A stretch of DNA of 64,000 nt from NCBI GenBank assembly GCA_965208835.1, contig OZ242358.1, positions 3,200,001 through 3,264,000 on the forward strand, given 5' to 3'. The translations under genes were made by a program, and so were the position numbers. Origin of the DNA: Candidatus Latescibacterota bacterium (GTDB lineage: Bacteria; Latescibacterota; UBA2968; GCA-2709665). Below are positions 1-64,000 of the stretch, piece after piece (position 1 is the stretch's first letter; the number at the start of each line of letters is the position of its first letter). Below the pieces are notes generated by a model that was given only the letters and a program-made list of their open reading frames with translations, searched no databases and was not told the DNA's origin.

Positions 1-373
1 GTAATGCTGTCTTCAGCTTGTTGGTGTCGACAATCAGAGCAGGCCGTGACAGATCGCAGCCACAGGCGCAGGGGCGGTCGAGCAACTCCCATTCCCTGCG
101 GAAGGGCCGATCGTCGCTGAACCAGCGCCAGTCGTAAATGCGCCTGCAATGCGGACACACCTCGTGCTGCTCCGGCTCCCCGGGCATTCCCTCGTCCCGG
201 ATAAGGCGCCGCACCTCTTCCGCATCACCTCGCGGCATCAGTCCGACCGGCGTCGTCGATCGCACACACCAGCGGCAGCGGTGCATCTGGTGCTTTATCA
301 GGTACACAATCAGGACCACAGCACCCATTACGACGATCGCTATGATGGCTATTTCTAACGTGGAAACATCCAA
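1..373 (-). CDS. Partial hypothetical membrane-anchored protein with several Cys pairs; runs off the left edge and is not in the ORF track
   Basis: Manual translation from TTG 373 (or GTG 388): LDVSTLEIAIIAIVVMGAVVLIVYLIKHQMHRCRWC...EVCPHCRR...PCACGC..., open to the edge; N-terminal TM helix. Confidence 0.6.
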   Translation of the reverse strand, partial: MDVSTLEIAIIAIVVMGAVVLIVYLIKHQMHRCRWCVRSTTPVGLMPRGDAEEVRRLIRDEGMPGEPEQHEVCPHCRRIYDWRWFSDDRPFRREWELLDRPCACGCDLSRPALIVDTNKLKTAL

Positions 374-797
374 AGTTACGTCCGCCACTGGAGAATATCC
401 GGATCACGTGTTCGCGACAGCCGAATCACGGATGCTGAGATCCCGCGGTTGCATGTGCCAGTCGTTTTTTTCTCGCCGGACAGGGGTCTGTTTACTTTCG
501 TATCAATGTCGAAAGTGTATTTTCCAGTATAGTGTATCCCAAGGCGAAATCCAAGCCTTGCCGTGCCGTTCCATGTGCTCTGAACCGCCGCATTCGGTCA
601 AATCCGATTGACCGCCGGATTCCATCGTCATATATTCGGGTGACGACGGGTTGGCGATGTGCCGTTGCAGTGAAACCGAGAGGAAACGCAGAATGACGCT
701 GGACCAGCCGATCCTGAAGCTGCGGCACCATAGGCTGGACGCCAATACGATAACCAGTCCGTTGGAAAACCGGGGAAAAAAAGTGACCACGGAAATT

Positions 798-834
798 TGA
801 TTTCATTGACTATAATGATATCATTGCGTACATT
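798..834 (+). promoter_or_regulatory. Sigma-70-like promoter with candidate antitoxin operator
   Basis: TTGACT(806-811)-N17-TACATT(829-834); half-site-like TGATTTCA (798-805) and TGATATCA (816-823) resemble FitA operator repeats. Confidence 0.5.
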
Positions 835-853
835 ATGGGGTGGAGGTGGAAAA

Positions 854-1096
854 ATGGCTAGCTTGACGATTCGCAACATAGGTGATGACGTGAAGCAGCG
901 CCTGCGCATCCAGGCGGCAGAGCACGGCCACTCCATGGAAGAGGAAGCGCGGGTGATTCTGCGCACGGCGCTAAACGAGCACGGACCTCCCGCCAATCTG
1001 TACCGCGCCATACGGGCTCGGTTCGCACCCCTGGGCGGAGTGGAACTGGAAATACCGCCGCGCGACCCCATGCGCGAACCACCCCGACTCGGCTGA
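854..1096 (+). CDS. FitA-like ribbon-helix-helix antitoxin
   Basis: MASLTIRNIGDDVKQRLRIQAAEHGHSMEEEARVIL; GGAGG RBS; directly upstream of a PIN toxin. Confidence 0.9.
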   Translation: MASLTIRNIGDDVKQRLRIQAAEHGHSMEEEARVILRTALNEHGPPANLYRAIRARFAPLGGVELEIPPRDPMREPPRLG

Positions 1097-1105
1097 GTTG
1101 TTGGA

Positions 1106-1525
1106 ATGATCCTTCTCGACACCAACGTCGTTTCGGAATTGATGCGTCCTGAGCCCGATCCTGGAGTGGCGGCGTGGCTTACCGACCAGCCCGCTGCGAA
1201 TGTTTTTCTCTCGGTGATCACCGAGGCCGAACTGCGCTACGGCGTTGCCATTATGCCAGCAGGCCGCCGCCGCGAGCGGGTCGCAGCTGCAGTCGAGCAT
1301 ATGCTCCAGGGAGATTTTGCCCGGCGCATCCTGCCCTTCGACAGCCAGGCAGCACGGCTCTATGCGCAAATCGGCGCCGAGCGCCGGGCCGCCGGTCTCC
1401 CCATCAGCCATGCCGACTGTCAGATGGCCGCCATTGCGCGTTGCCGAGGGGCGGCCATTGCCACCCGAAATGCCGGTCATTTCGAGGGCTGCGGCATCGA
1501 GGTAATCAACCCATGGTCAGCTTGA
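1106..1525 (+). CDS. vapC: VapC/FitB PIN-domain toxin
   Basis: MILLDTNVVSELMR, ITEAEL, DCQMAAIA, IATRN, VINPW motifs. Confidence 0.93.
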   Translation: MILLDTNVVSELMRPEPDPGVAAWLTDQPAANVFLSVITEAELRYGVAIMPAGRRRERVAAAVEHMLQGDFARRILPFDSQAARLYAQIGAERRAAGLPISHADCQMAAIARCRGAAIATRNAGHFEGCGIEVINPWSA

Positions 1526-1609
1526 TCGTCCGCCAGTCGCAAATGGGAGAGCCGTCGCTCAGAGCCGAGTGGAAAACGAGACCACGCAAGACCGCCAGAT
1601 CGCGGATGC

Positions 1610-1660
1610 CCACGAGAAAACATCCAGGCTTGCCTGCTCTTTGCACATCGTCATCTTTGA
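1610..1660 (+). pseudogene. Possible C-terminal remnant of a DUF433-type antitoxin
   Basis: Reads PRENIQACLLFAHRHL*, resembling the DUF433 end (xREDIQACLxFA); no N-terminus; lies among TA genes. Confidence 0.4.
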
Positions 1661-1691
1661 AGACATTGGGATACTCATGAACAATACATGA

Positions 1692-2003
1692 ATTGACCAA
1701 AGCCCGCTAGACGACATCATCAGGCGCATTGTGGAGGTGGCCGAGCCGGAGAAGGTCATCCTCTTCGGATCCGTCGCGCGGAGCGACATGAACCGCCACA
1801 GCGACGTCGATCTGTTAATCATCAAGGAGGGAGCACATCGGGGAAGCCTGGCGGGGAGGATCTACGAGAATATGCACGGCGCCGGTGTGGCGGTCGATGT
1901 GGTTGTGGTCACCCCCGACGACGTAGAGCGGTATAAGGACAGCCATGCTCTGGTCATCAAGCCCGCGCTGCGTGAAGGAAGGGTTGTGTATGAGTCCTCC
2001 TGA
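1692..2003 (+). CDS. MNT nucleotidyltransferase antitoxin; start region possibly damaged
   Basis: IILFGS-like VILFGSVAR, SDVDLLII, VDVVV; ATG at 1688 is one base out of frame with IDQSPLDDIIRRIVEVAEP. Confidence 0.8.
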   Translation: MDQSPLDDIIRRIVEVAEPEKVILFGSVARSDMNRHSDVDLLIIKEGAHRGSLAGRIYENMHGAGVAVDVVVVTPDDVERYKDSHALVIKPALREGRVVYESS

Positions 2004-2175
2004 ACGGTACCCGCCCGATGATCCCCGGGAATGGCTGAACCGTGCCAGGAGTAGTCTGGCAATGGCCCCGAGAACGTGGAGCAAACTACCAGCTTGCTTT
2101 ACCGGATCAAGCGGGCTTGGGCGGCGACGGTGCTGTTCCGTGGCAATTCGCCGCACGCTGGCATCGGACTCTTGA
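1990..2175 (+). pseudogene. Truncated HEPN toxin
   Basis: MSPPERYPPDDPREWLNRARSSLAMA is a typical HEPN N-terminus overlapping the MNT stop; similarity lost after about 26 codons. Confidence 0.7.
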
Positions 2176-2226
2176 CGATTCGAATTTAATCCTGACAGAT
2201 TGACCGGTTGAGAATCTTACGCTTTC

Positions 2227-3090
2227 ATGTGGCTCTCAAGCAAGATGGGAAACGACTCTATGATCGGATTGCCTCTTCAGCTGTTCGGAACCGCCCTGGC
2301 CTTCGTCGCGACGGTTTCGAGCCTGACATCTGCACAAGAGGGGGGCCCCGATGCGGAATTCGCGCCCTCCAGGAACCGCGCGGCGTCCCTTGCGCGGGGG
2401 GATTTCTATGTTCTGGGCGCCGCCACCCTGGATCTGCGGGCAACGTCGCGGTTTCAGGACAGGAATTGTTCGAGCGAGACTCCGGCGGCGCTCTATGGTT
2501 GCGGAACCGGCGCGGACGGCGACAACCTGAGCGCCTCGGGCGAATTCGCCAGGGCGCCCGGTTTCGAAGTGGGCGCGGGCTACGTTGCGACAACGCGCAT
2601 CCGCGTCGAAGCCACCGTTCAGTACCGCCCCACGTTCTCCTTCAACGGCCGCGCCAACTTTGTGCAGACCTCCGGACGTCAGGACGTCTCGGCCGACATA
2701 TCCTCCCTTTCCGCTCTTGCCAGCATTTATGCAGACCTCCCCGGAAGGGGACCGTTCAGCCCTTTCCTCGGGTGCGGCGTCGGACTGTCGCGGAATACAA
2801 TCGGCGAAACCCAAATGGAGTTCCCCAGGACGACCACGATCGTGCCAGGCGCCAGCGGGACAGGATTTGCGTTCATGTTGGCCGCGGGCGCCGCGGCGCG
2901 GGTTTGGGGAAGGGTATACGTCGACGTGGGTTGGCGGTACCTGGATGCCGGCGCCGTGGAGACCGGGCGCGCCAAGGGGCGAATCGTCTGGCGCGACGGG
3001 AGCCGCCAACCGCTGGAACTCGGTCTGGCGGAGACGAGTGCGAATCTCTCCAGCCACGGGCTTCGGGTTTCGCTGCGGTACGGACTCTGA
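2227..3090 (+). CDS. Outer-membrane beta-barrel protein (opacity/OmpA-like barrel)
   Basis: Signal peptide, SPFLGCGVGLS, YVDVGWRYLD, C-terminal LRVSLRYGL; start may be 2245 or 2260. Confidence 0.75.
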   Translation: MWLSSKMGNDSMIGLPLQLFGTALAFVATVSSLTSAQEGGPDAEFAPSRNRAASLARGDFYVLGAATLDLRATSRFQDRNCSSETPAALYGCGTGADGDNLSASGEFARAPGFEVGAGYVATTRIRVEATVQYRPTFSFNGRANFVQTSGRQDVSADISSLSALASIYADLPGRGPFSPFLGCGVGLSRNTIGETQMEFPRTTTIVPGASGTGFAFMLAAGAAARVWGRVYVDVGWRYLDAGAVETGRAKGRIVWRDGSRQPLELGLAETSANLSSHGLRVSLRYGL

Positions 3091-3108
3091 ACACGCGCAA
3101 TTGGCAGG

Positions 3109-3795
3109 ATGGCCGCTACGGAAAGGAACCGCGGCGTGAACCCATTCAGCGTCTATTTCGCGGGTGAACTCTTCGACCACAAGCATCTCATCGGCAACGC
3201 CATTCTGGCTGAGGCCATCGATCGCCATTCGGACTGCCGGTACAACTGCGTCGTACCGCAGCACCTGGAACAAGCCACCGGTCGGGCTGTCGACATCCGG
3301 AATCAGGACCTGAAGCAGGTGATAGCGTGCGACCTGGGCCTGTTCAACTTCGACGGGACGGACCTGGATTCCGGTACGGTGGTGGAGTTCATGGTAGCCA
3401 AGTTCCTGGACATCCCGTCGGTGATTCTGCGCTCCGACTTCCGTTCCGCCGGGGACCAGGACAAGGATGGCGACGCCTGGAACCTGATGTGCTCCTTCTA
3501 CCCTCGGGTCCGCGTGCTCGGGTTCAATGCGATGTCCTGGTACCAGGAAGCGCGGGTCGGCGCTTCCAACGTGACAGATTGTTCTGACCGACTTTACGCC
3601 AGGATTGCCCACGCTGTTATAGAGCAACTGGACGCGGTCCGCGCCGAACCGCCGGTAGCGGAATTCGATGAAGAACGAAAACGCGAGCTGTACGAGTGGG
3701 CGACTCGCTTCCCGGGCGGCGGGCTGGAGCCCTTCTGCGGGCCGGGATTCGTGGACGAGGTGATCGAGTCCAAGCGAAGGAAGGGTTTGCTGTAG
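3109..3795 (+). CDS. Nucleoside 2-deoxyribosyltransferase family protein
   Basis: VYFAGELF, VPQ, DSGTVVEF, LRSDFR, WNLM motifs. Confidence 0.85.
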   Translation: MAATERNRGVNPFSVYFAGELFDHKHLIGNAILAEAIDRHSDCRYNCVVPQHLEQATGRAVDIRNQDLKQVIACDLGLFNFDGTDLDSGTVVEFMVAKFLDIPSVILRSDFRSAGDQDKDGDAWNLMCSFYPRVRVLGFNAMSWYQEARVGASNVTDCSDRLYARIAHAVIEQLDAVRAEPPVAEFDEERKRELYEWATRFPGGGLEPFCGPGFVDEVIESKRRKGLL

Positions 3796-3830
3796 AGAAG
3801 CGAACAGTCGGACATCAGGAATACCGCCAC

Positions 3831-3880
3831 ATCCTGTCCATCCATGTAAGTTCATGTTTTTTGGACTATCCTGACTCAGG
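3831..3880. repeat. Partial copy of repeat family B (ATCCTG-type)
   Basis: ATCCTGTCCATCCATGTAA (3831-3849) is identical to 38373-38391. Confidence 0.6.
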
Positions 3881-3888
3881 AGCTTGAT

Positions 3889-5043
3889 ATGTACGATATA
3901 CGGGGTGGACTTGCCCGACTCCAGTCGAAACGCACCGGCCGGCACTCCTCCTGGGATACGTCCGGGCGAAACAGCGACGCCTGGATCTTCGAGCCAGGTG
4001 AGACCCGGATCCTCGCCGACGTCGAAGGCCCCGCATGCATCACCCATCTCTGGTTTACCCAGGGCAACCACTACCGTGAGTGCCTGCTGAAAATCACCTA
4101 CGACGATGCGAAGGAACCAAGCGTACTGTGTCCCCTAGGCGACTTCTTCGGGCTGGGCCACGGCATCGTCAACTCCTACCAGTCATTGCTCTTCACCGCG
4201 TCGACCAATAGCAACAACCAGTTCGAAACCGGCTGCGCGCTCAACGCGTACGTTCCCATGCCCTTTCGCAAGAGGGCACGGTTCGAACTGGTCAACGAAA
4301 GCGACGAGCCTCACCGGCAGTACTTCTACGTGGACTGGGAGACCTGTCCCGATGGCGTGCCGGCCGACACAGGGTATTTCCACGCTGAATTCCGTCGCGA
4401 AAACCCCTTCGGCGGATGGGGACACGAAATCCGGGTGAACTCGCCGGAAGCGGATATCGTCAATACGGGACGGGAGGCATGGGAAAACAACTACGTGATC
4501 CTGGACGCCGAGGGGCGCGGACACTACATCGGCTGCAATCTCAGCGTCACCAATTTCCAGGGCACCTGGTGGGGCGAGGGCGACGACATGATCTGGGTGG
4601 ACGGGTACAGGTGGCCGCCCAACCTGCATGGCACCGGCAGCGAGGACTATCTGAACCAGGCATGGGGTATGCAACCCAACGCCTTCCTGCGGAATGGCTC
4701 CTCAATCTACGAAGGCGATACCGACGGCTACCAGACCAGCTACGTCCACCACCTGGAGAATCCGGTCCGCTTCGAGCGGGAAATCAGGGTGACCATCGAG
4801 CACGGCCACGGAAACCATCTGTGCAACGAGATTAGCAGCGTGGCCTACTGGTACGGCGACCGCCCCCGCGCCGTGGCGCAGCCGCCTGCCGTGGACCGGC
4901 GCCTGCCGGTTCGGCGCGACAACCGTGGACGTTGGCTGTACGACGCGCGTACTCAGTCGACCTCCCGTACCGTTCCGCTGAATGATGAGATGAAGAGAAA
5001 TAAAGCCGGCTGGAACCGTGGAAAATCCGTGACCGACCCGTAA
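3889..5043 (+). CDS. DUF2961 / GH172-like glycoside hydrolase
   Basis: SSWDTSGRNSD, GPACITHLW, PLGDFFG, PMPF, WWGEGDDMI, GTGSEDY, TIEHGHGN. Confidence 0.92.
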   Translation: MYDIRGGLARLQSKRTGRHSSWDTSGRNSDAWIFEPGETRILADVEGPACITHLWFTQGNHYRECLLKITYDDAKEPSVLCPLGDFFGLGHGIVNSYQSLLFTASTNSNNQFETGCALNAYVPMPFRKRARFELVNESDEPHRQYFYVDWETCPDGVPADTGYFHAEFRRENPFGGWGHEIRVNSPEADIVNTGREAWENNYVILDAEGRGHYIGCNLSVTNFQGTWWGEGDDMIWVDGYRWPPNLHGTGSEDYLNQAWGMQPNAFLRNGSSIYEGDTDGYQTSYVHHLENPVRFEREIRVTIEHGHGNHLCNEISSVAYWYGDRPRAVAQPPAVDRRLPVRRDNRGRWLYDARTQSTSRTVPLNDEMKRNKAGWNRGKSVTDP

Positions 5044-5187
5044 CGCAAGGCAGGGTCGGCGCCGGCATGCCGCTGTAACCGGCGCTCAGTCTGCGCTTTT
5101 CGATATTTCCGACACCCTCCAGATTCGCACCGATCGGCCCGGAGGGTCGATCCTTTCCATCGCGCCGCGGTTCGACAGGAGTTTTCC

Positions 5188-6084
5188 ATGCGTTTCGTGC
5201 TGGTCATTTTTTTTACTATTTTCGGACTCGATTCGCTTTTTCACAGCTCGCGGGTATGGGCGCAGTCTGAGGATGCCAGCCGGCCTCGCTCGGGCTGGTA
5301 CGTCGGCGCGACAATTGGTGTGGGTCAAGCTGGTGACATCGATCAGAATGGCTGGAACAGGGACACGTTCTGCTATCCTACGGACGCCTGTTTCGACCTG
5401 GATCCCATACCCCGTGTCTCCGGCTACCGCTGGGAATACAACGTCGAACCTGACCGCGGCAACGCGCTCGAGATCGCTATAGGACGCGTGTACGATCGAA
5501 AACGGCTGGAACTGTCGGTCGCACAGAAGAAGAACGGCGTCAACCAGGTCTTCCGTAGCGTCACCGATTTCGACGGTGTACGGATGGAGGACCGCCGGGG
5601 CGGGACGATTGCGTCCAACACCCGGGCGTGGATCGACGATCTCGTGGTGCGTTCGTTTTCGCTCAACGCTTACTACGATCTACACGGTGCGCGCGTCGGC
5701 ATCTCACCCTACATAGGCATCGGATTGGGAGCGGCGCAGTTCGTGATGGCCGGGGCGCACTTTTCGAACGACCACCAGGAAACATCGGACAGCCGCCCCG
5801 TTTACGATCCGCCGCTTTCGTTCTACAACAGCCGGCAGGAAGGCGACCTCTCCGACGTCGTTCCGGTATGGAGCGTTCACGCCGGAGTTGATTATTCTTT
5901 GGGCGACAATACGTTGCTGGGATTGAAGCTCACGTATTCGATGACAGGCGACGCGGAAGTCCGCGGTGAATATTCGATACATCCCATGCAGAGCCTGGAC
6001 CCGGACTTCCCCAGTCATAATGCCTTCGCGGGCGCCCGTCACTGGATATTGACGCTGAACGCCAAACGGTTTTTCGGCAACTGA
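5188..6084 (+). CDS. Outer-membrane beta-barrel protein (opacity/OmpA-like barrel)
   Basis: Signal peptide, GWYVG, LNAYYD, SPYIGIGLG, AGVDY. Confidence 0.75.
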   Translation: MRFVLVIFFTIFGLDSLFHSSRVWAQSEDASRPRSGWYVGATIGVGQAGDIDQNGWNRDTFCYPTDACFDLDPIPRVSGYRWEYNVEPDRGNALEIAIGRVYDRKRLELSVAQKKNGVNQVFRSVTDFDGVRMEDRRGGTIASNTRAWIDDLVVRSFSLNAYYDLHGARVGISPYIGIGLGAAQFVMAGAHFSNDHQETSDSRPVYDPPLSFYNSRQEGDLSDVVPVWSVHAGVDYSLGDNTLLGLKLTYSMTGDAEVRGEYSIHPMQSLDPDFPSHNAFAGARHWILTLNAKRFFGN

Positions 6085-6112
6085 ATCAAGACTTGCGGAA
6101 CTGGAGTAAACC

Positions 6113-7414
6113 ATGGGAAAAAAAGGCGATTATCCGGGGTTGTTTGAACTCTACGAACGTGACCCGGACAAGGCCGACAGGCTCCTCTTCGGCCGCGAGA
6201 CCTGTTCCGACAGGCGGGGATTCCTGAAAAACGCGGGTTTGGCGGCGATGGGGGCGATGGTCGGATCCATCATTCCGTTCCATCGCAATATTCCCGCGCA
6301 CTTCATCCCTTCCGTGCTCGCGGGTGAAAGGGTCATTCGCGGTAAAGACGGTCTCGTCGTGATCAACGAACGCCCTCTGAATGCGGAAACTCCCGCCCAC
6401 CTGCTGGATGACGCCATTACGCCGACGGCAAGGCATTTTATCCGGAATAACGGCGTTCCCCCGGTAAACACGGATGCGGCCGGATGGATGCTGGCCATCG
6501 ACGGCCTGGTGGACAGACCGACGATGATGGGCATCGACGACCTCAAAAGGAAGTTCGACGTTGTCACGCGCGCGCTGGTGCTGGAGTGCGGCGGCAACGG
6601 CCGCGCATTTTTCGATCCGCCCGCGAAGGGAGACCCGTGGACCTACGGCGCCGTTGGCTGCTCGGAATGGACGGGCGTACGGCTCGCCGACGTCCTCAAG
6701 GCCGCTGGCGTCAAGGCGAACGTCGTCTACACCGCGCACGAAGGCGCCGACACCCACCTCTCCGGGGAGGCAGGCAAGTTGCCCCTGTCCCGGGGCGTGC
6801 CGATCGTGAAGGCCATGGACGAACACAATCTGATCGCCTTCGAGCAGAACGGAAAACCCATCCATCCGATGAACGGCGCCCCGCTGCGCATGATCGTGCC
6901 GGGGTGGCCCGGGTCCTGCTCGCAGAAGTGGCTGACCCGCATCCGGCTGCGGGACCGGGTCCACGACGGCCCGAAAATGACCGGCACGTCCTACCGGGTA
7001 CCCAATCGTCCGATTGCACGCGGCGAGAAAGTGGATGAGAAGGACTTCGACATCATACACAGCATGCCGGTAAAGTCTCTGATCACGAGTCCGGTCGACG
7101 GGCATAGAACGGACGGCAGGTCGCTGACCGTCCGCGGACACGCGTGGGCCGGCGATCGGCGGGTGGACTCCGTGCACCTTTCGATCGACTTCGGCACTTC
7201 GTGGATGAAGGCGAAGCTGGACGAGCCGGTGAACGCGTTCGCCTGGCAAAACTGGCAGGCCAGAGTCACGTTTCCTCAGGCGGGATATTACGAGGTCTGG
7301 GCCAAAGCCACCGACTCGCACGGCGCAAGCCAGCCGCACGCGATCGCCTGGAACCCGCGGGGCTATCTCAATAACACGATGCACCGCGTTGCGGTGACGG
7401 TTGATGGAGCGTAG
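6113..7414 (+). CDS. Tat-exported sulfite oxidase-family molybdoenzyme (SorA/SoxC-like)
   Basis: DRRGFLK Tat motif, PLNAET, FIRNN, LECGGNGR (Mo-ligand Cys), WTGVRL, GAPLR, PGWPG..KWL, WNPRGY. Confidence 0.93.
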   Translation: MGKKGDYPGLFELYERDPDKADRLLFGRETCSDRRGFLKNAGLAAMGAMVGSIIPFHRNIPAHFIPSVLAGERVIRGKDGLVVINERPLNAETPAHLLDDAITPTARHFIRNNGVPPVNTDAAGWMLAIDGLVDRPTMMGIDDLKRKFDVVTRALVLECGGNGRAFFDPPAKGDPWTYGAVGCSEWTGVRLADVLKAAGVKANVVYTAHEGADTHLSGEAGKLPLSRGVPIVKAMDEHNLIAFEQNGKPIHPMNGAPLRMIVPGWPGSCSQKWLTRIRLRDRVHDGPKMTGTSYRVPNRPIARGEKVDEKDFDIIHSMPVKSLITSPVDGHRTDGRSLTVRGHAWAGDRRVDSVHLSIDFGTSWMKAKLDEPVNAFAWQNWQARVTFPQAGYYEVWAKATDSHGASQPHAIAWNPRGYLNNTMHRVAVTVDGA

Positions 7415-7680
7415 AAGGAAGAAGGAAAAAGGAAGAAAGGCGGGGAGACGGGAGAAGGTAGAAGGGAGAAGAAATCCTTGCCCGGTAGGTTTTTCCTACT
7501 TGCCTCCGGCAGGAGAAGAAACCTCACGAGGCAGGCAATATCTCCCCTCTTCCGTCTTACTTCTCACCGGTTTTTTGGGGCCGGGGAGAGAGGTCTGGGC
7601 GGTGCGGAGCGGTGGATCTTGATCTTGCCTTTCGCTTTTGGCTGACGGCTGACCGCTGATAGCTGATGGCTGATGGCTTC
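7412..7680 (+). repeat. Dispersed structured repeat family A, copy 1
   Basis: Core about 7468-7546 (GAAGAAATCCTTGCCCGG...CTTGCCTCCGGCAGGAGAAGAAACCTCAC..GGCAGG), flanked by purine-rich and pyrimidine-rich ~7-mers, then a GCTGAnn 7-mer array. Confidence 0.8.
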
Positions 7681-7710
7681 CGTTAAAATATCCCGATCGG
7701 GCCGTTTCTT

Positions 7711-8418
7711 ATGAAACTCACATCGGAGCAGGTCCACCTGTTTCGCCACAACGGATTCCTCAAATTGAAAGACCGGCTTCCTGAGGAGCAGTCGGCAAAG
7801 CTCAGAAAGGCGATCTGGAGGAATATTCGCGAGGAGGTGGAACCGGCCGTGCGGGACCCCGAAGGACGGATCATACGCCTTTCGGGCATCGCGGACAGAG
7901 ACCCTGTTTTCCTCGAAACCGCCACCTGTCCGATCGTCCTGGATCCCCTGGAATCACTTCTGGGCCCCAACATCGAATTCATCAGAAACCGGCACAACCA
8001 CGCCACGCTCCGGCTGGCCTCTGAGGACCGACCCGAGAGAATGCACCGCGACGTCAGGCAGTGGTCCAGGACGATCGTCACGGTGATCTTCTATCTGGAG
8101 GAAACAACCGTGGAAAACGGATGCACGCTGGTCGTGCCCGGCTCCCACCAGTTCCCGGGCGTCGGCGGCCGTCTGTACGACGAATCCTGGACCCTGGATC
8201 TCCTGGACCAGGCCCTGCCCGCGCCAATGCCCGAAGGCGGAATGCTCGTCATCGACAGCATGATCATGCACGGCGTCGGGCAGAATCACACGGACGGCAC
8301 AAGGATGAGTATGACCATGGGCTACCACAGCGTGGACGAAATCGCCGACATGGAGAATCCTCACCGTATGCTGGTGCGCGGAGAACGGCCCTACGACGGC
8401 AACGTACCCCGGACTTAG
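7711..8418 (+). CDS. Phytanoyl-CoA dioxygenase (PhyH) family Fe/2OG enzyme
   Basis: LTSEQVHLFRHNGF, HRD, ENGCTLVVPGSH, HGVGQN..R. Confidence 0.9.
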   Translation: MKLTSEQVHLFRHNGFLKLKDRLPEEQSAKLRKAIWRNIREEVEPAVRDPEGRIIRLSGIADRDPVFLETATCPIVLDPLESLLGPNIEFIRNRHNHATLRLASEDRPERMHRDVRQWSRTIVTVIFYLEETTVENGCTLVVPGSHQFPGVGGRLYDESWTLDLLDQALPAPMPEGGMLVIDSMIMHGVGQNHTDGTRMSMTMGYHSVDEIADMENPHRMLVRGERPYDGNVPRT

Positions 8419-8685
8419 TAGTCAGGAGACAGCGTGCTCCGGCTCCGAGACGGGAAAGACCCCCGTGTCCATTCTCCTCCTATTCCCAGCATTTAGCCGG
8501 CTATTCGATCGGTAACGAATCACCGATGGCATAGCCTTCGTATTTCTATGAATGTCGCAGATAACGTGCATTTCTCAGGTGTGATTTGCGATCAGGCCTG
8601 GCATTCTGTATCTTGCATTAAATGTGACGTCGATTGTTGACTGGATTGATGCACCTTGGACCTCCGTACGGGAAGCCTTCAGTGT

Positions 8686-9024
8686 ATGAACGCGAGAGTG
8701 CAGAAAATATCAGAACCGCTCCTGGACGAGATCGCCAGAAAAATCGTCGATCACTTTCATCCAGATCAAATCATCCTCTTTGGCTCTCATGCATATGGTG
8801 TGCCGAAGGAGGATAGCGATCTGGATCTGCTGGTCATTATGGAATCGGATTTGCGTCCGACAGAGCGAAGCGCCGCGATTGTCAGCATCTGTCGCCCCAG
8901 ATACGTCGCAATGGATATTGTCGTCCGTACACCTGAAGAAATCCGGACCCGCATGCGAGACTTCGATCCATTTCTCGAGGAAATTTTCAAACTTGGACGC
9001 ACCCTCTACAAGTCACCCGGGTGA
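8686..9024 (+). CDS. MNT nucleotidyltransferase antitoxin
   Basis: PDQIILFGSHAYG, DSDLDLLVI, DIVVRTPEE. Confidence 0.88.
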   Translation: MNARVQKISEPLLDEIARKIVDHFHPDQIILFGSHAYGVPKEDSDLDLLVIMESDLRPTERSAAIVSICRPRYVAMDIVVRTPEEIRTRMRDFDPFLEEIFKLGRTLYKSPG

Positions 9025-9058
9025 AACAGACGCGTGGGTCTATAAAGCGTAAGAAGCA
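9021..9058 (+). pseudogene. Vestige of a HEPN toxin N-terminus
   Basis: ETDAWVYKA*E at the MNT stop, compared with the HEPN-type xxWxxKAEED; nothing follows. Confidence 0.5.
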
Positions 9059-9062
9059 GTGG

Positions 9063-9587
9063 CTATCTTTCCAGCTTTACCGATTCAGCATGTCCCACCC
9101 ATTTCTCAGTGAGCGAGAAAATCACGGTTTCGTGACAAACTACAACTATGCGCTCGAAGTCTCTGTATCGATCCAGAACACGAGTGACTCGCGCGCGGAC
9201 GCTCGATAGTGGCTCCCAGTCTCTCGTCTCTCCGGACGGCCATTCGCCTCCGAGCGACAGCATCTCAACTACGGTCTTATCGACGAGTTCAAGCGAAGGT
9301 CGCCACGCGCATACCCATTCGTGCAGATCGAACTCGACGCGAAGATCGAGATCGAGAATCCGGCTGATGAGGTTGGCCGACTGGAACGCACGTGTCATGG
9401 GAGACGAAATAACCAGTTGATAATCTTCGGCTTCGAGAGATACTGATGCGTTCTCAATCTCGCGAATTCCATTCGGGGTCAGTGGGACGATGTGTGCCGC
9501 CCAGCCGACCTCCGCGCCCTTCAGACTGCCGCCGGGGGCCAGGGGCCAGTCCGGTTCGCCGTGCCGGATGAGATGGAACGTCGTCAT
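9063..9587 (-). CDS. Histidine phosphatase family protein
   Basis: LIRHGE, SSPMTRA, DLHEW, VVCHE. Confidence 0.88.
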   Translation of the reverse strand: MTTFHLIRHGEPDWPLAPGGSLKGAEVGWAAHIVPLTPNGIREIENASVSLEAEDYQLVISSPMTRAFQSANLISRILDLDLRVEFDLHEWVCAWRPSLELVDKTVVEMLSLGGEWPSGETRDWEPLSSVRARVTRVLDRYRDFERIVVVCHETVIFSLTEKWVGHAESVKLER

Positions 9588-9605
9588 TCAACACATGCTC
9601 CCGGT

Positions 9606-10370
9606 TCAGGATTTTCTGCCCGCGATCAACAGCTTCTGGGGAAGACCCTGAAGCGGCGCGCCTTCCCATCCCTCAGCCTCATCCCCGATTTCCTCGAATC
9701 TGATCAGATCGACGCCCTGCTCGATGACGGCCCTGAGGTACTCGGAAACCGTCCAGTGAAATTCGAACTGCTTCACTTCACCGGGCGCCTTATCGAGGAC
9801 ATCCCTGGATGCAGAGTATTCGTGCGGGCCGTTGTCAAAATAGCTGAAACCGACTTCCAGCGACGATGCCTGACCCTTCCAGATACGTCGGAACGGATGG
9901 TACTCGTTGATCAGAAACAACCCCTTCCGGCGCAGGATCCGAATTGCCTCCCGGTAATAGGCTCGCAGGTCACTGACCCACACCGCCACGTGACCCCCAG
10001 TGTACACGATGTCGAAGCTGGCGTCTTCCAGACATCCAAGGTCAGCAACGTCCGACTCGACGAACTCGATGGTCAGACCCAGTTCGTGGGCGCGCCGTTC
10101 CGCCACCGCCAGTTGTTCCACCGAAATGTCGACGGACGTGACCCTTGCGCCCATACCGGCGAACGCGAAGACTGCCAGGTTGTCGCCGCTGCCCAGCACG
10201 CAGACGTCCTTTCCTTCCGCATCCCCAATCAGATCCATCTCTTGCGGCAGGAAGACCTGTTCGGGCTGCATGTGTGCAATTCGCCACGTGCCGCGGCGGT
10301 CGTGCATGGCAGCCCACGTTTCTGCCCCGAAGTTCCAGCGGTCCCGGTTTGCGTGGTGATATTCGTTCAC
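9606..10370 (-). CDS. Class I SAM-dependent methyltransferase
   Basis: GTG start with GAGGGAG RBS; VCVLGSGD, VDIS, SFDIVYTG, EYHPF. Confidence 0.88.
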   Translation of the reverse strand: MNEYHHANRDRWNFGAETWAAMHDRRGTWRIAHMQPEQVFLPQEMDLIGDAEGKDVCVLGSGDNLAVFAFAGMGARVTSVDISVEQLAVAERRAHELGLTIEFVESDVADLGCLEDASFDIVYTGGHVAVWVSDLRAYYREAIRILRRKGLFLINEYHPFRRIWKGQASSLEVGFSYFDNGPHEYSASRDVLDKAPGEVKQFEFHWTVSEYLRAVIEQGVDLIRFEEIGDEAEGWEGAPLQGLPQKLLIAGRKS

Positions 10371-10449
10371 TATCTCCCTCTCTACTGTCAGCAAGGATCG
10401 TACTTCGACGCAATCCGCTTCAAAGTCGGCTGTGGTCTGGACTTCGCAA

Positions 10450-12528
10450 TCATTGCGTGGTGCCCAGCACCTCCACGTAAGCGTCGTACAGACTCTGTAT
10501 CTTCTCCACGTAGTGTACGGGCTGGCCGCCGCGGCAGTATCCGTAGCGCGCCCGCTCGTAATAGGCCGGCTGCGAAAGCAGGCGCATCGCCTGGTCCACG
10601 TGGCCGAACCATCGGTTGGCGTCCCATCCCTTTTCGCGCGCCAGGCGGCGGGCATCCAGCAGATGTCCGTAGCCGACGTTATAGGACGCCAGCGCAAAGT
10701 GAATCCGCGACTGGATCGGGATCTCCAGGTCGAATCGCCGGATCAGCTGATGCATGTACTTCGTGCCGGCATGAATGCCCTCCTCCGGGTCCTCCAGGTT
10801 TTCGAAACCCAACTGCAGCCCCGTGCTGGGCATCACCTGCATCAATCCCCTCGCGCCGACCCAACTGACGGCATTGGGATCGAACTTGGATTCCTGATAC
10901 ATCTGCGCGGTGATCAGGCGCCAGTCCTGACTGTATCGCTTCGCGTACTTTTTCGCAAGATCGTCATACGGCGACAACTGTCCGCTAATGCCGACCCGCG
11001 TTGAATCCTTTGCTCTCGCGATCCGTCGAGGGTTCTCGAAATACCGCTTCTTCATCATATTGAAGTAAAGTCCGCCTTTTTCGCGCCGGATGTACTCGTT
11101 CAGCGACCCCAGAAGGGCCGGATTGCCTTTGCGAACTGCCCAGCCCAGCGTCGTGGATTTGACGCTGAAGGCGGCCTTGAGTCTCAAACCATACGTTCGT
11201 TCCACGTCGAACAGGTTGGAATCGGCAATTGTCAGGTCATAAAGGCCGGACTCGACCCCCGCCATAATCTCTTCGGTCTCGACGTCTTCGGGTAGTTTGA
11301 CGATCCGGAGGTCTTCCACGGAATCCTGTAACGCCTTCAGCGTCGCGTAGAAGGAAGAACTCCCACGCACGTGGAACGTCCGGCCCGCCAGATCCCGGAT
11401 TGACTCAATCGAATCGTCGTCCTCACGCACGACGACGATTTCTTCCACTTCGTTATAGGGCTGCGTAAAGTCCGCCGCCCGCTGTCGTTCCGGGGTTATG
11501 GTCATCGCCGCGGCCACCACGTCTCCCTTGCCGTCGTTCAGATCGGACAACAGTTCGGCATGGGATTTCGGTATAACGATCTCCAGACGCAGGCCGTGTT
11601 CCGAGGCGAATTTTTTCATCAACTCGTACTCGTATCCGACCTGCAGGCCCCGGTGGATGAAATACGTCATTGCGTTGTTGCGCGTGATCATACGAAGCCG
11701 GCCGCGCTCGATCAGACCAGGGAGATCGTCCGTGAATTCCTGCTGCCGCTCTCGAGAAAAGTGCCGGGCCTGCAGAAACTCATCCACCCTGGTCTTGAGC
11801 TCGGTATCTTCCGGCCGCATCATCACCGCGATCGGGCGGCCCTTCGCCAGCACGAGCGGCGTTGTCAGGCTGTCATAGTAACTGGACAGGGCATGCCACA
11901 GATGCGAATCGGACAACGTGGCTTCGTATTCGCCCTTGGCGACGCCATCCAGCAATGCTTCGATGTTCTGGGTTTCGGGAGCGGTCCGGATTCGCAGGGT
12001 CGGTACCTGCCGCTGGAGATTGACGAGCGTCTGATAGTACGAGCTCGAACGCCGCACGCTGATTTCCATGCCCGCGAGGTCATCGACCGTCCGCGGTTGT
12101 TTGCCGCCCGTTCTGGTGACCAGGTATTCGTCCACGTACATATAGGGGACCGAAAACGCCGCTTGCTTCTGGCGTTCGGGCGTTATGGTCAAGCTGGCCA
12201 CAACCACATCGCCTTCCCCCTCCAGCAACTTAACCATCATCTCCGAAAAATCCCCAACCTCAACGAGCACCGGCTGCAGATCGAGAGCCTCGGCAAGCTC
12301 CCGCGCGATGTCGTAGGCGAGCGTTACCTGCTCCCCGTGCCGTGGCAGATATTCGATCGCCTCGAGAGGGACGATCGCCCTCAGTCTACCTCTTGAAACC
12401 AACTCGGAAAGGTCGCCGGTGTATTTCGGCGCAGAAGCCGACGACGAGGAATTATCGGGTTCGCTGCATTGAAGCAGGACGCACACGGCGCCCAGCAGCG
12501 GCAGCAGCGCACCGATCTGACGTTTCAT
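10450..12528 (-). CDS. mltF: MltF-like lytic transglycosylase with two substrate-binding domains
   Basis: Two SBP-family-3 repeats (GRLRAIV, GRLRMITRN); SLT motifs YQESKFDP, GARGLMQVMP, ASYNVG. Confidence 0.9.
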   Translation of the reverse strand: MKRQIGALLPLLGAVCVLLQCSEPDNSSSSASAPKYTGDLSELVSRGRLRAIVPLEAIEYLPRHGEQVTLAYDIARELAEALDLQPVLVEVGDFSEMMVKLLEGEGDVVVASLTITPERQKQAAFSVPYMYVDEYLVTRTGGKQPRTVDDLAGMEISVRRSSSYYQTLVNLQRQVPTLRIRTAPETQNIEALLDGVAKGEYEATLSDSHLWHALSSYYDSLTTPLVLAKGRPIAVMMRPEDTELKTRVDEFLQARHFSRERQQEFTDDLPGLIERGRLRMITRNNAMTYFIHRGLQVGYEYELMKKFASEHGLRLEIVIPKSHAELLSDLNDGKGDVVAAAMTITPERQRAADFTQPYNEVEEIVVVREDDDSIESIRDLAGRTFHVRGSSSFYATLKALQDSVEDLRIVKLPEDVETEEIMAGVESGLYDLTIADSNLFDVERTYGLRLKAAFSVKSTTLGWAVRKGNPALLGSLNEYIRREKGGLYFNMMKKRYFENPRRIARAKDSTRVGISGQLSPYDDLAKKYAKRYSQDWRLITAQMYQESKFDPNAVSWVGARGLMQVMPSTGLQLGFENLEDPEEGIHAGTKYMHQLIRRFDLEIPIQSRIHFALASYNVGYGHLLDARRLAREKGWDANRWFGHVDQAMRLLSQPAYYERARYGYCRGGQPVHYVEKIQSLYDAYVEVLGTTQ

Positions 12529-12731
12529 TTGAATCTCCTGATCTGGATGTGTCGCTTTAAATCCACTCTCCCTTAAACGTCGGATTACTCGATGAAGTTG
12601 CCTTCATGACAATGCGTTACCACATTGGATCCAATTCCATGCGGTGGCATCCACGCTGCCCATATCCGTAGCGGCCCTCTCGCCAATTCGATCACTCCGC
12701 ATTAATCGGGAGTCGTCGACGCGGGCACCTG

Positions 12732-13544
12732 TCAGTCGCCCGGCTTCTGTCCGATGTAGAGGATGTGCCTGGACGAAGCGACGATGCTCTGTTCCTCGCT
12801 GATTTCGAACAGCAGATTCCGCCACAGTTCTCGCTGATTTCCCCGCAGGTTGTTATAGCTTTCATCGTCCGAAGCAATCGCGGGCTCCACCCCGGCAATA
12901 TTCAGTGTTTGGAATCCCGCGCGTTCATGCATGGGGGCGACTTCCTCATAGCGAACGAAATACCCGCGGAAGCCGCCACGCGGCGCATCATCTGGGCGAT
13001 GGCCGTCGCTGATCAGGGACCGGACCTCACCATGCCTCTCAATCCACGCAGGGCTATTCCTTATCAGGTCTCCTAAGATGCCGAATCTGGAAATCATGGT
13101 CGAGAAGACCACGCCCCCGGGTTTCAGGCGCTCGAAGGCGGATTTCAGAGCCGTCGTCCGATCGGTTTCAGCTACCAGGTGGTACAGTGGGCCCATCAGG
13201 AGAACGGCGTCGAACTGTCCGCGTGGAATCCCGTCCAGGGTGCGCGCATCGCCGGTACGGAAATCGGTCCGCTCGGCAAGACCCAGCGCCTCCGCCTTCG
13301 CACTGCACCGGGCGACGAACCCGTCGGCGATGTCCACAGAGGTAATCCGGTAGCCCCGCTTTGCCAGTGGAAAGGTATAAAACCCCGTGCCGAAGCCGAC
13401 TTCCAGAAGTCTCCCGCGGGAAGGGAGGTAATGGTCCAGGTATCGCCACGTCAAATCCGCTTCCAACTGATGGCGCGTAAGGCGGTCATCCTCGGCGTCC
13501 CAGCCGGCGTTGTAAAATTCGCGTATGTCGGTCACGTCGTCCAT
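12732..13544 (-). CDS. Class I SAM-dependent methyltransferase
   Basis: LLEVGFGTG, GDAR, FDAVLLMGPLYHL, LKPGG. Confidence 0.9.
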   Translation of the reverse strand: MDDVTDIREFYNAGWDAEDDRLTRHQLEADLTWRYLDHYLPSRGRLLEVGFGTGFYTFPLAKRGYRITSVDIADGFVARCSAKAEALGLAERTDFRTGDARTLDGIPRGQFDAVLLMGPLYHLVAETDRTTALKSAFERLKPGGVVFSTMISRFGILGDLIRNSPAWIERHGEVRSLISDGHRPDDAPRGGFRGYFVRYEEVAPMHERAGFQTLNIAGVEPAIASDDESYNNLRGNQRELWRNLLFEISEEQSIVASSRHILYIGQKPGD

Positions 13545-13689
13545 AGATTCGTCTTGATTCGTATTATTGTCGCCCGCGAGTTGCCTATTCGCGATACCTG
13601 GTCATGCACCGCCACAGATCGGCGTCGGACCACGGGCGGGAGTGTTGGTCCGAAGCCTATTTCGGCACGGGTTCATCTGACTATTCCAA

Positions 13690-14328
13690 TCAAGGCTTGT
13701 CGTACATTGACAGGTCGTCCCAGTCCTCCCGCATCTGCGGTCGTGCCAGCTTCGCATCGGGACGCCAGATCTCCCACCCCTCCGCATACAGCCCTCCGGG
13801 ACCCTCTATTTCGTCAACGGCGCGTTTACCTTCGTTCAACACCGCCCTGCCCGCTACCGGTGTCATCCGACCCTGGCTGACCGCGAGATCAAGCTCATCC
13901 CGATCTTTCCATTTCCAGCTTCGGTCCGGATCGACAATTACATCCAGCTGATGATCTCTGAAATCGAAGCCCAGCCGCGTACGTGTAAGCATGCTCTGAA
14001 GATTGACGTACCAGCCCTGAAATACGCCATCGGCAGACCACCTCACCCACGTTGCGCGGTTTTCGCCCGGCCGGACGATTATCAGAAGCTCCGCCCACCG
14101 CCAGACCGAATCATCAAGAGTCCAGGTCCGGTTCACCCAGTCCCGCGGCCTGTCCGGAGTATCTGGAGACAACACGGGCTTTTTGGCTGGCGTCCCCACC
14201 GGAAGCCATAGCACATTCCTGGCGTCGGAATCCTCGACGACGGTGACGGGTTTCACGTCGATGATCCGGCCGTTCTCGTCGAGCTCACGGTAGAGGATCG
14301 CGTCTCCGCAACGGAACCTGGCGTTCAC
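13690..14328 (-). CDS. DUF402 domain protein
   Basis: GTG start after AGGAG; PVTVVED, GWYVNLQ, DHQLDVIV, WKDRDEL. Confidence 0.8.
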   Translation of the reverse strand: MNARFRCGDAILYRELDENGRIIDVKPVTVVEDSDARNVLWLPVGTPAKKPVLSPDTPDRPRDWVNRTWTLDDSVWRWAELLIIVRPGENRATWVRWSADGVFQGWYVNLQSMLTRTRLGFDFRDHQLDVIVDPDRSWKWKDRDELDLAVSQGRMTPVAGRAVLNEGKRAVDEIEGPGGLYAEGWEIWRPDAKLARPQMREDWDDLSMYDKP

Positions 14329-14392
14329 TGGATCGCTCCTTCTCGATAGAACGGACTCCGCCGCATATCGAAATGTGCGAAACGACAACCGT

Positions 14393-14863
14393 TCAATCCG
14401 AATAGGCTGCTGCGGCGTTGGCCGGGTCTCCCGAATCCAGATTTGCGTTTTCGACGAACCATTGCGAGTTCGCGTACAGCGCCATGACCGACTTGTGGCT
14501 GAGAAACCCTTCTCGTCGGTAGAAATCCTGCTGTCCGTGGACACACGCGAGGATCACCCTGGGAACGGCGAGTTTCCGGAGGATCGATCTCAAGATCGCC
14601 CTGCCGACACCCTGGCGCTGATATTCCGGCGCAACGACAAGCTCGCAGACGGTCGCAGGCGCCTCGTCGTCCGAAATCGTCCGTCCGCCGCCAACCAGCG
14701 CTGCTCCGCTGAAGGCAAAACAGCTGATTTCGCTATCGGCGTACGCGCGACGGAGTCTTCCCGGATCGAGCTTTCCCAGAGGGGCCCGCTTGTAGACTTC
14801 CGCGAGGTCCTTCCAATTGACGCCCTTTGCATCCTCCTTATAGACGATCTCATACGTCGACAT
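14393..14863 (-). CDS. GNAT N-acetyltransferase
   Basis: VVAPEYQRQGVG, FYRREGF. Confidence 0.88.
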   Translation of the reverse strand: MSTYEIVYKEDAKGVNWKDLAEVYKRAPLGKLDPGRLRRAYADSEISCFAFSGAALVGGGRTISDDEAPATVCELVVAPEYQRQGVGRAILRSILRKLAVPRVILACVHGQQDFYRREGFLSHKSVMALYANSQWFVENANLDSGDPANAAAAYSD

Positions 14864-14984
14864 GTTTCCCCCAGTTGAATTGAAGCGTTCTGCGCGTGAA
14901 ACGCGTAACCTGTTTATGTCGGCGAATTATCAATGTGGGTTGTGTACAGACCGGTCGTTCCGGTCGGTGAGGTTGTTGTGTACG

Positions 14985-15593
14985 TCAGACGCGGCCACTG
15001 ACATCCCGCACCACACCCCGACCGGTTCCCTGCTTCAGTTCATTCAGAAACCGCGCCACGTCGCCCCGCGACCTCAAGATCACGACGTTCTTATCGTTTG
15101 TGACCCGTTCCAGGTCATCCAGAATCCCAGGAAGCCGTGTCCTGTTGTAGTTCCAGATCCAATCGAGGAATTCCAGATCGGGCAACTGCTCCCGGCAGCC
15201 GGGGTTCAAGTCCGGCCGGCTGCGACCCAGATGCCTGATGGCCCGCTTAAATACCCGAAAGAGACAGGTGAATCGGGGCAGCGCCAGCAGGACCACCGTG
15301 TCGCTTGCCGCTATCCTCTGTTTCATCGTACTTCCGTAGTTTCCGTCCAGAATCCAGGTCTCGCGCTCGAGGAGCTCCCCGTGTTGGCGCTGCCAGACGT
15401 CCCTGGGGGGCTTCTCCCAGTTCGGCCTCCAATGTACGGCGTCGAGATGGACGACCGGCAGGTCCAGCAGAGTTCCGAGCTTGACCGCCAGTGTGGACTT
15501 TCCCGAACCCCCGCAACCGATGATGCAGACCCTTCGCATAATCGATTTGCCGTTTTCTGTGTTGGTTTCTGGCTGCATGTTTTCCTGGTTCAT
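14985..15593 (-). CDS. P-loop kinase, FlaR/DNA topology modulation-like
   Basis: IIGCGGSGKSTLA, HLD, WILDGNY, RPDLNPGCRE; start 15593 or 15539. Confidence 0.85.
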   Translation of the reverse strand: MNQENMQPETNTENGKSIMRRVCIIGCGGSGKSTLAVKLGTLLDLPVVHLDAVHWRPNWEKPPRDVWQRQHGELLERETWILDGNYGSTMKQRIAASDTVVLLALPRFTCLFRVFKRAIRHLGRSRPDLNPGCREQLPDLEFLDWIWNYNRTRLPGILDDLERVTNDKNVVILRSRGDVARFLNELKQGTGRGVVRDVSGRV

Positions 15594-15853
15594 CTCCCGC
15601 CGGATAAGGGAATCCTCATTCAGCCTCCTGAATCCGGCCCGTATCAGCGATGTGGATGTCTTCGTCCTGTCTTGAGTCGAAGTATCGGCATAGACGATGG
15701 GTGTGGTGATTCGACAAATTGGATCCCCCCTTTGGTTCTCATTCCCACACATGGAATGAGTGATATTAATGCTTGTTAAACAATAATCCGGGGGAGTAAT
15801 TCGGTTCATATGAGCGCATGCGCGCCTCCCGATGCCCAGGTAGACGCCAGGCG

Positions 15854-16714
15854 TCACTTCCAGCACAAGTCCGAAACGACCGGATAGTGATCGCTGGGGT
15901 AGAGCGAACCCTGGTGGCTTCGGACAATCTCGGACTTCTCCACGTCGACCCGCAGACCGGGATAGCGAAACAGGACCCAGTCCAGACGCCAGGAAAGATG
16001 ATGGAGCATCGGGTCGTATGCCGTTCCTGCGTAACCGTGATAGGTATTCGACGCCGCTCCGTCGCGAAGTCCGGCACGCTGGAACGCATCTTCGAAACCT
16101 GCCGCAAGCAGGATTCGGTGTACCGCGTCGGTAATCGTGCTGCCGGCTGCGGCGGCGGCCTCCACCTCAGGCGTCCACGGATTGCAGTTGAAGTCTCCGG
16201 TCAACAGCTGGAGTTCACCGCCTTCTGCAGCACCGGAGATCCACCGGTTCACCAGAGATGCGCCCCCGGTCCGGGCCCGTTCGCTGATGTGATCCAGATG
16301 GGTATTGACGTGGAGGAAGTCCAGGCCTTTCGCGAGGTCGTGAAAACGGACCCAGGTTGCGGTCCGGACGCAGGCGGAATCCCAGGACCTTGAGTAGCAC
16401 TCCGGCGTGGTGCTGAGCCAGAATCCGCCCCTCGAGTGCGGCTGAAGTCGCTCACGCCGCCAGAAGACCGGGTTGAAGAGGTGGGGCGGGTCGTTCGCGT
16501 GCGGGCCCTGGAAGCTGTCGTACGCCGTCAGCGCTTCGCCGAACGTGGCGAAATTCGGCCACTGCGTTTCCTGAAAGCCGATCAGGTCCGGCGACGCGTC
16601 TTCGATCACGTCGCAGACCAGTTGCGAGCGGCCGGAACCTATCCATGCGTTCTCCGGCTCATGTTCGTCGCAACCGCCGGCGAGGTTAAGGCTCATCACG
16701 CGAAGTCCGGACAT
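15854..16714 (-). CDS. Endonuclease/exonuclease/phosphatase family protein
   Basis: VMSLN, PDLIGFQE, NTHLDH, GDFN, RLDW, PSDHYPV. Confidence 0.92.
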   Translation of the reverse strand: MSGLRVMSLNLAGGCDEHEPENAWIGSGRSQLVCDVIEDASPDLIGFQETQWPNFATFGEALTAYDSFQGPHANDPPHLFNPVFWRRERLQPHSRGGFWLSTTPECYSRSWDSACVRTATWVRFHDLAKGLDFLHVNTHLDHISERARTGGASLVNRWISGAAEGGELQLLTGDFNCNPWTPEVEAAAAAGSTITDAVHRILLAAGFEDAFQRAGLRDGAASNTYHGYAGTAYDPMLHHLSWRLDWVLFRYPGLRVDVEKSEIVRSHQGSLYPSDHYPVVSDLCWK

Positions 16715-16776
16715 TCCTGAGTCCTTTAATGCAAGTTTCGTGCCGATATCGGTTAGGGCAATAGAAAACCCACGGT

Positions 16777-17082
16777 CTATCGACCGCGGATGTGCGGACG
16801 CACTTCCCGGTCCAGCCGTTCCGAGAGCACGTCCTCGGCGACTTCCAGCTCAAAGTTTGTCTGAATGTTCATCCAGAATCGGGGGGACGTGTAGAAATAC
16901 CGGGCGAGTCTCAGCGCCGTATCCGCGGTTATGCCGCGTTTGCCGAGGACGATCTCGTTTATGCGACGCGGCGGCACCCCGATGGAAAGCGCCAGTTGGT
17001 TCTGGCTGAGATCCATCGGCTCGAGAAACTGTTCCTGCAATATTCTCCCGGGATGAACGGGAACCGTTTCTCCAGCGGACAT
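16777..17082 (-). CDS. higA: HigA/VapI-family antitoxin with no adjacent toxin
   Basis: PVHPGRIL..FLEP..LSQNQLA..GVPPRRINEIV.GKRGITADTALRLARYF..FWMNIQ. Confidence 0.92.
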   Translation of the reverse strand: MSAGETVPVHPGRILQEQFLEPMDLSQNQLALSIGVPPRRINEIVLGKRGITADTALRLARYFYTSPRFWMNIQTNFELEVAEDVLSERLDREVRPHIRGR

Positions 17083-17154
17083 AGCCGTTTTCTCCAGAGC
17101 GATCGATTGCGACGCCACAGGCGGTGCCGGAATTCCCGATTTTCGTGGGATCGC

Positions 17155-17320
17155 ACAATATACATATTTTATAACGTTTTCCGTTAAATGACAAGTATTA
17201 AATTATAAGCGTTAAATAGAAACCGTTAAATGTTTTTCATTAAATGTATATCATTTAACGTATTATCTTAAATGTAATCCGTTTAACTATATACATTAAA
17301 CGGATTACGTTATAAACAAT
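17155..17320. promoter_or_regulatory. Very AT-rich tract with repeated CGTTAAATG-like motifs and a 13-bp inverted repeat
   Basis: Motif copies near 17182, 17210, 17224 and reversed at 17252; GTAATCCGTTTAA (17274-17286) pairs with TTAAACGGATTAC (17296-17308). Confidence 0.6.
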
Positions 17321-17364
17321 GCAGACGCGATGCAAGGCGAAATACAGACAGCGCTGTGAGGAAA

Positions 17365-17505
17365 CTAGCTGTCAGCTAAAATCGGTGAGACGTAAGCCGG
17401 TAGACGGGAGAGATTTCCTGCCCTGTAAGGTTTCTTCTCATGCCGCAGGCAAGTCGGAGGAACAGATCGGCAATGGTTTGTTCTCCCGTCTCACCTCTCC
17501 CCTCT
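17365..17505 (-). repeat. Dispersed structured repeat family A, copy 2
   Basis: Reverse complement contains CTTGCCTGCGGCATGAGAAGAAACCTTACAGGGCAGGAAATCTCTCCCGTCT. Confidence 0.8.
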
Positions 17506-18196
17506 AACGGTTTTTGGTCAGCCGCAGCATGTTAGTATCGCCCCGACGGAATTCGAATGGAACCGGCACCACCTCAATGTCTGCGCATTCTTGCATGGTG
17601 CGGATCGTACCGTCCAGATGCCTCGAACGTTTACCCGCCATGTCCAACAACGGATACACCCGGACCTCGCGCCCAACCCGAAGCAGTTCCCGCAGGTACG
17701 ATATGTGAGTCTCGGTATCGAACTCCTCGGAGTAGAGAAACAGCAGGTGGGAACAGAGGACAAGATCGAAGGATTTGGCCCGGAAGGGCAAGTCTGGAAG
17801 ATGCCCGGCAACGTAACGGCCGCTTGCGGCGGCCGAGCGGAAGTCGCGCAGAAAGATTGAGAGGACGTCGCGGCGCAGCCTCACGACCGTTTCGGGGCTT
17901 TCATAGTGGTCCCAGATAAACCGTGCGTACGCTTCTCGCGCGCCCTTGAGCATGCTCGCGGACGTGGATTCGAAATCCGCCTCGATATTGCGGCCGGAAA
18001 GCCTGTACACGGGATCGACGGCGACGACGAATCGCCCGGTTCCGCCCCATTCGGCCGCGAACGACGACGGTCCTCCACCGCAGTCCAGGACCCGCGCGGA
18101 CGAGGGGACGTCGGACAATGCGAAGAACGCCTCGTATTCGGCCGCGCTCCGCCCCCAGGCGGGAACGGCTCCACCAAAGTCGAATTCATTTGGCAT
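17504..18196 (-). CDS. SAM-dependent methyltransferase
   Basis: GRSAAEY, VLDCGGGPSSF, LPDLPF..SFDLVLCSHLLFLY. Confidence 0.88.
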   Translation of the reverse strand: MPNEFDFGGAVPAWGRSAAEYEAFFALSDVPSSARVLDCGGGPSSFAAEWGGTGRFVVAVDPVYRLSGRNIEADFESTSASMLKGAREAYARFIWDHYESPETVVRLRRDVLSIFLRDFRSAAASGRYVAGHLPDLPFRAKSFDLVLCSHLLFLYSEEFDTETHISYLRELLRVGREVRVYPLLDMAGKRSRHLDGTIRTMQECADIEVVPVPFEFRRGDTNMLRLTKNR

Positions 18197-18224
18197 GAAC
18201 GCGCAAACCCGGACCGGGAATAAT

Positions 18225-18505
18225 CAAGACAACATTCAACTCACACAAAGACACAAAGGCGCAAAGCCACAAAGAAAAAGCAGAGAAAGACCATAAGACA
18301 AGAGCAAAAACCAAAATCAGGAACCGCCGCCCAGACAACTCTCCCCGGCCCCAAAGAATCGGGTAGACGCAAGACGGGAGAAGGTACAGACTTCCTGCCC
18401 ATTGAGGTTTCTTCTCGTGCCGCAGGCAAGGAGGAATAACATACCGGGCAAGGGCTTCTTCTACCGTCTCACCTCTGCCGTCTCCCCGCATCTCTTCCAC
18501 CCGCT
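18225..18505 (-). repeat. Dispersed structured repeat family A, copy 3, with an adjacent CACAAAG 8-mer array
   Basis: Reverse complement GAAGAAGCCCTTGCCCGGTATG...CTTGCCTGCGGCACGAGAAGAAACCTCA..GGCAGG; shares the TTTGGGGCCGGGGAGAG tail with copy 1. Confidence 0.8.
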
Positions 18506-19476
18506 ACCCTCTCACGGCCTGTTTTGATGACCTCTTCGATAAACCCCGCTTTGCCGGTCTGATAGGACTTGCGGTCCTTTGGAAATCGATTCGCCAGGTC
18601 CCGTTTCAGCCTGCTGTAGTCTTCCGCAAGGCTTCGGTTCGATCTCAGGCAATCCCGGAAAAGGATCATATCTTTCCAATCGGTGCTGGTTTTTTCGAAC
18701 ATATGTATCTGATGCGTGCGGGGATCACCCTTGCCGAAATAGTGCCTCCGAGGGATGCCGTTTTCTCCCCTGAACTCGTACCCGATCCCGGCAAGCGGCT
18801 CAATGCAGATCGTCGCTTCGTCAATGTCCTCGACGGCGACCGCAACGTCCAGCTTTGGCTTCGCGCACATCCCCGGGATGGACGTGCTGCCGACATGCTG
18901 GATATCCTCCACGTAATCACCAATCGCTTCTTCGATATTCTCCTTCTCCAATTCGAACAGGACGTTCCATTCATCCCGATAGGGCGAAACCGACACATCT
19001 CCACCCTTCAACCCGAGCAACTGTCCTTCGCTGAACAGTTCCGGTATCCGTTCACGGGTCAGAAAGGTCCGCAGTTCCGGATCCACCCTGGATATGGAGT
19101 CGATTGAGACCCACGAGAATGCAAAAATAACGCCGGATTCCGGGCCCACCGTTCCAATGTGCTCCCATTCGTCCGGCAAGTCAGAATCGGCCCTGAACAG
19201 GTAGTCCGTCCGTTCTACGTCTGACTGGATGTAGGGTTTGAAGTATCGGGTCGTCCCGATTTTCCGGATAAACCGCAGTTCTTCGATCCCCGACTCTTCG
19301 AGGGTTTCGCGGTGCGCGGCCTGAAGCGGCGATTCATCGCCTTCCAGGTTCCCACCAGGAAGTCGATAGTATTCGTACCCGATGGATTTGAGCTCGAGGA
19401 CCAGCAGTTCACATCGCTCATCCGCACTATACCTTATGATGTACGCAAATGCCTTATGGACGAGAGACCTGGTCAT
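18469..19476 (-). CDS. NUDIX hydrolase - GrpB (UPF0157) fusion protein
   Basis: Nudix box PGGNLEGDESPLQAAHRETLEESG; GrpB motifs HVGSTSIPGMCAKPKLD, FRDCLR, Y..LK..LA. Confidence 0.88.
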   Translation of the reverse strand: MTRSLVHKAFAYIIRYSADERCELLVLELKSIGYEYYRLPGGNLEGDESPLQAAHRETLEESGIEELRFIRKIGTTRYFKPYIQSDVERTDYLFRADSDLPDEWEHIGTVGPESGVIFAFSWVSIDSISRVDPELRTFLTRERIPELFSEGQLLGLKGGDVSVSPYRDEWNVLFELEKENIEEAIGDYVEDIQHVGSTSIPGMCAKPKLDVAVAVEDIDEATICIEPLAGIGYEFRGENGIPRRHYFGKGDPRTHQIHMFEKTSTDWKDMILFRDCLRSNRSLAEDYSRLKRDLANRFPKDRKSYQTGKAGFIEEVIKTGRERVAGGRDAGRRQR

Positions 19477-19541
19477 GGGTTTACAGTGCCGGGCATGTTA
19501 ATGGGCGGCGCAATGGTCTGCTCGTGCCCTGACCGATACCA

Positions 19542-19640
19542 TTATACGCCAATCGCCGATCGGATGGCTGCCAGCGTTTCGGCGGGCGTCTGATTGCTGT
19601 TGTCGATTACTGTTCCGATACCGGGATCGACATGGGGCAT
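19542..19640 (-). pseudogene. Possible C-terminal fragment of a P-loop kinase
   Basis: VIDNSNQTPAETLAAI resembles the C-terminus of small nucleotide kinases; no N-terminal part present. Confidence 0.3.
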
Positions 19641-19665
19641 TCGATATGGGCATCGTGCGCGACCG

Positions 19666-20433
19666 TCAATCAATGAGTCCCCAGAGCCGCTTGCGCTCCG
19701 GAGTCCAGTCGTGCCATTCGGGATGCACGTGTTTGAGCGCAGCCAGATCTCGCCTGCGCCCGCCGGCGGGATAGTAGTTCCAGCCCATCGCGCGGCGCGG
19801 CCCGGCGGCCGTCTTGAGGCCTGTGGCGTGCCAGCATGACGGGGTCCACACCAGCGTCCATCGGGGGTCGAGGATAACCTCCACTTCGTGCGGGTGGCGG
19901 GCGAAAAACTGACCGGGCATTTCGTCGTGCGTCCCGGTGGCCAGTTCGAGCTGCAGAAGTTCGGCCGTGACCTCCTCCGGGGGGCGGTGCTGGCTGCCGG
20001 GCAGCACCCGGAGCGGACCGTTGCTGGCGTCGTGGCGGTCGAGGGCGGTACGAAAGGACACCTGCCGGACTTCCGGGCCGCCGTCCACGTGCCACGCCAC
20101 CTGGCGCCTTTCGCCCCGTTGCACCTTCGAAGCGTCGCCGATGCCGCAGGCCCCCACATGCACCTTCTCAACGCCCAGAATCCGCCTCGCCGCATCCACG
20201 AGGTCGTGCCGCTCCACCATTTGCAGCACCGGTTCGCCGATCATCAGGAAGAGACACGCCAACCGGTTGCAGCCCGCCGGGAACTCCGTGCGCTCCCATT
20301 CCGGTTCCACTTCCTGCTGCCTGCTGTCGACTTTCCGCACACCCTGCGCCCCCAAAGGGTTCGGGATGAGGAAGAACCCGTTTCGCTCGAAGTGCGCCAA
20401 CTGGTCGTCGCTGATCTCCAGGCGATTCTCCAT
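19666..20433 (-). CDS. Phytanoyl-CoA dioxygenase (PhyH) family protein
   Basis: QLAHFERNGF, WHVD, SNGPLRVLPGSQH, WHAT..RR. Confidence 0.88.
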   Translation of the reverse strand: MENRLEISDDQLAHFERNGFFLIPNPLGAQGVRKVDSRQQEVEPEWERTEFPAGCNRLACLFLMIGEPVLQMVERHDLVDAARRILGVEKVHVGACGIGDASKVQRGERRQVAWHVDGGPEVRQVSFRTALDRHDASNGPLRVLPGSQHRPPEEVTAELLQLELATGTHDEMPGQFFARHPHEVEVILDPRWTLVWTPSCWHATGLKTAAGPRRAMGWNYYPAGGRRRDLAALKHVHPEWHDWTPERKRLWGLID

Positions 20434-20436
20434 GAC

Positions 20437-21513
20437 TCAAGCCCTCGCTACGGTTAATTCAGCCAGTTTGTCCTCATCGAGTTCCACGCCCAGGCCAGGG
20501 CCCTCGAGCGGTGTCAGATAGCTGCCTTCTGCCCTCACGCGTTCCCTGGCCGGCGACGCCATATAAAGCAGCGGACCCATCGGATCGCACGGCAACCGGA
20601 CCTGCGGTGAGGTGATGCCCACGGCGATCTGGGCGCTCATGCCCAGCGTGGACTCCTGGTCGGTGCCGATGAGGCAGGGCAGGCCCGCCGCCTCCCCCAC
20701 CGCCAGGATGCGCTTGACATGGGTGAGGCCGCCGGACACACAGGCCACGTTGAACGCTGTACATGCGCCCCGTTCGGCCGCCTCCCGCGCCTGCTGCAGG
20801 GAGCCGATATGCCATGTCACGGGCAGATCGACGCGTTTGGTGAACTGCGCACTGGAACGCATGTCATATGTCGGCTGCTCGAAGTGATACGGGTCGTGAC
20901 GCCGCAGTCTGTCGCCATAGCGGAGCACCTCCACCCAGTCGCTGAAGCGTCCGGAGAAGTCGATTGACTTGAGCCGGATGAGGTCGCCGTGCCTGGACTT
21001 CATCTCGGTGAGGAAGCGGTCGTCGAGGTCCACGTCGCCGGAGACGTAGTAGCGGAACAGATGGTGACCCAGGTCCACCAGGCGCTGCAGGTAGGATCCG
21101 GCGCGTTCGAAGTCCTCCAGCACCTGAAATCCGAAGATCGGGTAGCAGCAGTAAAGCGAGTCCCGCACCTTGCCGCCAAGCATCTGGTACACGGGTACGC
21201 CCTGTACCTTACCGTTGAGATCGTAGAGCGCCAGATCGACGGCGCTGGCCACATGCGGATCTGAGACCGTGCTGTTCCAGCTCCGGGCGCGAGCAAAGTC
21301 GTTGATCTCGACGATGCGACGGGCGTCGCGACCCTTCAGTTGCTCGTTCAGCTGCCGCGCCAGGGCCGGCACGTCGGCGCACCGGCTGTCCGACGCTTCA
21401 CCGAGGCCGATCGGACCGTCGTCCACGTGGACCCTGAGCAATACGTGTCCGGAAATTTGGCCGTAGTAGCGCGGGGTCTCGATCTGGATGACTTCGATAC
21501 GGTCGATTCTCAC
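20437..21513 (-). CDS. Mandelate racemase/muconate lactonizing enzyme (enolase superfamily)
   Basis: GPIGLGE, SAVDLALYDL.GK..GVPVYQMLGG, FEQP, GPGLGVELD. Confidence 0.9.
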   Translation of the reverse strand: MRIDRIEVIQIETPRYYGQISGHVLLRVHVDDGPIGLGEASDSRCADVPALARQLNEQLKGRDARRIVEINDFARARSWNSTVSDPHVASAVDLALYDLNGKVQGVPVYQMLGGKVRDSLYCCYPIFGFQVLEDFERAGSYLQRLVDLGHHLFRYYVSGDVDLDDRFLTEMKSRHGDLIRLKSIDFSGRFSDWVEVLRYGDRLRRHDPYHFEQPTYDMRSSAQFTKRVDLPVTWHIGSLQQAREAAERGACTAFNVACVSGGLTHVKRILAVGEAAGLPCLIGTDQESTLGMSAQIAVGITSPQVRLPCDPMGPLLYMASPARERVRAEGSYLTPLEGPGLGVELDEDKLAELTVARA

Positions 21514-21559
21514 GAGCTTCTCCAGGCTACGCGCAGAACCGGTTCATTCACAACGCGAA

Positions 21560-21710
21560 ATCTTACATGGTTGGACAAGATGAAGAGCCAAAGCCGACCA
21601 GGATTAAGCAGGATTACAAGGATCAGGCTGGATTACAAGCAAAAAACAGGATCAAATCGACCGATATTTGCAGGACTAAAGACCAGGTGCAAGATCAAAA
21701 CCTGGTGATG
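21560..21710. repeat. Repeat family B (CAGGATT ~9-mer array); inverted copy of 38270-38400
   Basis: CCGACCAGGATTAAGCAGGATTA, CAAGATCAAAACCT and TTACATGGTTGGACAAGAT match the reverse complement of 38.3 kb segments. Confidence 0.75.
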
Positions 21711-21763
21711 TTCAGCCGCGGCCAAACAAGCGCAAATTCACACACGACGGATTGACCGTCCAA

Positions 21764-21787
21764 TGACTCCCCCATGAGGGGGAGTCA
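21764..21787. repeat. REP-like palindrome
   Basis: TGACTCCCCC-ATGA-GGGGGAGTCA, perfect 10-bp stem. Confidence 0.6.
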
Positions 21788-21821
21788 CAGAATCCGAACC
21801 TCAACTTACAAGGTAGGTTCT

Positions 21822-22394
21822 TTACGCCGAATCACCAAGCGGGAACGTCAACCTCCTTTGGAACCGGAAACTCCCGTCGGGGACCATATACACCAACCGG
21901 TCGCACAGGAAGGAGCCGACGGGCGCCGTATCCTGAAGCCTCGCGCAGAGTTGAAGGCTCTCTTCAATGGAGATGAACTCGGCGACCGTCATATGCGGCG
22001 CAATGCCACGTCGGCGATGGGCTTCGTCCGCAAAGCCCGACGTGCCGTGAAGCATATGCTTCAGGCGTTCGATGGGTTCCCGCGGCGTAATGCGATACGC
22101 GACACCCGGGTGCCGCGTGGAGGCATAAAGCTTTTTATAGTGAAGCTCGAACGGCCGGATCTCGGATAGGACGCCGTGGATTTCGCCGGCAAGCGCGGGA
22201 CTCATTTCGCAGCACAGCGGATCGGACAATGAGATGTGCGCCGGACACCACGCCGCCGAGCGGGGATCATACCGTGCCCGCAGGGAATCAACCTCCCGCG
22301 ACACGTCGGGCGGCGGCAGGATCAGGATCACTCCCAGCCGGTAGCCGCGCTGCCAGTCTTCCCACTTCGATGTATCCGTTGCATAGGTGATCAC
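21822..22394 (-). CDS. 2H phosphoesterase / 2'-5' RNA ligase family protein
   Basis: Two HxT/S motifs (AHISL, PHMTVA); GTG start after AGGAG. Confidence 0.85.
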   Translation of the reverse strand: MITYATDTSKWEDWQRGYRLGVILILPPPDVSREVDSLRARYDPRSAAWCPAHISLSDPLCCEMSPALAGEIHGVLSEIRPFELHYKKLYASTRHPGVAYRITPREPIERLKHMLHGTSGFADEAHRRRGIAPHMTVAEFISIEESLQLCARLQDTAPVGSFLCDRLVYMVPDGSFRFQRRLTFPLGDSA

Positions 22395-22651
22395 AATGAA
22401 CTCCTGACCGTCGGCGGCGCAGGCGCGTTTCGATGGCACGCCGTTTGCGCGATTGAACCGGCAGTATGACAATTCCGGTCGGCTTGAATTTGCAGAATAA
22501 ACGACGTTTGTTGTCAATATATTATTGAAAATAAATATCTTATTAGTGACATCCCTTGAATCTGAACTGAAATCCTGCTAAATGCATCCTCAATTGCGAG
22601 GGTACGACTGTCTGCATCTTTCCTCTCGAATTGCACATAGGTTTTCAATAC

Positions 22652-22766
22652 AATTCACTGCTGTCCGAAAACCGTGGGACTCTCGGACTCAAGGTTCGAA
22701 TAGTGGCTTCAATTGGCGATCGTGTGAGAGCTTGACCCGGATAACGAACACCCGGTTGCCATCGGT
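22652..22766. repeat. ~115-bp segment homologous to 46681-46794; possible IS-end relic
   Basis: Shared TGCTGTCC, TTCGAATAGTGGCTTCAATT, CGGATAACGAA and GGTTGCCATCGGT blocks in the same order. Confidence 0.7.
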
Positions 22767-22900
22767 GATCCATATCCTCTTATCGGATAAACTTGAGAGG
22801 CGTTGGGACTGTTGAAGGATGGACGAATGCGCATTGCTACCGCTATTCTTCATTCAGCTGTTACACACGAAGCCGTGATCAAGGACCTGTTAGTGGCTTT

Positions 22901-23473
22901 TCAAAAAACATAATAACAATGCCGACTCACCGCATTTTCAAACCTGCTGCCCTCTTGTTCCCGTAGCCTGTTCCATACAGCAATAGTACCTAGATTATCC
23001 TCCATGGCCCGATGTGCCTGCAATTTACGATAACCGCACCAGTCCATCGCATTCTGCAATCTATATGTATTCTTTACATATTTTTCAAGGCCGCGAATCT
23101 CACGATACAGTTCCATTACGCACACAAACAGACCTGCAGCCGCCACGACGTGCGAAGGTAGAAATTGCAGTTCAAATTCCGCGTTATAAACCGCCACGAC
23201 TCTGTCACGAATCGCGGCCCTTATTGCAGGAACCTGATCTTCAAATGTCGAAGAATGCGCGACCGTCTGTGGACTTATTCCATGTATCCCTTGAGCCTCC
23301 GGCCAGGATTCAGTAAAGACCGGTTTTATATATTCATTCATAATTTCACGGCCATCGTAATCGGCTATCGCAATCTCCACAATTTCATCGTCCTCATAAA
23401 GACCTGTGGTTTCAATATCAAGAAATACGGGTCTGCTGATGTCCACGACCTTTCCATCGTGTCGCTCCAGCAT
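22901..23473 (-). CDS. DEDDh 3'-5' exonuclease (DnaQ-like)
   Basis: FLDIETTGL, YNAEFE, AHRAMED; GGAGGGG RBS; lower GC than neighbours. Confidence 0.88.
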   Translation of the reverse strand: MLERHDGKVVDISRPVFLDIETTGLYEDDEIVEIAIADYDGREIMNEYIKPVFTESWPEAQGIHGISPQTVAHSSTFEDQVPAIRAAIRDRVVAVYNAEFELQFLPSHVVAAAGLFVCVMELYREIRGLEKYVKNTYRLQNAMDWCGYRKLQAHRAMEDNLGTIAVWNRLREQEGSRFENAVSRHCYYVF

Positions 23474-23547
23474 ATTCCCCTCCAGTTGAGCAGTGTGCTC
23501 TTGCCGCATGTGCATTCAAACTATCAGCGCAGACGACGAAAATCAAC

Positions 23548-23578
23548 AAAAACCCCCGACCCTTTCACATGGTCGGGG
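23548..23578 (-). terminator. Rho-independent terminator downstream of trxA
   Basis: Minus strand CCCCGACC-loop-GGTCGGGG followed by GTTTTT. Confidence 0.7.
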
Positions 23579-23586
23579 ATCTTTCT

Positions 23587-23689
23587 GGCCGCGATTTCCA
23601 AACTCGACACTGGGTCACGCCAGGAAACATCGAGCTCCAATGTAGCCCTGGCTACATTGGCCCTGGAAGAGAATCCTGCATCCGCGGCC
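23587..23689. ncRNA. Candidate structured RNA of unassigned family
   Basis: Nested stems GGCCGCG/CGCGGCC, TTCCA/TGGAA, CTCGA/TCGAG with inner CTGG/CCAG, and a 10-bp hairpin at 23637-23660. Confidence 0.35.
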
Positions 23690-23732
23690 GTTGGAAGCCC
23701 GAAACGGAAACACGATCAACGGACCCACGCGA

Positions 23733-24068
23733 CTATCGGCGCACGTCGGTTAGTATTTCCTCAATGGAATCGACGAGCCGTTGTTTGGGTACGGCGCCGA
23801 CCATGCGGTCCACGACGCTTCCGTCCTTGAAGAGCAGGAGCGTTGGCAGGCTCTGTATACCGTACCGGACTGCTGACGAATGGGAAGTGTCGAAATCCAT
23901 TTTCCCGACTTTCAGCCGCCCGGCGTATTCGACGGCCAGTTCCTTGACAATTGGGGCGATGAGCCGGCAAGGGCCGCACCAGTTCGCGCCGATGTCGACG
24001 AGCACGGGCCGATCAGAGGATATGACTTCGGTATCAAAGGTCGCATCCGTAAAATTAGCGGGCGTCAC
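23733..24068 (-). CDS. trxA: Thioredoxin
   Basis: WCGPC active site, SLPTLLLFKDG; GGAGG RBS. Confidence 0.93.
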   Translation of the reverse strand: MTPANFTDATFDTEVISSDRPVLVDIGANWCGPCRLIAPIVKELAVEYAGRLKVGKMDFDTSHSSAVRYGIQSLPTLLLFKDGSVVDRMVGAVPKQRLVDSIEEILTDVRR

Positions 24069-24085
24069 TGATCTAACCTCCCTGT

Positions 24086-24325
24086 TTATAGTGATTTAAC
24101 CACAGGATCGAGCCGCGAAAAGGCAGGGAAGAAGAATTCCGGTTCGATGGACCGGACCCTGCCGAGATCGCACATCAGGCCGATATGCTTCGCGTTGGGG
24201 GAGATCCTGCCGGTCTCCCAACGGGCAATGGTGGACTGGGGAACAGCGAGAATCTCTCCGAACTGCTGCTGGGTCATCCCGACGGCTTGCCTAAACTCCC
24301 TGATCCGCAGCCAGTCGAACGGCAT
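24086..24325 (-). CDS. XRE-family HTH transcriptional regulator
   Basis: IREFRQAVGMTQQQFG..VPQSTIARWETG. Confidence 0.88.
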   Translation of the reverse strand: MPFDWLRIREFRQAVGMTQQQFGEILAVPQSTIARWETGRISPNAKHIGLMCDLGRVRSIEPEFFFPAFSRLDPVVKSL

Positions 24326-24353
24326 AGGAACCTCCGGAGATTATATCATATTT

Positions 24354-24388
24354 GCTATAAATATAGCGGATCGCAGGAATGCTGTCAA
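24354..24388 (-). promoter_or_regulatory. Sigma-70 promoter with overlapping palindrome for the XRE-trxA operon
   Basis: TTGACA-N17-TATATT on the minus strand; GCTATA-AA-TATAGC (24354-24367) overlaps the -10. Confidence 0.65.
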
Positions 24389-24533
24389 GGACGATATTGT
24401 TCCTGGCATATCCATCGATACGAATTTGGAGGCGCTGAAGGGGGTATCGCGGGTACCGCTGGTCGGTGTTGTATCAGGGGCACGGCGGACGCGAGCGTGG
24501 ACTTCGGGCACGGATGATCCGTTCGCGTCTAAC

Positions 24534-25559
24534 TTATGCGGCCTTTTCGAGTCCTGCTTTCAACGTTGAATGACATGCGTTCCATCGGTCCAATTCTTCG
24601 CGAACCTCTTCATCATCCCGCATGCCGACCCAGCACGTGACCCCGTGAATGAACATCAGCATGCGTTCGTTTGCCAAAGCAGCGGATTCCTCCTCTCGCC
24701 ACGGAGGATCGCAGACTTCCCGGTACGCTTCGAGGAACGCCGCTTCCACGCCTTCGTCCACGAGTCGATATCGCGCCGTTTCGCCCCACGGCAAGTCGGA
24801 ATGCGGCGCCAGGTAGTAGGTGGAGACGCATACTTCGAAGACGCGCCGACCTCTAGACGCATGGTTACAGTCGATGAACCTGAGTCGTCCTTCGTTATCG
24901 ATGATCATATTCTGCGGCCCGGTATCCACGTGCAGACCCGTTTCGACCAGGTCCGGACGCGCGCGGTCGATCGCTTTGACGCACCGTTCCGTTTCCGCCA
25001 CGTACTCGATGAATTGGTCGTGATAAGGCTTTCTCCTGGACGACACCCGCATCTTACGGACGTCCTCCACCAGACTGTCGATCGCCCGATGATTCATGCA
25101 GAGACTTTCTTCGTCCGGAAGATCCCGATATTCAATGCCTGCATTGTGAAGCCGGGCAATTTCAGACCCCGCCAGACGCACGTCCGATTCGATTCCCCGC
25201 TTCGGCGGCCTTCCCTCCACAAACGGGAAGACCTCGACTGCCATCCCCCGCTCCGTCACCGAGAAGGTCTTCCCGTCAAACGAACTCAACGGCAGGACGG
25301 TCCGTACGCCATGATCGTTAAGGTGCCTCTGGAATCGATGTACCTGCGACAGACAGCGAACCAATGACAATGAACCCTCTGAGTTCAGCGCGGGAGCGGA
25401 GACCCGCAGGACATACGGATTCCCGGTATTCCCGCACGCGATCCTGACAACGTGGGCGATCCTGCCGCTCATGGCGCGATATCGTCCATCCCAGAGAATC
25501 CCGTACTTGCGTTTGAGCCATTCGGGGTCCGGAAGGGTATCGTCCAGGCTCAAGGCCAT
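24534..25559 (-). CDS. APH / type II homoserine kinase-like phosphotransferase
   Basis: YVLRV, FPFVEG, IARLH, LHVDTGPQNM, FIDC. Confidence 0.8.
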   Translation of the reverse strand: MALSLDDTLPDPEWLKRKYGILWDGRYRAMSGRIAHVVRIACGNTGNPYVLRVSAPALNSEGSLSLVRCLSQVHRFQRHLNDHGVRTVLPLSSFDGKTFSVTERGMAVEVFPFVEGRPPKRGIESDVRLAGSEIARLHNAGIEYRDLPDEESLCMNHRAIDSLVEDVRKMRVSSRRKPYHDQFIEYVAETERCVKAIDRARPDLVETGLHVDTGPQNMIIDNEGRLRFIDCNHASRGRRVFEVCVSTYYLAPHSDLPWGETARYRLVDEGVEAAFLEAYREVCDPPWREEESAALANERMLMFIHGVTCWVGMRDDEEVREELDRWNACHSTLKAGLEKAA

Positions 25560-25681
25560 ATCATCCTACCTCTACACCAGGGAATACCGTTGCCGCCAGT
25601 CCAATACCAAAGGTATCGACGGCGTGCCCGTTCGTCTTCGACTCCGATGGATCGTATCGTCGAACTGCAGACATCAGGATA

Positions 25682-26422
25682 TCACCCACATTTCAGCTGT
25701 TCGTGAATCCGTCGTTTGCCGAACTCGATAAAGGATTCAGTCTGGTTCTTCAGCAACTCGGCTTCATCGCGCGTGTCCGTATCCCGGTATGACGCGACTG
25801 CCGCGTCGATTAGCGGTTTCCATTCGGGAAACCGGGAACGAGCCCATTTGCCGCTGGAAAACTTCGATACAACGACGTTACGCTCCTGGACACTGAACAT
25901 GATGCGGCACATGTTGAGGACGCAGTAGTCGGGGTATTGAAGGTTCTGCTGGATGAACGTTGACTCGTGTTCGAGAGCATTGGTGATTTCGTCCCACGAC
26001 GGGGCCGGGAAGATGTCCTTCGGCGGCGGACCATAGAGCGTAATGAAACGCTTTGCCCTGATATGCGCGCAATGCAGCGACCATGATTCGTCCCGTATTT
26101 CGGGCTGCATCTGGTGCGCCGGCGGACGCGTTTTCAGGGCGTCTTCGTACAGTATGAAATAGGCATCCAATTCTCCACCCAGTGGCGGAAATCGCTCCGC
26201 AATATCCCTCTGCAGTTGAAGAATTTCGTCTGAAACCCGGTCCCTCAGCGAGTCTTCCAGGATCACATGGCAGTCGATATCCTGTATCGGACCGGAGTCC
26301 GGGAATACGGAGGCGCCGTGCATGTAGATGCCGTGCAGGTTCACATCGAGGATCGTTTCAAGACCGCCAACGAAGGCCTGGCAGACCCTCCTGGCGTCTG
26401 AGGGGAGTTGGTCGAAGTTCAT
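25682..26422 (-). CDS. Aminoglycoside adenylyltransferase-like nucleotidyltransferase (DUF4111-type C-terminus)
   Basis: GIYMHGAS..DIDCHV, LYGPPP, YCVLNMCR, SKFSSGKWA. Confidence 0.8.
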   Translation of the reverse strand: MNFDQLPSDARRVCQAFVGGLETILDVNLHGIYMHGASVFPDSGPIQDIDCHVILEDSLRDRVSDEILQLQRDIAERFPPLGGELDAYFILYEDALKTRPPAHQMQPEIRDESWSLHCAHIRAKRFITLYGPPPKDIFPAPSWDEITNALEHESTFIQQNLQYPDYCVLNMCRIMFSVQERNVVVSKFSSGKWARSRFPEWKPLIDAAVASYRDTDTRDEAELLKNQTESFIEFGKRRIHEQLKCG

Positions 26423-26424
26423 AA

Positions 26425-26586
26425 GAAGCTGTTTTAAAATTACCGGTGAGTTCCCGAGCGCGAGCGAAAAAGTGGCGGGCAAGGCGGGAAAACCCGACCA
26501 TATTTGTCTATACGGGTGGGTTTGACCAACGCTGACCGGCGCTTTTGCAGCCGCGCGAAGACCGCTGGGAATTTTCAGACAGCTTC
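26425..26586. mobile_element. MITE (IS5-like ends, TAA target duplication)
   Basis: Inverted repeats 26424-26444 and 26567-26587 match at 18/21; TAA at both 26422-26424 and 26587-26589; no transposase. Confidence 0.7.
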
Positions 26587-26620
26587 TAAGGCGGGATGCG
26601 TCACCTATCGTGTGATGGCG

Positions 26621-27097
26621 TCAGTCGAGCGACGGGGAGATGCTTTTCTTCAAAGTATACCGCACTTCTTCATAGCCGTCCTCTATTGCGACCTCTCCCC
26701 TTCTCCAGCCGAGATGTTCGTAAAACCCCTCGGCGCGGGTGTTTGTTTCTGTCTCCAGCCAGATCTCCTCAGCGCCGTTTTGCCATAACCAGTCAACAGC
26801 TGTCTCCGTCAGCCGTCGCCCGATTCCGCGGCCTTCGTATGCCGGCAGGATGAACAGCGCCCAGATGGACCTCGACTTGACGTTCGCGATACAGAATCCG
26901 ACGATACGTTTGCCGGCTTCCGCCACCCAACACCTGCCCTCGGTCCGCAGCAATTCCGCGGAGCGCTCGGGCGTTATTCCGGACGCTGCCAGCTCTGCCT
27001 CGGTCATCGCGTTTTCGGTCACAGCGGTTCGGATTTCGAACAGCGCGGGTATGTCGGCTGCGATGGCCTTACGGATTTGGATCTGGTCTATGGTCAA
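26621..27097 (-). CDS. GNAT N-acetyltransferase
   Basis: ALFILPAYEGRGIG, AEGFYEHLGW. Confidence 0.9.
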   Translation of the reverse strand: MTIDQIQIRKAIAADIPALFEIRTAVTENAMTEAELAASGITPERSAELLRTEGRCWVAEAGKRIVGFCIANVKSRSIWALFILPAYEGRGIGRRLTETAVDWLWQNGAEEIWLETETNTRAEGFYEHLGWRRGEVAIEDGYEEVRYTLKKSISPSLD

Positions 27098-27141
27098 TTC
27101 ATACGGTCCTTGACTGGTCGACTCCGGAACCCTCTCTGAAT

Positions 27142-27648
27142 TTACGACTTGCCGGGCGGCTCAGATACGATACCTATATTCTTTGGCCCCTTGAACGGGA
27201 ATTCGACGCGTTCAAAGGACACCCCATGGCGGCCGTAGTATGCTTCGATGGCATCGAGCAGTTCGTCCCGCCCCAGTTTTTCCTCAGACCAGAAATTGCA
27301 GCAGGGCACGAGGACTACGGGCCGAGTGAGAGCTGCCTGAGCCACGGGCCGGGTCGCTTCGTCGGCGTGCAATCCAATAATCAGGTCATAGTAGTCAGTC
27401 ATAGAGGCATCGAATTCCACGGGCTGGTTTGGCACGCCCTTGAGCGTCCAGGCGCGAGGATCGACGACCTCGCAGTCGTAATTGTACCGCTTGCGCAGGA
27501 TCCGGGTCAACATGCCCTGCCCGCCGGCAACGTCTGCGAGATAGCGGACCGTTTTTCCAAAGCGCGTATCGATAAATGATGCAAGCACATCAAATCGCTT
27601 TGGATCACCATGAAATCGATGTCGAGAGTTATACTTCATATCCGCCAT
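27142..27648 (-). CDS. Hypothetical protein with methyltransferase-like fold
   Basis: LADVAGGQGML, VVDP, IIGLHAD, LVPCC motifs. Confidence 0.65.
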   Translation of the reverse strand: MADMKYNSRHRFHGDPKRFDVLASFIDTRFGKTVRYLADVAGGQGMLTRILRKRYNYDCEVVDPRAWTLKGVPNQPVEFDASMTDYYDLIIGLHADEATRPVAQAALTRPVVLVPCCNFWSEEKLGRDELLDAIEAYYGRHGVSFERVEFPFKGPKNIGIVSEPPGKS

Positions 27649-27683
27649 TTTCTAATTCATATAACTACTTTAATCACAAAAGG

Positions 27684-28052
27684 TTATTGGTTGTTCTCGG
27701 GTTCACGAATTATGGATGACCTGAAAAATCGCTCCTGAAATTCGGTCAACTCCAGGATCTGTCTATCGGAAAAATCCTTGCCTGAAGGCGCGATAACGAG
27801 CTTGTCGTCATCATCGTCAGATCGCCGAATGACCGCAATGCAGGTGCCAGTAAAGGTCGTGATCGGACTTGAGACACCCAGAATATAGGCGTCCAGCTCT
27901 TCACCGTCAGGCGCCGGCACGCCCGGGAGGAATCCGTAGTTGACGGGATAGACGAACCCCGTGTCAGGGTGCCTGGATCCCAGCGGGCGGTCGACAGAGA
28001 CCCGGACTGTCTTTCCGATAAACGTTCTGGCATCGACGAATTCGCGCGTCAT
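27684..28052 (-). CDS. Inorganic pyrophosphatase family (short form)
   Basis: VDRPLGSRHP, YPVNYG, DGEELDAY, DDDDKL. Confidence 0.88.
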   Translation of the reverse strand: MTREFVDARTFIGKTVRVSVDRPLGSRHPDTGFVYPVNYGFLPGVPAPDGEELDAYILGVSSPITTFTGTCIAVIRRSDDDDDKLVIAPSGKDFSDRQILELTEFQERFFRSSIIREPENNQ

Positions 28053-28211
28053 GTTACGACGACCTCCACCGCCTGTTTAAGCTGGGGAGAACACTGGCTC
28101 AGGTTTCATGCTTCGTCGCTCACAGTGCGAATCACCAGGCCGTCCACGAGGCGTGAATGGAGAACCGCGACGGATAATGTAAGTAAAATCGCTAGATCCA
28201 CACCGTACCAA

Positions 28212-28655
28212 TTATTCAAACGATTTCACCATCTGAACGTGCGTATCGTCTTCGTCGACGATCTTGAATCCGAGCCCCTCGTAGAATGCGGTGGCGCGGG
28301 TGTTGATCTTCAGAACCTGAAGCCTTACCGAATTTTTCTGTGCGCCGGCATCCGAGACAATAAGCCGCATACACGCTGACCCGATGCCCTTGCGCTGGTA
28401 TTCTGGAAGGATAAAGATCTGATACACCCTGACCCGATCGGCGGTCGAGGACGTGGAGAAGTAACCGACATCGGTCCCCCGATACTGGATAATATGCACA
28501 TCCTGTGAAGCAAACCGCAATTCATGCAACTCTCGCTGATCGGCGCCGTCCCAGCCCCAGACCTGTTCGACGTATTCCCGGAACGCCGCCTCCTTTACCA
28601 AAAAAGTGAAGTCAACGTCCGCCGAAACCGCCTTGCGTATATCCAATCCTTCCAT
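28212..28655 (-). CDS. GNAT N-acetyltransferase
   Basis: IFILPEYQRKGIG, LQVLKINTRA..FYEGLGF. Confidence 0.9.
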   Translation of the reverse strand: MEGLDIRKAVSADVDFTFLVKEAAFREYVEQVWGWDGADQRELHELRFASQDVHIIQYRGTDVGYFSTSSTADRVRVYQIFILPEYQRKGIGSACMRLIVSDAGAQKNSVRLQVLKINTRATAFYEGLGFKIVDEDDTHVQMVKSFE

Positions 28656-28705
28656 AGCAAAATCAAATATTTACGGCACGGAATTCAGTTGAAGATGCAG
28701 TGCGG

Positions 28706-29296
28706 TTATCCCCCGCCAATGGTACCCACGTCGTCGACGCTCGGACATACCTCGATCACGCAAAAGTCACGGCGGGACAGGACGACCCACGACGGCAGAC
28801 CCAGCTTCTTCCACAAAGCGAACGGTTCCAGGTCGGAATTGCGGCTGACGAACAGGCTCATCACGGTCCCATGCGTGACGATCGCCAGGTTCTCCCGGCG
28901 AGACCGGTCCAAGACCCCGAATACGGCATTCGCAAACCTGTTGTACGCGCTATCAGCTGTCTCCTCACCGAAAACCTGATCGGCGGGTTGCTCGTAGAAT
29001 TGCCTGATCGATTGCTCGAATCGCTCCTTCTCCATGAAGCCGGCGTTCACGCGCTCATGTTCGTGAAGCCCCTCCACAACTTCCACCGGGACATTCAACG
29101 CGCCGCCAGCGATTTCAGCCGTTTCAATGGCCTTGGGTTCAGCGCTGCTGACGATCAGATCCAGACTATACCGGTCCAATCGCTCACCAAGTATCCGTGC
29201 GCGCCGGCGCCCTTCGTTCGAAAGAACCCATTCCTTCGCGGGGACGGACGGATCGATCTCCGGTAGCGAATGTTTCACGAGAATTAGCGTTTGCAT
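28706..29296 (-). CDS. Histidine phosphatase family protein
   Basis: LVKHS, SSAEPKAIETA, GLHEHER, IVTHG. Confidence 0.82.
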   Translation of the reverse strand: MQTLILVKHSLPEIDPSVPAKEWVLSNEGRRRARILGERLDRYSLDLIVSSAEPKAIETAEIAGGALNVPVEVVEGLHEHERVNAGFMEKERFEQSIRQFYEQPADQVFGEETADSAYNRFANAVFGVLDRSRRENLAIVTHGTVMSLFVSRNSDLEPFALWKKLGLPSWVVLSRRDFCVIEVCPSVDDVGTIGGG

Positions 29297-29340
29297 AAAG
29301 GCGCGAAACGATTGCCGAATCCCCGTCGTGAGACCTTAAC

Positions 29341-29616
29341 CTACTTGAGGTTCAAAACCAGTTCTTTACCCAATGCCCTGGCCGCTTTTCTCAGCGTTGA
29401 CAGCCGAATGTCTCCGGCACGGTTTTCCAGGCGAGAAATCGCTGTTTTCTTTGTATGCATCAACCTGGCGAGTTGCTCCTGCGTCAAACCGGCTTCCTGT
29501 CGGGCCTGCCGCAGCAAAACGCCGAATTCGAACGCCTTGTACCCTTCCTCGAATCCTTCTGCAAATTTGGGATCTGACTTTTTTCGCTGCGCAATATACT
29601 CTTCGACGTCACCCAT
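29341..29616 (-). CDS. XRE/HigA-like HTH antitoxin with no intact toxin upstream
   Basis: DPKFAEGFEEGY..LRQARQEAGLTQEQLA..TKKTAISRLEN..RLSTL. Confidence 0.85.
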   Translation of the reverse strand: MGDVEEYIAQRKKSDPKFAEGFEEGYKAFEFGVLLRQARQEAGLTQEQLARLMHTKKTAISRLENRAGDIRLSTLRKAARALGKELVLNLK

Positions 29617-29763
29617 GATTCCCGCTCCCTGCGATAAAATTCTATGCGCCTCGCCATTCCAAAGATAACATATTCGTTAACCTTCGACAACAAAAAAGCC
29701 GCCGAAATCTATTCTGATTTCCGTAGCCGCGTGACGGATCGAGATTCGGCGTCGAAGTCGCAC

Positions 29764-30237
29764 TCATGCGCCTACGACAGCCGGACCCTCCGGCGGTCCG
29801 TTCCGGGTTAAACTCTCAAGGGCGGCGAAAGGGAATAAAGGTCCCAACGTCTCTTCAGACCTGCCGATGTCTTCGATAGACCACCATCGAAACTCGCGGA
29901 AGGCTGAGGCCTCGCCCTGAGCCGGATTCCCGTCCATGACGGGTTCGAACGGGTCCGTCTGAACCAGATAGAAGTACTCGTCCTGGCTGAAGTCGCGGTT
30001 GTCCCACGTGAAGTCAACTCTCCTGGTCCAAACCAGTCGATCCACTGTGAATCTCGTTGCGCCAGTCTCCTCGCCGACCTCCCGGCGAAGCGCGTCCTCG
30101 TCGGACTCACCGGGCTCAAGGCCCCCGCCCGGAGTCACCCAGAACTCATTTCCGGATATGGGCTCCTGCACCCTCATCAGCAGGACCTGACGGTCCGGCG
30201 TCAACATGACCGCACGTACGACTCGTCTTCTGATCAT
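29764..30237 (-). CDS. NUDIX hydrolase
   Basis: PGGGLEPGESDEDALRREVGEETG. Confidence 0.92.
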   Translation of the reverse strand: MIRRRVVRAVMLTPDRQVLLMRVQEPISGNEFWVTPGGGLEPGESDEDALRREVGEETGATRFTVDRLVWTRRVDFTWDNRDFSQDEYFYLVQTDPFEPVMDGNPAQGEASAFREFRWWSIEDIGRSEETLGPLFPFAALESLTRNGPPEGPAVVGA

Positions 30238-30491
30238 CGTTCTTCCGTTCTGGCGTGTCTGTTCGTTTCAGTTTCTTACCGCGCTTGTTCGGCTACAAGG
30301 CTTCTTTCCGGTTTTCCGTGTGTGAGGACCTGCGATGCCAATTCGTCGAGGAGCGCACGGATTCGCGCCGCTGCAACGAGATCATTCGTACCGGAGGACA
30401 TCTTCCGGATTCGCGGTCGGGAGTCTGAACAATCGGAAAGTGGTCGATTGTGATACAGTAATGTTCGAAAATGGAAACAGAGCCGTCCGAT

Positions 30492-31169
30492 TCACCCTTC
30501 GTTGGTTTCTACCAGCCGGCCATCGAGGATATTCACAATTCGCCCGGCCTTCCGTGCGATATCCGCTTCGTGTGTGACAAGGATAATCGTGCCGCCATTC
30601 ACGTGCAGCCCATCGAAGATATGCATGATTTCGGTTCCGGTTTTGGAATCCAGATTCCCCGTTGGCTCGTCAGCCAGAATGATGGCCGGGTTATTGACGA
30701 GCGCCCGGGCGATCGCGACTCGCTGGCGTTCTCCGCCCGACAGTTCGATGGGGCGGTGATGCATTCGGTCTGCCAATCCGACTCGCTCAAGTTGCTCCAC
30801 GGCTCGCTCCTTGCGCACCTTTGGAGAAGTAGCGCAGTAAATCAGGGGAAGCGCTACATTTTCGAGGGCGGTTGCGCGGGGCAGCAGGTTGAACGTCTGA
30901 AAAACGAACCCGATTTTGAGATTGCGTGTTTCCGCGAGCCGGTCGTCGTCCAGGTCCGCAACACTCTCCCCGTCCAGGAGATATTCCCCGGTCGTCGGGG
31001 TGTCCAGGCACCCAATGATGTTCATCAGTGTGGATTTCCCCGATCCGGACGGTCCCATGATGGCGATGTATTCCGCGGCTTCGATCTGCAGGCTCACGTT
31101 GTGAAGAACCGGAACGTCGCGGGCGCCCATCCGATAGGACTTGAAGATACGTTTCAGGTCAATAACCAT
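30492..31169 (-). CDS. ABC transporter ATP-binding subunit (MacB/LolD type)
   Basis: [32 protein letters not shown]. Confidence 0.95.
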
Positions 31170-31186
31170 TGCATCCTGCCCGGATT

Positions 31187-32710
31187 CTAAGGAGATCTAT
31201 CCTCGTCGACGAGACTACGCTCGTTTTCGAAATCGTATAACGTCTGGCGTTTTAAATCAGCCACCGCCAGCTGGTACTGGATGTAGGCGTCCAGATAGGC
31301 CTGGCGGGACTGCGTAAGGTCGTCACGGGTTCGCGTGAGATCCTGTGCCGTGATATTCCCGTTCTCGAATCTGGCGCGGTCGATTTCATAACCGCGCAAC
31401 GCCACGTCTTCGCTTTTTCTGAGGACCTCCAGCCTGTCGCGTGCTTCGCGAATCCTGGCAATCGCACTGCGTATCTGCAGAACGACCCTTTGACGTCCGT
31501 CTTCCAGGTCGAGCACGCGCTGGTCCAACCTTGTCCGTGCCGACGAAACTCTCGCTCTGTTCAGGCGGGAGTCCCAGAGTGGGACGGAAAGTGTGAATTC
31601 CATACCCAGATTACGGGGGCGACGCCGGAGGTCAGTCCAACTGGCATCCAGAAGATCGGTTGTGGACGCGTCGTTTGGAAATGCGTTCGTAAACCCCGTC
31701 CGCTCGTACGAAGCGGAGAATTCTCCTCGGACGTTGCCGTCTGCCCGAGTCTCCCGAAGGTGGATTTCGGCAAGGCGCTGATAAATCTCGCGCTGCCGCA
31801 ACGACGCGCTGTGGCGAATACCGTGTGAAATCGCCCGTTCTTCGTCGATTTCGAAGGTCTTCAGATTCAGATCCGGGCGAACCGTCACGCTGTCGTCCAG
31901 AGACAAACCAAGCGCCAGCTTCAGTTGGTCGGAATGGCGCGCCATGCGGCCCACGGCCTGAAGAAGCTGATTACGGCTCCGGGACAGGGCGACTTCCATC
32001 TGAAGCGCTTCCACCTCCGGAATCAGCCCGGCCTCATATTTTTTTCGTGCCAATTCATGAGCCTGCTCCTGTTGAACCAGGGCTTCACGAGCGATCTCCA
32101 GGCTACGTTGAGCGCTATAGAAATCGTAAAATGCCTGGGTGATTTCATAGATGATATCGAGTTGGGTGCTGGTATATGCGCGCTGCCGGTTTTCAAGATG
32201 CAACCGGGCGCGTTCCAGATTGAGTTTGAGTTGGTTGGGCGCAAACAGCGGCTGCCGGAAGTGAACGCTGAGGGTACTGAAGAAGCGCTTGCTTCGCTCA
32301 GCAAGATTGAACGGTTCCTGAAATACGGATTCCCGAAGTTGCCTGAAGTCAGACCCGAAACTCAATTCGCCGTTTGTCACCAGAAATGGCTGGACGAGGG
32401 AAACCGCGCCAAACCACTGGAGCATACCGATCTTGTTGTAAATGGGCAACTGATTGGGTACGCGAATGGCCTCTACGCTCTCCAGATAGTCGGGAGCTCG
32501 CAATGACAGATTCACACGGGCTCGCGTGCTGCGTTTTGCTGCGTCCATTTCGAACCTGGCGTCTTGCAGGTCCAGCCAGAGATGACGTGCGCGGTACCCG
32601 TCGTCCAGGGCCAGGACAATGGCATCATCCAATGTAAGGGCCAGCGTTCGTTCCTGGGCCGGAATCGATACCCAGGAGTTAATGATCAGGCAGATTGCAA
32701 AGAGTCGCAT
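31187..32710 (-). CDS. TolC-family outer-membrane efflux protein
   Basis: Signal peptide, LTLDDAI, KYEAGL, LSVPLWD, RFENG; operon context. Confidence 0.88.
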
Positions 32711-32854
32711 GGGATTCCTCGAATCTCACTTTGACCGCATCCGGAGTACAAGTTTCGGCGCGTTCGCGCCAACACCGGACAGCATCTCGGCGACACGATT
32801 ATCGTACATCCTCGAATCGAGATGTAATGTGCCATCAGTTCGACGACTGATATT

Positions 32855-34093
32855 CTACTCGTATCTGAGCGCATCGATGGGGTTCACGAGGGCGGCGCGC
32901 CGGGCAGGAAACGTACCGGACGCGACGCCGACTGCGCCCGACAGGCCGAAAGCCAGTACAACCGCCAGGGGGGAGATGATCGTCTTGAATTCCGCAATGG
33001 CGTCAATGACAACGGCCATGCCTACGCCAAGAAGAATACCGGCAAGTCCGCCGGCGAGGCTCAGGCCAACGGCTTCGATGAGGAACTGAATCAGAATCTC
33101 TCGCTGCTTTGCACCCATAGCCCGGCGTATGCCGATTTCGCGGGTCCGCTCCAGCACGGTGGCCAACATGATATTCATGATGCCGATGCCGCCTACCAGA
33201 AGCGAAATCGCTGCGATCGATCCCAGAACCATATTGTAAATACGGCGTTCCCGCTCCTCCTGTTTCAACAATTCGAATGGAATGACAAGGTCGAAGTCGG
33301 CGTTCTGGTGATGCCTCCGTTGCAAGACTCGCCTGATTACCGCGGCCACTTCCGGAAGGCGCTCCGAGTCTTCCACCTGGACGGTGAGCTGATCTATCTG
33401 ACTGGCGAGGGGATTTTCTTTGCTGAATCTGCGCAAGAAAGCAGAGAGCGGAATATAGACGTCCTGATTGAGATTGCGTGCGGCCAACTCGCCCACGGTC
33501 TCTGTAAACAGCGCTTTGTTTGCCATTGTGCCGACCACTTCAAACCACTGGTCGTCCATCTTTACCTGCCTGCCTACTGGGTCTTCTATGGGAAAGAGTG
33601 ACCGGGCGACCTCGGCCCCCAACACGCAGACCCGAACTTCCCGGTCGTGCTGATCTCGCCACAGAAACTCGCCACTTGCCGGGACGGACTGGAAGATTTC
33701 CTTGAAGGCGTGGCTCACCCCCACCAGGGTGATCTTCGTCGACCTGTCTCCATGTTTGGCTTCAAGGTCCAGCTCGGCCTGCGGCGCCACGTGTACCGCG
33801 CCGGGTACGATCCGGCGGATGGCTTCGGCGTCGGCCAGCGACAGTCCTGACGAGAATCTGGCGCGCGCTTCCTCCAGTTCTTTTTCGGTCAACTTCCTGT
33901 CGCGTACGATGATGTTATTGACACCCAGTACCCTGAATTTCTCCAGGGCCTCTCGCTTTGCCCCCTCTCCGATGGCGAGCATCGCAATCACCGCACCGAC
34001 ACCGAATATGATCCCAAGCGTCGTCAGAACGGACCGGAGACGGTGTTGAGACAGGCCGTCCAGGCCGAGCCGAAGCATGTCACGCCGGTCCAT
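32855..34093 (-). CDS. MacB-type ABC permease
   Basis: RSVLTTLGIIFGV, GGIGIMNIML..ERTREIGIRRAMGA, PARRAA..PIDALRYE. Confidence 0.95.
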   Translation of the reverse strand: MDRRDMLRLGLDGLSQHRLRSVLTTLGIIFGVGAVIAMLAIGEGAKREALEKFRVLGVNNIIVRDRKLTEKELEEARARFSSGLSLADAEAIRRIVPGAVHVAPQAELDLEAKHGDRSTKITLVGVSHAFKEIFQSVPASGEFLWRDQHDREVRVCVLGAEVARSLFPIEDPVGRQVKMDDQWFEVVGTMANKALFTETVGELAARNLNQDVYIPLSAFLRRFSKENPLASQIDQLTVQVEDSERLPEVAAVIRRVLQRRHHQNADFDLVIPFELLKQEERERRIYNMVLGSIAAISLLVGGIGIMNIMLATVLERTREIGIRRAMGAKQREILIQFLIEAVGLSLAGGLAGILLGVGMAVVIDAIAEFKTIISPLAVVLAFGLSGAVGVASGTFPARRAALVNPIDALRYE

Positions 34094-35352
34094 CAGATCG
34101 AGCCCTCCTCTACCGACCTGACAACCCGGTCGCCGACCGAGACGTCGCCGGATATGACGACAGTGCGTTTGCTGCGAGGTCCAAGGCTGACGGGAACGCG
34201 TTTAAGTCCCCAGATCCGTTTCACGTATACAACGAACTCGCCGTTGTCCCGGTGGATACAATCGCTCCGCACAAACAGAGCGTCATCCAGGTCTGCCACC
34301 ATGAATTCACAGCTTACGGTCATACCCGGTCGCAAGAGCGGATCCGATTCATGCACCAACACTTCAATGGCGAAGACTTTGCTCTTGTCGTTTTTGTCCT
34401 TGCGCCGCCCGATACGGCTGACTTCGGTAACGTGGCCCGAAAACTCAAACTTGGGGAATGCGTCCAACCTCAGTCGGACCCTTTGTTTCAGCGTTACCTT
34501 CTCGATGTCGGTCTCACCGACCCACGTCCGGGCCTTCATGCGACTCAGGTCCGGCAGACCGACAATAGGGGTACCCGGCCACAACTGGTCGCCCGCAGCG
34601 ACTTTCTGACCGGTCTGCCGATTCTGTCTGTATTCGATCAAGCCTTCAGCCGGCGCTCTCAAGTTGAAGCTCTCAAGGGTCCGGCGGGCCATATCGACCG
34701 CCGACTCGATTTTTCTGATCTTCGCCCTGTGAATCTTCAGGTCCTCCGCCTGAACAAGCCTTACGGTTTCGAGTTTTCCACGCAACTTTCGTAGAGTCAG
34801 ATGTTTGATCTGTTTATCAAGAGCCTTGAGTTTCTTCTGAGTCTCGGATTCAAAGCGAACACGTTGCTCGTCGATTGCCGCCATGCGGAGGGACGATTCG
34901 GCCGAACGTATCCTACCCTCCAATTCCTTGACTTCGCTCCCGTGCTGAACGCGCATTTTGTTGAGGTCGGCCCGTCCGATGGCAAGGTCGGCCTCCTTGC
35001 GGCCCATTGCCTGGACGACTCCCGAAGCCTCAATGTTCCCCACCAGGTCGCCCTTACTGACGAGAGTGCCCTCGGGCTCCAGGTTGGTTATCTTCGGACG
35101 GCCGTACTGCCAGTTGAAATGGGGCATGGGGATGATGGTGTACCGTACGGCCTGCAGCTCTCCGGTTTCCATCATCGAAGACCGAAAGCGACCTCCCTCG
35201 ACCCGTGCGAACTGATGTTCCAGTTCGCCGCATCGGGTCTGGGCAAGCAGAATCGCAGGTACAAGAAGAGAGCGGCCGAGCCCGCGCAATCTGTCGGCGT
35301 GACTGCGAGCAGGTTGTTCGTCGGTTCCCGGCACGCCGGATTTGCGGTTCAT
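34093..35352 (-). CDS. Periplasmic adaptor (membrane fusion protein) 3
   Basis: Coiled coil, LRAPAEG, LPDLSRM, LDAFP, LRPGMT. Confidence 0.88.
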   Translation of the reverse strand: MNRKSGVPGTDEQPARSHADRLRGLGRSLLVPAILLAQTRCGELEHQFARVEGGRFRSSMMETGELQAVRYTIIPMPHFNWQYGRPKITNLEPEGTLVSKGDLVGNIEASGVVQAMGRKEADLAIGRADLNKMRVQHGSEVKELEGRIRSAESSLRMAAIDEQRVRFESETQKKLKALDKQIKHLTLRKLRGKLETVRLVQAEDLKIHRAKIRKIESAVDMARRTLESFNLRAPAEGLIEYRQNRQTGQKVAAGDQLWPGTPIVGLPDLSRMKARTWVGETDIEKVTLKQRVRLRLDAFPKFEFSGHVTEVSRIGRRKDKNDKSKVFAIEVLVHESDPLLRPGMTVSCEFMVADLDDALFVRSDCIHRDNGEFVVYVKRIWGLKRVPVSLGPRSKRTVVISGDVSVGDRVVRSVEEGSI

Positions 35353-36584
35353 CGTGGCTCACCCTCTCCAGTAGAGAGCGATTCGACGATCGCGTTGGGA
35401 TCTGTCAGGGCGATTTCATCACCGTTCGACAGGCCGCTGTCCACGACCACATGGGTGTCGTTTTCCTCACCAAGGGAGACCGCTTGCGCCTCAAATCTCC
35501 TTCCGGTTCGACGATATACGATCGGTTTCCCGTTTTGTTCAAAAACGGCAGGAAGAGGAACGGACAGCGCGTCCGGAATCCTCTTTACAAGGAGCCGGCA
35601 ACTGACTGTCATCCCGGGCATCAGTCTTTCGTCGTGTCCGTCCAGCTTTACGACGACGTCGAATACCTTGACCTTCTCTTCCTTCGACTTGTTCCGTGCA
35701 AGCAAGGCGACTTCGATCACTCGTCCCGAGAACGTGGTATCGGGATACGCGTCAAGGGTGACCGCAGCCCGTTGATCGACTTTAACCTTGGCGATTTCGA
35801 TCTCGCTCGCTTGAACCTTCGCCTTCATCTGGCTCAGGTCCGGCAGGCCAATAACCGGCCAGCCCGAATAGACCTGATCATCGACCTGATATTTGTTGCG
35901 CGTATAAGGATTCTTGCGAAGGATTGCGATGCCGGACGCCGGCGCCGTGACTGTAAGCATCGCAAGCGTATTCTTCGCGGCGTTCAATTTGTCCTGTTCC
36001 TGCTGCAGTTTCAACTTCAGTTTGCTGATTTCTTCACGGTGGATGTTCTTTCTGTTCTCCAATTCCCGAGCGGCCTGTTCCAGCTTGATGCCGGCTTCCT
36101 CAAACCGAAACTCATCCTGTTTGCGATCGATTTCGGCCTTGAATTGCGCCTGTTCCAGCTTCAACCGGGCGATTTCCCGACTAATGCGACTTATGTCGAG
36201 ATCAATCTCAAGGCCTTCAATCTCGGAGTTGCCTTTGGCACGGGCTTTACGCAGTTCGGCCTCGGCGATTTCAAGGTTGGACTCTGCCTCTGTTATGGCC
36301 TTTTGGACTTCACCTTCGTCAAATTGAACGAGTAGTTCCCCTTCCTCAACCTGCTTGCCATCGTCTACGAGCTTTACAATCTTGAGTTCGCCAAATCGCC
36401 AGTCGATTGGCGGCGCCATAACCACCACGGACCGCACCGCTTCGAGTTCTCCGGTAACAATGAGGTTGCTCGTAAACTCGCCAGGCTTGACAGTATGGGT
36501 CTCGACCGACGGAGCGCTTACGCCTGCACAAGCGGTCAGCGCCGCCAGACCGAGAGGACCGAACAGGGAATTTGGCGTTTTCAT
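35349..36584 (-). CDS. Periplasmic adaptor (membrane fusion protein) 2, probable lipoprotein
   Basis: LTAC lipobox, TAPASG, LPDLSQM, LDAYP, LMPGMT. Confidence 0.88.
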   Translation of the reverse strand: MKTPNSLFGPLGLAALTACAGVSAPSVETHTVKPGEFTSNLIVTGELEAVRSVVVMAPPIDWRFGELKIVKLVDDGKQVEEGELLVQFDEGEVQKAITEAESNLEIAEAELRKARAKGNSEIEGLEIDLDISRISREIARLKLEQAQFKAEIDRKQDEFRFEEAGIKLEQAARELENRKNIHREEISKLKLKLQQEQDKLNAAKNTLAMLTVTAPASGIAILRKNPYTRNKYQVDDQVYSGWPVIGLPDLSQMKAKVQASEIEIAKVKVDQRAAVTLDAYPDTTFSGRVIEVALLARNKSKEEKVKVFDVVVKLDGHDERLMPGMTVSCRLLVKRIPDALSVPLPAVFEQNGKPIVYRRTGRRFEAQAVSLGEENDTHVVVDSGLSNGDEIALTDPNAIVESLSTGEGEPR

Positions 36585-36606
36585 TACAAATTCCAATGCA
36601 ATAAAA

Positions 36607-37899
36607 TCACTCCGGGGGCCGACGCAGGGCGAGTTCCGCACCAGCAGCCAGGTCGCCTTCTATTACCGCGAAATCGGAATTCCTGGCGGCCAGATTCACC
36701 CGGCGCGGTAGGAATCTCTTCCCTTGTCGCAAATAGACCACATGCAAGCTGTCCTGTTGGAATACACAATCAAGCGGCGCAACGAGGGCCTCAGACCGTT
36801 TTTCCACGAAGATACGCACCCGTGCGGAAAGCCCGGATGTAAAACCGGAACTTGTGGAATCCAGTTCCACGATGACCTCGACCTGTTTCACCCTGGAACC
36901 GGCCTTCAACGGTTTTGCACGTGGTGCGACCCGCGCGACCTTCCCCGAAATCGGGTCGGTACTCAACGACGAAATCACAACTTCCGCATGCTGACCCTCT
37001 TTCAGTCCTTGTGACTGAATTTCGTCAACCTGCAACGTCACTTGCATAACAGACAGATCGGGGATTCTCAAGACGGCTTCTCCGGGGTATTTTGCACCGC
37101 CTTCCCGAGGCTTGTCGAATCGCCATCCCCGGTCATAGATCACGATGCCTGCGGTTGGCGCTCTGATGCTCAGCTTCTCGATCGATTCTTCGGCTTCTTT
37201 GAGCTTTTGTTCGGCCTGTTTGATGAGGATGTCCGTGTGGGCAAGCTCTTCTTTCTGAATCGCTGCCATCGATTCGAGCTTCTTGCTGATTTTTTTTGTT
37301 CGCAGCTCGTCACGTTCCACTTCAAGCCGTTTGATTTCCCTAAGCCGAGGCGCAACGTATTCGAGTTTGGTCATTTGAAGCCGTGAAATCGCCACGGCGG
37401 CACGCGCGCTTTCACGGTCCGCTTCCAGCAGGTATTGCTGGGCATTTCGTTCCGCTTGTTTCTTATTGGCATCGGCCCGAGCTATTGCGAGCTCGTTGTA
37501 TGCGATCCGAAAGTCGTTCTCGAAAGGTTGGGTATCAAATCTGACGACCACTTCATCCTTCTTTACGGCAGATCCTTCCGCCGCCAGATAAGAAATCTCA
37601 AGTTCCCGCCAATAGCGCAGCCGGGGCGCAGTCAGCGTTGTCGCCCTCTTGGCCTCCAATACGCCATCCGCGTCGACGCTAATGTGAAAGGGTTGTTTCG
37701 AAAGGGTGTGAACAAGGGGGGGCCGCCCGGATTGCCCCGGACCGCATCCGGACAGAACAAGGAATGTCCCGTACAAGATCCGGAAGGCATATGAGGTTGG
37801 CGCTCGCCGTGCCGAACACGATTTAGAGTGTGACATAGGCATCGGTATAGATTTGGACACTTGCTTAACTGAATAGTTCACAGAAAGGGTAGTTTTCAT
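36607..37899 (-). CDS. Periplasmic adaptor (membrane fusion protein) 1, probable lipoprotein; start uncertain
   Basis: LSGC lipobox, IRAPTAG, IPDLSVM. Confidence 0.85.
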   Translation of the reverse strand: MKTTLSVNYSVKQVSKSIPMPMSHSKSCSARRAPTSYAFRILYGTFLVLSGCGPGQSGRPPLVHTLSKQPFHISVDADGVLEAKRATTLTAPRLRYWRELEISYLAAEGSAVKKDEVVVRFDTQPFENDFRIAYNELAIARADANKKQAERNAQQYLLEADRESARAAVAISRLQMTKLEYVAPRLREIKRLEVERDELRTKKISKKLESMAAIQKEELAHTDILIKQAEQKLKEAEESIEKLSIRAPTAGIVIYDRGWRFDKPREGGAKYPGEAVLRIPDLSVMQVTLQVDEIQSQGLKEGQHAEVVISSLSTDPISGKVARVAPRAKPLKAGSRVKQVEVIVELDSTSSGFTSGLSARVRIFVEKRSEALVAPLDCVFQQDSLHVVYLRQGKRFLPRRVNLAARNSDFAVIEGDLAAGAELALRRPPE

Positions 37900-38010
37900 T
37901 CCAAGTCACTCAGTGTTTCCGCAAGAGATCCGCCATCTGGCCAGATGTCCCACGGGCAACGGCTGGTAAACTTGACACATCGCATGGCGGATTGCTCCAC
38001 CAGAGAATTT

Positions 38011-38127
38011 ATCAAAGACCGTGCCAAACGTACATGTTACGTTTTATCAGTCAGTTATGACAAAAACAAATCGCCGAAGTGTTCGGGAAGTGTCCGATTT
38101 TGATACAGAAATGTCCGAAAACGGACA
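38011..38127 (-). promoter_or_regulatory. Sigma-54-type promoter with IHF site and two upstream activator sites
   Basis: TGGCAC-N5-TTGAT (38026-38011); TATCAGTCAGTTA (38045-38057) fits WATCARN4TTR; TGTCCGATTTTGATACA (38091-38107) and TGTCCGAAAACGGACA (38112-38127). Confidence 0.7.
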
Positions 38128-38269
38128 CTCGGAGGGATCGAGTAGGGCTGGCAGGAGATAAACGGAATTGAGCGTATCCACGGGTCATGGACGTATCTGG
38201 CGGCCAGGTTCAATGTCGTCTACAGAGGTAAGGATTCATCGCTTTGGCTTGAAAAAGCAAGCCTCTGCC

Positions 38270-38400
38270 CTGCTCCTGGCTTCTAATCCTGCTAGTCCTG
38301 CTGTAGGTTTTGATCTTGCCCTTGGCTTCTAATCCTGCTTAATCCTGGTCGGTTTTGACTTTTATCCTGACTATCCTGTCCATCCATGTAAATTATGGTT
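38270..38400. repeat. Repeat family B (AATCCTG array)
   Basis: Repeated (T)AATCCTG units; homologous to 21560-21710 (inverted) and 3831-3849. Confidence 0.75.
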
Positions 38401-38410
38401 TTTAAATGGC

Positions 38411-39514
38411 CTAAGTCAGATCGAGATCCTCATAGACGGCGCTGTTGATCTCTCTGTTGCGGACCTGATGGGCTTCTTCTCCGGGTGTGCCGTTAAAGAT
38501 GCACACGACAACCAGGCTCGCATCGGGATCCACGAAGGCGATGGACGACTGATAGCCTGCATTGCCAAACGCGCGGGGAGAGGCGTGTCGCCCGAAGCCG
38601 TACGGAGCCGACTCCTTGCGGTAGATGTTCGAGTTGACGTAGAATCCCAGACCCATGTCCACGATATGACCCAGGATTTCGTCCTTCATGCCGGTTCGAT
38701 GCCGGGAGGTAATCGCTTCAGCCGTCTGCGGAAGCAGGATCCTCTCCCCGTTGCACCGTCCTTTCCCGAGCAGCATTTCGTAGAAGCGTCCCAACTCCCT
38801 CGCCGGTCCCCTACCGCTCCCACCCGGCACGCATTGACCGATCGTTCGATCCAGATCCACGCTGTAGTGCGACGGCTCCGGCGTTTCGGCAGCGGTATTG
38901 TACATCAATCCGATCCGGTCCTTCCTCGCCTGATACGTCGATGAATCCATCGAGAGGCTGCAGTTGGGCATATCGAGCGGATCGAAAATCTCACGATGCA
39001 CGTATCGGTCGAAGCGCATGCCGCTCTTACGTGAAACGACCTCCGCAAGCACAAACCAGGCATTCGCCACGTCATATCGCGCCCGCCTTCCCGGCAACCA
39101 GCCTTCCCGCAAGGGCGCATCGCAAATTCCGGCGACGATTTCTTCCCAAGAAGATTCGGACCACGCGACGTCGACCGGTCCGATCCCGCCGGTATGCGTC
39201 AATAGATGCCGAAACGACAATCGCTCTTTTCCGCCCGCCCCGAACTCCGGCAGGTGTGAACAGACGGGATCGTCGATTTCGATCAGGCCCCTCTCCCACA
39301 CCTGGGCGACGGCAACCGCGGTGATGCCCTTGGTCAACGACATCCAGACGGTTATGGTGTCACTCGTCATCGCCCGGGTTGTCGTCGCATTCCCGACTGA
39401 CACGTCCGCGACGACACTGCCCTCGACAGACACGTAGAGCTGAGCGCCCGGATGGAGTCCGTCTCCGACGCCTGCATGAAGCAGACCGACGGTCCGTGTC
39501 AGCGATATATCCAT
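38411..39514 (-). CDS. Serine hydrolase, beta-lactamase/AmpC-like family
   Basis: SLTK (SxxK), LPEFG..GK, HLLTHTGG, GLGF. Confidence 0.9.
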   Translation of the reverse strand: MDISLTRTVGLLHAGVGDGLHPGAQLYVSVEGSVVADVSVGNATTTRAMTSDTITVWMSLTKGITAVAVAQVWERGLIEIDDPVCSHLPEFGAGGKERLSFRHLLTHTGGIGPVDVAWSESSWEEIVAGICDAPLREGWLPGRRARYDVANAWFVLAEVVSRKSGMRFDRYVHREIFDPLDMPNCSLSMDSSTYQARKDRIGLMYNTAAETPEPSHYSVDLDRTIGQCVPGGSGRGPARELGRFYEMLLGKGRCNGERILLPQTAEAITSRHRTGMKDEILGHIVDMGLGFYVNSNIYRKESAPYGFGRHASPRAFGNAGYQSSIAFVDPDASLVVVCIFNGTPGEEAHQVRNREINSAVYEDLDLT

Positions 39515-39543
39515 TGGCAAGTCAACTCTCCCGCGGCACCAGA

Positions 39544-41448
39544 TCAGGACCGGTGCAGGTCCGGGTCCTCCAGGGCCTCGTAGATCACGCCGCCCTCGAC
39601 GTTGCGCGGCATGGGCGCTCCCGTGAGGTAGCAGACCGTGGGCGCAACGTCGATGACGCGCACCTGCCGTTCGAGACGTCCCGCCGGGCGCACGCCGGCG
39701 CCGGCTGCGATGAAGGTCGAGTGCTGGCCGGCCATCCCGAACGCCACCGAGGGCAACTGCTTGCCGTGGGCGCCGTCGAACTCGGGACGCAGGGCGTAGA
39801 CGACGTCGCCCACCCTGTCCGACCACAGGTTCACCATCTCCGCGTCCTCGCGCGTGACGGCCAGCGCGAATGTCCGCCGCCCCGTGGCCGGATCTACATG
39901 GTCGTGCAGCGCCTGAATGATATCCTGGCAGACGGCGTTGTAGTCCGCGGGATCCACGATGCCGCCGGGTTCCCGGCCCTTCAGGTTCACGAAGATATGT
40001 ACCAGGCCCACGTCCGCCGCGCGAGTCCGCGACCAGTCGATGGAGCGGTTGGACCCGCTGCCCGTGTATTTCAGAAAACCTGCCTGCTCCAGCACCGCCG
40101 CGACGTTGACGACGGTATGCTGCTGGGATGTGCCGCCGTGGTCGGAGACCAGGAAGAACGCGGTGTCGTCACCGGCCAGCCCTCGCAGGCGCCCGATCCA
40201 GCGGTCGATGGAAGCATAGGTGCGCTCCACGCCTTCGCGGCACCGACGCTGCACCTCCGGAGGCGCACCGGAGTGGGGATCGGCGACGCGCAGGAAGAAA
40301 TGGCTGGTGTAGTCCGAGGCGTGGGTCTCCGTCATCAGCAGGTCCCAGTCCCGTGAGCCGGCGAGATACTCCGCCATGTCCGCCAGGCGCTGGTGGTGGA
40401 ATTCGAGCAGCTCGAAATAGGTATCGTCGTCGATCAGGCCGAGGGCGTCGCGCGCGGGATTCTGCAGGAAGTTGCCCACGTTCCGGTCGATCTCGCCGGC
40501 CACGGAAGCGGGTTTTGTGTACCCGTCGGGCGGCCAGATCTGGGGGATGAAGAGCTCGAAGGCGTCAGCCTCGGGCGTCAGCGTGATCAGCTTGGCCCGC
40601 ACGTATCCGCTCACCTTTCCGCCGTCGATCTCGAAGTTGTCCAGCCACCACTCGCTCCACTCCCCTACCCCCAGGTCGGCCAGCGGCTTTGACGCGTCCT
40701 TCGACCGGCAGAGGCGTACCCGGTCGTAGCCGCCAGCGCCGCTGGCGTAGATGAGCGCGTGGAGCGGCACGGGGGCGCCCTCCCGACCCCGCTTCATGCC
40801 CTCCCGACCCCTCGCCAGGGACTGGATGATGAGGACCGCCTCCTTCGGCGGCCGCTTCGATTCCGGCGCGCCGGACCATCCCGCGGCGTCCGACAGCGTC
40901 ACCGGGTCGAACTCGCGTACCCCCTGCAGGGCGCTCGGGTCAAGGGTTTCCGGGTCGCGCTGCGCCTCGAGCCGCCTTGGCGCCCATTTCCCGGCGACGA
41001 ACAAATGATAGCCCGCCACCTGGTGGTGGTTGGAGACGCCGGGGCCGGTACCCTCAACCTGCACGCCCGTGCGCACCGTTGGCGGCCACGACATCTCCCA
41101 CTTCACCAGGATTGGCGTCCGGCCGCCCCGCTCGAAGGCGTTCCAGATGTATTCCGAACGCGACAGAGACGTGTCGATGCCCCAGAGGGTGCGGTCCAGG
41201 GGCTCCCCAACGTGGCGGATATTGAAATCCATGATTCCGTGGGTGCCCGGCCACGATCCGGTGGACAGGGCCGTCCACCCCGGCGGCGTGAGCGTGGGAA
41301 AGACCCCAACCATGGGCCGCCAGACGCCCGCCGCCATTAAAGCGCGCACATTGGGCATATGGCCCGCGTCGGCCATGTTCCTGACCAGTTCCATGCTGGC
41401 GCCGTCCATGCCGGCGACGATGGCGCGCCGGGCGGGTGCGGTACTCAT
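39544..41448 (-). CDS. Alkaline phosphatase superfamily / nucleotide pyrophosphatase-phosphodiesterase
   Basis: GMDGA, PTLTPPGWT..TG..PGTHGI, VSDHG, VNLKGREPGG, DVAPT. Confidence 0.9.
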   Translation of the reverse strand: MSTAPARRAIVAGMDGASMELVRNMADAGHMPNVRALMAAGVWRPMVGVFPTLTPPGWTALSTGSWPGTHGIMDFNIRHVGEPLDRTLWGIDTSLSRSEYIWNAFERGGRTPILVKWEMSWPPTVRTGVQVEGTGPGVSNHHQVAGYHLFVAGKWAPRRLEAQRDPETLDPSALQGVREFDPVTLSDAAGWSGAPESKRPPKEAVLIIQSLARGREGMKRGREGAPVPLHALIYASGAGGYDRVRLCRSKDASKPLADLGVGEWSEWWLDNFEIDGGKVSGYVRAKLITLTPEADAFELFIPQIWPPDGYTKPASVAGEIDRNVGNFLQNPARDALGLIDDDTYFELLEFHHQRLADMAEYLAGSRDWDLLMTETHASDYTSHFFLRVADPHSGAPPEVQRRCREGVERTYASIDRWIGRLRGLAGDDTAFFLVSDHGGTSQQHTVVNVAAVLEQAGFLKYTGSGSNRSIDWSRTRAADVGLVHIFVNLKGREPGGIVDPADYNAVCQDIIQALHDHVDPATGRRTFALAVTREDAEMVNLWSDRVGDVVYALRPEFDGAHGKQLPSVAFGMAGQHSTFIAAGAGVRPAGRLERQVRVIDVAPTVCYLTGAPMPRNVEGGVIYEALEDPDLHRS

Positions 41449-41516
41449 AAGATACCTCCTGTGGTCACAACTGTCCAAAAACGGGTGTGGTTAACATCAA
41501 TTCAATAAAGACAAAC

Positions 41517-41702
41517 GTCGAATTGGCCACAAAAAGCTCGAATGCGGGGAGACAGTAGAGGTTAGACGGGAGAAGAAATCCTTGCCCGGTATGTCTTCGC
41601 TACTTGCCTTCGGCACGAAAAGAATCCCCACAAGGCAGGTAATCTCTACCGTCTTCCGGCTCCCGTCTACCCGCTTCTGATGGGCCGGAGGAAGAGGTCC
41701 CG
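41517..41702 (+). repeat. Dispersed structured repeat family A, copy 4
   Basis: GGGAGAAGAAATCCTTGCCCGGTATG...CTTGCCTTCGGCACGAAAAGAATCCCCACAAGGCAGGTAATCTCT; leading AATTGGCCACAAA shared with copy 6. Confidence 0.8.
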
Positions 41703-41724
41703 TTCACGTCCAGCGATTGTGAAT

Positions 41725-41786
41725 GTCACAAAATTACGCGAAATAAACGGCTGGCAAGAAGGGCAGACAGGAATGTCCGCCCCACC
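41725..41786. repeat. ACGCGAAATAAACGGCTGG motif (inverted copy near 47093-47112) and a REP-like hairpin
   Basis: GGGCAGACA-GGAA-TGTCCGCCC at 41761-41782. Confidence 0.5.
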
Positions 41787-41818
41787 TTTAAACCGGCTTC
41801 CTGAACGCGTAGAGCACC

Positions 41819-42889
41819 CTATGGAAGGCGTGGTATGACTTCCTTCGCCATCAATTCCATCGAGCGCTTCATCATCGCCTTGTCGTCCCAGTCGTGACCG
41901 ATCATCAGGACCGTGCCGAATCCGCCTGTGACGTCGTAAAGCGCCTGCAGGCGTCTCGTCACCGTGTCGGGACTGCCGACGATGGCGATCTCATCGATGA
42001 AATAGTCGCGGTTGAGGTCCGCATCGGACATCTCCGGGTCCATCTTCGGCAGGTCCAGCATGTTGGCTGTTTCGAGCATGCCGCGAAGATACATCAAAGA
42101 ATCGGCGAAGGCGCCATTGCAGGCGTGCTCTCGAGCCTCGGCATCGGTCTCGCCCACGCAGATGCTGCGAGAGATCCGCCAGTCGTGCCGGTCCGGATCG
42201 GGCCGCCCCCCTTCCGCGGCTCCCTCGCAGTACATCTCCCAATGCCGTTTCACCTTGTGCGAGGGCGCCATATTGATGCTGATGGGCAGGAACCCGCGCC
42301 TGCCGCCGGTGGTGGCCGCCATGGATTCTTCCCTGACGATGCTCATGGCAATCGGCGGATGGGGCTTCTGATACGGCTTCAACACCTCCCCCAACCCCAG
42401 TTCCGGGACTTTCTCCGCCATCGTGACGTTCCAGAAATCTCCCTTGAATTCGAACGGCCCGTCCTCGGTCCAGAGCTTCATGACGATGTCCATCGCCTCC
42501 AGGTTCATCAGCCCCTGGGTGCGCGGGTCCGGCAGATCGAACAGCGGCCAGTCGGTAGGCACGCCGCCCTGCCCGAAGCCCACGTTGATGCGCCCTCGGG
42601 ACAGGTGATCGAGATACGCGAGGCGCACGGCCACGTTCGCCGGGTGATGCTGCGTCATGATGGTGACCCCCGTGCCCAGTCGGATTCGCTCCGTCTGAGG
42701 GAGGACGTGGGCGATAAACACGTCGTTTGCGGGAATCGGCTCCCACATTGCGGTGTGGTGCTGGCCGATCCACGCCTCGGCGAAACCGAGCTCCTCGGCC
42801 CACAACACGCACTCGATGTCCTCTTCGAACGTCTGCGTGCGGTCCTTCTGCGGCGGATGCAGCGGCATCATGAACTTTCCGACTTTCAT
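41819..42889 (-). CDS. LLM-class (luciferase-like) flavin-dependent oxidoreductase
   Basis: FMMPLHP, EAWIGQHHT, IRLGTGV, LDHLSRGR, PYQKPHPP, IVGSP. Confidence 0.92.
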   Translation of the reverse strand: MKVGKFMMPLHPPQKDRTQTFEEDIECVLWAEELGFAEAWIGQHHTAMWEPIPANDVFIAHVLPQTERIRLGTGVTIMTQHHPANVAVRLAYLDHLSRGRINVGFGQGGVPTDWPLFDLPDPRTQGLMNLEAMDIVMKLWTEDGPFEFKGDFWNVTMAEKVPELGLGEVLKPYQKPHPPIAMSIVREESMAATTGGRRGFLPISINMAPSHKVKRHWEMYCEGAAEGGRPDPDRHDWRISRSICVGETDAEAREHACNGAFADSLMYLRGMLETANMLDLPKMDPEMSDADLNRDYFIDEIAIVGSPDTVTRRLQALYDVTGGFGTVLMIGHDWDDKAMMKRSMELMAKEVIPRLP

Positions 42890-43007
42890 TTTCTTTCCTC
42901 CCGAACAACTGAAATCAATCGTCGGTTGTCCACCGGTTCTTCATTCACCCTGTGCGTCATTGAGTCGTCGATAAATCTCTCTTTGCGTGTGCCGCTGATC
43001 TCGCGAA

Positions 43008-43901
43008 TCACTGACCATCGCTACCAGCCGTTTCATCTGCCGGCGCTCTCAGACTTTCGAACACCGCGGCCGACAGGATGATCAGCCCGCCGGTGATTTC
43101 CCTGCCGGATGGAATGGCGGCCAGGAAAACGATCGCGATGATGACGCCGTAGACGGTTTCCAGCGCCAGGGTTATTCCGACGACTTTCCCCGAAAGGAGC
43201 CGCTGGCTGTTGACGAACAGAATTCGAGCGAAACCGGTCAGCATCACGCCCAGCACCACCACGAGAACGAGATCCCTTGTTCCGGGCAACTCGAACAGGG
43301 TCTCATTGTAGAACATGAATGGAAGGAGGAGCAGGCCCGCGATGCCCAATTCATAGGCTGAAATGTCCCAGGTATTGTATCTGTCGATGATCCGTTTCTT
43401 GCGCAGCAGGATAAAGAGGGGGAGCATTGCGCCGGAGGCCATGCCGTAAAGAACCCCCTGAAAATTCGCATCGGACAGATCGAACTCCGGCGCCAGGCAG
43501 TAGACACCGATCAGGACCGCAACCGCGCTGGCGAAGTCAACGGCCCGCAGCCTGACGTTGAAGAAGAGACTCTCCAGAAACACCATGAGGACCGGATAGG
43601 TATACGTCGTCACCAGGCCGATGGCGACCGTCGAGACCTTGATCGACTGGAAGAAAAGTACCCAGTGGACCGAAAGCAGGACTGCGATCGCCGCAAAGGT
43701 CGCCAGATCGCTCCAGCTCCTGATGGGCGCGTGGCTCTTGAGCCGTATCGCGACGAGGAAGAGGACGATGGCCGCGAGCACCGTTCGCCAGAAGACGATC
43801 TGATACGGTTCGAGGTCCACCGCCTTTCCGAGAGGACCGATGAATCCATACAGGAGTGTTGCAACATGCACCTCCACGAGCGATCGGGACCTATCTGTCA
43901 T
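43008..43901 (-). CDS. DMT/EamA-family transporter
   Basis: About 10 TM segments, HWVLFFQSIK, ETVYG. Confidence 0.88.
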   Translation of the reverse strand: MTDRSRSLVEVHVATLLYGFIGPLGKAVDLEPYQIVFWRTVLAAIVLFLVAIRLKSHAPIRSWSDLATFAAIAVLLSVHWVLFFQSIKVSTVAIGLVTTYTYPVLMVFLESLFFNVRLRAVDFASAVAVLIGVYCLAPEFDLSDANFQGVLYGMASGAMLPLFILLRKKRIIDRYNTWDISAYELGIAGLLLLPFMFYNETLFELPGTRDLVLVVVLGVMLTGFARILFVNSQRLLSGKVVGITLALETVYGVIIAIVFLAAIPSGREITGGLIILSAAVFESLRAPADETAGSDGQ

Positions 43902-44026
43902 GCCCTGGCCTCGATACCGGACGATGTCGGTGTTGGTTGCGCCGGCTGGTACACTCTTGACATTGATGGGGTCTTTGTCGTACTTTTCACTGCCCCAAAT
44001 GAAGCAAATAGACGAGGAGAATCACA

Positions 44027-44260
44027 ATGCCTGAGCCATCGATCGTACGAGACCTGGAAGAAAAAATCAGTCGCCTCAGTACGGATGAGCAGATGCAGCT
44101 TATTGAGCGCGTTAGTCACCGTATACGCGCTGTCAACACTTCGAACAAGGTCATTGATGCTCAGTAAGGCGAAATGGCAGCCGATCCCGAAATTCAAAAG
44201 GAACTCAGGGATATCGAAAACGAATTCTCCTCGACAGAGGGCGACAGACTGGATGACTGA
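44027..44260 (+). pseudogene. Small antitoxin-like gene with in-frame stop; not in the ORF track
   Basis: GAGGAG RBS; MPEPSIVRDLEEKISRLSTDEQMQLIERVSHRIR...IDAQ*GEMAADPEIQKELRDIENEFSSTEGDRLDD*; TAA at 44165-44167. Confidence 0.65.
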
Positions 44261-44277
44261 TGGCCGTCGAGCGAAGC
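44260..44277 (+). pseudogene. Stub of a probable PemK/MazF toxin
   Basis: TGATG stop-start coupling; MAVER resembles MazF starts (MxxxRGE), then similarity ends. Confidence 0.35.
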
Positions 44278-44325
44278 CCACGGGTTGGAGTTGATTTTCA
44301 TCCTTCTTCGACGTTTTTTCAAAAT

Positions 44326-45006
44326 TCAAGTATATATTCCGATCGTAATTCGGCGCACCCTGGCCGACGCCTCTCCATCCGCGAACAGCGCCGTCCCGAT
44401 GGCGGGCGCCAGCACCTGTCCGGTCGGAAAGCCCTGCGGACCGCAGGACACGTAGGAATACCCCAGGTGCGCCTTGGCTGACTTCGCTTCGATATTGACG
44501 ATGACTCCCAGGTCGACGTCATCGATCACCGTCCCTCCGTCCTGGATCTGACCTTCGCCGCCTTCGGCGAAGAGCGTCTGCTCACCCTCCATAGACCCGT
44601 CCCGCGTGACAAGCCGCACGCGGCCGGCCGGCGGTACGCCGGCATCCACGGGAACGGCTTCCAGTTTAATCCCGGCGGGATTGTCACTCGGTGAAACAAA
44701 ACCCAGGCTGAACTCCGCCGACCCGTTCACCGTCACTCCCACCGCCACCAGTTCCATGACCTTCACGACGGACATGCTCATGCATGGACCGCTCAACGTC
44801 ACGCCGGCGCCGGTGTTTCCCCTTGCGACCATCGCGTAGTGACTGCCGTAGGCATCCGTATAGTCACACGTCGTGGCGCTGGACGATCCGGTCAGCGTTT
44901 GCGTCATCCACGCCGGCTGGCCGTGTGTGAAGTTGACCTCCTCGACTTCCGCGTGATACGTCGTTCGCAGCATCCTTCGGTTCATGGTTCTTCCCCCTGC
45001 ATCCAA
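44326..45006 (-). CDS. Hypothetical protein, beta-strand rich
   Basis: 226-aa ORF co-oriented with the upstream gene; no recognised motif; start may be 44985. Confidence 0.6.
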   Translation of the reverse strand: MDAGGRTMNRRMLRTTYHAEVEEVNFTHGQPAWMTQTLTGSSSATTCDYTDAYGSHYAMVARGNTGAGVTLSGPCMSMSVVKVMELVAVGVTVNGSAEFSLGFVSPSDNPAGIKLEAVPVDAGVPPAGRVRLVTRDGSMEGEQTLFAEGGEGQIQDGGTVIDDVDLGVIVNIEAKSAKAHLGYSYVSCGPQGFPTGQVLAPAIGTALFADGEASARVRRITIGIYT

Positions 45007-45040
45007 TCGGTCGATTCAATTGAGTCCTGATGACCTGCGT

Positions 45041-45952
45041 CTACTTCCACTCGATCACCGCCGCGTTGATCCCGCTGCATAGCAGATAGAGCTTGTCCTC
45101 GTGAAACACCGGAAACGGCCAGTGTCCGGAATCGAGTACACACCCCATGTCCTCGTACGGACCGGTCACGTCCGAGCCCTCCGAAAGCGCCCCGGAAAGT
45201 CCGCGATCATCGTTGAACAGCATCAGCCAGCGGTCCCAAAAGCGGACGAGGATTGATGCGAACGGACCCCGGCTGCCCGGCATATTCCCAAGCAGCGGTT
45301 TTTTCGACAGCCGCCAGTGGATGCCGTCCACGCTCATCGCCAGACCGGCCACGGTCGTCACCCCATTCGCCTGCGCGTTCCATCCGAGCCCGTTCCCCTG
45401 AAAGGTCCCGATGAACATCGGTCCGTCCTTGACCACCCGGACGTAGCTCACGCTCTGACCGTACCAGTGGTTCTTTCGGTTCGGGTGCGTTGTCATGATA
45501 GGGAAAATCTTCTGCTCGAAATGGACGCCGTCACTGGAAGTCGCGAGTGCGGTCGGCTGCCTCCCGCTCGTGTGTACGCCATGGAAATACATGTAGACCT
45601 CTCCGTTATGCACGACGGCCGAGGGAGATGAAATGTGCTTCGTGAACGACGTCGCCGAGAGTTCGAGTACGGCCCTCCGCCACGTCCACGGACCCAGCGG
45701 GTGCGGCGCCGTTGCGAGCCAGATTTCCGACCCGTCGTGCGTCGCCACGTAGGCGTAGAACGCATCGATCGGATCCGGAAGCACACCCACCGTCGGCAGC
45801 ACCGAGATGTACGTCGCATCCTGTCCCGCGAATTCCTGGTCGTCCGTCGCCGTCAGGACCGGGTTTCCCTCGTACTGCACCGCCTTCGGCAGATGGAACG
45901 ACATCTGTCCCGCGGCGCCGGCCGCAGTGTACTCCAATGGAAAGGTCTTCAT
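45041..45952 (-). CDS. Five-bladed beta-propeller glycosidase-like protein
   Basis: EGNPVL, HPLGPWT, HISSP, YMYFHG, ATSSDGVHF, SVDGIHW; GGAGG RBS. Confidence 0.7.
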   Translation of the reverse strand: MKTFPLEYTAAGAAGQMSFHLPKAVQYEGNPVLTATDDQEFAGQDATYISVLPTVGVLPDPIDAFYAYVATHDGSEIWLATAPHPLGPWTWRRAVLELSATSFTKHISSPSAVVHNGEVYMYFHGVHTSGRQPTALATSSDGVHFEQKIFPIMTTHPNRKNHWYGQSVSYVRVVKDGPMFIGTFQGNGLGWNAQANGVTTVAGLAMSVDGIHWRLSKKPLLGNMPGSRGPFASILVRFWDRWLMLFNDDRGLSGALSEGSDVTGPYEDMGCVLDSGHWPFPVFHEDKLYLLCSGINAAVIEWK

Positions 45953-45984
45953 TCTGCCTCCTTCACCTTTTACGTTGTATACGC

Positions 45985-46638
45985 CTATCTGCCGGGAGTC
46001 CCGCCCACCGGAAGCGCATCGACCAGATCGTGAAAGGAATCGTAGATCTCACAATCCGCACCCGCAAACCGGAACCTGTCCTGGTGCCCCTGCGACACGA
46101 CAAGCGGACGGCAGCCCACGGCGCGCGCCACCTCCACGTCGTGGTCCGTGTCGCCTATGAATAGCGTCGCGGATGGAACGAGGTCGAAATCTTCAATCAG
46201 ATCGCGACATCTCTGCTCTTTCGACGCTGCCAATCGATCGGAAAGCCCGTACACACCCTTGAATTGTCCCTGTATTCCGTGAATTCGCACCCACGAAACG
46301 ACCATTTCTTCTTCGGCAGCCGACAAAACGAACTGGTCTATTCCATATTTCTCCATGTAATCCAGCGCCTCCGCGATTCCCGGATTGAGCGAACACGATC
46401 CGATTCCGGCCTGGTACACGCTGTGGAATTCATCGGAAATTTCGCGTTGGTCTTCACCGTTCAGGTTGAATCCCAGGCGACGATAGTAATCGAATACGGG
46501 AAACCGGAAGACCCGTCGATGCGTCGCCTTGTCGATCGTCGGCAGTCCTCTTCTGCGCAACAGTTCGTTCATCGAGCGCGTGGCAAGCTCTACGTCATCC
46601 AGAATGGTACCGTTGAAGTCCCAAATCACTGATTTCAT
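45985..46638 (-). CDS. HAD-family hydrolase
   Basis: IWDFNGT, VLSA, FIGDTDHD. Confidence 0.92.
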   Translation of the reverse strand: MKSVIWDFNGTILDDVELATRSMNELLRRRGLPTIDKATHRRVFRFPVFDYYRRLGFNLNGEDQREISDEFHSVYQAGIGSCSLNPGIAEALDYMEKYGIDQFVLSAAEEEMVVSWVRIHGIQGQFKGVYGLSDRLAASKEQRCRDLIEDFDLVPSATLFIGDTDHDVEVARAVGCRPLVVSQGHQDRFRFAGADCEIYDSFHDLVDALPVGGTPGR

Positions 46639-46680
46639 TGAACTTTTATAAAGTACTCGCGCCCACGGAAATTACAAAGG

Positions 46681-46794
46681 AATTCAGTGCTGTCCAAGAA
46701 CCGTAGGATACTGAGAGATAAGATTCGAATAGTGGCTTCAATTTGCGATCTTGTACGGGTTTGACTCGGATAACGAAAACGGGTTGCCATCGGT
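46681..46794. repeat. Second copy of the ~115-bp segment at 22652-22766
   Basis: Colinear identity blocks as listed for the first copy. Confidence 0.7.
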
Positions 46795-46811
46795 CGGTTT
46801 TGTTTCAACGT

Positions 46812-47040
46812 ATGTTATTCTGAGCGGAGTCGAAGCATCTCTCGCCGCATCTGTCCCGCGCTGCAGGCGGACGTGCCGCCTCTCAGGTATTGACACGTGA
46901 AAATCGCAACAGGGATGATCCGATGCTGCAGTAGATCCTTCGTCGTCCTGGGGGTCTCCTCTGGATGACAGCGGGGAGCCAAGTGTATGACAATCGTAAA
47001 ACATGCCATTCTGAGCGCGCTGGCCTCCTCAGGATGACAG
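46812..47040. repeat. Degenerate REP-like cluster (GTCATTCTGAG / CAGGATGACA type)
   Basis: GTTATTCTGAGCGGAGTCGAAGCATCT, AGATCCTTCG...CTGGATGACA, GCCATTCTGAG...CTCAGGATGACA. Confidence 0.5.
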
Positions 47041-47183
47041 TCTTCTCGAAGGCAGGACCGACTCGTTTCTCCAATGGCTGTGGACGATCTTTCCAGCCGT
47101 TTATTTCGCGTATTTTCGCGTTTTCGTAGTTAGTCAAGTCCGCTTGGGAACAGGTGTGCAAGTAGCACGATAATTTTCCTCGC

Positions 47184-48530
47184 TCAGTTCATCAATTCGC
47201 CGAGAACCTCCAGACCCTTCTCAAGAATCGGATCTTCCGAATCGCTCCTGGCTTCCGTCATCGGATCGACGAGTACGGAAGGCGTATACACACTTCTTGA
47301 CGATCCGACGAACCCTCGAGACGCCGGGTCACCCTTCAGCGTGCCGTTGAAGATCTTTTGATTTGTGTACTGAAATCCGATTCCTGTATTGGGCATCCGC
47401 ATCGTGAGAACCGAACCCTCCAGTCCCGCCATCTTCGTTCCAACCACGGTCGCTCGATCAAGTGCATCCAGGCTGATAGCCAGACCCTCGCCCGCGCTTC
47501 CAGTCCGATGGCTTACCAGAACCACCAGAGGTTGTTCGTACTGCCATTCTCCGCTCGGTCTCACCCGGCTCAGAAACGGCTCTCCGTTGCGGGGCACGGT
47601 TTGCTGGTAGACGCACTCCCGATCGATCAGGCGTCCTATAATTCCCTCGACGACCCCCGTATTGCCGCCGCCGACTTTGCGCAGGTCCAAGATCAGACCG
47701 TTGGTATCGCGGAGTTCTTCCAGTGCGAAGTCGAATAGATCCAGGAGTCGATTGCCTGCCAGTGTGCTGTTGATGATCATGTAACCGACACGGGGATCTA
47801 GTGTACGAAAATCAAGTCTGATTTCGTGTTGCGAATCATATACTGCATCAAAGGCGTCGAACGGGATGGATGCTGGCGTCGCCTCGCCCTGGAATTCGAC
47901 TTCGATGGTCCTGATCTCATTCCGATTTCCCGCCAGGACTTTTCTCAGCGTCCAACTTCTAATCTCGTCGTCGACCTCGACGATTGCCCTGCCCATCCGC
48001 TTGCGGACGGCGTCTTCGATCGGCATTCCATTGAAACCAAGGATTTCCATCCCGGGACGCAGACCTGCGAATTCGGCGGGAAAGCCCGGTCGGATTCCCG
48101 TAACGATCGCTCTTCCGTCTGTCCATTCCGCCCAGATATCCGTCCGCGAAGGCACGATGTTCGGCGAAGATGCCGTATGCGTGTTCAGATGAATATGGTC
48201 GTCGTACAGTTCCTCCAGAACCGTCTCCATCAAAGCGATAAATTCCGATTTTGTCGAAATCGAACGAATTTGAGGTCGGTAAATCTCTCTGACTCGATCC
48301 CAGTCCGTACGCTTTTCGTCAAAATATGCATAGTCCGCCCTGAACGTCTCCCACAGAAAATCGAAGTCCTCTTCATACTGTTCCGCCGTGAGGTCGCTCT
48401 GCGCAAACGCGATGGAACTGCTGAGGAAATTGAACGTCAACAGCGCGCAGAAGAGGAATACAAGGAGCATCGATTCCGGTCCGGTGTTTTGTTCCAGGTG
48501 CGCGACCGCGATACCGCGGATCTTACGCAA
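47184..48530 (-). CDS. S41-family peptidase with PDZ-like domain
   Basis: DFDFLWE..YAYF, LYDDH, AGLRPG, LILDLR, TGSAGE; signal peptide; start may be 48470. Confidence 0.9.
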   Translation of the reverse strand: MRKIRGIAVAHLEQNTGPESMLLVFLFCALLTFNFLSSSIAFAQSDLTAEQYEEDFDFLWETFRADYAYFDEKRTDWDRVREIYRPQIRSISTKSEFIALMETVLEELYDDHIHLNTHTASSPNIVPSRTDIWAEWTDGRAIVTGIRPGFPAEFAGLRPGMEILGFNGMPIEDAVRKRMGRAIVEVDDEIRSWTLRKVLAGNRNEIRTIEVEFQGEATPASIPFDAFDAVYDSQHEIRLDFRTLDPRVGYMIINSTLAGNRLLDLFDFALEELRDTNGLILDLRKVGGGNTGVVEGIIGRLIDRECVYQQTVPRNGEPFLSRVRPSGEWQYEQPLVVLVSHRTGSAGEGLAISLDALDRATVVGTKMAGLEGSVLTMRMPNTGIGFQYTNQKIFNGTLKGDPASRGFVGSSRSVYTPSVLVDPMTEARSDSEDPILEKGLEVLGELMN

Positions 48531-48550
48531 TGGGTTGCCGCAAACGTCGG

Positions 48551-49159
48551 TCAGAGGATCTCGCTGCCGAAGTCCGCATAGGTCCCCGCGGTGGAGAGCC
48601 TGATTGGGGTATCGGATTGATCCGGCTCGGTTGCGATGGAATCCAGCGACGCGAAATCGGGGATGGTCCAGACGGCGAGGCCGCCGGGTTCGGGCGCCAG
48701 TGTCCCGATTCTCTGCACGAGGAGATTCAGCGTGAAATCCGGATGCTGTTTCGCACGGCTCTTGAAGAAGCTTGTGACGTTATCCGTGGTGTCGCGGGTG
48801 CCGAAGAACTCGGCGTAGTACGTGCCCTTACGGGCCGGTACCGGCGGGAGCAGCGGACTGTAGCAGCCGGCGACGTCGATCCGCGCGACCTGAAAGAAAG
48901 GCTGTTCCAGGTCGTCCGCCTCGCCACTGCGAAAGATCCGGTCCCACGCGTCCAGTCTCTCGAGACCGGCGTTCCGCGTGTGCCAGACGGTCATGTACTC
49001 CGGTTGGGGTCCCAATCGCCACGTGCGGCCGATGGACAGAACCAACTCGTCCTCATACCCGCTGTCCCAGCCCTCCTGTCCCTGTGCGGCCTGCGCGCGA
49101 AACGTCTCCAGATCGATGCCTGGCAGACGGCTGATGTACTCGATGTAGACAAGTCCCAT
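48551..49159 (-). CDS. Hypothetical protein, possibly a dimeric alpha/beta barrel with an internal duplication
   Basis: Two similar halves (YIEY..GRTWRLGPQP..VW; YAEF..RIGTLAPEP..VW). Confidence 0.65.
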   Translation of the reverse strand: MGLVYIEYISRLPGIDLETFRAQAAQGQEGWDSGYEDELVLSIGRTWRLGPQPEYMTVWHTRNAGLERLDAWDRIFRSGEADDLEQPFFQVARIDVAGCYSPLLPPVPARKGTYYAEFFGTRDTTDNVTSFFKSRAKQHPDFTLNLLVQRIGTLAPEPGGLAVWTIPDFASLDSIATEPDQSDTPIRLSTAGTYADFGSEIL

Positions 49160-49180
49160 CGTGTGTGTTGTCCTTATAAT

Positions 49181-50239
49181 TCAAGCTCCTGCGACAGCGA
49201 CTTCACGCCCGGATGACGCCGATGCGTAGAGCGCGTCCATGAGCCGCTGGATTCGGACGATCTCCGTGCCCGAAACGGGAGACACCTCACCCTGACGGAC
49301 GGCGCCCAGAAATTCGTTGATCAGCTGCCTCATATCGTAGTCACACGGCTTCAGGTCGGGTGCCTCCTCACGCCACGATCGTCCGTCGTCGGTCCAGATT
49401 CCGAGCGGTGAGACGGACGCGTTACCCCGGTCTCCGAAAAATGCCCAACCCTCGTTTCTGTCAGAGGGTCCCTGATAGAAATTCCCTTCCACGGCCAGGA
49501 TCGTGTCTCCGGTCAGCCGAATGAAGCCCGCGCCGAAGTCTTCGAAATCCGGATCGAGCGACATCGGATCGACCTCGCCTGCCGGGAGTCCGGCCGGCGG
49601 CGGGCGGTCGGACCCCCTCTGATGTCGGAATGCGCTGGCGGTCAGGGGTTCGGGGTTGCCAAGAAGCCAGAGTGCGAGGTCAAGGTTGTGGATCGTCCAG
49701 TGCGCCAGTACGCCGCCACCGCATGATCCAGGCGAACTGTAGGCGATCGCCGGCCGGCCGTATGCGCACCCTCCCCACGTCCGAACGGCGTATACGTGAC
49801 CGAGGACGCCTTCCGCGAGCCGGTCTCTCAGGTACCGTGACTCGTCCCAAGTCCGGTATTCGAAGCAGATACTCAGCAGCCGGTTGTTTTTTTCGGCAGC
49901 GCGGACCATGTCCCGGGCCTCGCCCGCATCCATCGCCACGGGCTTCTCGCACAAAACGTGACATCCCGCTTCAAGGCACATCACTGTTAGGTCTCGATGG
50001 TTCGAAGGCAGCGTTGCGATACTGACGACGTCGGGCTTTGCCTTCTCGAGCATCGCCTCCGCATGCCGAAATCCGGCGACTCCAAACTGTCCGCTGGCCC
50101 GCGCCAGCCGTTCGGGATCCAGATCGCATACGCCCAAAAGCGTGCAGACCCCGGCATCCGCTGCCTCCCTGTAGGCCGGCAGATGTTGCGAGGTTGCGAT
50201 ATGACCGCACCCGATCACGGCAACTCTCGTCGGACTCAT
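49181..50239 (-). CDS. Gfo/Idh/MocA oxidoreductase
   Basis: VAVIGCGHIA, HVLCEKP, GGGVL..IHNLD. Confidence 0.93.
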   Translation of the reverse strand: MSPTRVAVIGCGHIATSQHLPAYREAADAGVCTLLGVCDLDPERLARASGQFGVAGFRHAEAMLEKAKPDVVSIATLPSNHRDLTVMCLEAGCHVLCEKPVAMDAGEARDMVRAAEKNNRLLSICFEYRTWDESRYLRDRLAEGVLGHVYAVRTWGGCAYGRPAIAYSSPGSCGGGVLAHWTIHNLDLALWLLGNPEPLTASAFRHQRGSDRPPPAGLPAGEVDPMSLDPDFEDFGAGFIRLTGDTILAVEGNFYQGPSDRNEGWAFFGDRGNASVSPLGIWTDDGRSWREEAPDLKPCDYDMRQLINEFLGAVRQGEVSPVSGTEIVRIQRLMDALYASASSGREVAVAGA

Positions 50240-50257
50240 AGGATCCTTGCGAAAAAC

Positions 50258-50460
50258 GGGTTGAGGTGAGACGGAAGACAGTAGAAGAAATGCGGTTAGA
50301 CGGGAGACGTGAGCAGGTAGATGAAATCAATGCCCGGTATGTTTTTCCTCGTTGCCCCCTGCAAGTGAAGAAACCTCACAAGACAGTCAATCTCTTCCGT
50401 CTCCCGTCTTGCGTCTACCCGCCTTTTGGCTGACGGCTGAAAGCTGGCAGCTGCTTCTGC
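50258..50460 (+). repeat. Dispersed structured repeat family A, copy 5
   Basis: GATGAAATCAATGCCCGGTATG...TTGCCCCCTGCAAGTGAAGAAACCTCACAAGACAG; CTTTTGGCTGACGGCTGA tail shared with copy 1. Confidence 0.8.
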
Positions 50461-50461
50461 A

Positions 50462-51007
50462 TCAGTTCAATAGGACTGTGCCCGTGACCCGGAGAATTTC
50501 GCAGTCCGTGAACAGCCCGTCGTCGTACGTCAGTCTGATCCCTTCACAATAATTACAGGAAGGCCCCCACGATTCGTGGTCCGCATCGGGCACGCAACCG
50601 ACCGCACTGGCTTCGATGAATCCGCCATGAGATAAGATCAACGCCCTGCCGCCTGCCGGAAGCGACCGGGCGACATTGTCGTGAAAAGCGGCCAGTTCTC
50701 TGGCGAAGTTGGCGACGACGCTGCTCGGATGTTGACGAATACAGGCAGAGAATCCGCCAAACCCCTCGTCAAAAGCTATCTCCGCGTTTGACGGCATGGA
50801 AGCCAGCAGTTCGACCTGATGGTCAACGGCATAGCCCATGGCGATGCCGGTCTCGAACGCACGCGGGACGGTACTGGTGTAAACTCTGTCGAATGCCGTC
50901 ATACCCTCCCCAACCCGCCTGGCGAGGTCAACGCCGGCCTGCGAGAGATGCTGGCCAGGTTTCGTCCGCATCGAGTGTCTTCGATGTTCGATGAATGTGA
51001 CAGACAT
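50462..51007 (-). CDS. Histidine phosphatase family protein
   Basis: RRHS, LSQAG, TSTVPRAFET, LSHGG. Confidence 0.78.
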   Translation of the reverse strand: MSVTFIEHRRHSMRTKPGQHLSQAGVDLARRVGEGMTAFDRVYTSTVPRAFETGIAMGYAVDHQVELLASMPSNAEIAFDEGFGGFSACIRQHPSSVVANFARELAAFHDNVARSLPAGGRALILSHGGFIEASAVGCVPDADHESWGPSCNYCEGIRLTYDDGLFTDCEILRVTGTVLLN

Positions 51008-51124
51008 ATACAGCACCTCACAGGTTCAGGGTTTCTCGGCTGCAGCGCCTCGCAAGTCAGTGCCCGGGAATCGTGATCGTATTGCGCGACGTATGACGTT
51101 AACCTCAATTCGAAAAAAGACAAC

Positions 51125-51415
51125 AGTCAAATTGGCCACAAAGAGCATGATTGCGGGTAGAGGGTAAACCAAAAGCGGGTAGACGGGAGCCGGTAGAAGA
51201 AACGCGGGGAGACGTTAGAGGGAAGACGGTAGATGAAGTCCTTGCCCGATATTTCGTAACTTCTCGCCTTCGGCCCGAAAAGAACCCTCACAAGTCAGGA
51301 AATCTCTCCCGTCTTGCGTCTCCCCTCTCACCAGGTGGTGGGGCGGGGTGTGGTCCTCTCCCCCTCTCCCGTCTTACGTCTCACCCGGTGGTCGGGCGGC
51401 GGGGGGAGAGATGAC
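51125..51415 (+). repeat. Dispersed structured repeat family A, copy 6
   Basis: GATGAAGTCCTTGCCCGAT...GCCTTCGGCCCGAAAAGAACCCTCACAAGTCAGGAAATCTCTCCCGTCTTGCGTCT. Confidence 0.8.
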
Positions 51416-51519
51416 GAACACGTCCAGCGACCTGGTGTATCCTGGTAATCCGCCTTCTAATCGCCTTTATTAACGAGTACATATTCGAATTAACGTCCAC
51501 GAAAACTTACGAATCACGG

Positions 51520-52410
51520 TCAACCCGCGCTTCGGAAAAACGCCATCAGGTCTTCACGTGCCCGACGACTTCCGTGGACAATGCTGTGAGGTTCGTCTTT
51601 ATACAACCTGAACTCGGCGCCGGGGACCCTCGCTGCCAGATCCCTGCCCCAATCCACCGGTACTTCCCGGTCTCTTGCGCCGTGAACGACAAGCGTTGGC
51701 GCCCGCAGGCGTTTACATTCGACAGACATATCTTTGTCAATGTACGCGTCAATCGACCTCAACTGGGTCTCGTACCACGCCTCGCGATCCTCCAGGCCGG
51801 ACTTCGCCACAAGCCTGCTGACTCGCTCGTCGTATTCCGCCAGCGTTCCCCGTTCCTCCATCTCGTCGCGTTCCCAGAGGACGTCGAGAGAAAGTTCGAC
51901 ACCTTCGGGCCGGCACTTCCAGGCAGCCTCAGATCCCTGTTTATAAAGGATTTCCAACTGTTTTTTAACAATACAGGTAACAGGATCTTCGTCCGGCCAG
52001 AGATGCGCCGCGGTTCCGGCCAAAACCAGTGTCCTGACACGTTCCGGGAAATGCGTTGCAAAGAGGATCGCTATCGGACCCCCGGCGGAGGAACCGATGA
52101 CGTGCGCGCATTCGATGTCGAGGTGGTCCAGCAATTCGACCAAATCGCGCGCCTGGTTCTCCAGGTCATAGCCCGACTCCGTGCGGGAAGACAGCCAGCA
52201 GCCCCGGCGGTCGTACATCACATACCGGAATTCCGACGTGAAATCCATCTCCCATCCCCACCCGCCTCCTGGGTCGGCACGGAGATGCATGTCAAGAGAC
52301 GGGAAGCCACCGTGAACAAACGCGATGACTTCACCTTCTCCTCGGACGTCATAGAACATACGGAAGCCGTTTATATATGTATAGGGCACAGTCTTTGGAT
52401 CCTTACGCAT
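51520..52410 (-). CDS. Alpha/beta hydrolase
   Basis: FVHGG, YDRRG, GSSAGG nucleophile elbow, HGARD, PHS. Confidence 0.9.
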   Translation of the reverse strand: MRKDPKTVPYTYINGFRMFYDVRGEGEVIAFVHGGFPSLDMHLRADPGGGWGWEMDFTSEFRYVMYDRRGCWLSSRTESGYDLENQARDLVELLDHLDIECAHVIGSSAGGPIAILFATHFPERVRTLVLAGTAAHLWPDEDPVTCIVKKQLEILYKQGSEAAWKCRPEGVELSLDVLWERDEMEERGTLAEYDERVSRLVAKSGLEDREAWYETQLRSIDAYIDKDMSVECKRLRAPTLVVHGARDREVPVDWGRDLAARVPGAEFRLYKDEPHSIVHGSRRAREDLMAFFRSAG

Positions 52411-52638
52411 AGCACGCAATCAGATTGTCGATTATCTATCGATCCGCTTCGAACGCCAGGTCGACGGGAAATTTGTCACGTGCGAACCGTCCGTCCTCAG
52501 CCGGGTTGTCACCTGCCGCATCGTTGCCATATAAAAACGTAAGGAATCACACTCATATACGCAGGTACGAATCAGGTGTCAAGGTCAATTCCCCGAATGC
52601 GCCGCCATTTTTGCGGCTGCTTTCCAGCTTCCGTTTAC

Positions 52639-52667
52639 TTGACGAAGCCGATCGTTTCGTGTATACT
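52639..52667 (+). promoter_or_regulatory. Sigma-70 promoter for the leader peptide/lipoprotein/TonB locus
   Basis: TTGACG-N17-TATACT, 48 nt before ATG 52715. Confidence 0.7.
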
Positions 52668-52714
52668 ACCAATTGAAATCCTGTAGGTTCTGTGTTCTTC
52701 CGGAGAAGGTAAGG

Positions 52715-53218
52715 ATGTTTTCGCCCTTCAGACGGCTTCATCCGGTTGTCGTTTTCGCCCTTGCAATATTCGCGGGATACGTTGCGGTCTTTCTACTTGC
52801 CGCCTTCGCCGGACACGATCACGAACAGCAAGGTCACGATCATGAATGTGCTGTCTGCGCCTGGTTCGGCAACCTGAGCATCATTCTGCCGGCAGTGCTG
52901 GTGCTGCAACTTTGCTTTCTGTATTTCAGGCAGGGTTATTTCTCGTTCCGTTCCCCGCACTCTTTCCTCTTTCTGCCGGAAGGACGCGCGTCCCGTGTCC
53001 TGAACCATTTCGGTGTCCTGTCCCGGAAATTTCTCACCATTCGACTGCCGATTCATCCCGTTTCGCTACGTTCCCCTCGCTCGAATCCGCGCGTGCAGAA
53101 GTGGGGCTCGGTTCTGCACGCGGGTAGACTCTCGGGATTGGGTATCGTGCATTCGCGCCCCTCTCCGGGACACGCTACATCCACAACGCCAGATGACCGG
53201 CCCGGCGGATTTGCCTGA
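52715..53218 (+). pseudogene. DUF2946-like leader peptide copy 1, RAPP motif lost by frameshift
   Basis: TM helix, HDHEQQGHDHECAVC, then EGRA|SRVL; copy 2 has EGRAPPVS*. TCCC replaces CCTCCT, so TGA 53001-53003 is out of frame. Confidence 0.75.
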
Positions 53219-53306
53219 CGGCACAACCGCAGTTCGTCTGCCATACTGGCGGATGTTCATGCAATTTTCGGGGCGAAGTGACGTATAGGCACACTGGAGT
53301 ACTTTA
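53081..53306 (+). promoter_or_regulatory. Conserved structured 5' leader, copy 1
   Basis: Homologous to 55566-55805 and more distantly 58410-58660; 11-bp stem CGCGTGCAGAA/TTCTGCACGCG at 53090-53122. Confidence 0.6.
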
Positions 53307-54572
53307 ATGTTCAGCATGCTGAAGTTGAAGACATCCCTTCGCTGGATTGTGACGGCGGCGGTTTTTGCCGTGTTCGCGTCCGGTTGTGGTAAAGAAGACC
53401 CCATCACGCAGCAGGAAGAGCATTACGAAGCCGAAGGCCTCGTCCTCCTCGACTCCGGCGAGCGGTTCTTTCGTTATTTCCAGGGCAGGATCGACTCGGG
53501 CGAAGGCAGAGCGGAAATCCTGGCGGTCGCTCACGGCGAAGTCACCAGCAAGTGGAGCATTCGCTTCCTGGACAAAGACGGAAACGAAATGGCGCCCCCC
53601 ACCGGCGAGGGCTTCAGTTTCACGTGGGAGATCGCGGACACGTCAATCGTGGAGGTCGTCCAGGACGCGGGGGAAGCGGGTAAATTCGTCTTCGCCCTGC
53701 GCGGCCTCGAAGATGGCGAAACCACCATCAAGCTTCAGATTTCGCACGAGGGGCACATCGACTTCACCACGGTGCCGCTCCCGGTGTACGTGGTAGAAGA
53801 GCACTCGTCCCATTTCAATGCGGAAGGGCTTGTCATCATCGAATCCGGCGTTCGATTCTTTCGCTATTTCCAGGGCGAGATCGACTCGGGCGAAGGTCGG
53901 GCATCGGAACTCACGGCCCCAATTGGCCTGACGCCTCACTGGCGCATCATGTTTCTGGACGAACACGGCGATGAAAAGGACCCGCCGGACGATCCGGTAT
54001 TCACGTTGGGCTGGACCATTGCCAACCCCGACGTTCTCGAAGTCGTTCAGGACGAGGGCGACGAAGGTTCATTCGAGTTTCACCTGCGCGGCTTGCAGGA
54101 GGGCCAAACCACGATTGTATTCGAAGTCTGGCACGAAGGGCACGTTGACTACACCACACGACCCATTCCCGTACACGTGGAGTCACAGGAGGGCCAGCAC
54201 GGCGAACCCGTGGGCGTTCGGCTTAAGGAAGAAGACAGTGACGAGTTGCTTACACAGGCGCCGGTTAAGGGAGAAGGCGAAGCCACCGAGGCCCTGACCG
54301 TTGCCGTAGGCGACACAACCGACCACGTCGCGACATTCTTCTTTGACGAAGACGACGTTGAATTCCAGCCGGAAGCGCCCGATCACACGCTGGGCATCGC
54401 GGTGGCCGACACCTCGCTGCTCGCCATCGATCCGCCCGCAGCGCCCGAATACTGGGCGTTCAGACTCATCGGCAAGAAAGCGGGCACGACCACCATTACG
54501 CTTTCCATTTTACACGACGGCGAGGCGGAGGACGAATTCGCGCCCATTTCGGTAGCAATCACCGCACAATAG
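53307..54572 (+). CDS. His/acidic-rich lipoprotein with three ~125-aa repeated domains, putative metal-binding
   Basis: FASGC lipobox; repeated AEGLV..RFFRYFQG..H(E/D)GHxD(F/Y)T.P.PV; upstream of a TonB receptor. Confidence 0.85.
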   Translation: MFSMLKLKTSLRWIVTAAVFAVFASGCGKEDPITQQEEHYEAEGLVLLDSGERFFRYFQGRIDSGEGRAEILAVAHGEVTSKWSIRFLDKDGNEMAPPTGEGFSFTWEIADTSIVEVVQDAGEAGKFVFALRGLEDGETTIKLQISHEGHIDFTTVPLPVYVVEEHSSHFNAEGLVIIESGVRFFRYFQGEIDSGEGRASELTAPIGLTPHWRIMFLDEHGDEKDPPDDPVFTLGWTIANPDVLEVVQDEGDEGSFEFHLRGLQEGQTTIVFEVWHEGHVDYTTRPIPVHVESQEGQHGEPVGVRLKEEDSDELLTQAPVKGEGEATEALTVAVGDTTDHVATFFFDEDDVEFQPEAPDHTLGIAVADTSLLAIDPPAAPEYWAFRLIGKKAGTTTITLSILHDGEAEDEFAPISVAITAQ

Positions 54573-54597
54573 CAGGAAACGTGGGGAAGGGTTGGTT

Positions 54598-54662
54598 CTA
54601 GCAGTCCGTTAATAAAGTCGCTCTCCAGGAAGCCTGGATGGGCTTTTTCAACGGGCTGCCAG
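54598..54662. mobile_element. Minimal MITE made of two IS5-like inverted ends
   Basis: CTAGCAGTCCGTTAATAAAGTC vs reverse complement CTGGCAGCCCGTTGAAAAAGCC; absent from the paralogous site near 58210. Confidence 0.6.
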
Positions 54663-54938
54663 CCCTCCCTCCCTCTGCAACGTCGGAGTACATTGCAGAT
54701 GACTCACGTATACAGGATAAGGCTTTTGCCCGGATTGTCTGCCTGATCACCGAGCCTGGCAGGCGGCCCTCACAATCTACAACCTGCCGGACCGACGGGT
54801 CCGTGTTCCTGTACGGGATCACCAGAACCCTGGCCGGTACGAGGTCCTGCGGGTCGAACGGAACGGGTTCGGAATTTACGTTTCCGGTATTTTATGGCTG
54901 TATCCAGGTTCGTTTTGCGCTCATCTGGAGACCGCAGG

Positions 54939-55235
54939 ATGTCTTTTTCCTCCCGACGGATTCACCCGGTTGTCGTTATCGCGCTGGTGATATTCGCGGC
55001 CTACCTGGCGGTATTCCTGCTTGCCGCGTTCCCCGAACACGATCATAATCAACCATGTCACGATCACGATCAACCATGTGCCGTCTGCGGCTGGTTCAAC
55101 AACCTGAGCATCATTCTGCCGGCAGTGCTGGTGCTGCAACTTTGCTTTCTGTATTTCAGGCAGGGTTTTTTCTCGTTCCGTTCCCCGCACTATACCCTCC
55201 TTCTGCCGGAAGGACGCGCGCCTCCTGTGTCCTGA
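54939..55235 (+). CDS. DUF2946-like leader peptide copy 2, intact (His-rich, CxxC, C-terminal RAPP)
   Basis: TM helix, HDHNQPCHDHDQPCAVC, hydrophobic stretch, EGRAPPVS*. Confidence 0.8.
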   Translation: MSFSSRRIHPVVVIALVIFAAYLAVFLLAAFPEHDHNQPCHDHDQPCAVCGWFNNLSIILPAVLVLQLCFLYFRQGFFSFRSPHYTLLLPEGRAPPVS

Positions 55236-55302
55236 ACCATCCTGGTGTCATGTCCCGTAAATTTCTCACCATTCGACTGCCGATTCATCCCGTCTCGCTG
55301 AA

Positions 55303-55470
55303 ACGTGGTCATTGAGCTTGTCGAAATGCCCGCGTTTCAATATCCGTCGTTGGTTAATCTATATCCCTTCGCCGACCCTTCGACAAGCTCAGGGAGCGGC
55401 TCAGGTCTCACCCGCTGGTTCCTGAGCCTGTCGAAGGATGCGAGCCGGGCGACTAAGCTGTCGAATTCAG
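55303..55470. repeat. REP-like cluster (TGAGCTTGTCGAA / TTCGACAAGCTCA)
   Basis: TGAGCTTGTCGAA, CCTTCGACAAGCTCAGG, CCTGAGCCTGTCGAAGG; absent from copy 1. Confidence 0.65.
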
Positions 55471-55565
55471 GCAACCTATTTCCGGGACAGAACACCGGCG
55501 TGTCTTCCTGACACGTCTTCCGTACTTCCAGATTTTTTCAAACAGGTCATTCCAGGTCGGCCCTG

Positions 55566-55805
55566 GCTCGAATCCGCGCGTGCAGAAGCGTGGATCGGTT
55601 CTGCACGCGGGTAGACTCTCGGGATTGGGCAAAGCGCATTCCCGCCCCTCTCCGGGTCAGTCGACACCCGTATCGCCGGATGACCGGCCCAACGGGTTTG
55701 CCTGTCGGCAACTTGCCGGCACAACCGCAGTTCGTCTGCCACGCGGGCGGATGTTCATGATATTTTTAGGGGCGAAGTGAGATTCCAGTACACAGGAGAA
55801 CATTA
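55566..55805 (+). promoter_or_regulatory. Conserved structured 5' leader, copy 2
   Basis: Same 11-bp stem at 55577-55609 with a different loop. Confidence 0.6.
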
Positions 55806-58184
55806 ATGTTCAGCATGCTGAAGATGAAAACATACCATCACTGGATTGCAACAGCGGCGGTTCTTGCCGTGTTCCTGTCCGGTTGTGGAAAAGAAGACCC
55901 CATTACGCAACAGGAAGAGCATTATGAAGCCGAAGGCCTCGTCCTTCTCGACGGAGGCCAGCGGTTCTTCCGGTATTTCCAGGGCAGGATCGACTCGGGG
56001 GACGGCCGTGCGGAAGCCCTGGAGGTCGGTCACGGCGAAGTCACCAGCAAGTGGAGCATCCGCTTCCTGGACAGGGAAGGCAACGAAATGGCGCCCCCCA
56101 CCGGCGAGGGTTTCAGCTTCACGTGGGAAATTGCGGACACGTCGATTGTGGAAGTCGTTCAGGACGCGAGCGAAGTGGGCAAATTCGTCTTCGCCCTGCG
56201 CGGCCTCAAAGATGGTGAAACCACCATCAAGCTTCAGATTGCACACGAAGGACACATCGACTTCACCACGGTGCCGCTGCCGGTACACGTGGGAGGAGAG
56301 TTCGAGGCGGAAGGGCTCGTCATTATCGAATCCGGCGTTCGATTCTTCCGTTACTTCCAGGGCGAAATCGACTCTGGCGACGGTCGGGTATCGGAACTCA
56401 CGGCGCCGGTTGGCATGACGCCCCACTGGCGCATCATGTTTCTGGATGAAAACGGCGATGAAATAGATCCGCCGGAGGATCCCGAATTCACGTTCGGCTG
56501 GACCATCGCCGACCCCGACGTGGTCGAAGTCGTTCAAGACGAGGGCGACGAGGGTTTATTTGAGTTCCACCTGCGCGGCTTGAAGGGGGGCGAAACCACC
56601 ATCGTGTTGAAGGTCGAACACGACGGACACACGGATTTCAGCACCAAACCCATTCCCGTCCACGTGGAAGAAGAGTTCGCGGCGGAAGGGCTTGTCCTCA
56701 TCGAATCCGGCGTTCGATTCTTCCGTTACTTCCAGGGCGAAATCGACTCTGGCGACGGTCGGGTATCGGAACTCGAAGTACCGGTCGGCCTGACGCCACA
56801 CTGGGGCATCAAGTTTCTGGACGAAAACGGCGATGAAATAGATCCGCCGGACGATCCGGAGTTCACGTTGGGCTGGACCATCGCCGATCCCAACGTGCTA
56901 GAAGTCGTTCAGGACGAGGGCGACGAGGGTTCTTTCGAGTTTCACCTGCGCGGCTTGAAGGGGGGCGAAACCACCATCGTGTTGAAGGTCGAACACGACG
57001 GACACACGGATTTCAGCACCAAACCCATTCCCGTGCACGTGGAAGAAGAGTTCGCGGCGGAAGGGCTTGTTCTCATCGAATCCGGCGTTCGATTCTTCCG
57101 TTACTTCCAGGGCGAAATCGACTCTGGCGACGGTCGGGTTTCGGAACTCGAAGTACCGGTCGGCCTGACGCCACACTGGGGCATCAAGTTTCTGGACGAA
57201 AACGGCGATGAAATAGATCCGCCGGACGATCCGGAGTTCACGTTGGGCTGGACCATTGCCGATCCCAGCGTGCTCGAAGTCGTCCAGGACGCGGGCGACG
57301 AGGGTTCTTTCGAGTTCCATCTGCGTGGCTTGCAGAAGGGCGAGACCACCATCGTGTTGAAGGTCGACCACGATGGACACACGGATTTCACCACCAAACC
57401 CATTCCCGTGCACGTGGAAGAAGAGTTCGCGGCGGAAGGGCTTGTTCTCATCGAATCCGGCGTTCGATTCTTCCGTTACTTCCAGGGCGAAATCGACTCT
57501 GGCAACGGTCGGGTATCGGAACTCGATGTACCGATCGGCCTGACGCCGCACTGGCGCATCAAGTTTCTTGACGAAAACGGCGATGAAATCGACCCGCCGG
57601 AGGATCCGGAGTTCACGTTCGGCTGGACCATTGCCGACCCCAACGTACTCGAAGTCGTCCAGGACGCGGGCGACGAGGGTTCTTTCGAGTTCCACCTGCG
57701 CGGCTTGCAGGAGGGCGAAACCACGATTGTATTCGAAGTCAGACACGATGGGCACGTTGACTATATGACACAGCCCATTCACGTACACGTGGAGGCACAG
57801 GAGGGTCAACACGAGGACCCCGTTGGTGTGCGGCTTAAGGATGAAGACAGCGACGACGTTCTCACCCAGGCGCCGCTGAAGGGAGAAGGCAATGCTACCG
57901 AGGATCTGACGGTTGCCGCAGGTGATTCGACCGACCACATCGTGGCGTTCTTCTTTGACGAACACGACGTGGAATTCCAGCCGGAGGCGCCCGACCACAC
58001 GCTGGGCATCGCGGTGGCCGACACCTCGTTGCTCGCCATCGATCCGCCTGTAGCGCCCGAATACTGGGCCTTCAGACTCATTGGCAAGAAAGCTGGTACC
58101 ACCTCAATCACCCTTTCCATTCTCCACGACGGCGAGACGGAAGAAGAATTCGCGCCGATATCGGTGGAGATCACCGCACCATAG
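55806..58184 (+). CDS. His/acidic-rich lipoprotein with six repeated domains; paralog of 53307-54572
   Basis: FLSGC lipobox; 375-nt tandem units beginning at 56301, 56676, 57051 and 57426. Confidence 0.88.
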   Translation: MFSMLKMKTYHHWIATAAVLAVFLSGCGKEDPITQQEEHYEAEGLVLLDGGQRFFRYFQGRIDSGDGRAEALEVGHGEVTSKWSIRFLDREGNEMAPPTGEGFSFTWEIADTSIVEVVQDASEVGKFVFALRGLKDGETTIKLQIAHEGHIDFTTVPLPVHVGGEFEAEGLVIIESGVRFFRYFQGEIDSGDGRVSELTAPVGMTPHWRIMFLDENGDEIDPPEDPEFTFGWTIADPDVVEVVQDEGDEGLFEFHLRGLKGGETTIVLKVEHDGHTDFSTKPIPVHVEEEFAAEGLVLIESGVRFFRYFQGEIDSGDGRVSELEVPVGLTPHWGIKFLDENGDEIDPPDDPEFTLGWTIADPNVLEVVQDEGDEGSFEFHLRGLKGGETTIVLKVEHDGHTDFSTKPIPVHVEEEFAAEGLVLIESGVRFFRYFQGEIDSGDGRVSELEVPVGLTPHWGIKFLDENGDEIDPPDDPEFTLGWTIADPSVLEVVQDAGDEGSFEFHLRGLQKGETTIVLKVDHDGHTDFTTKPIPVHVEEEFAAEGLVLIESGVRFFRYFQGEIDSGNGRVSELDVPIGLTPHWRIKFLDENGDEIDPPEDPEFTFGWTIADPNVLEVVQDAGDEGSFEFHLRGLQEGETTIVFEVRHDGHVDYMTQPIHVHVEAQEGQHEDPVGVRLKDEDSDDVLTQAPLKGEGNATEDLTVAAGDSTDHIVAFFFDEHDVEFQPEAPDHTLGIAVADTSLLAIDPPVAPEYWAFRLIGKKAGTTSITLSILHDGETEEEFAPISVEITAP
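56301..57791 (+). repeat. Four near-identical 375-bp intragenic tandem repeats
   Basis: Exact 375-nt period of ATCGAATCCGGCGTTCGATTCTTCCGTTACTTCCAGGGCGAAATCGACTCTGGC. Confidence 0.92.
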
Positions 58185-58660
58185 CTGGAAGCACGGCGGG
58201 AGGGCGAGAACCGCCCTCCCGCCTGCTGCAACGTCTGAAAACTCTGCAGATAGATGAACTACACAGGATGAGGCTTCTGCCCGGATTGTCGGCCTGATGC
58301 CCGAGCCCGCCAGGCGGACCTCACAATTTTCAACCTGCCGGGCCGACGGGTCCGGATTCTGGTACGGGATCAACAGAGCGGGGCCGGCACGACGTCCTGG
58401 TCTTTTAAATCAGGTCATTCCAGGTCGGCCCCGACTCGATCAGAAATGCGGCACGGATCGACGCGGATGGACCCTTGGGACCGCGTATCGCGGATTCCCG
58501 CCCGTCGTGGGTTCAGGCTACGTCCGCAAGTGCGGGTAATCCGCCCGGAAATCTGGCATTTCGCCAACATACCGGCGAATCTGCGGTTCGTTCACTACGT
58601 CGGCGGATGCTCACGATTGATTCGGAGCGAAATGAGATTCCGGTACACTGGAGAAAAATA

Positions 58661-60901
58661 ATGTCCAGCACACTTAAAGTGAAGACATCCAGTCAATTGA
58701 TTGCAACAGCGGCGCTCGCGTTGTTGTCAATGGTCTGTCTCGCGGGTATCAGCTCGGCAAATCAGGCCGTGTTGATCGAAGGGTATGTCTTCGACGGCGA
58801 AACCGGACTGCCCGTCAGAAATGTGAACGTCCTCGCCGCGGATCACGCCGCGCGCGCGTCTACGGACGGAAAAGGCCGGTTCGTGCTCCAACTGTCTCCT
58901 GGTGCTTATCGGCTGTCACTTACGCACGTCGGCTATCGGGAAACGCGCCACGAACTGAACATCTCAAGCGCCAGGCATCCCGTTGTCTATCTGGAACTGG
59001 CGCGACTGGACCACAAGCTGGATCCCATCGACGTTGTGGCCAGACGCGCTGAAACCCGATTTGAAGAACTGCATGAGGCCACCCGTGTGCTTTCTGGCGA
59101 CGAACTCAGGAAGAAATACAGCATCACCCTGGCCGAGACCATGAAGAACGAACTCGGCGTTGCCATCCGAAGCATGGGACCGGCGCCGGCCCGCCCCGTT
59201 ATCCGCGGGCTCAGCGGCGACCGTGTACAGATCAACGTCGACGGGATTCAGTCTCAGGATCTTTCGGCAACGTCGGCCGATCACGCGGTAACCGTCGAGA
59301 CTTTCAACGCGGAACGCCTGGAAATCATCCGCGGACCCCGCACGCTGCTGCACACGGCCACGGCCGGCGGCGGTGTAATCAACGTCGTCAAGCACAAGAT
59401 CCCTGAGACCCGCCCGAAGCGCTTCTTCGGGAGCGTGGGCGCCTACGGAGAAACGGCGAACCGCGGATATTTCTCGTCCGCCGCCCTAACCGCGCCCGTG
59501 GGGCCGCTCGCGTTGCACGCCGAGTCCACGTACCGGGATACAAGGGACATCCGGACCCCGGTCGGCCGGCTTGCCAACACGCCCATCAACACCCGCACAC
59601 ATGCACTCGGCGTTTCCTACGCGGGCGAACGGGGATACGTCGGCGCTTCTTTCGACCAGTTCGATACTCATTACGGCATTCCCGGCGGATTCATCGGCGC
59701 GCATCCCAACGGCGCGGACCTCGATATCATGCGCCGGGTCTTCGATGGGAGGGCTGTCTATCGGTTCGACGGCGGGACGGCAGACAGAATCGAGGCAGGC
59801 TTCACGAGGACCTATTACTACCACGTTGAGTACGAATCAAGCGGCAGTATCGGATCCGAGTTCCTTTTTCATGACCACAGCGGCGATCTCAAACTCTACC
59901 TGAACTCGGGAAACAAGGAGCAAAACACCGTTCTCACCGCCGGCTTTGAACACCGCGATCTCAAGCTGGGCGGTTTTGTCTTCACCCCGCCCACGCGCAA
60001 GCAGGACGTCAACTTCGGGCTGTATCACGAGACTATCTATCGCAATATCGAACTACAGGTCGCGACCCGTTACACCTATACCACCTTCGACCCGCGCCTG
60101 GAGGCGTTCTCCAACGCGAGCCTGGATGTAGACCGCACCTTCCATACATGGTCCACCGCATTCAGCCCGCTATTGCCCATTACCGACCAGTTGACCGCGG
60201 GCTTCAGCCTCAACCGCTCCCAGCGCGCGCCCACCATCGAGGAGCTCTACAACGAGGGACCGCACCTTGCCGCTTACACCTTTGAGAAGGGCAACGTCGA
60301 ACTCAATGCCGAACGCAGTTTCGGCGCAGAGGCATTCTTCCACTACCTGCGGCCGGGATTCGACCTGGTCTTCACGGGATTCTGGAACGAATTCGGCAAT
60401 TACATTGCGCCGCGAAATACGGGAGAAATCAACTGGTCTCAGCTACTTCCGATCTACGCCGCGGAAGGTATAGGCGCGAGAATGACGGGCGTGGAATCCC
60501 ACCTGAAATGGCGCCCGAACGCGCGATTGGAGCTGGAGATGAAACTGAGCCATGTGCGCGGTGAAAACCAGGACGACGGTACGCCCCTGCCCGAAATGCC
60601 GCCGCTCAAGTTCGTGGGCAGCGCAACCTACAGGCACCCCTGGCTTACCGGCGGCGGAACCGTGGAGTGGGCCGCGGGGCAGAACCGCGTGGATACCTAC
60701 GAAGACCCTACCGCCGGTTATTCCATCTTCGGCGTTTACGTACAGCGGGATTTCCAAACGAACCACGCCCGCCACAGCTTTATCCTTTCTCTCGAGAATC
60801 TTCTCGACACGGAGTACCGCAACCACCTGTCTCGCATCCGGTCCGTGATGCCTGAAACAGGCAGGAGTCTGAAGTTGAACTACAAAATGTATTTCTTTTA
60901 A
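58661..60901 (+). CDS. TonB-dependent receptor, ZnuD-like metal-uptake group
   Basis: N-terminal extension domain, GPAPARPVIRGLSGDRV, SADHAV, EIIRGP, RAPTIEELYNEGPH, YRNHLS, C-terminal F; GGAG RBS. Confidence 0.92.
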   Translation: MSSTLKVKTSSQLIATAALALLSMVCLAGISSANQAVLIEGYVFDGETGLPVRNVNVLAADHAARASTDGKGRFVLQLSPGAYRLSLTHVGYRETRHELNISSARHPVVYLELARLDHKLDPIDVVARRAETRFEELHEATRVLSGDELRKKYSITLAETMKNELGVAIRSMGPAPARPVIRGLSGDRVQINVDGIQSQDLSATSADHAVTVETFNAERLEIIRGPRTLLHTATAGGGVINVVKHKIPETRPKRFFGSVGAYGETANRGYFSSAALTAPVGPLALHAESTYRDTRDIRTPVGRLANTPINTRTHALGVSYAGERGYVGASFDQFDTHYGIPGGFIGAHPNGADLDIMRRVFDGRAVYRFDGGTADRIEAGFTRTYYYHVEYESSGSIGSEFLFHDHSGDLKLYLNSGNKEQNTVLTAGFEHRDLKLGGFVFTPPTRKQDVNFGLYHETIYRNIELQVATRYTYTTFDPRLEAFSNASLDVDRTFHTWSTAFSPLLPITDQLTAGFSLNRSQRAPTIEELYNEGPHLAAYTFEKGNVELNAERSFGAEAFFHYLRPGFDLVFTGFWNEFGNYIAPRNTGEINWSQLLPIYAAEGIGARMTGVESHLKWRPNARLELEMKLSHVRGENQDDGTPLPEMPPLKFVGSATYRHPWLTGGGTVEWAAGQNRVDTYEDPTAGYSIFGVYVQRDFQTNHARHSFILSLENLLDTEYRNHLSRIRSVMPETGRSLKLNYKMYFF

Positions 60902-60934
60902 TGTCCACTCGCCGTCGACGGAAAGACAAATCAA

Positions 60935-60977
60935 CAGCCCCGTGTCAGTCGTTATACACGGGGCTGGCTTTTTTTTT
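60935..60977 (+). terminator. Rho-independent terminator
   Basis: CAGCCCCGTGT-loop-ACACGGGGCTG followed by GC and T9. Confidence 0.85.
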
Positions 60978-61203
60978 GGTCTGATCGTCGAACCCTGGCA
61001 GCATACCAACGGCGAAAAAACTACTCGTATTCCAGGCTCTCAGCACGCCGTTCCGCATCCCTGCCCGACATCGCCCGCCGCATCACGCGTTCCACAACAC
61101 GTGGAAACCAGGTACCCCGAACAACCGCCGTACCGTTTCCGAAACCCGGGACAAGCCGACGTTTTCTCTTACCGATGCCCCGAAGGATGACCTCCGGCGA
61201 TAA

Positions 61204-62163
61204 TCAGACCCCTACGGCATCGGCCATGAATCCTTGATATGCTTCGCGATAGTGAGGCTCCCAATCCGCCCGATCAGGTTGCCATTGCCGGGCGGCCATC
61301 CAGCCCAGGGCGATCTTCGTTGCGGTATCCAGGTCGGAACCCTCGAGGCTCGCGAGTCCCGCTTTGCGGCGTTTTGCAGCCATTCTGGGGACGAGGTCCC
61401 TGTGGCCGGGTCGATTTCTGTCCCCTGAATTCAAGACCTGGAGATACGCGGGATCCAGAATCCACGGGCGGCGATTCGGGTGGATATCGATCAGGACCGC
61501 GCGCTCCCCTTCCGGCGGCGGATCTCTCATCAATCCGTTGCACAGGTGAAAGTCTTCGAAACAGGTTTCGGATCCACACTTCGCGAGGATGAACTGCCAA
61601 TGGTCATCGAGTCTCGACAGAAGCCCGTCGACGGGTCCCGGACAACGCTGCCGGATCCCGCCCTCCAGCCAGCCGGAGACTTCGGTCCGCGACGTGACGT
61701 CCAGCGTGGGATCGTTAATCAGGTTCGCGTATTGATAGAAGCGAGTCCCCGCGTCGAGCATCAACTCGAACTCCCTTCCGTTCCAGGAATTCCCCAGAGG
61801 TCCGTAAGGGATGGCTTCCGATGCCAGCCAATGCACGTCGATCTCCCCCAGGCGGGATCCCGCGGCATAGACTCCCGGGACCAGGTCCGGCGCACGGCGA
61901 TTCAGTTCCCTGCACCAGAAGTTTTCTCGCGGGCTGGTACCGACTTTTATAATGACGACCAGGCCCGTTTCTCGATGCAACCCCCGGAGATGCACCGCTC
62001 TCAATCCGTATTCCTGGACGAACAGCTCGATGTTGCTCGCGATTGAAGTGATTTCTGCCGTCTGGTTCACGGCGTCAAGAATCGCCCGCAAGACCGCGTC
62101 CGACCGCGATACCCGTCCATGGTGGCCGAAGATATTCACTGAACAATTCCTGTCTTGTCGCAT
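61204..62163 (-). CDS. APH/choline kinase-like phosphotransferase-fold protein; start uncertain
   Basis: IIKV, PDLVP, CFEDFHLCNGL, LID, LDPAYL. Confidence 0.6.
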   Translation of the reverse strand: MRQDRNCSVNIFGHHGRVSRSDAVLRAILDAVNQTAEITSIASNIELFVQEYGLRAVHLRGLHRETGLVVIIKVGTSPRENFWCRELNRRAPDLVPGVYAAGSRLGEIDVHWLASEAIPYGPLGNSWNGREFELMLDAGTRFYQYANLINDPTLDVTSRTEVSGWLEGGIRQRCPGPVDGLLSRLDDHWQFILAKCGSETCFEDFHLCNGLMRDPPPEGERAVLIDIHPNRRPWILDPAYLQVLNSGDRNRPGHRDLVPRMAAKRRKAGLASLEGSDLDTATKIALGWMAARQWQPDRADWEPHYREAYQGFMADAVGV

Positions 62164-62217
62164 ATGGAGCCGCTCGTATCGGCACTGTTTTCGAAGACCT
62201 GATCAGCCACCGGGACG

Positions 62218-63300
62218 TCAGAAGTGGTCTGGCGCCCAGAAGATTACCTCGCGGCGGGGGAACCACGCTTCGAGTTGGCGAATTTCCCCGGCTTCAAGCG
62301 AAATCCCACGGGCGCGAAGGATCGGTTCCAGGTCGCGGCCCGAGGACTCTCCAAACAGGAGCCGGCACACCAGGTCGACCGGCAGCCTGCGCGCCAGTTC
62401 CGCCGCATCGGGAACGGTCATGGCGATCAGCGACTCGACATCGCACGGCAGGACCATCATCGAGTTGTCGCCCCCGAGTCTCAGGTCGGCGTCGGTGGCG
62501 GCGACAAGAGCGTCGACGAAGGCGTGGCCGTGGGGAATCACGCCGTGGACCCGGGTCACCCCGGCTTCGTCAATCACGCACTGAACGAGGGTATCAAGGG
62601 CGGACGCGTTGTCGTAAGCGACCTCATACACCGTCGCTTCGTCGCCATTCCGCACCCAGTTCATGTAACCGCAGAGTCCCGCCGGGCTACGGACGACGAC
62701 GGCGGGCAGCACGCCTCGCACGCGTGAGGGCGCGTAGTCCCAGTACGGACGCGGACGCAGCATCGTGCCGCTCCGGCCGGCGTTGTGACGCTCATAGAGC
62801 GCGATCGTCTCCTCCAGGTCGCGGCTCTCATCGAACGGCAGGACTTCGAGCGCGCGCCGCTCCCGGTTCGGAGAAAGTCGCAACTCCGCGTGAAAGCCCA
62901 TCAGCGGTACGCAGCACCAGCCGAGGCGCCGGTAGAATCGCGCAGGAATCGCGCTGAAGAGCAGACCCAGGTCATATCCATCGTCCCGCATGTGCTCCGC
63001 CGCATGCTCCATCAGGCGGGTGGCGATGCCGCGTTCACGGTAATCGGGATGCGTGGTAACGCCGCCGATGCCGCCCATGCGAACGGGTGTGGCGCCGAGG
63101 TGGACCCGGCGGTCCCAGATGCGCAGCGTGGATACGATCCGATTGCCGACAACGACAACCGGCGTGTGCGACGGGCGCCACGTCGGGTCGCCTTCGATAT
63201 AACCCCGGTACCGCTCACGGCCGTCGGGGTTGTGCACGGCGCAGAGCAGATCCAGGAGATCCTCGAGCTCCGATTCACGAATTGGACGAATCGTTTCCAT
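62218..63300 (-). CDS. Eis-like GNAT acetyltransferase
   Basis: MGGIGGVTTHPDYRERGIA, FYRRLGW, WAPDHF. Confidence 0.88.
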   Translation of the reverse strand: METIRPIRESELEDLLDLLCAVHNPDGRERYRGYIEGDPTWRPSHTPVVVVGNRIVSTLRIWDRRVHLGATPVRMGGIGGVTTHPDYRERGIATRLMEHAAEHMRDDGYDLGLLFSAIPARFYRRLGWCCVPLMGFHAELRLSPNRERRALEVLPFDESRDLEETIALYERHNAGRSGTMLRPRPYWDYAPSRVRGVLPAVVVRSPAGLCGYMNWVRNGDEATVYEVAYDNASALDTLVQCVIDEAGVTRVHGVIPHGHAFVDALVAATDADLRLGGDNSMMVLPCDVESLIAMTVPDAAELARRLPVDLVCRLLFGESSGRDLEPILRARGISLEAGEIRQLEAWFPRREVIFWAPDHF

Positions 63301-63349
63301 GGTATTCGTTTTGGCCTGACGAACGCAGCCTCCGCGCGGCGATCTGTTG

Positions 63350-64000
63350 TCAGCCGTCGATTGCCAGCGACAATCCGTCGTATGCGATTCTGTACCCGTT
63401 TTCCGCGGCATAGGCGTCGAGTTCGTCGTGCTCCAGGTATCCTTCGTGCGAAATGTGAGTCGCGTAGACCCGTGCGTTGTCCTTCAGGAGACCGCTGCGC
63501 CTGAAGCGGTCCACGTGGCCGATGACGTCGACGGATGCAAGATGGTCGGGCGGGCTGATGTCGATTCCGACGCCGTATGTGTGATCGAGGATGAGCAGAT
63601 CGAACCGGGTGCCGGCAATCAGCAGGTGCTCCCATACGTGCTCCGGAAGCACCGAGGTATCCGTACCGTAGAATATGGCCTGCCGGCCCTGCTCGATCGC
63701 ATAGAGCAGGGCGCCCTCTACCGTGCCGTGGTTCGCGGGAAACCCTGTGACGCGATAATTGCCGATGACACGTCCCTCGAATGGCTCGAGGCGCAACGGA
63801 TCGATCCCAAGCGCACGCCGGGCCTTTCGATCGAAGATGCTGCCGTATCGGCATCTCTCGGACAGGTCGTTGTCGATGGCTCTCAGCGTATCGATTGAAC
63901 CCGCCAGTATCATCTCTTTCGCGAGGACAGTCCCATAGGACTCGTGCCTCGACATGATGAACTCGGGGTCGTAGTGGTCCTCGTGGGCGTGCGTCATGAG
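63350..64000 (-). CDS. MBL-fold metallohydrolase (PhnP-like), 5' end outside the window
   Basis: THAHEDH, PANH, FYGTDT, ATHISH, IAYDG. Confidence 0.88.
   Translation of the reverse strand, partial: LMTHAHEDHYDPEFIMSRHESYGTVLAKEMILAGSIDTLRAIDNDLSERCRYGSIFDRKARRALGIDPLRLEPFEGRVIGNYRVTGFPANHGTVEGALLYAIEQGRQAIFYGTDTSVLPEHVWEHLLIAGTRFDLLILDHTYGVGIDISPPDHLASVDVIGHVDRFRRSGLLKDNARVYATHISHEGYLEHDELDAYAAENGYRIAYDGLSLAIDG

Follow-up and report, generated by a model that had tools for sequence, protein, structure and literature searches.

Two copper-sensing leader peptides are the closest described systems. CruR (Bp2923) of Bordetella pertussis, a DUF2946 (PF11162) protein, is described as a copper sensor with a Cys motif (PMC9426467), and its arrest at RAPP has been demonstrated in vitro (PMC12992588); a CxxC-to-RAPP spacing of 45 ± 1-2 residues is reported for DUF2946, with a 2-residue deletion tolerated in CruR. 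CutF of Rhodobacter capsulatus and 5,334 CutF-like proteins are linked to copper via Cys motifs (PMC9973294; bioRxiv 2025.02.05.636593). TonB-like and lipoprotein-signal genes are among the neighbours recorded in the CutF-like survey, which suggests that not all members sense copper (PMC9973294), and among the 29 CutF-like clusters His-only ones are reported to adjoin Ni/Co genes. RAPP/RGPP uORFs are described upstream of TonB-dependent receptors across Gram-negative bacteria, and the sections of that report that were consulted name no zinc-sensing case and no lipoprotein of the kind described below (PMC12992588). In ApdA/ApdP mutants, RSPP is reported to be only partly permissive. In the literature that we found, metal-sensing arrest peptides were tested for copper only. 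Among importers, ZnuD of Neisseria meningitidis is Zur-controlled and carries a long His-rich loop 3 (PMC4557270; PDB 4RDR), and surface lipoprotein-receptor pairs are known from BtuG-BtuB of Bacteroides (PMC6143338; PMC10404256).

Layout of the operon and its leaders

We analysed a window of 64,000 nucleotides (contig OZ242358.1, positions 3,200,001 to 3,264,000) from a Candidatus Latescibacterota bacterium, an uncultured marine bacterium. The window holds an operon that, as far as its sequence can tell, is probably a variant of the CruR/CutF type and probably handles zinc. Its features are as follows.

52639-52667, + strand: sigma70-like promoter, TTGACG-17-TATACT, 10/12 consensus match
52715-53218, + strand: leader peptide 1, 167 aa, His stretch and CAVC intact, RAPP destroyed
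53007-53083, no strand: dispersed intergenic repeat, up to 83 genome copies, inserted just past the former stop codon
53084-53306, + strand: unit-specific leader core with the lipoprotein 1 ribosome-binding site
53307-54572, + strand: lipoprotein 1, 421 aa, three Ig-like domains, the first two with the His + HxxH set
54597-54666, no strand: dispersed hairpin repeat 3' of lipoprotein 1, up to 62 genome copies, terminator-like pattern
54939-55235, + strand: leader peptide 2, 98 aa, intact, with CAVC, His-rich stretch and RAPPVS-stop
55222-55230, + strand: Pro-Pro-Val codons, by sequence complementary over 9 nt to 55790-55798 in the region where ribosomes bind for lipoprotein 2
55237-55498, no strand: cluster of dispersed repeats within leader 2, up to 84 genome copies
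55499-55805, + strand: unit-specific leader core with the lipoprotein 2 ribosome-binding site
55806-58184, + strand: lipoprotein 2, 792 aa, six Ig-like domains, 375-nt repeats
58401-58660, + strand: third leader core, before the receptor, without its peptide
58661-60901, + strand: ZnuD-type TonB-dependent receptor, 746 aa, closest to ZnuD
about 60935-60978, + strand: intrinsic terminator, 11-bp stem and U-run, hairpin z = -3.8

The operon is genuine; the symmetry of two equal units, as it was first read, is not. The single promoter, the two lipoprotein genes and the terminator after the receptor that the original prediction named all stand. Promoter-like sites are no more frequent than chance (3 found, 3.9 expected), and when 15 upstream regions were aligned, 14 kept the -35/-10 spacing and only unit 2 of the window departed from it. 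The claim of a duplicated peptide unit holds in part: the His stretch and CAVC occur in both peptides and peptide 2 ends in RAPP, while peptide 1 has suffered a 2-nt deletion after 52990, inside RAPP, and its frame reads R-A-S-R-V-L and continues to 53218, stopping 88 nt upstream of lipoprotein 1. An assembly error was considered as the cause and rejected, since the same deletion is present in contigs from two other studies: X5, covering 52500-53134 with 14 letters differing from the window, and X6, covering 52908-53056 with 0 differing, on which this check rests, both span the site without a gap; among the listed contig pieces of the likely source run, X1, none reaches across it. Orthologues of the first peptide are intact in genomes G006, G009 and G011; in G001 and G010 the same promoter is present and the peptide is deleted outright.

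Two further features were overlooked in the first reading. Relative to G006, a peptide and the 5' half of the receptor leader have been deleted at about 58400, and a third, intact peptide-lipoprotein unit with RAPP lies elsewhere in the genome (G000:C1:4730979-4733013). Of three leaders in the window one is thus still intact, and the gate reading holds for only one of three gene slots. The operon also brings together three states of the gate, one intact, one frameshifted and one deleted, which can serve as natural controls.

In the long conserved leader of the original prediction, only 53084-53310 and 55499-55810 are unit-specific; parts of it are repeats dispersed genome-wide. The idea that the leader holds a structured RNA or a riboswitch was also considered and rejected, as an Rfam search gave nothing better than E 2.5 and 21 aligned leaders yielded no consensus fold.

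The leader peptide family

Peptide 2 reads, in order, as a hydrophobic N-terminal segment, a His-rich loop, C47xxC50, 42 residues and R93-A-P-P-V-S-stop, with hydrophobic segments at about residues 10-30 and 55-73. It is shorter than 150 aa, has its Pro-Pro within 15 residues of the end and precedes a same-strand gene within 1000 nt (the gap to lipoprotein 2 is 570 nt), as the rules for CutF-like proteins ask; the CutF-like list of PMC9973294 may include members of this family. C47, C50, W52, R93, P95 and P96 are invariant in 40 aligned peptides. CxxC and R are separated by 42 residues in the window; all 44 near relatives have 42-43 and one distant genus has 46. CxxC is found in both window peptides and in 60/83 of the wider family, the second Cys being absent in the other 23. 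Since pN was below pS in 136/136 peptide pairs of the window family and, for a sister family, in 93% of the 153 pairs compared, substitution patterns mark the leader peptide as a conserved coding gene under purifying selection.

The proposed co-occurrence of peptide and lipoprotein was borne out by a neighbourhood survey. Of 89 lipoprotein genes, 83 are preceded by an intact upstream R[A/S/G]PP peptide, while among background ORFs the figure is 6 of 2509, and homologous loci do not commonly lack the peptide, with 6/89 lipoprotein genes lacking an intact copy. When loci were chosen by the lipoprotein alone, 32 of 33 had an upstream peptide under a looser pattern. At least one peptide match is present in 14/14 other genomes of the genus. 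The peptide profile figure of 53/168 is a lower bound, because the profile missed most peptides of the class's largest family: it matched 6 of 76 genomes there, and a motif search then recovered those peptides. Membership of DUF2946, suggested earlier, was not borne out formally. The PF11162 cut-off of 23.7 bits was reached in 0/41 genomes; a weak match was seen in 20 of 40 family members, with a best score of 23.3 bits, and peptide 2 scored 11.7 bits. The top DUF2946 match among relatives, L061, was set aside, as it is antisense to a long ORF unrelated to it and seems a chance match.

Receptor, lipoproteins and the likely metal

The receptor was correctly called ZnuD-like: its best solved relative is ZnuD (1e-35, against 3e-8 for OprC), and the ZnuD model NF038289 is its best-scoring family, albeit at 191.6 bits against a cut-off of 950. 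Receptor residues D207/H208/E390/H535 align with the four high-affinity zinc ligands of ZnuD (D99/H100/E340/H499), and these positions are kept in 19, 20, 20 and 20 of 20 receptors. About 60 residues of ZnuD loop 3 correspond to about 10 profile positions with one His; on this alignment, the receptor is without the long His-rich loop. It has an extra N-terminal carboxypeptidase-regulatory-like domain.

The lipoproteins had been described as rich in His and acidic residues. They are acidic (D+E 19-21%), with His at just about 4%. Three His are invariant in 48/48 homologues at a mean identity of 34%; in repeats 2-5 of lipoprotein 2, HxxH is kept and the N-terminal His is replaced by Glu or Gly. 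The domain is predicted to be a beta-sandwich (pLDDT 92.6), and fold searches with it returned generic Ig-like matches only, the best being the SbsC S-layer domain (Z 8.5, rmsd 2.7, 87 aligned). Pfam and NCBIfam gave partial Ig-like matches at domain level only; Inhibitor_I42 and T2SS-T3SS_pil_N exceed whole-protein cut-offs by summing short stretches across the repeats. The nearest Atlas clusters have no Pfam annotation, and the domain family comprises 615 clusters at 50% identity; a collection scan with a single lipoprotein as query retrieved 8 loci. The lipoproteins constitute a large unnamed Ig-fold family, tightly linked to ZnuD-type receptors. Both read C-G-K-E-D from the lipobox Cys onwards, which fits a K-(D/E)2-like surface-export motif (PMC5080379), a signal of Bacteroidetes, the present host belonging to another phylum. 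The small domain, predicted to be well folded, offers a test object for zinc gathering at the cell surface.

According to the original prediction, sequence does not reveal which metal is involved; this was too cautious, as ligand conservation and neighbourhoods point to zinc, which is probably the metal of this operon. Directly 3' of sister peptides we found operons of porin-like and AztC/ZnuA-like genes, FolE2 and an ABC-DUF3299 operon, and ZigA-like genes lie near sister peptide loci. Copper-homeostasis genes are not headed by these peptides; ZnuD-like, AztC/ZnuA-like, FolE2 and ABC-DUF3299 genes are instead, and in the annotated loci a peptide is never followed first by a copper oxidase, chaperone or efflux gene. 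FolE2, COG0523 and ZnuD are known to co-occur in a Zur regulon. Genes for CbiM and for DmeF-like, SO_0444-like and BtuC-like proteins occur in the peptide neighbourhoods too, as do MntC-like matches, and at one locus an OprC-like receptor lies further downstream.

A Zur-like gene is present elsewhere in the genome (132 bits against a cut-off of 167). No Zur box was found in the promoter within 1 mismatch of the palindrome beside the Fur-family genes of these genomes, which may not be the box of this genome's Zur-like protein; a site at 52423 with 2 mismatches is no better than chance. Of 41 genomes searched, 36 bear the peptide, and for 16 of these no Fur-family match came up; 9 of the 16 are single-contig genomes with a completeness of at least 97%. 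The notion that genomes without Fur are unregulated was rejected, with DtxR/MntR-family matches in 5/5 genomes tested. Exchange with a Fur-family gene in the same slot is suggested by G030 and G087 against G025, G028 and G088, and by G106. We tentatively entertain a wider possibility: a portable zinc-sensing arrest-leader family might fill the role of Zur in several little-known Gram-negative phyla, as a single-gene cassette exchangeable with a Fur-family repressor and controlling a two-part importer in which the ZnuD loop has become a separate, length-variable three-His surface lipoprotein. A zinc version, if true, would mean that the ribosome itself is able to stand in for a zinc repressor.

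Proposed gating, its rivals and known systems

On balance we lean towards a zinc-scavenging operon gated by CruR/CutF-like arrest leaders and switched on by metal starvation. The conserved peptide, the constant distance from Cys to arrest motif, purifying selection and the co-occurrence argue for it, against which stands its confinement to one of three window slots. The ZnuD-type receptor would import zinc, which the Ig-like surface lipoproteins, with their putative three-His site, may gather, standing in for the His-rich loop absent from the receptor. In the family as a whole, a leader of this kind would gate each single gene or pair of genes. When metal is scarce, the ribosome would stall at R[A/S/G]PP, covering the last peptide codons, and either free the start region of the next gene or shield a Rho site, turning uptake on; metal bound by the His/Cys cluster, one tunnel length upstream of the arrest, would release the stall and turn uptake off. 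We infer this polarity from CruR and from mRNA pairing. In the window, lipoprotein 2 alone retains an intact gate; lipoprotein 1 and the receptor, their gates lost, are probably expressed without gate control.

Pairing is predicted between the peptide end and the next gene start in sister families, and weakly in the window family. The last codons and stop of a sister family would pair over 12 bp with the next Shine-Dalgarno, 92.9% of cells being paired against 39-51% when slid; the helix has one compensatory change and did not beat a shuffle control (73-121/500). Cognate pairs averaged -13.1 kcal/mol against -8.9 ± 0.6 in shuffled pairs over 19 groups. The window duplex, 55222-55230 with 55790-55798, is calculated at -20.4 kcal/mol (4% of background), and this unit 2 is the one locus of 22 in its family where cognate pairing is stronger than 95% of background. 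In 9/15 loci, stalling in simulation made the Shine-Dalgarno more open by at least 2 kcal/mol; with a strict footprint, in a simulation that left out three loci of family f10, window unit 2 was not opened (4.5 to 5.1).

The same sensor might instead act through Rho-dependent transcription termination as in CruR, rather than through unmasking of a ribosome-binding site, and the single intact gate would then control the receptor too. This is possible if somewhat doubtful. Leaders of 300-570 nt, a pyrimidine-rich 81 nt before RAPP (53-55 C+T, with at least 54 in 0.4% of gene ends), a rho gene in the genome, and the weak pairing and lack of consensus leader structure in the window family are consistent with it, but the C-over-G excess is modest (+8 against -1.3 ± 7.7) and partly due to Phe/Leu/Ser/Pro codons, and sister families pair clearly despite different sequences. 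Sensing or import of Ni, Co, Mn or Cu we hold to be unlikely: that CruR and CutF sense copper, that His-only CutF-like clusters adjoin Ni/Co genes, the CbiM, DmeF-like and MntC-like neighbours and the low ZnuD-model score (192/950 bits) would suit it, against which stand the four retained zinc ligands, the shared Zur regulon of FolE2, COG0523 and ZnuD, and annotated loci in which no copper oxidase, chaperone or efflux gene comes first.

The leaders might also be decaying in this lineage, leaving an effectively constitutive operon and a relic peptide, as two of three lost window gates, the deletions in G001 and G010 and the repeats inserted in leaders could suggest; the intact peptide 2 and C1:4730979 unit, the matches in 14/14 genus genomes and purifying selection make this distinctly unlikely. 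Highly improbable is a peptide that monitors membrane insertion or export capacity like SecM, ApdA and ApdP rather than metal: a hydrophobic N-terminal segment followed by RAPP is the layout of a Sec/YidC monitor and most downstream products are exported, yet the Cys/His cluster is invariant and at fixed distance, and cytoplasmic FolE2 is headed too.

Compared with CruR, the metal-gated leader favoured here shares a small uORF that has CxxC plus RAPP at its C-terminus, a fixed distance apart, and that opens an operon with a TonB-dependent importer and a long intergenic region. It differs in spacing (42-43 here, 45 there), in falling below the Pfam cut-off, in having a ZnuD-type receptor and zinc-starvation neighbours where CruR has copper genes, and in being a per-gene repeated cassette with RAPP, RSPP and RGPP variants, distant relatives of which often lack the second Cys. 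With CutF it shares an exported or membrane leader, a Cys/His site and a Pro-rich end, and the scheme proposed is that of CutF, in which stalling uncovers the next ribosome-binding site; however, CutF stalls with copper to turn detoxification on, whereas the importer here should be on without metal, and the masking strand here would be the peptide's own last codons. The receptor has ZnuD as best solved relative and aligns with all four of its high-affinity zinc ligands, but is without the long His-rich loop 3 of ZnuD, bears an additional N-terminal domain and is accompanied by a lipoprotein. As in BtuG-BtuB, a surface lipoprotein predicted to capture a scarce micronutrient is encoded beside a TonB-dependent receptor; unlike BtuG, it is predicted to be an Ig-like beta-sandwich.

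Operon and leader family

The forward-strand gene order bears out the original prediction of an operon closed by a ZnuD-like receptor and a terminator, ZnuD being the receptor's best solved relative (1e-35, with OprC at 3e-8).

Features of the operon and of the window's genome
52639-52667, + strand, promoter-like site (pattern scan)
54939-55235, + strand, leader peptide 2, as first described
+ strand, operon order: promoter-like site, two small leader genes, two lipoprotein genes, TonB-dependent receptor, terminator
L142:3323-11092 (= G000:C1:4010300-4018100), znuCBA-like, Zur-like and ZigA-like cluster of the window's genome

The scan found promoter-like sites at chance level (3 versus 3.9 expected); of 15 upstream regions aligned, the -35/-10 pair is missing solely at the window's second unit and kept in the other 14, which fits the single promoter proposed. 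A third peptide-lipoprotein unit, intact and lacking a receptor, lies elsewhere in the genome (C1:4730979-4733013). The named metagenomes containing the same DNA are sponge and marine.

Across 40 aligned peptides of two families (the window's and a sister family), the sole invariant residues are C47, C50, W52, R93, P95 and P96; the CxxC-to-Arg spacing is 42-43 residues in 44 of 44. Synonymous differences outnumber non-synonymous ones in every one of 136 pairs from the window's family and in 93% of the sister family's 153, kin not being independent. Distant members have often lost the second Cys, and the first lies 45-49 residues before the Arg, beside His-rich stretches. The original prediction had likened the peptide to DUF2946 leaders, but a profile search gave no match at the cut-off (best 23.3 of 23.7 bits). 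Because it has the conserved features yet scores below this cut-off, we regard the peptide as CruR/CutF-like by anatomy and outside Pfam membership.

The proposed association of peptide and lipoprotein is upheld by a neighbourhood survey. An intact peptide lies upstream of 83 of 89 lipoprotein genes with enough 5' DNA (38 RAPP, 28 RSPP and 17 RGPP), against 6 of 2,509 long ORFs of the window's genome, with one gene left out for its short flank and part of the loci fetched through the peptide; for loci fetched via the lipoprotein alone the count is 32 of 33. Within the phylum, the peptide profile matches at least 53 of 168 genomes and the lipoprotein is found in 97, plus 8 Ignavibacteria and Bacteroidota loci. 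In four loci, one intact arrest-type peptide follows another without an intervening gene, both ahead of uptake genes (L101:3388-4087, L102:4983-5673, L036:4151-5145 and L108:3069-4137). A peptide of relative G023 (L050:10067-10297) is a natural variant without a sensor: it keeps RSPP, but an in-frame deletion has removed the His/CxxC segment.

Disrupted leaders and inserted repeats

The duplicated RAPP peptide of the original prediction holds for peptide 2, but peptide 1 lacks two bases inside the RAPP codons and reads through to 167 aa, stopping 88 nt before lipoprotein 1. We take this loss to be real and lineage-specific, because contigs of two other studies span the deletion site gap-free and agree, and the orthologues in relatives G006, G009 and G011 are intact. 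Ahead of the receptor a copy of the leader survives as its 3' half only, the peptide being deleted relative to G006; in G001 and G010 the peptide behind the operon's promoter is deleted outright. The long conserved leader also proposed stands only in part: repeats dispersed through the genome in up to 84 copies make up about 77 nt in leader 1 and about 260 nt in leader 2. These intergenic families (60-84 genome copies) lie at window positions 53007-53083, 54597-54666 and 55237-55498; one sits directly after the leader stop codon, and G006 shares these insertions. A further repeated hairpin-like intergenic pair (50269-50416 and 51181-51385) flanks a histidine-phosphatase-like gene.

Receptor, lipoprotein and choice of metal

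The buried zinc site reported for ZnuD (D99, H100, E340 and H499; PMC4557270) aligns with receptor D207, H208, E390 and H535, using a chain-numbering offset of 14 derived here. All four ligands thus have counterparts, kept in 19, 20, 20 and 20 of 20 receptors, whereas the long His-rich loop 3 of ZnuD is missing from the window's receptor. Peptides also head porin-like, AztC/ZnuA-like and permease genes (L096, L101, L103, L104 and L107), FolE2 (L098 and L105, lying about 0.9 and 1.4 kb from the peptide), another receptor (L106) and an ABC-DUF3299 operon (L112 and L133), with ZigA-like and ZupT-like genes near these non-lipoprotein operons. FolE2, COG0523 and ZnuD have been described together in a Zur regulon, FolE2 and COG0523 not being confined to such regulons (PMC11672702). 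A metal that is not purely zinc might be argued from the CbiM, DmeF-like, SO_0444-like and BtuC-like genes of the same clusters and from one locus with an OprC-like receptor further downstream; the conserved ZnuD ligands and the ZnuA-like, FolE2 and ABC-DUF3299 genes headed by peptides speak against it, and we favor zinc. Most sister-family loci, including L112:4527-6242, carry a chlorite-dismutase-family gene and a CDF transporter after the receptor. In three receptor genes (L108:4265-6796, L109:5977-8427 and L028:7169-9508) the N-terminus comes from the lipoprotein signal region, apparently because the lipoprotein gene was deleted; the receptor in the window likewise begins like the lipoprotein.

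The 125-residue lipoprotein repeat is confidently predicted as an all-beta sandwich (pLDDT 92.6) with only generic Ig-like fold matches (best Z 8.5, rmsd 2.7, 87 aligned). Its profile matches 615 clusters (50% identity); the nearest Atlas clusters, mostly from Ignavibacteriota and Balneolota, have no Pfam family, and our literature search found no paper on the family. A metal site of three His is suggested because, apart from the lipid-anchor Cys and a single Gly, the only residues invariant in 48 single-domain homologues (34% mean identity) are three His; the first lies at the domain start and the other two in a late hairpin, and Ig topology would bring them close together. Domain number varies from 1 to 6, and the inner repeats of lipoprotein 2, lacking the first His, may serve partly as a stalk. 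The lipoprotein would catch zinc for a receptor devoid of its own capture loop. The domain also forms the C-terminal part of larger secreted proteins that lack a leader peptide (L057:5201-6301 and L058:9672-12788), with comparable fusions among matches P0057, P0062, P0161 and P0175.

A Fur-family gene is present in 21 of 41 relatives and has no match in 16 of 36 peptide-bearing ones. It lies directly ahead of the ABC-DUF3299 operon in G025, G028 and G088; in G030 and G087, genomes with no Fur-family match, the peptide takes this place. In G106, one lipoprotein-receptor operon is preceded by a Fur-family gene and a perfect palindrome, the peptide surviving only as a 3' stub. These apparent exchanges are few and mutually related, and the genes involved are assigned to the Fur family as a whole. 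DtxR/MntR-family matches occur in 5 of 5 genomes tested, and the Zur-like gene of the window's genome sits apart, in its znuABC-ZigA-like cluster. A palindrome, GATAAT-N2-ATTATC (at most 1 mismatch), occurs in 21 of 173 loci (e.g., L126:6498-6511, L141:6301-6314 and L148:3299-3312), mostly just 5' of a Fur-family gene heading COG0523 clusters. Three DtxR/MntR-family matches lie within 10 kb at G000:C1:2773253-2782673, and comparable clusters exist in all 4 relatives tested.

Proposed switch mechanism and known systems

In the sister family, the last peptide codons and stop form a 12-bp helix with the Shine-Dalgarno (92.9% of cells paired versus 39-51% when slid), and in 19 of 24 loci this pairing exceeds 95% of background sites; the helix has one compensatory change and does not rise above the shuffle control. 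Among 31 hand-chosen loci folded, the predicted Shine-Dalgarno partner is the last codons and stop in 13 of 13 sister-type loci, and a simulated stall opens the ribosome-binding site by at least 1.8 kcal/mol in 12 of them. Another genus pairs through a different 9-bp helix. Averaged across 19 groups, pairing energy is -13.1 kcal/mol for cognate pairs and -8.9 ± 0.6 kcal/mol for shuffled ones, a gap that may be widened by shared base composition. For the first Pro, CCT is used in 40 of 48; across the genome of the window, Pro-Pro pairs have it in 15.5%. The signal is weak in the window's own family: pairing passes in only 1 of 22 loci (the window's unit 2, -20.4 kcal/mol), 9 of 15 loci open under a broad block, and a strict-footprint stall fold of unit 2 gave no opening. 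The output may instead be Rho termination, as described for CruR (PMC9426467); rho is present and the stretch before RAPP is pyrimidine-rich. As a stall would mean ON under either pairing or Rho, the leader of an importer would stall in the absence of metal. Under either model unit 1 should by now be expressed constitutively, and folding predicts its ribosome-binding site to be accessible by default (1.9 kcal/mol).

In the literature searched, we found no experimentally tested zinc case of such leaders. Surveys list thousands of them, many ahead of TonB receptors, and suggest other metals (PMC9973294 and PMC12992588). CruR and CutF are the tested models; new here are the co-occurrence count with its control, the loss of two of three gates in the window's operon, the apparent exchange of leader with Fur-family genes, the alignment-based argument for zinc at the ligand level and the three-His lipoprotein family.
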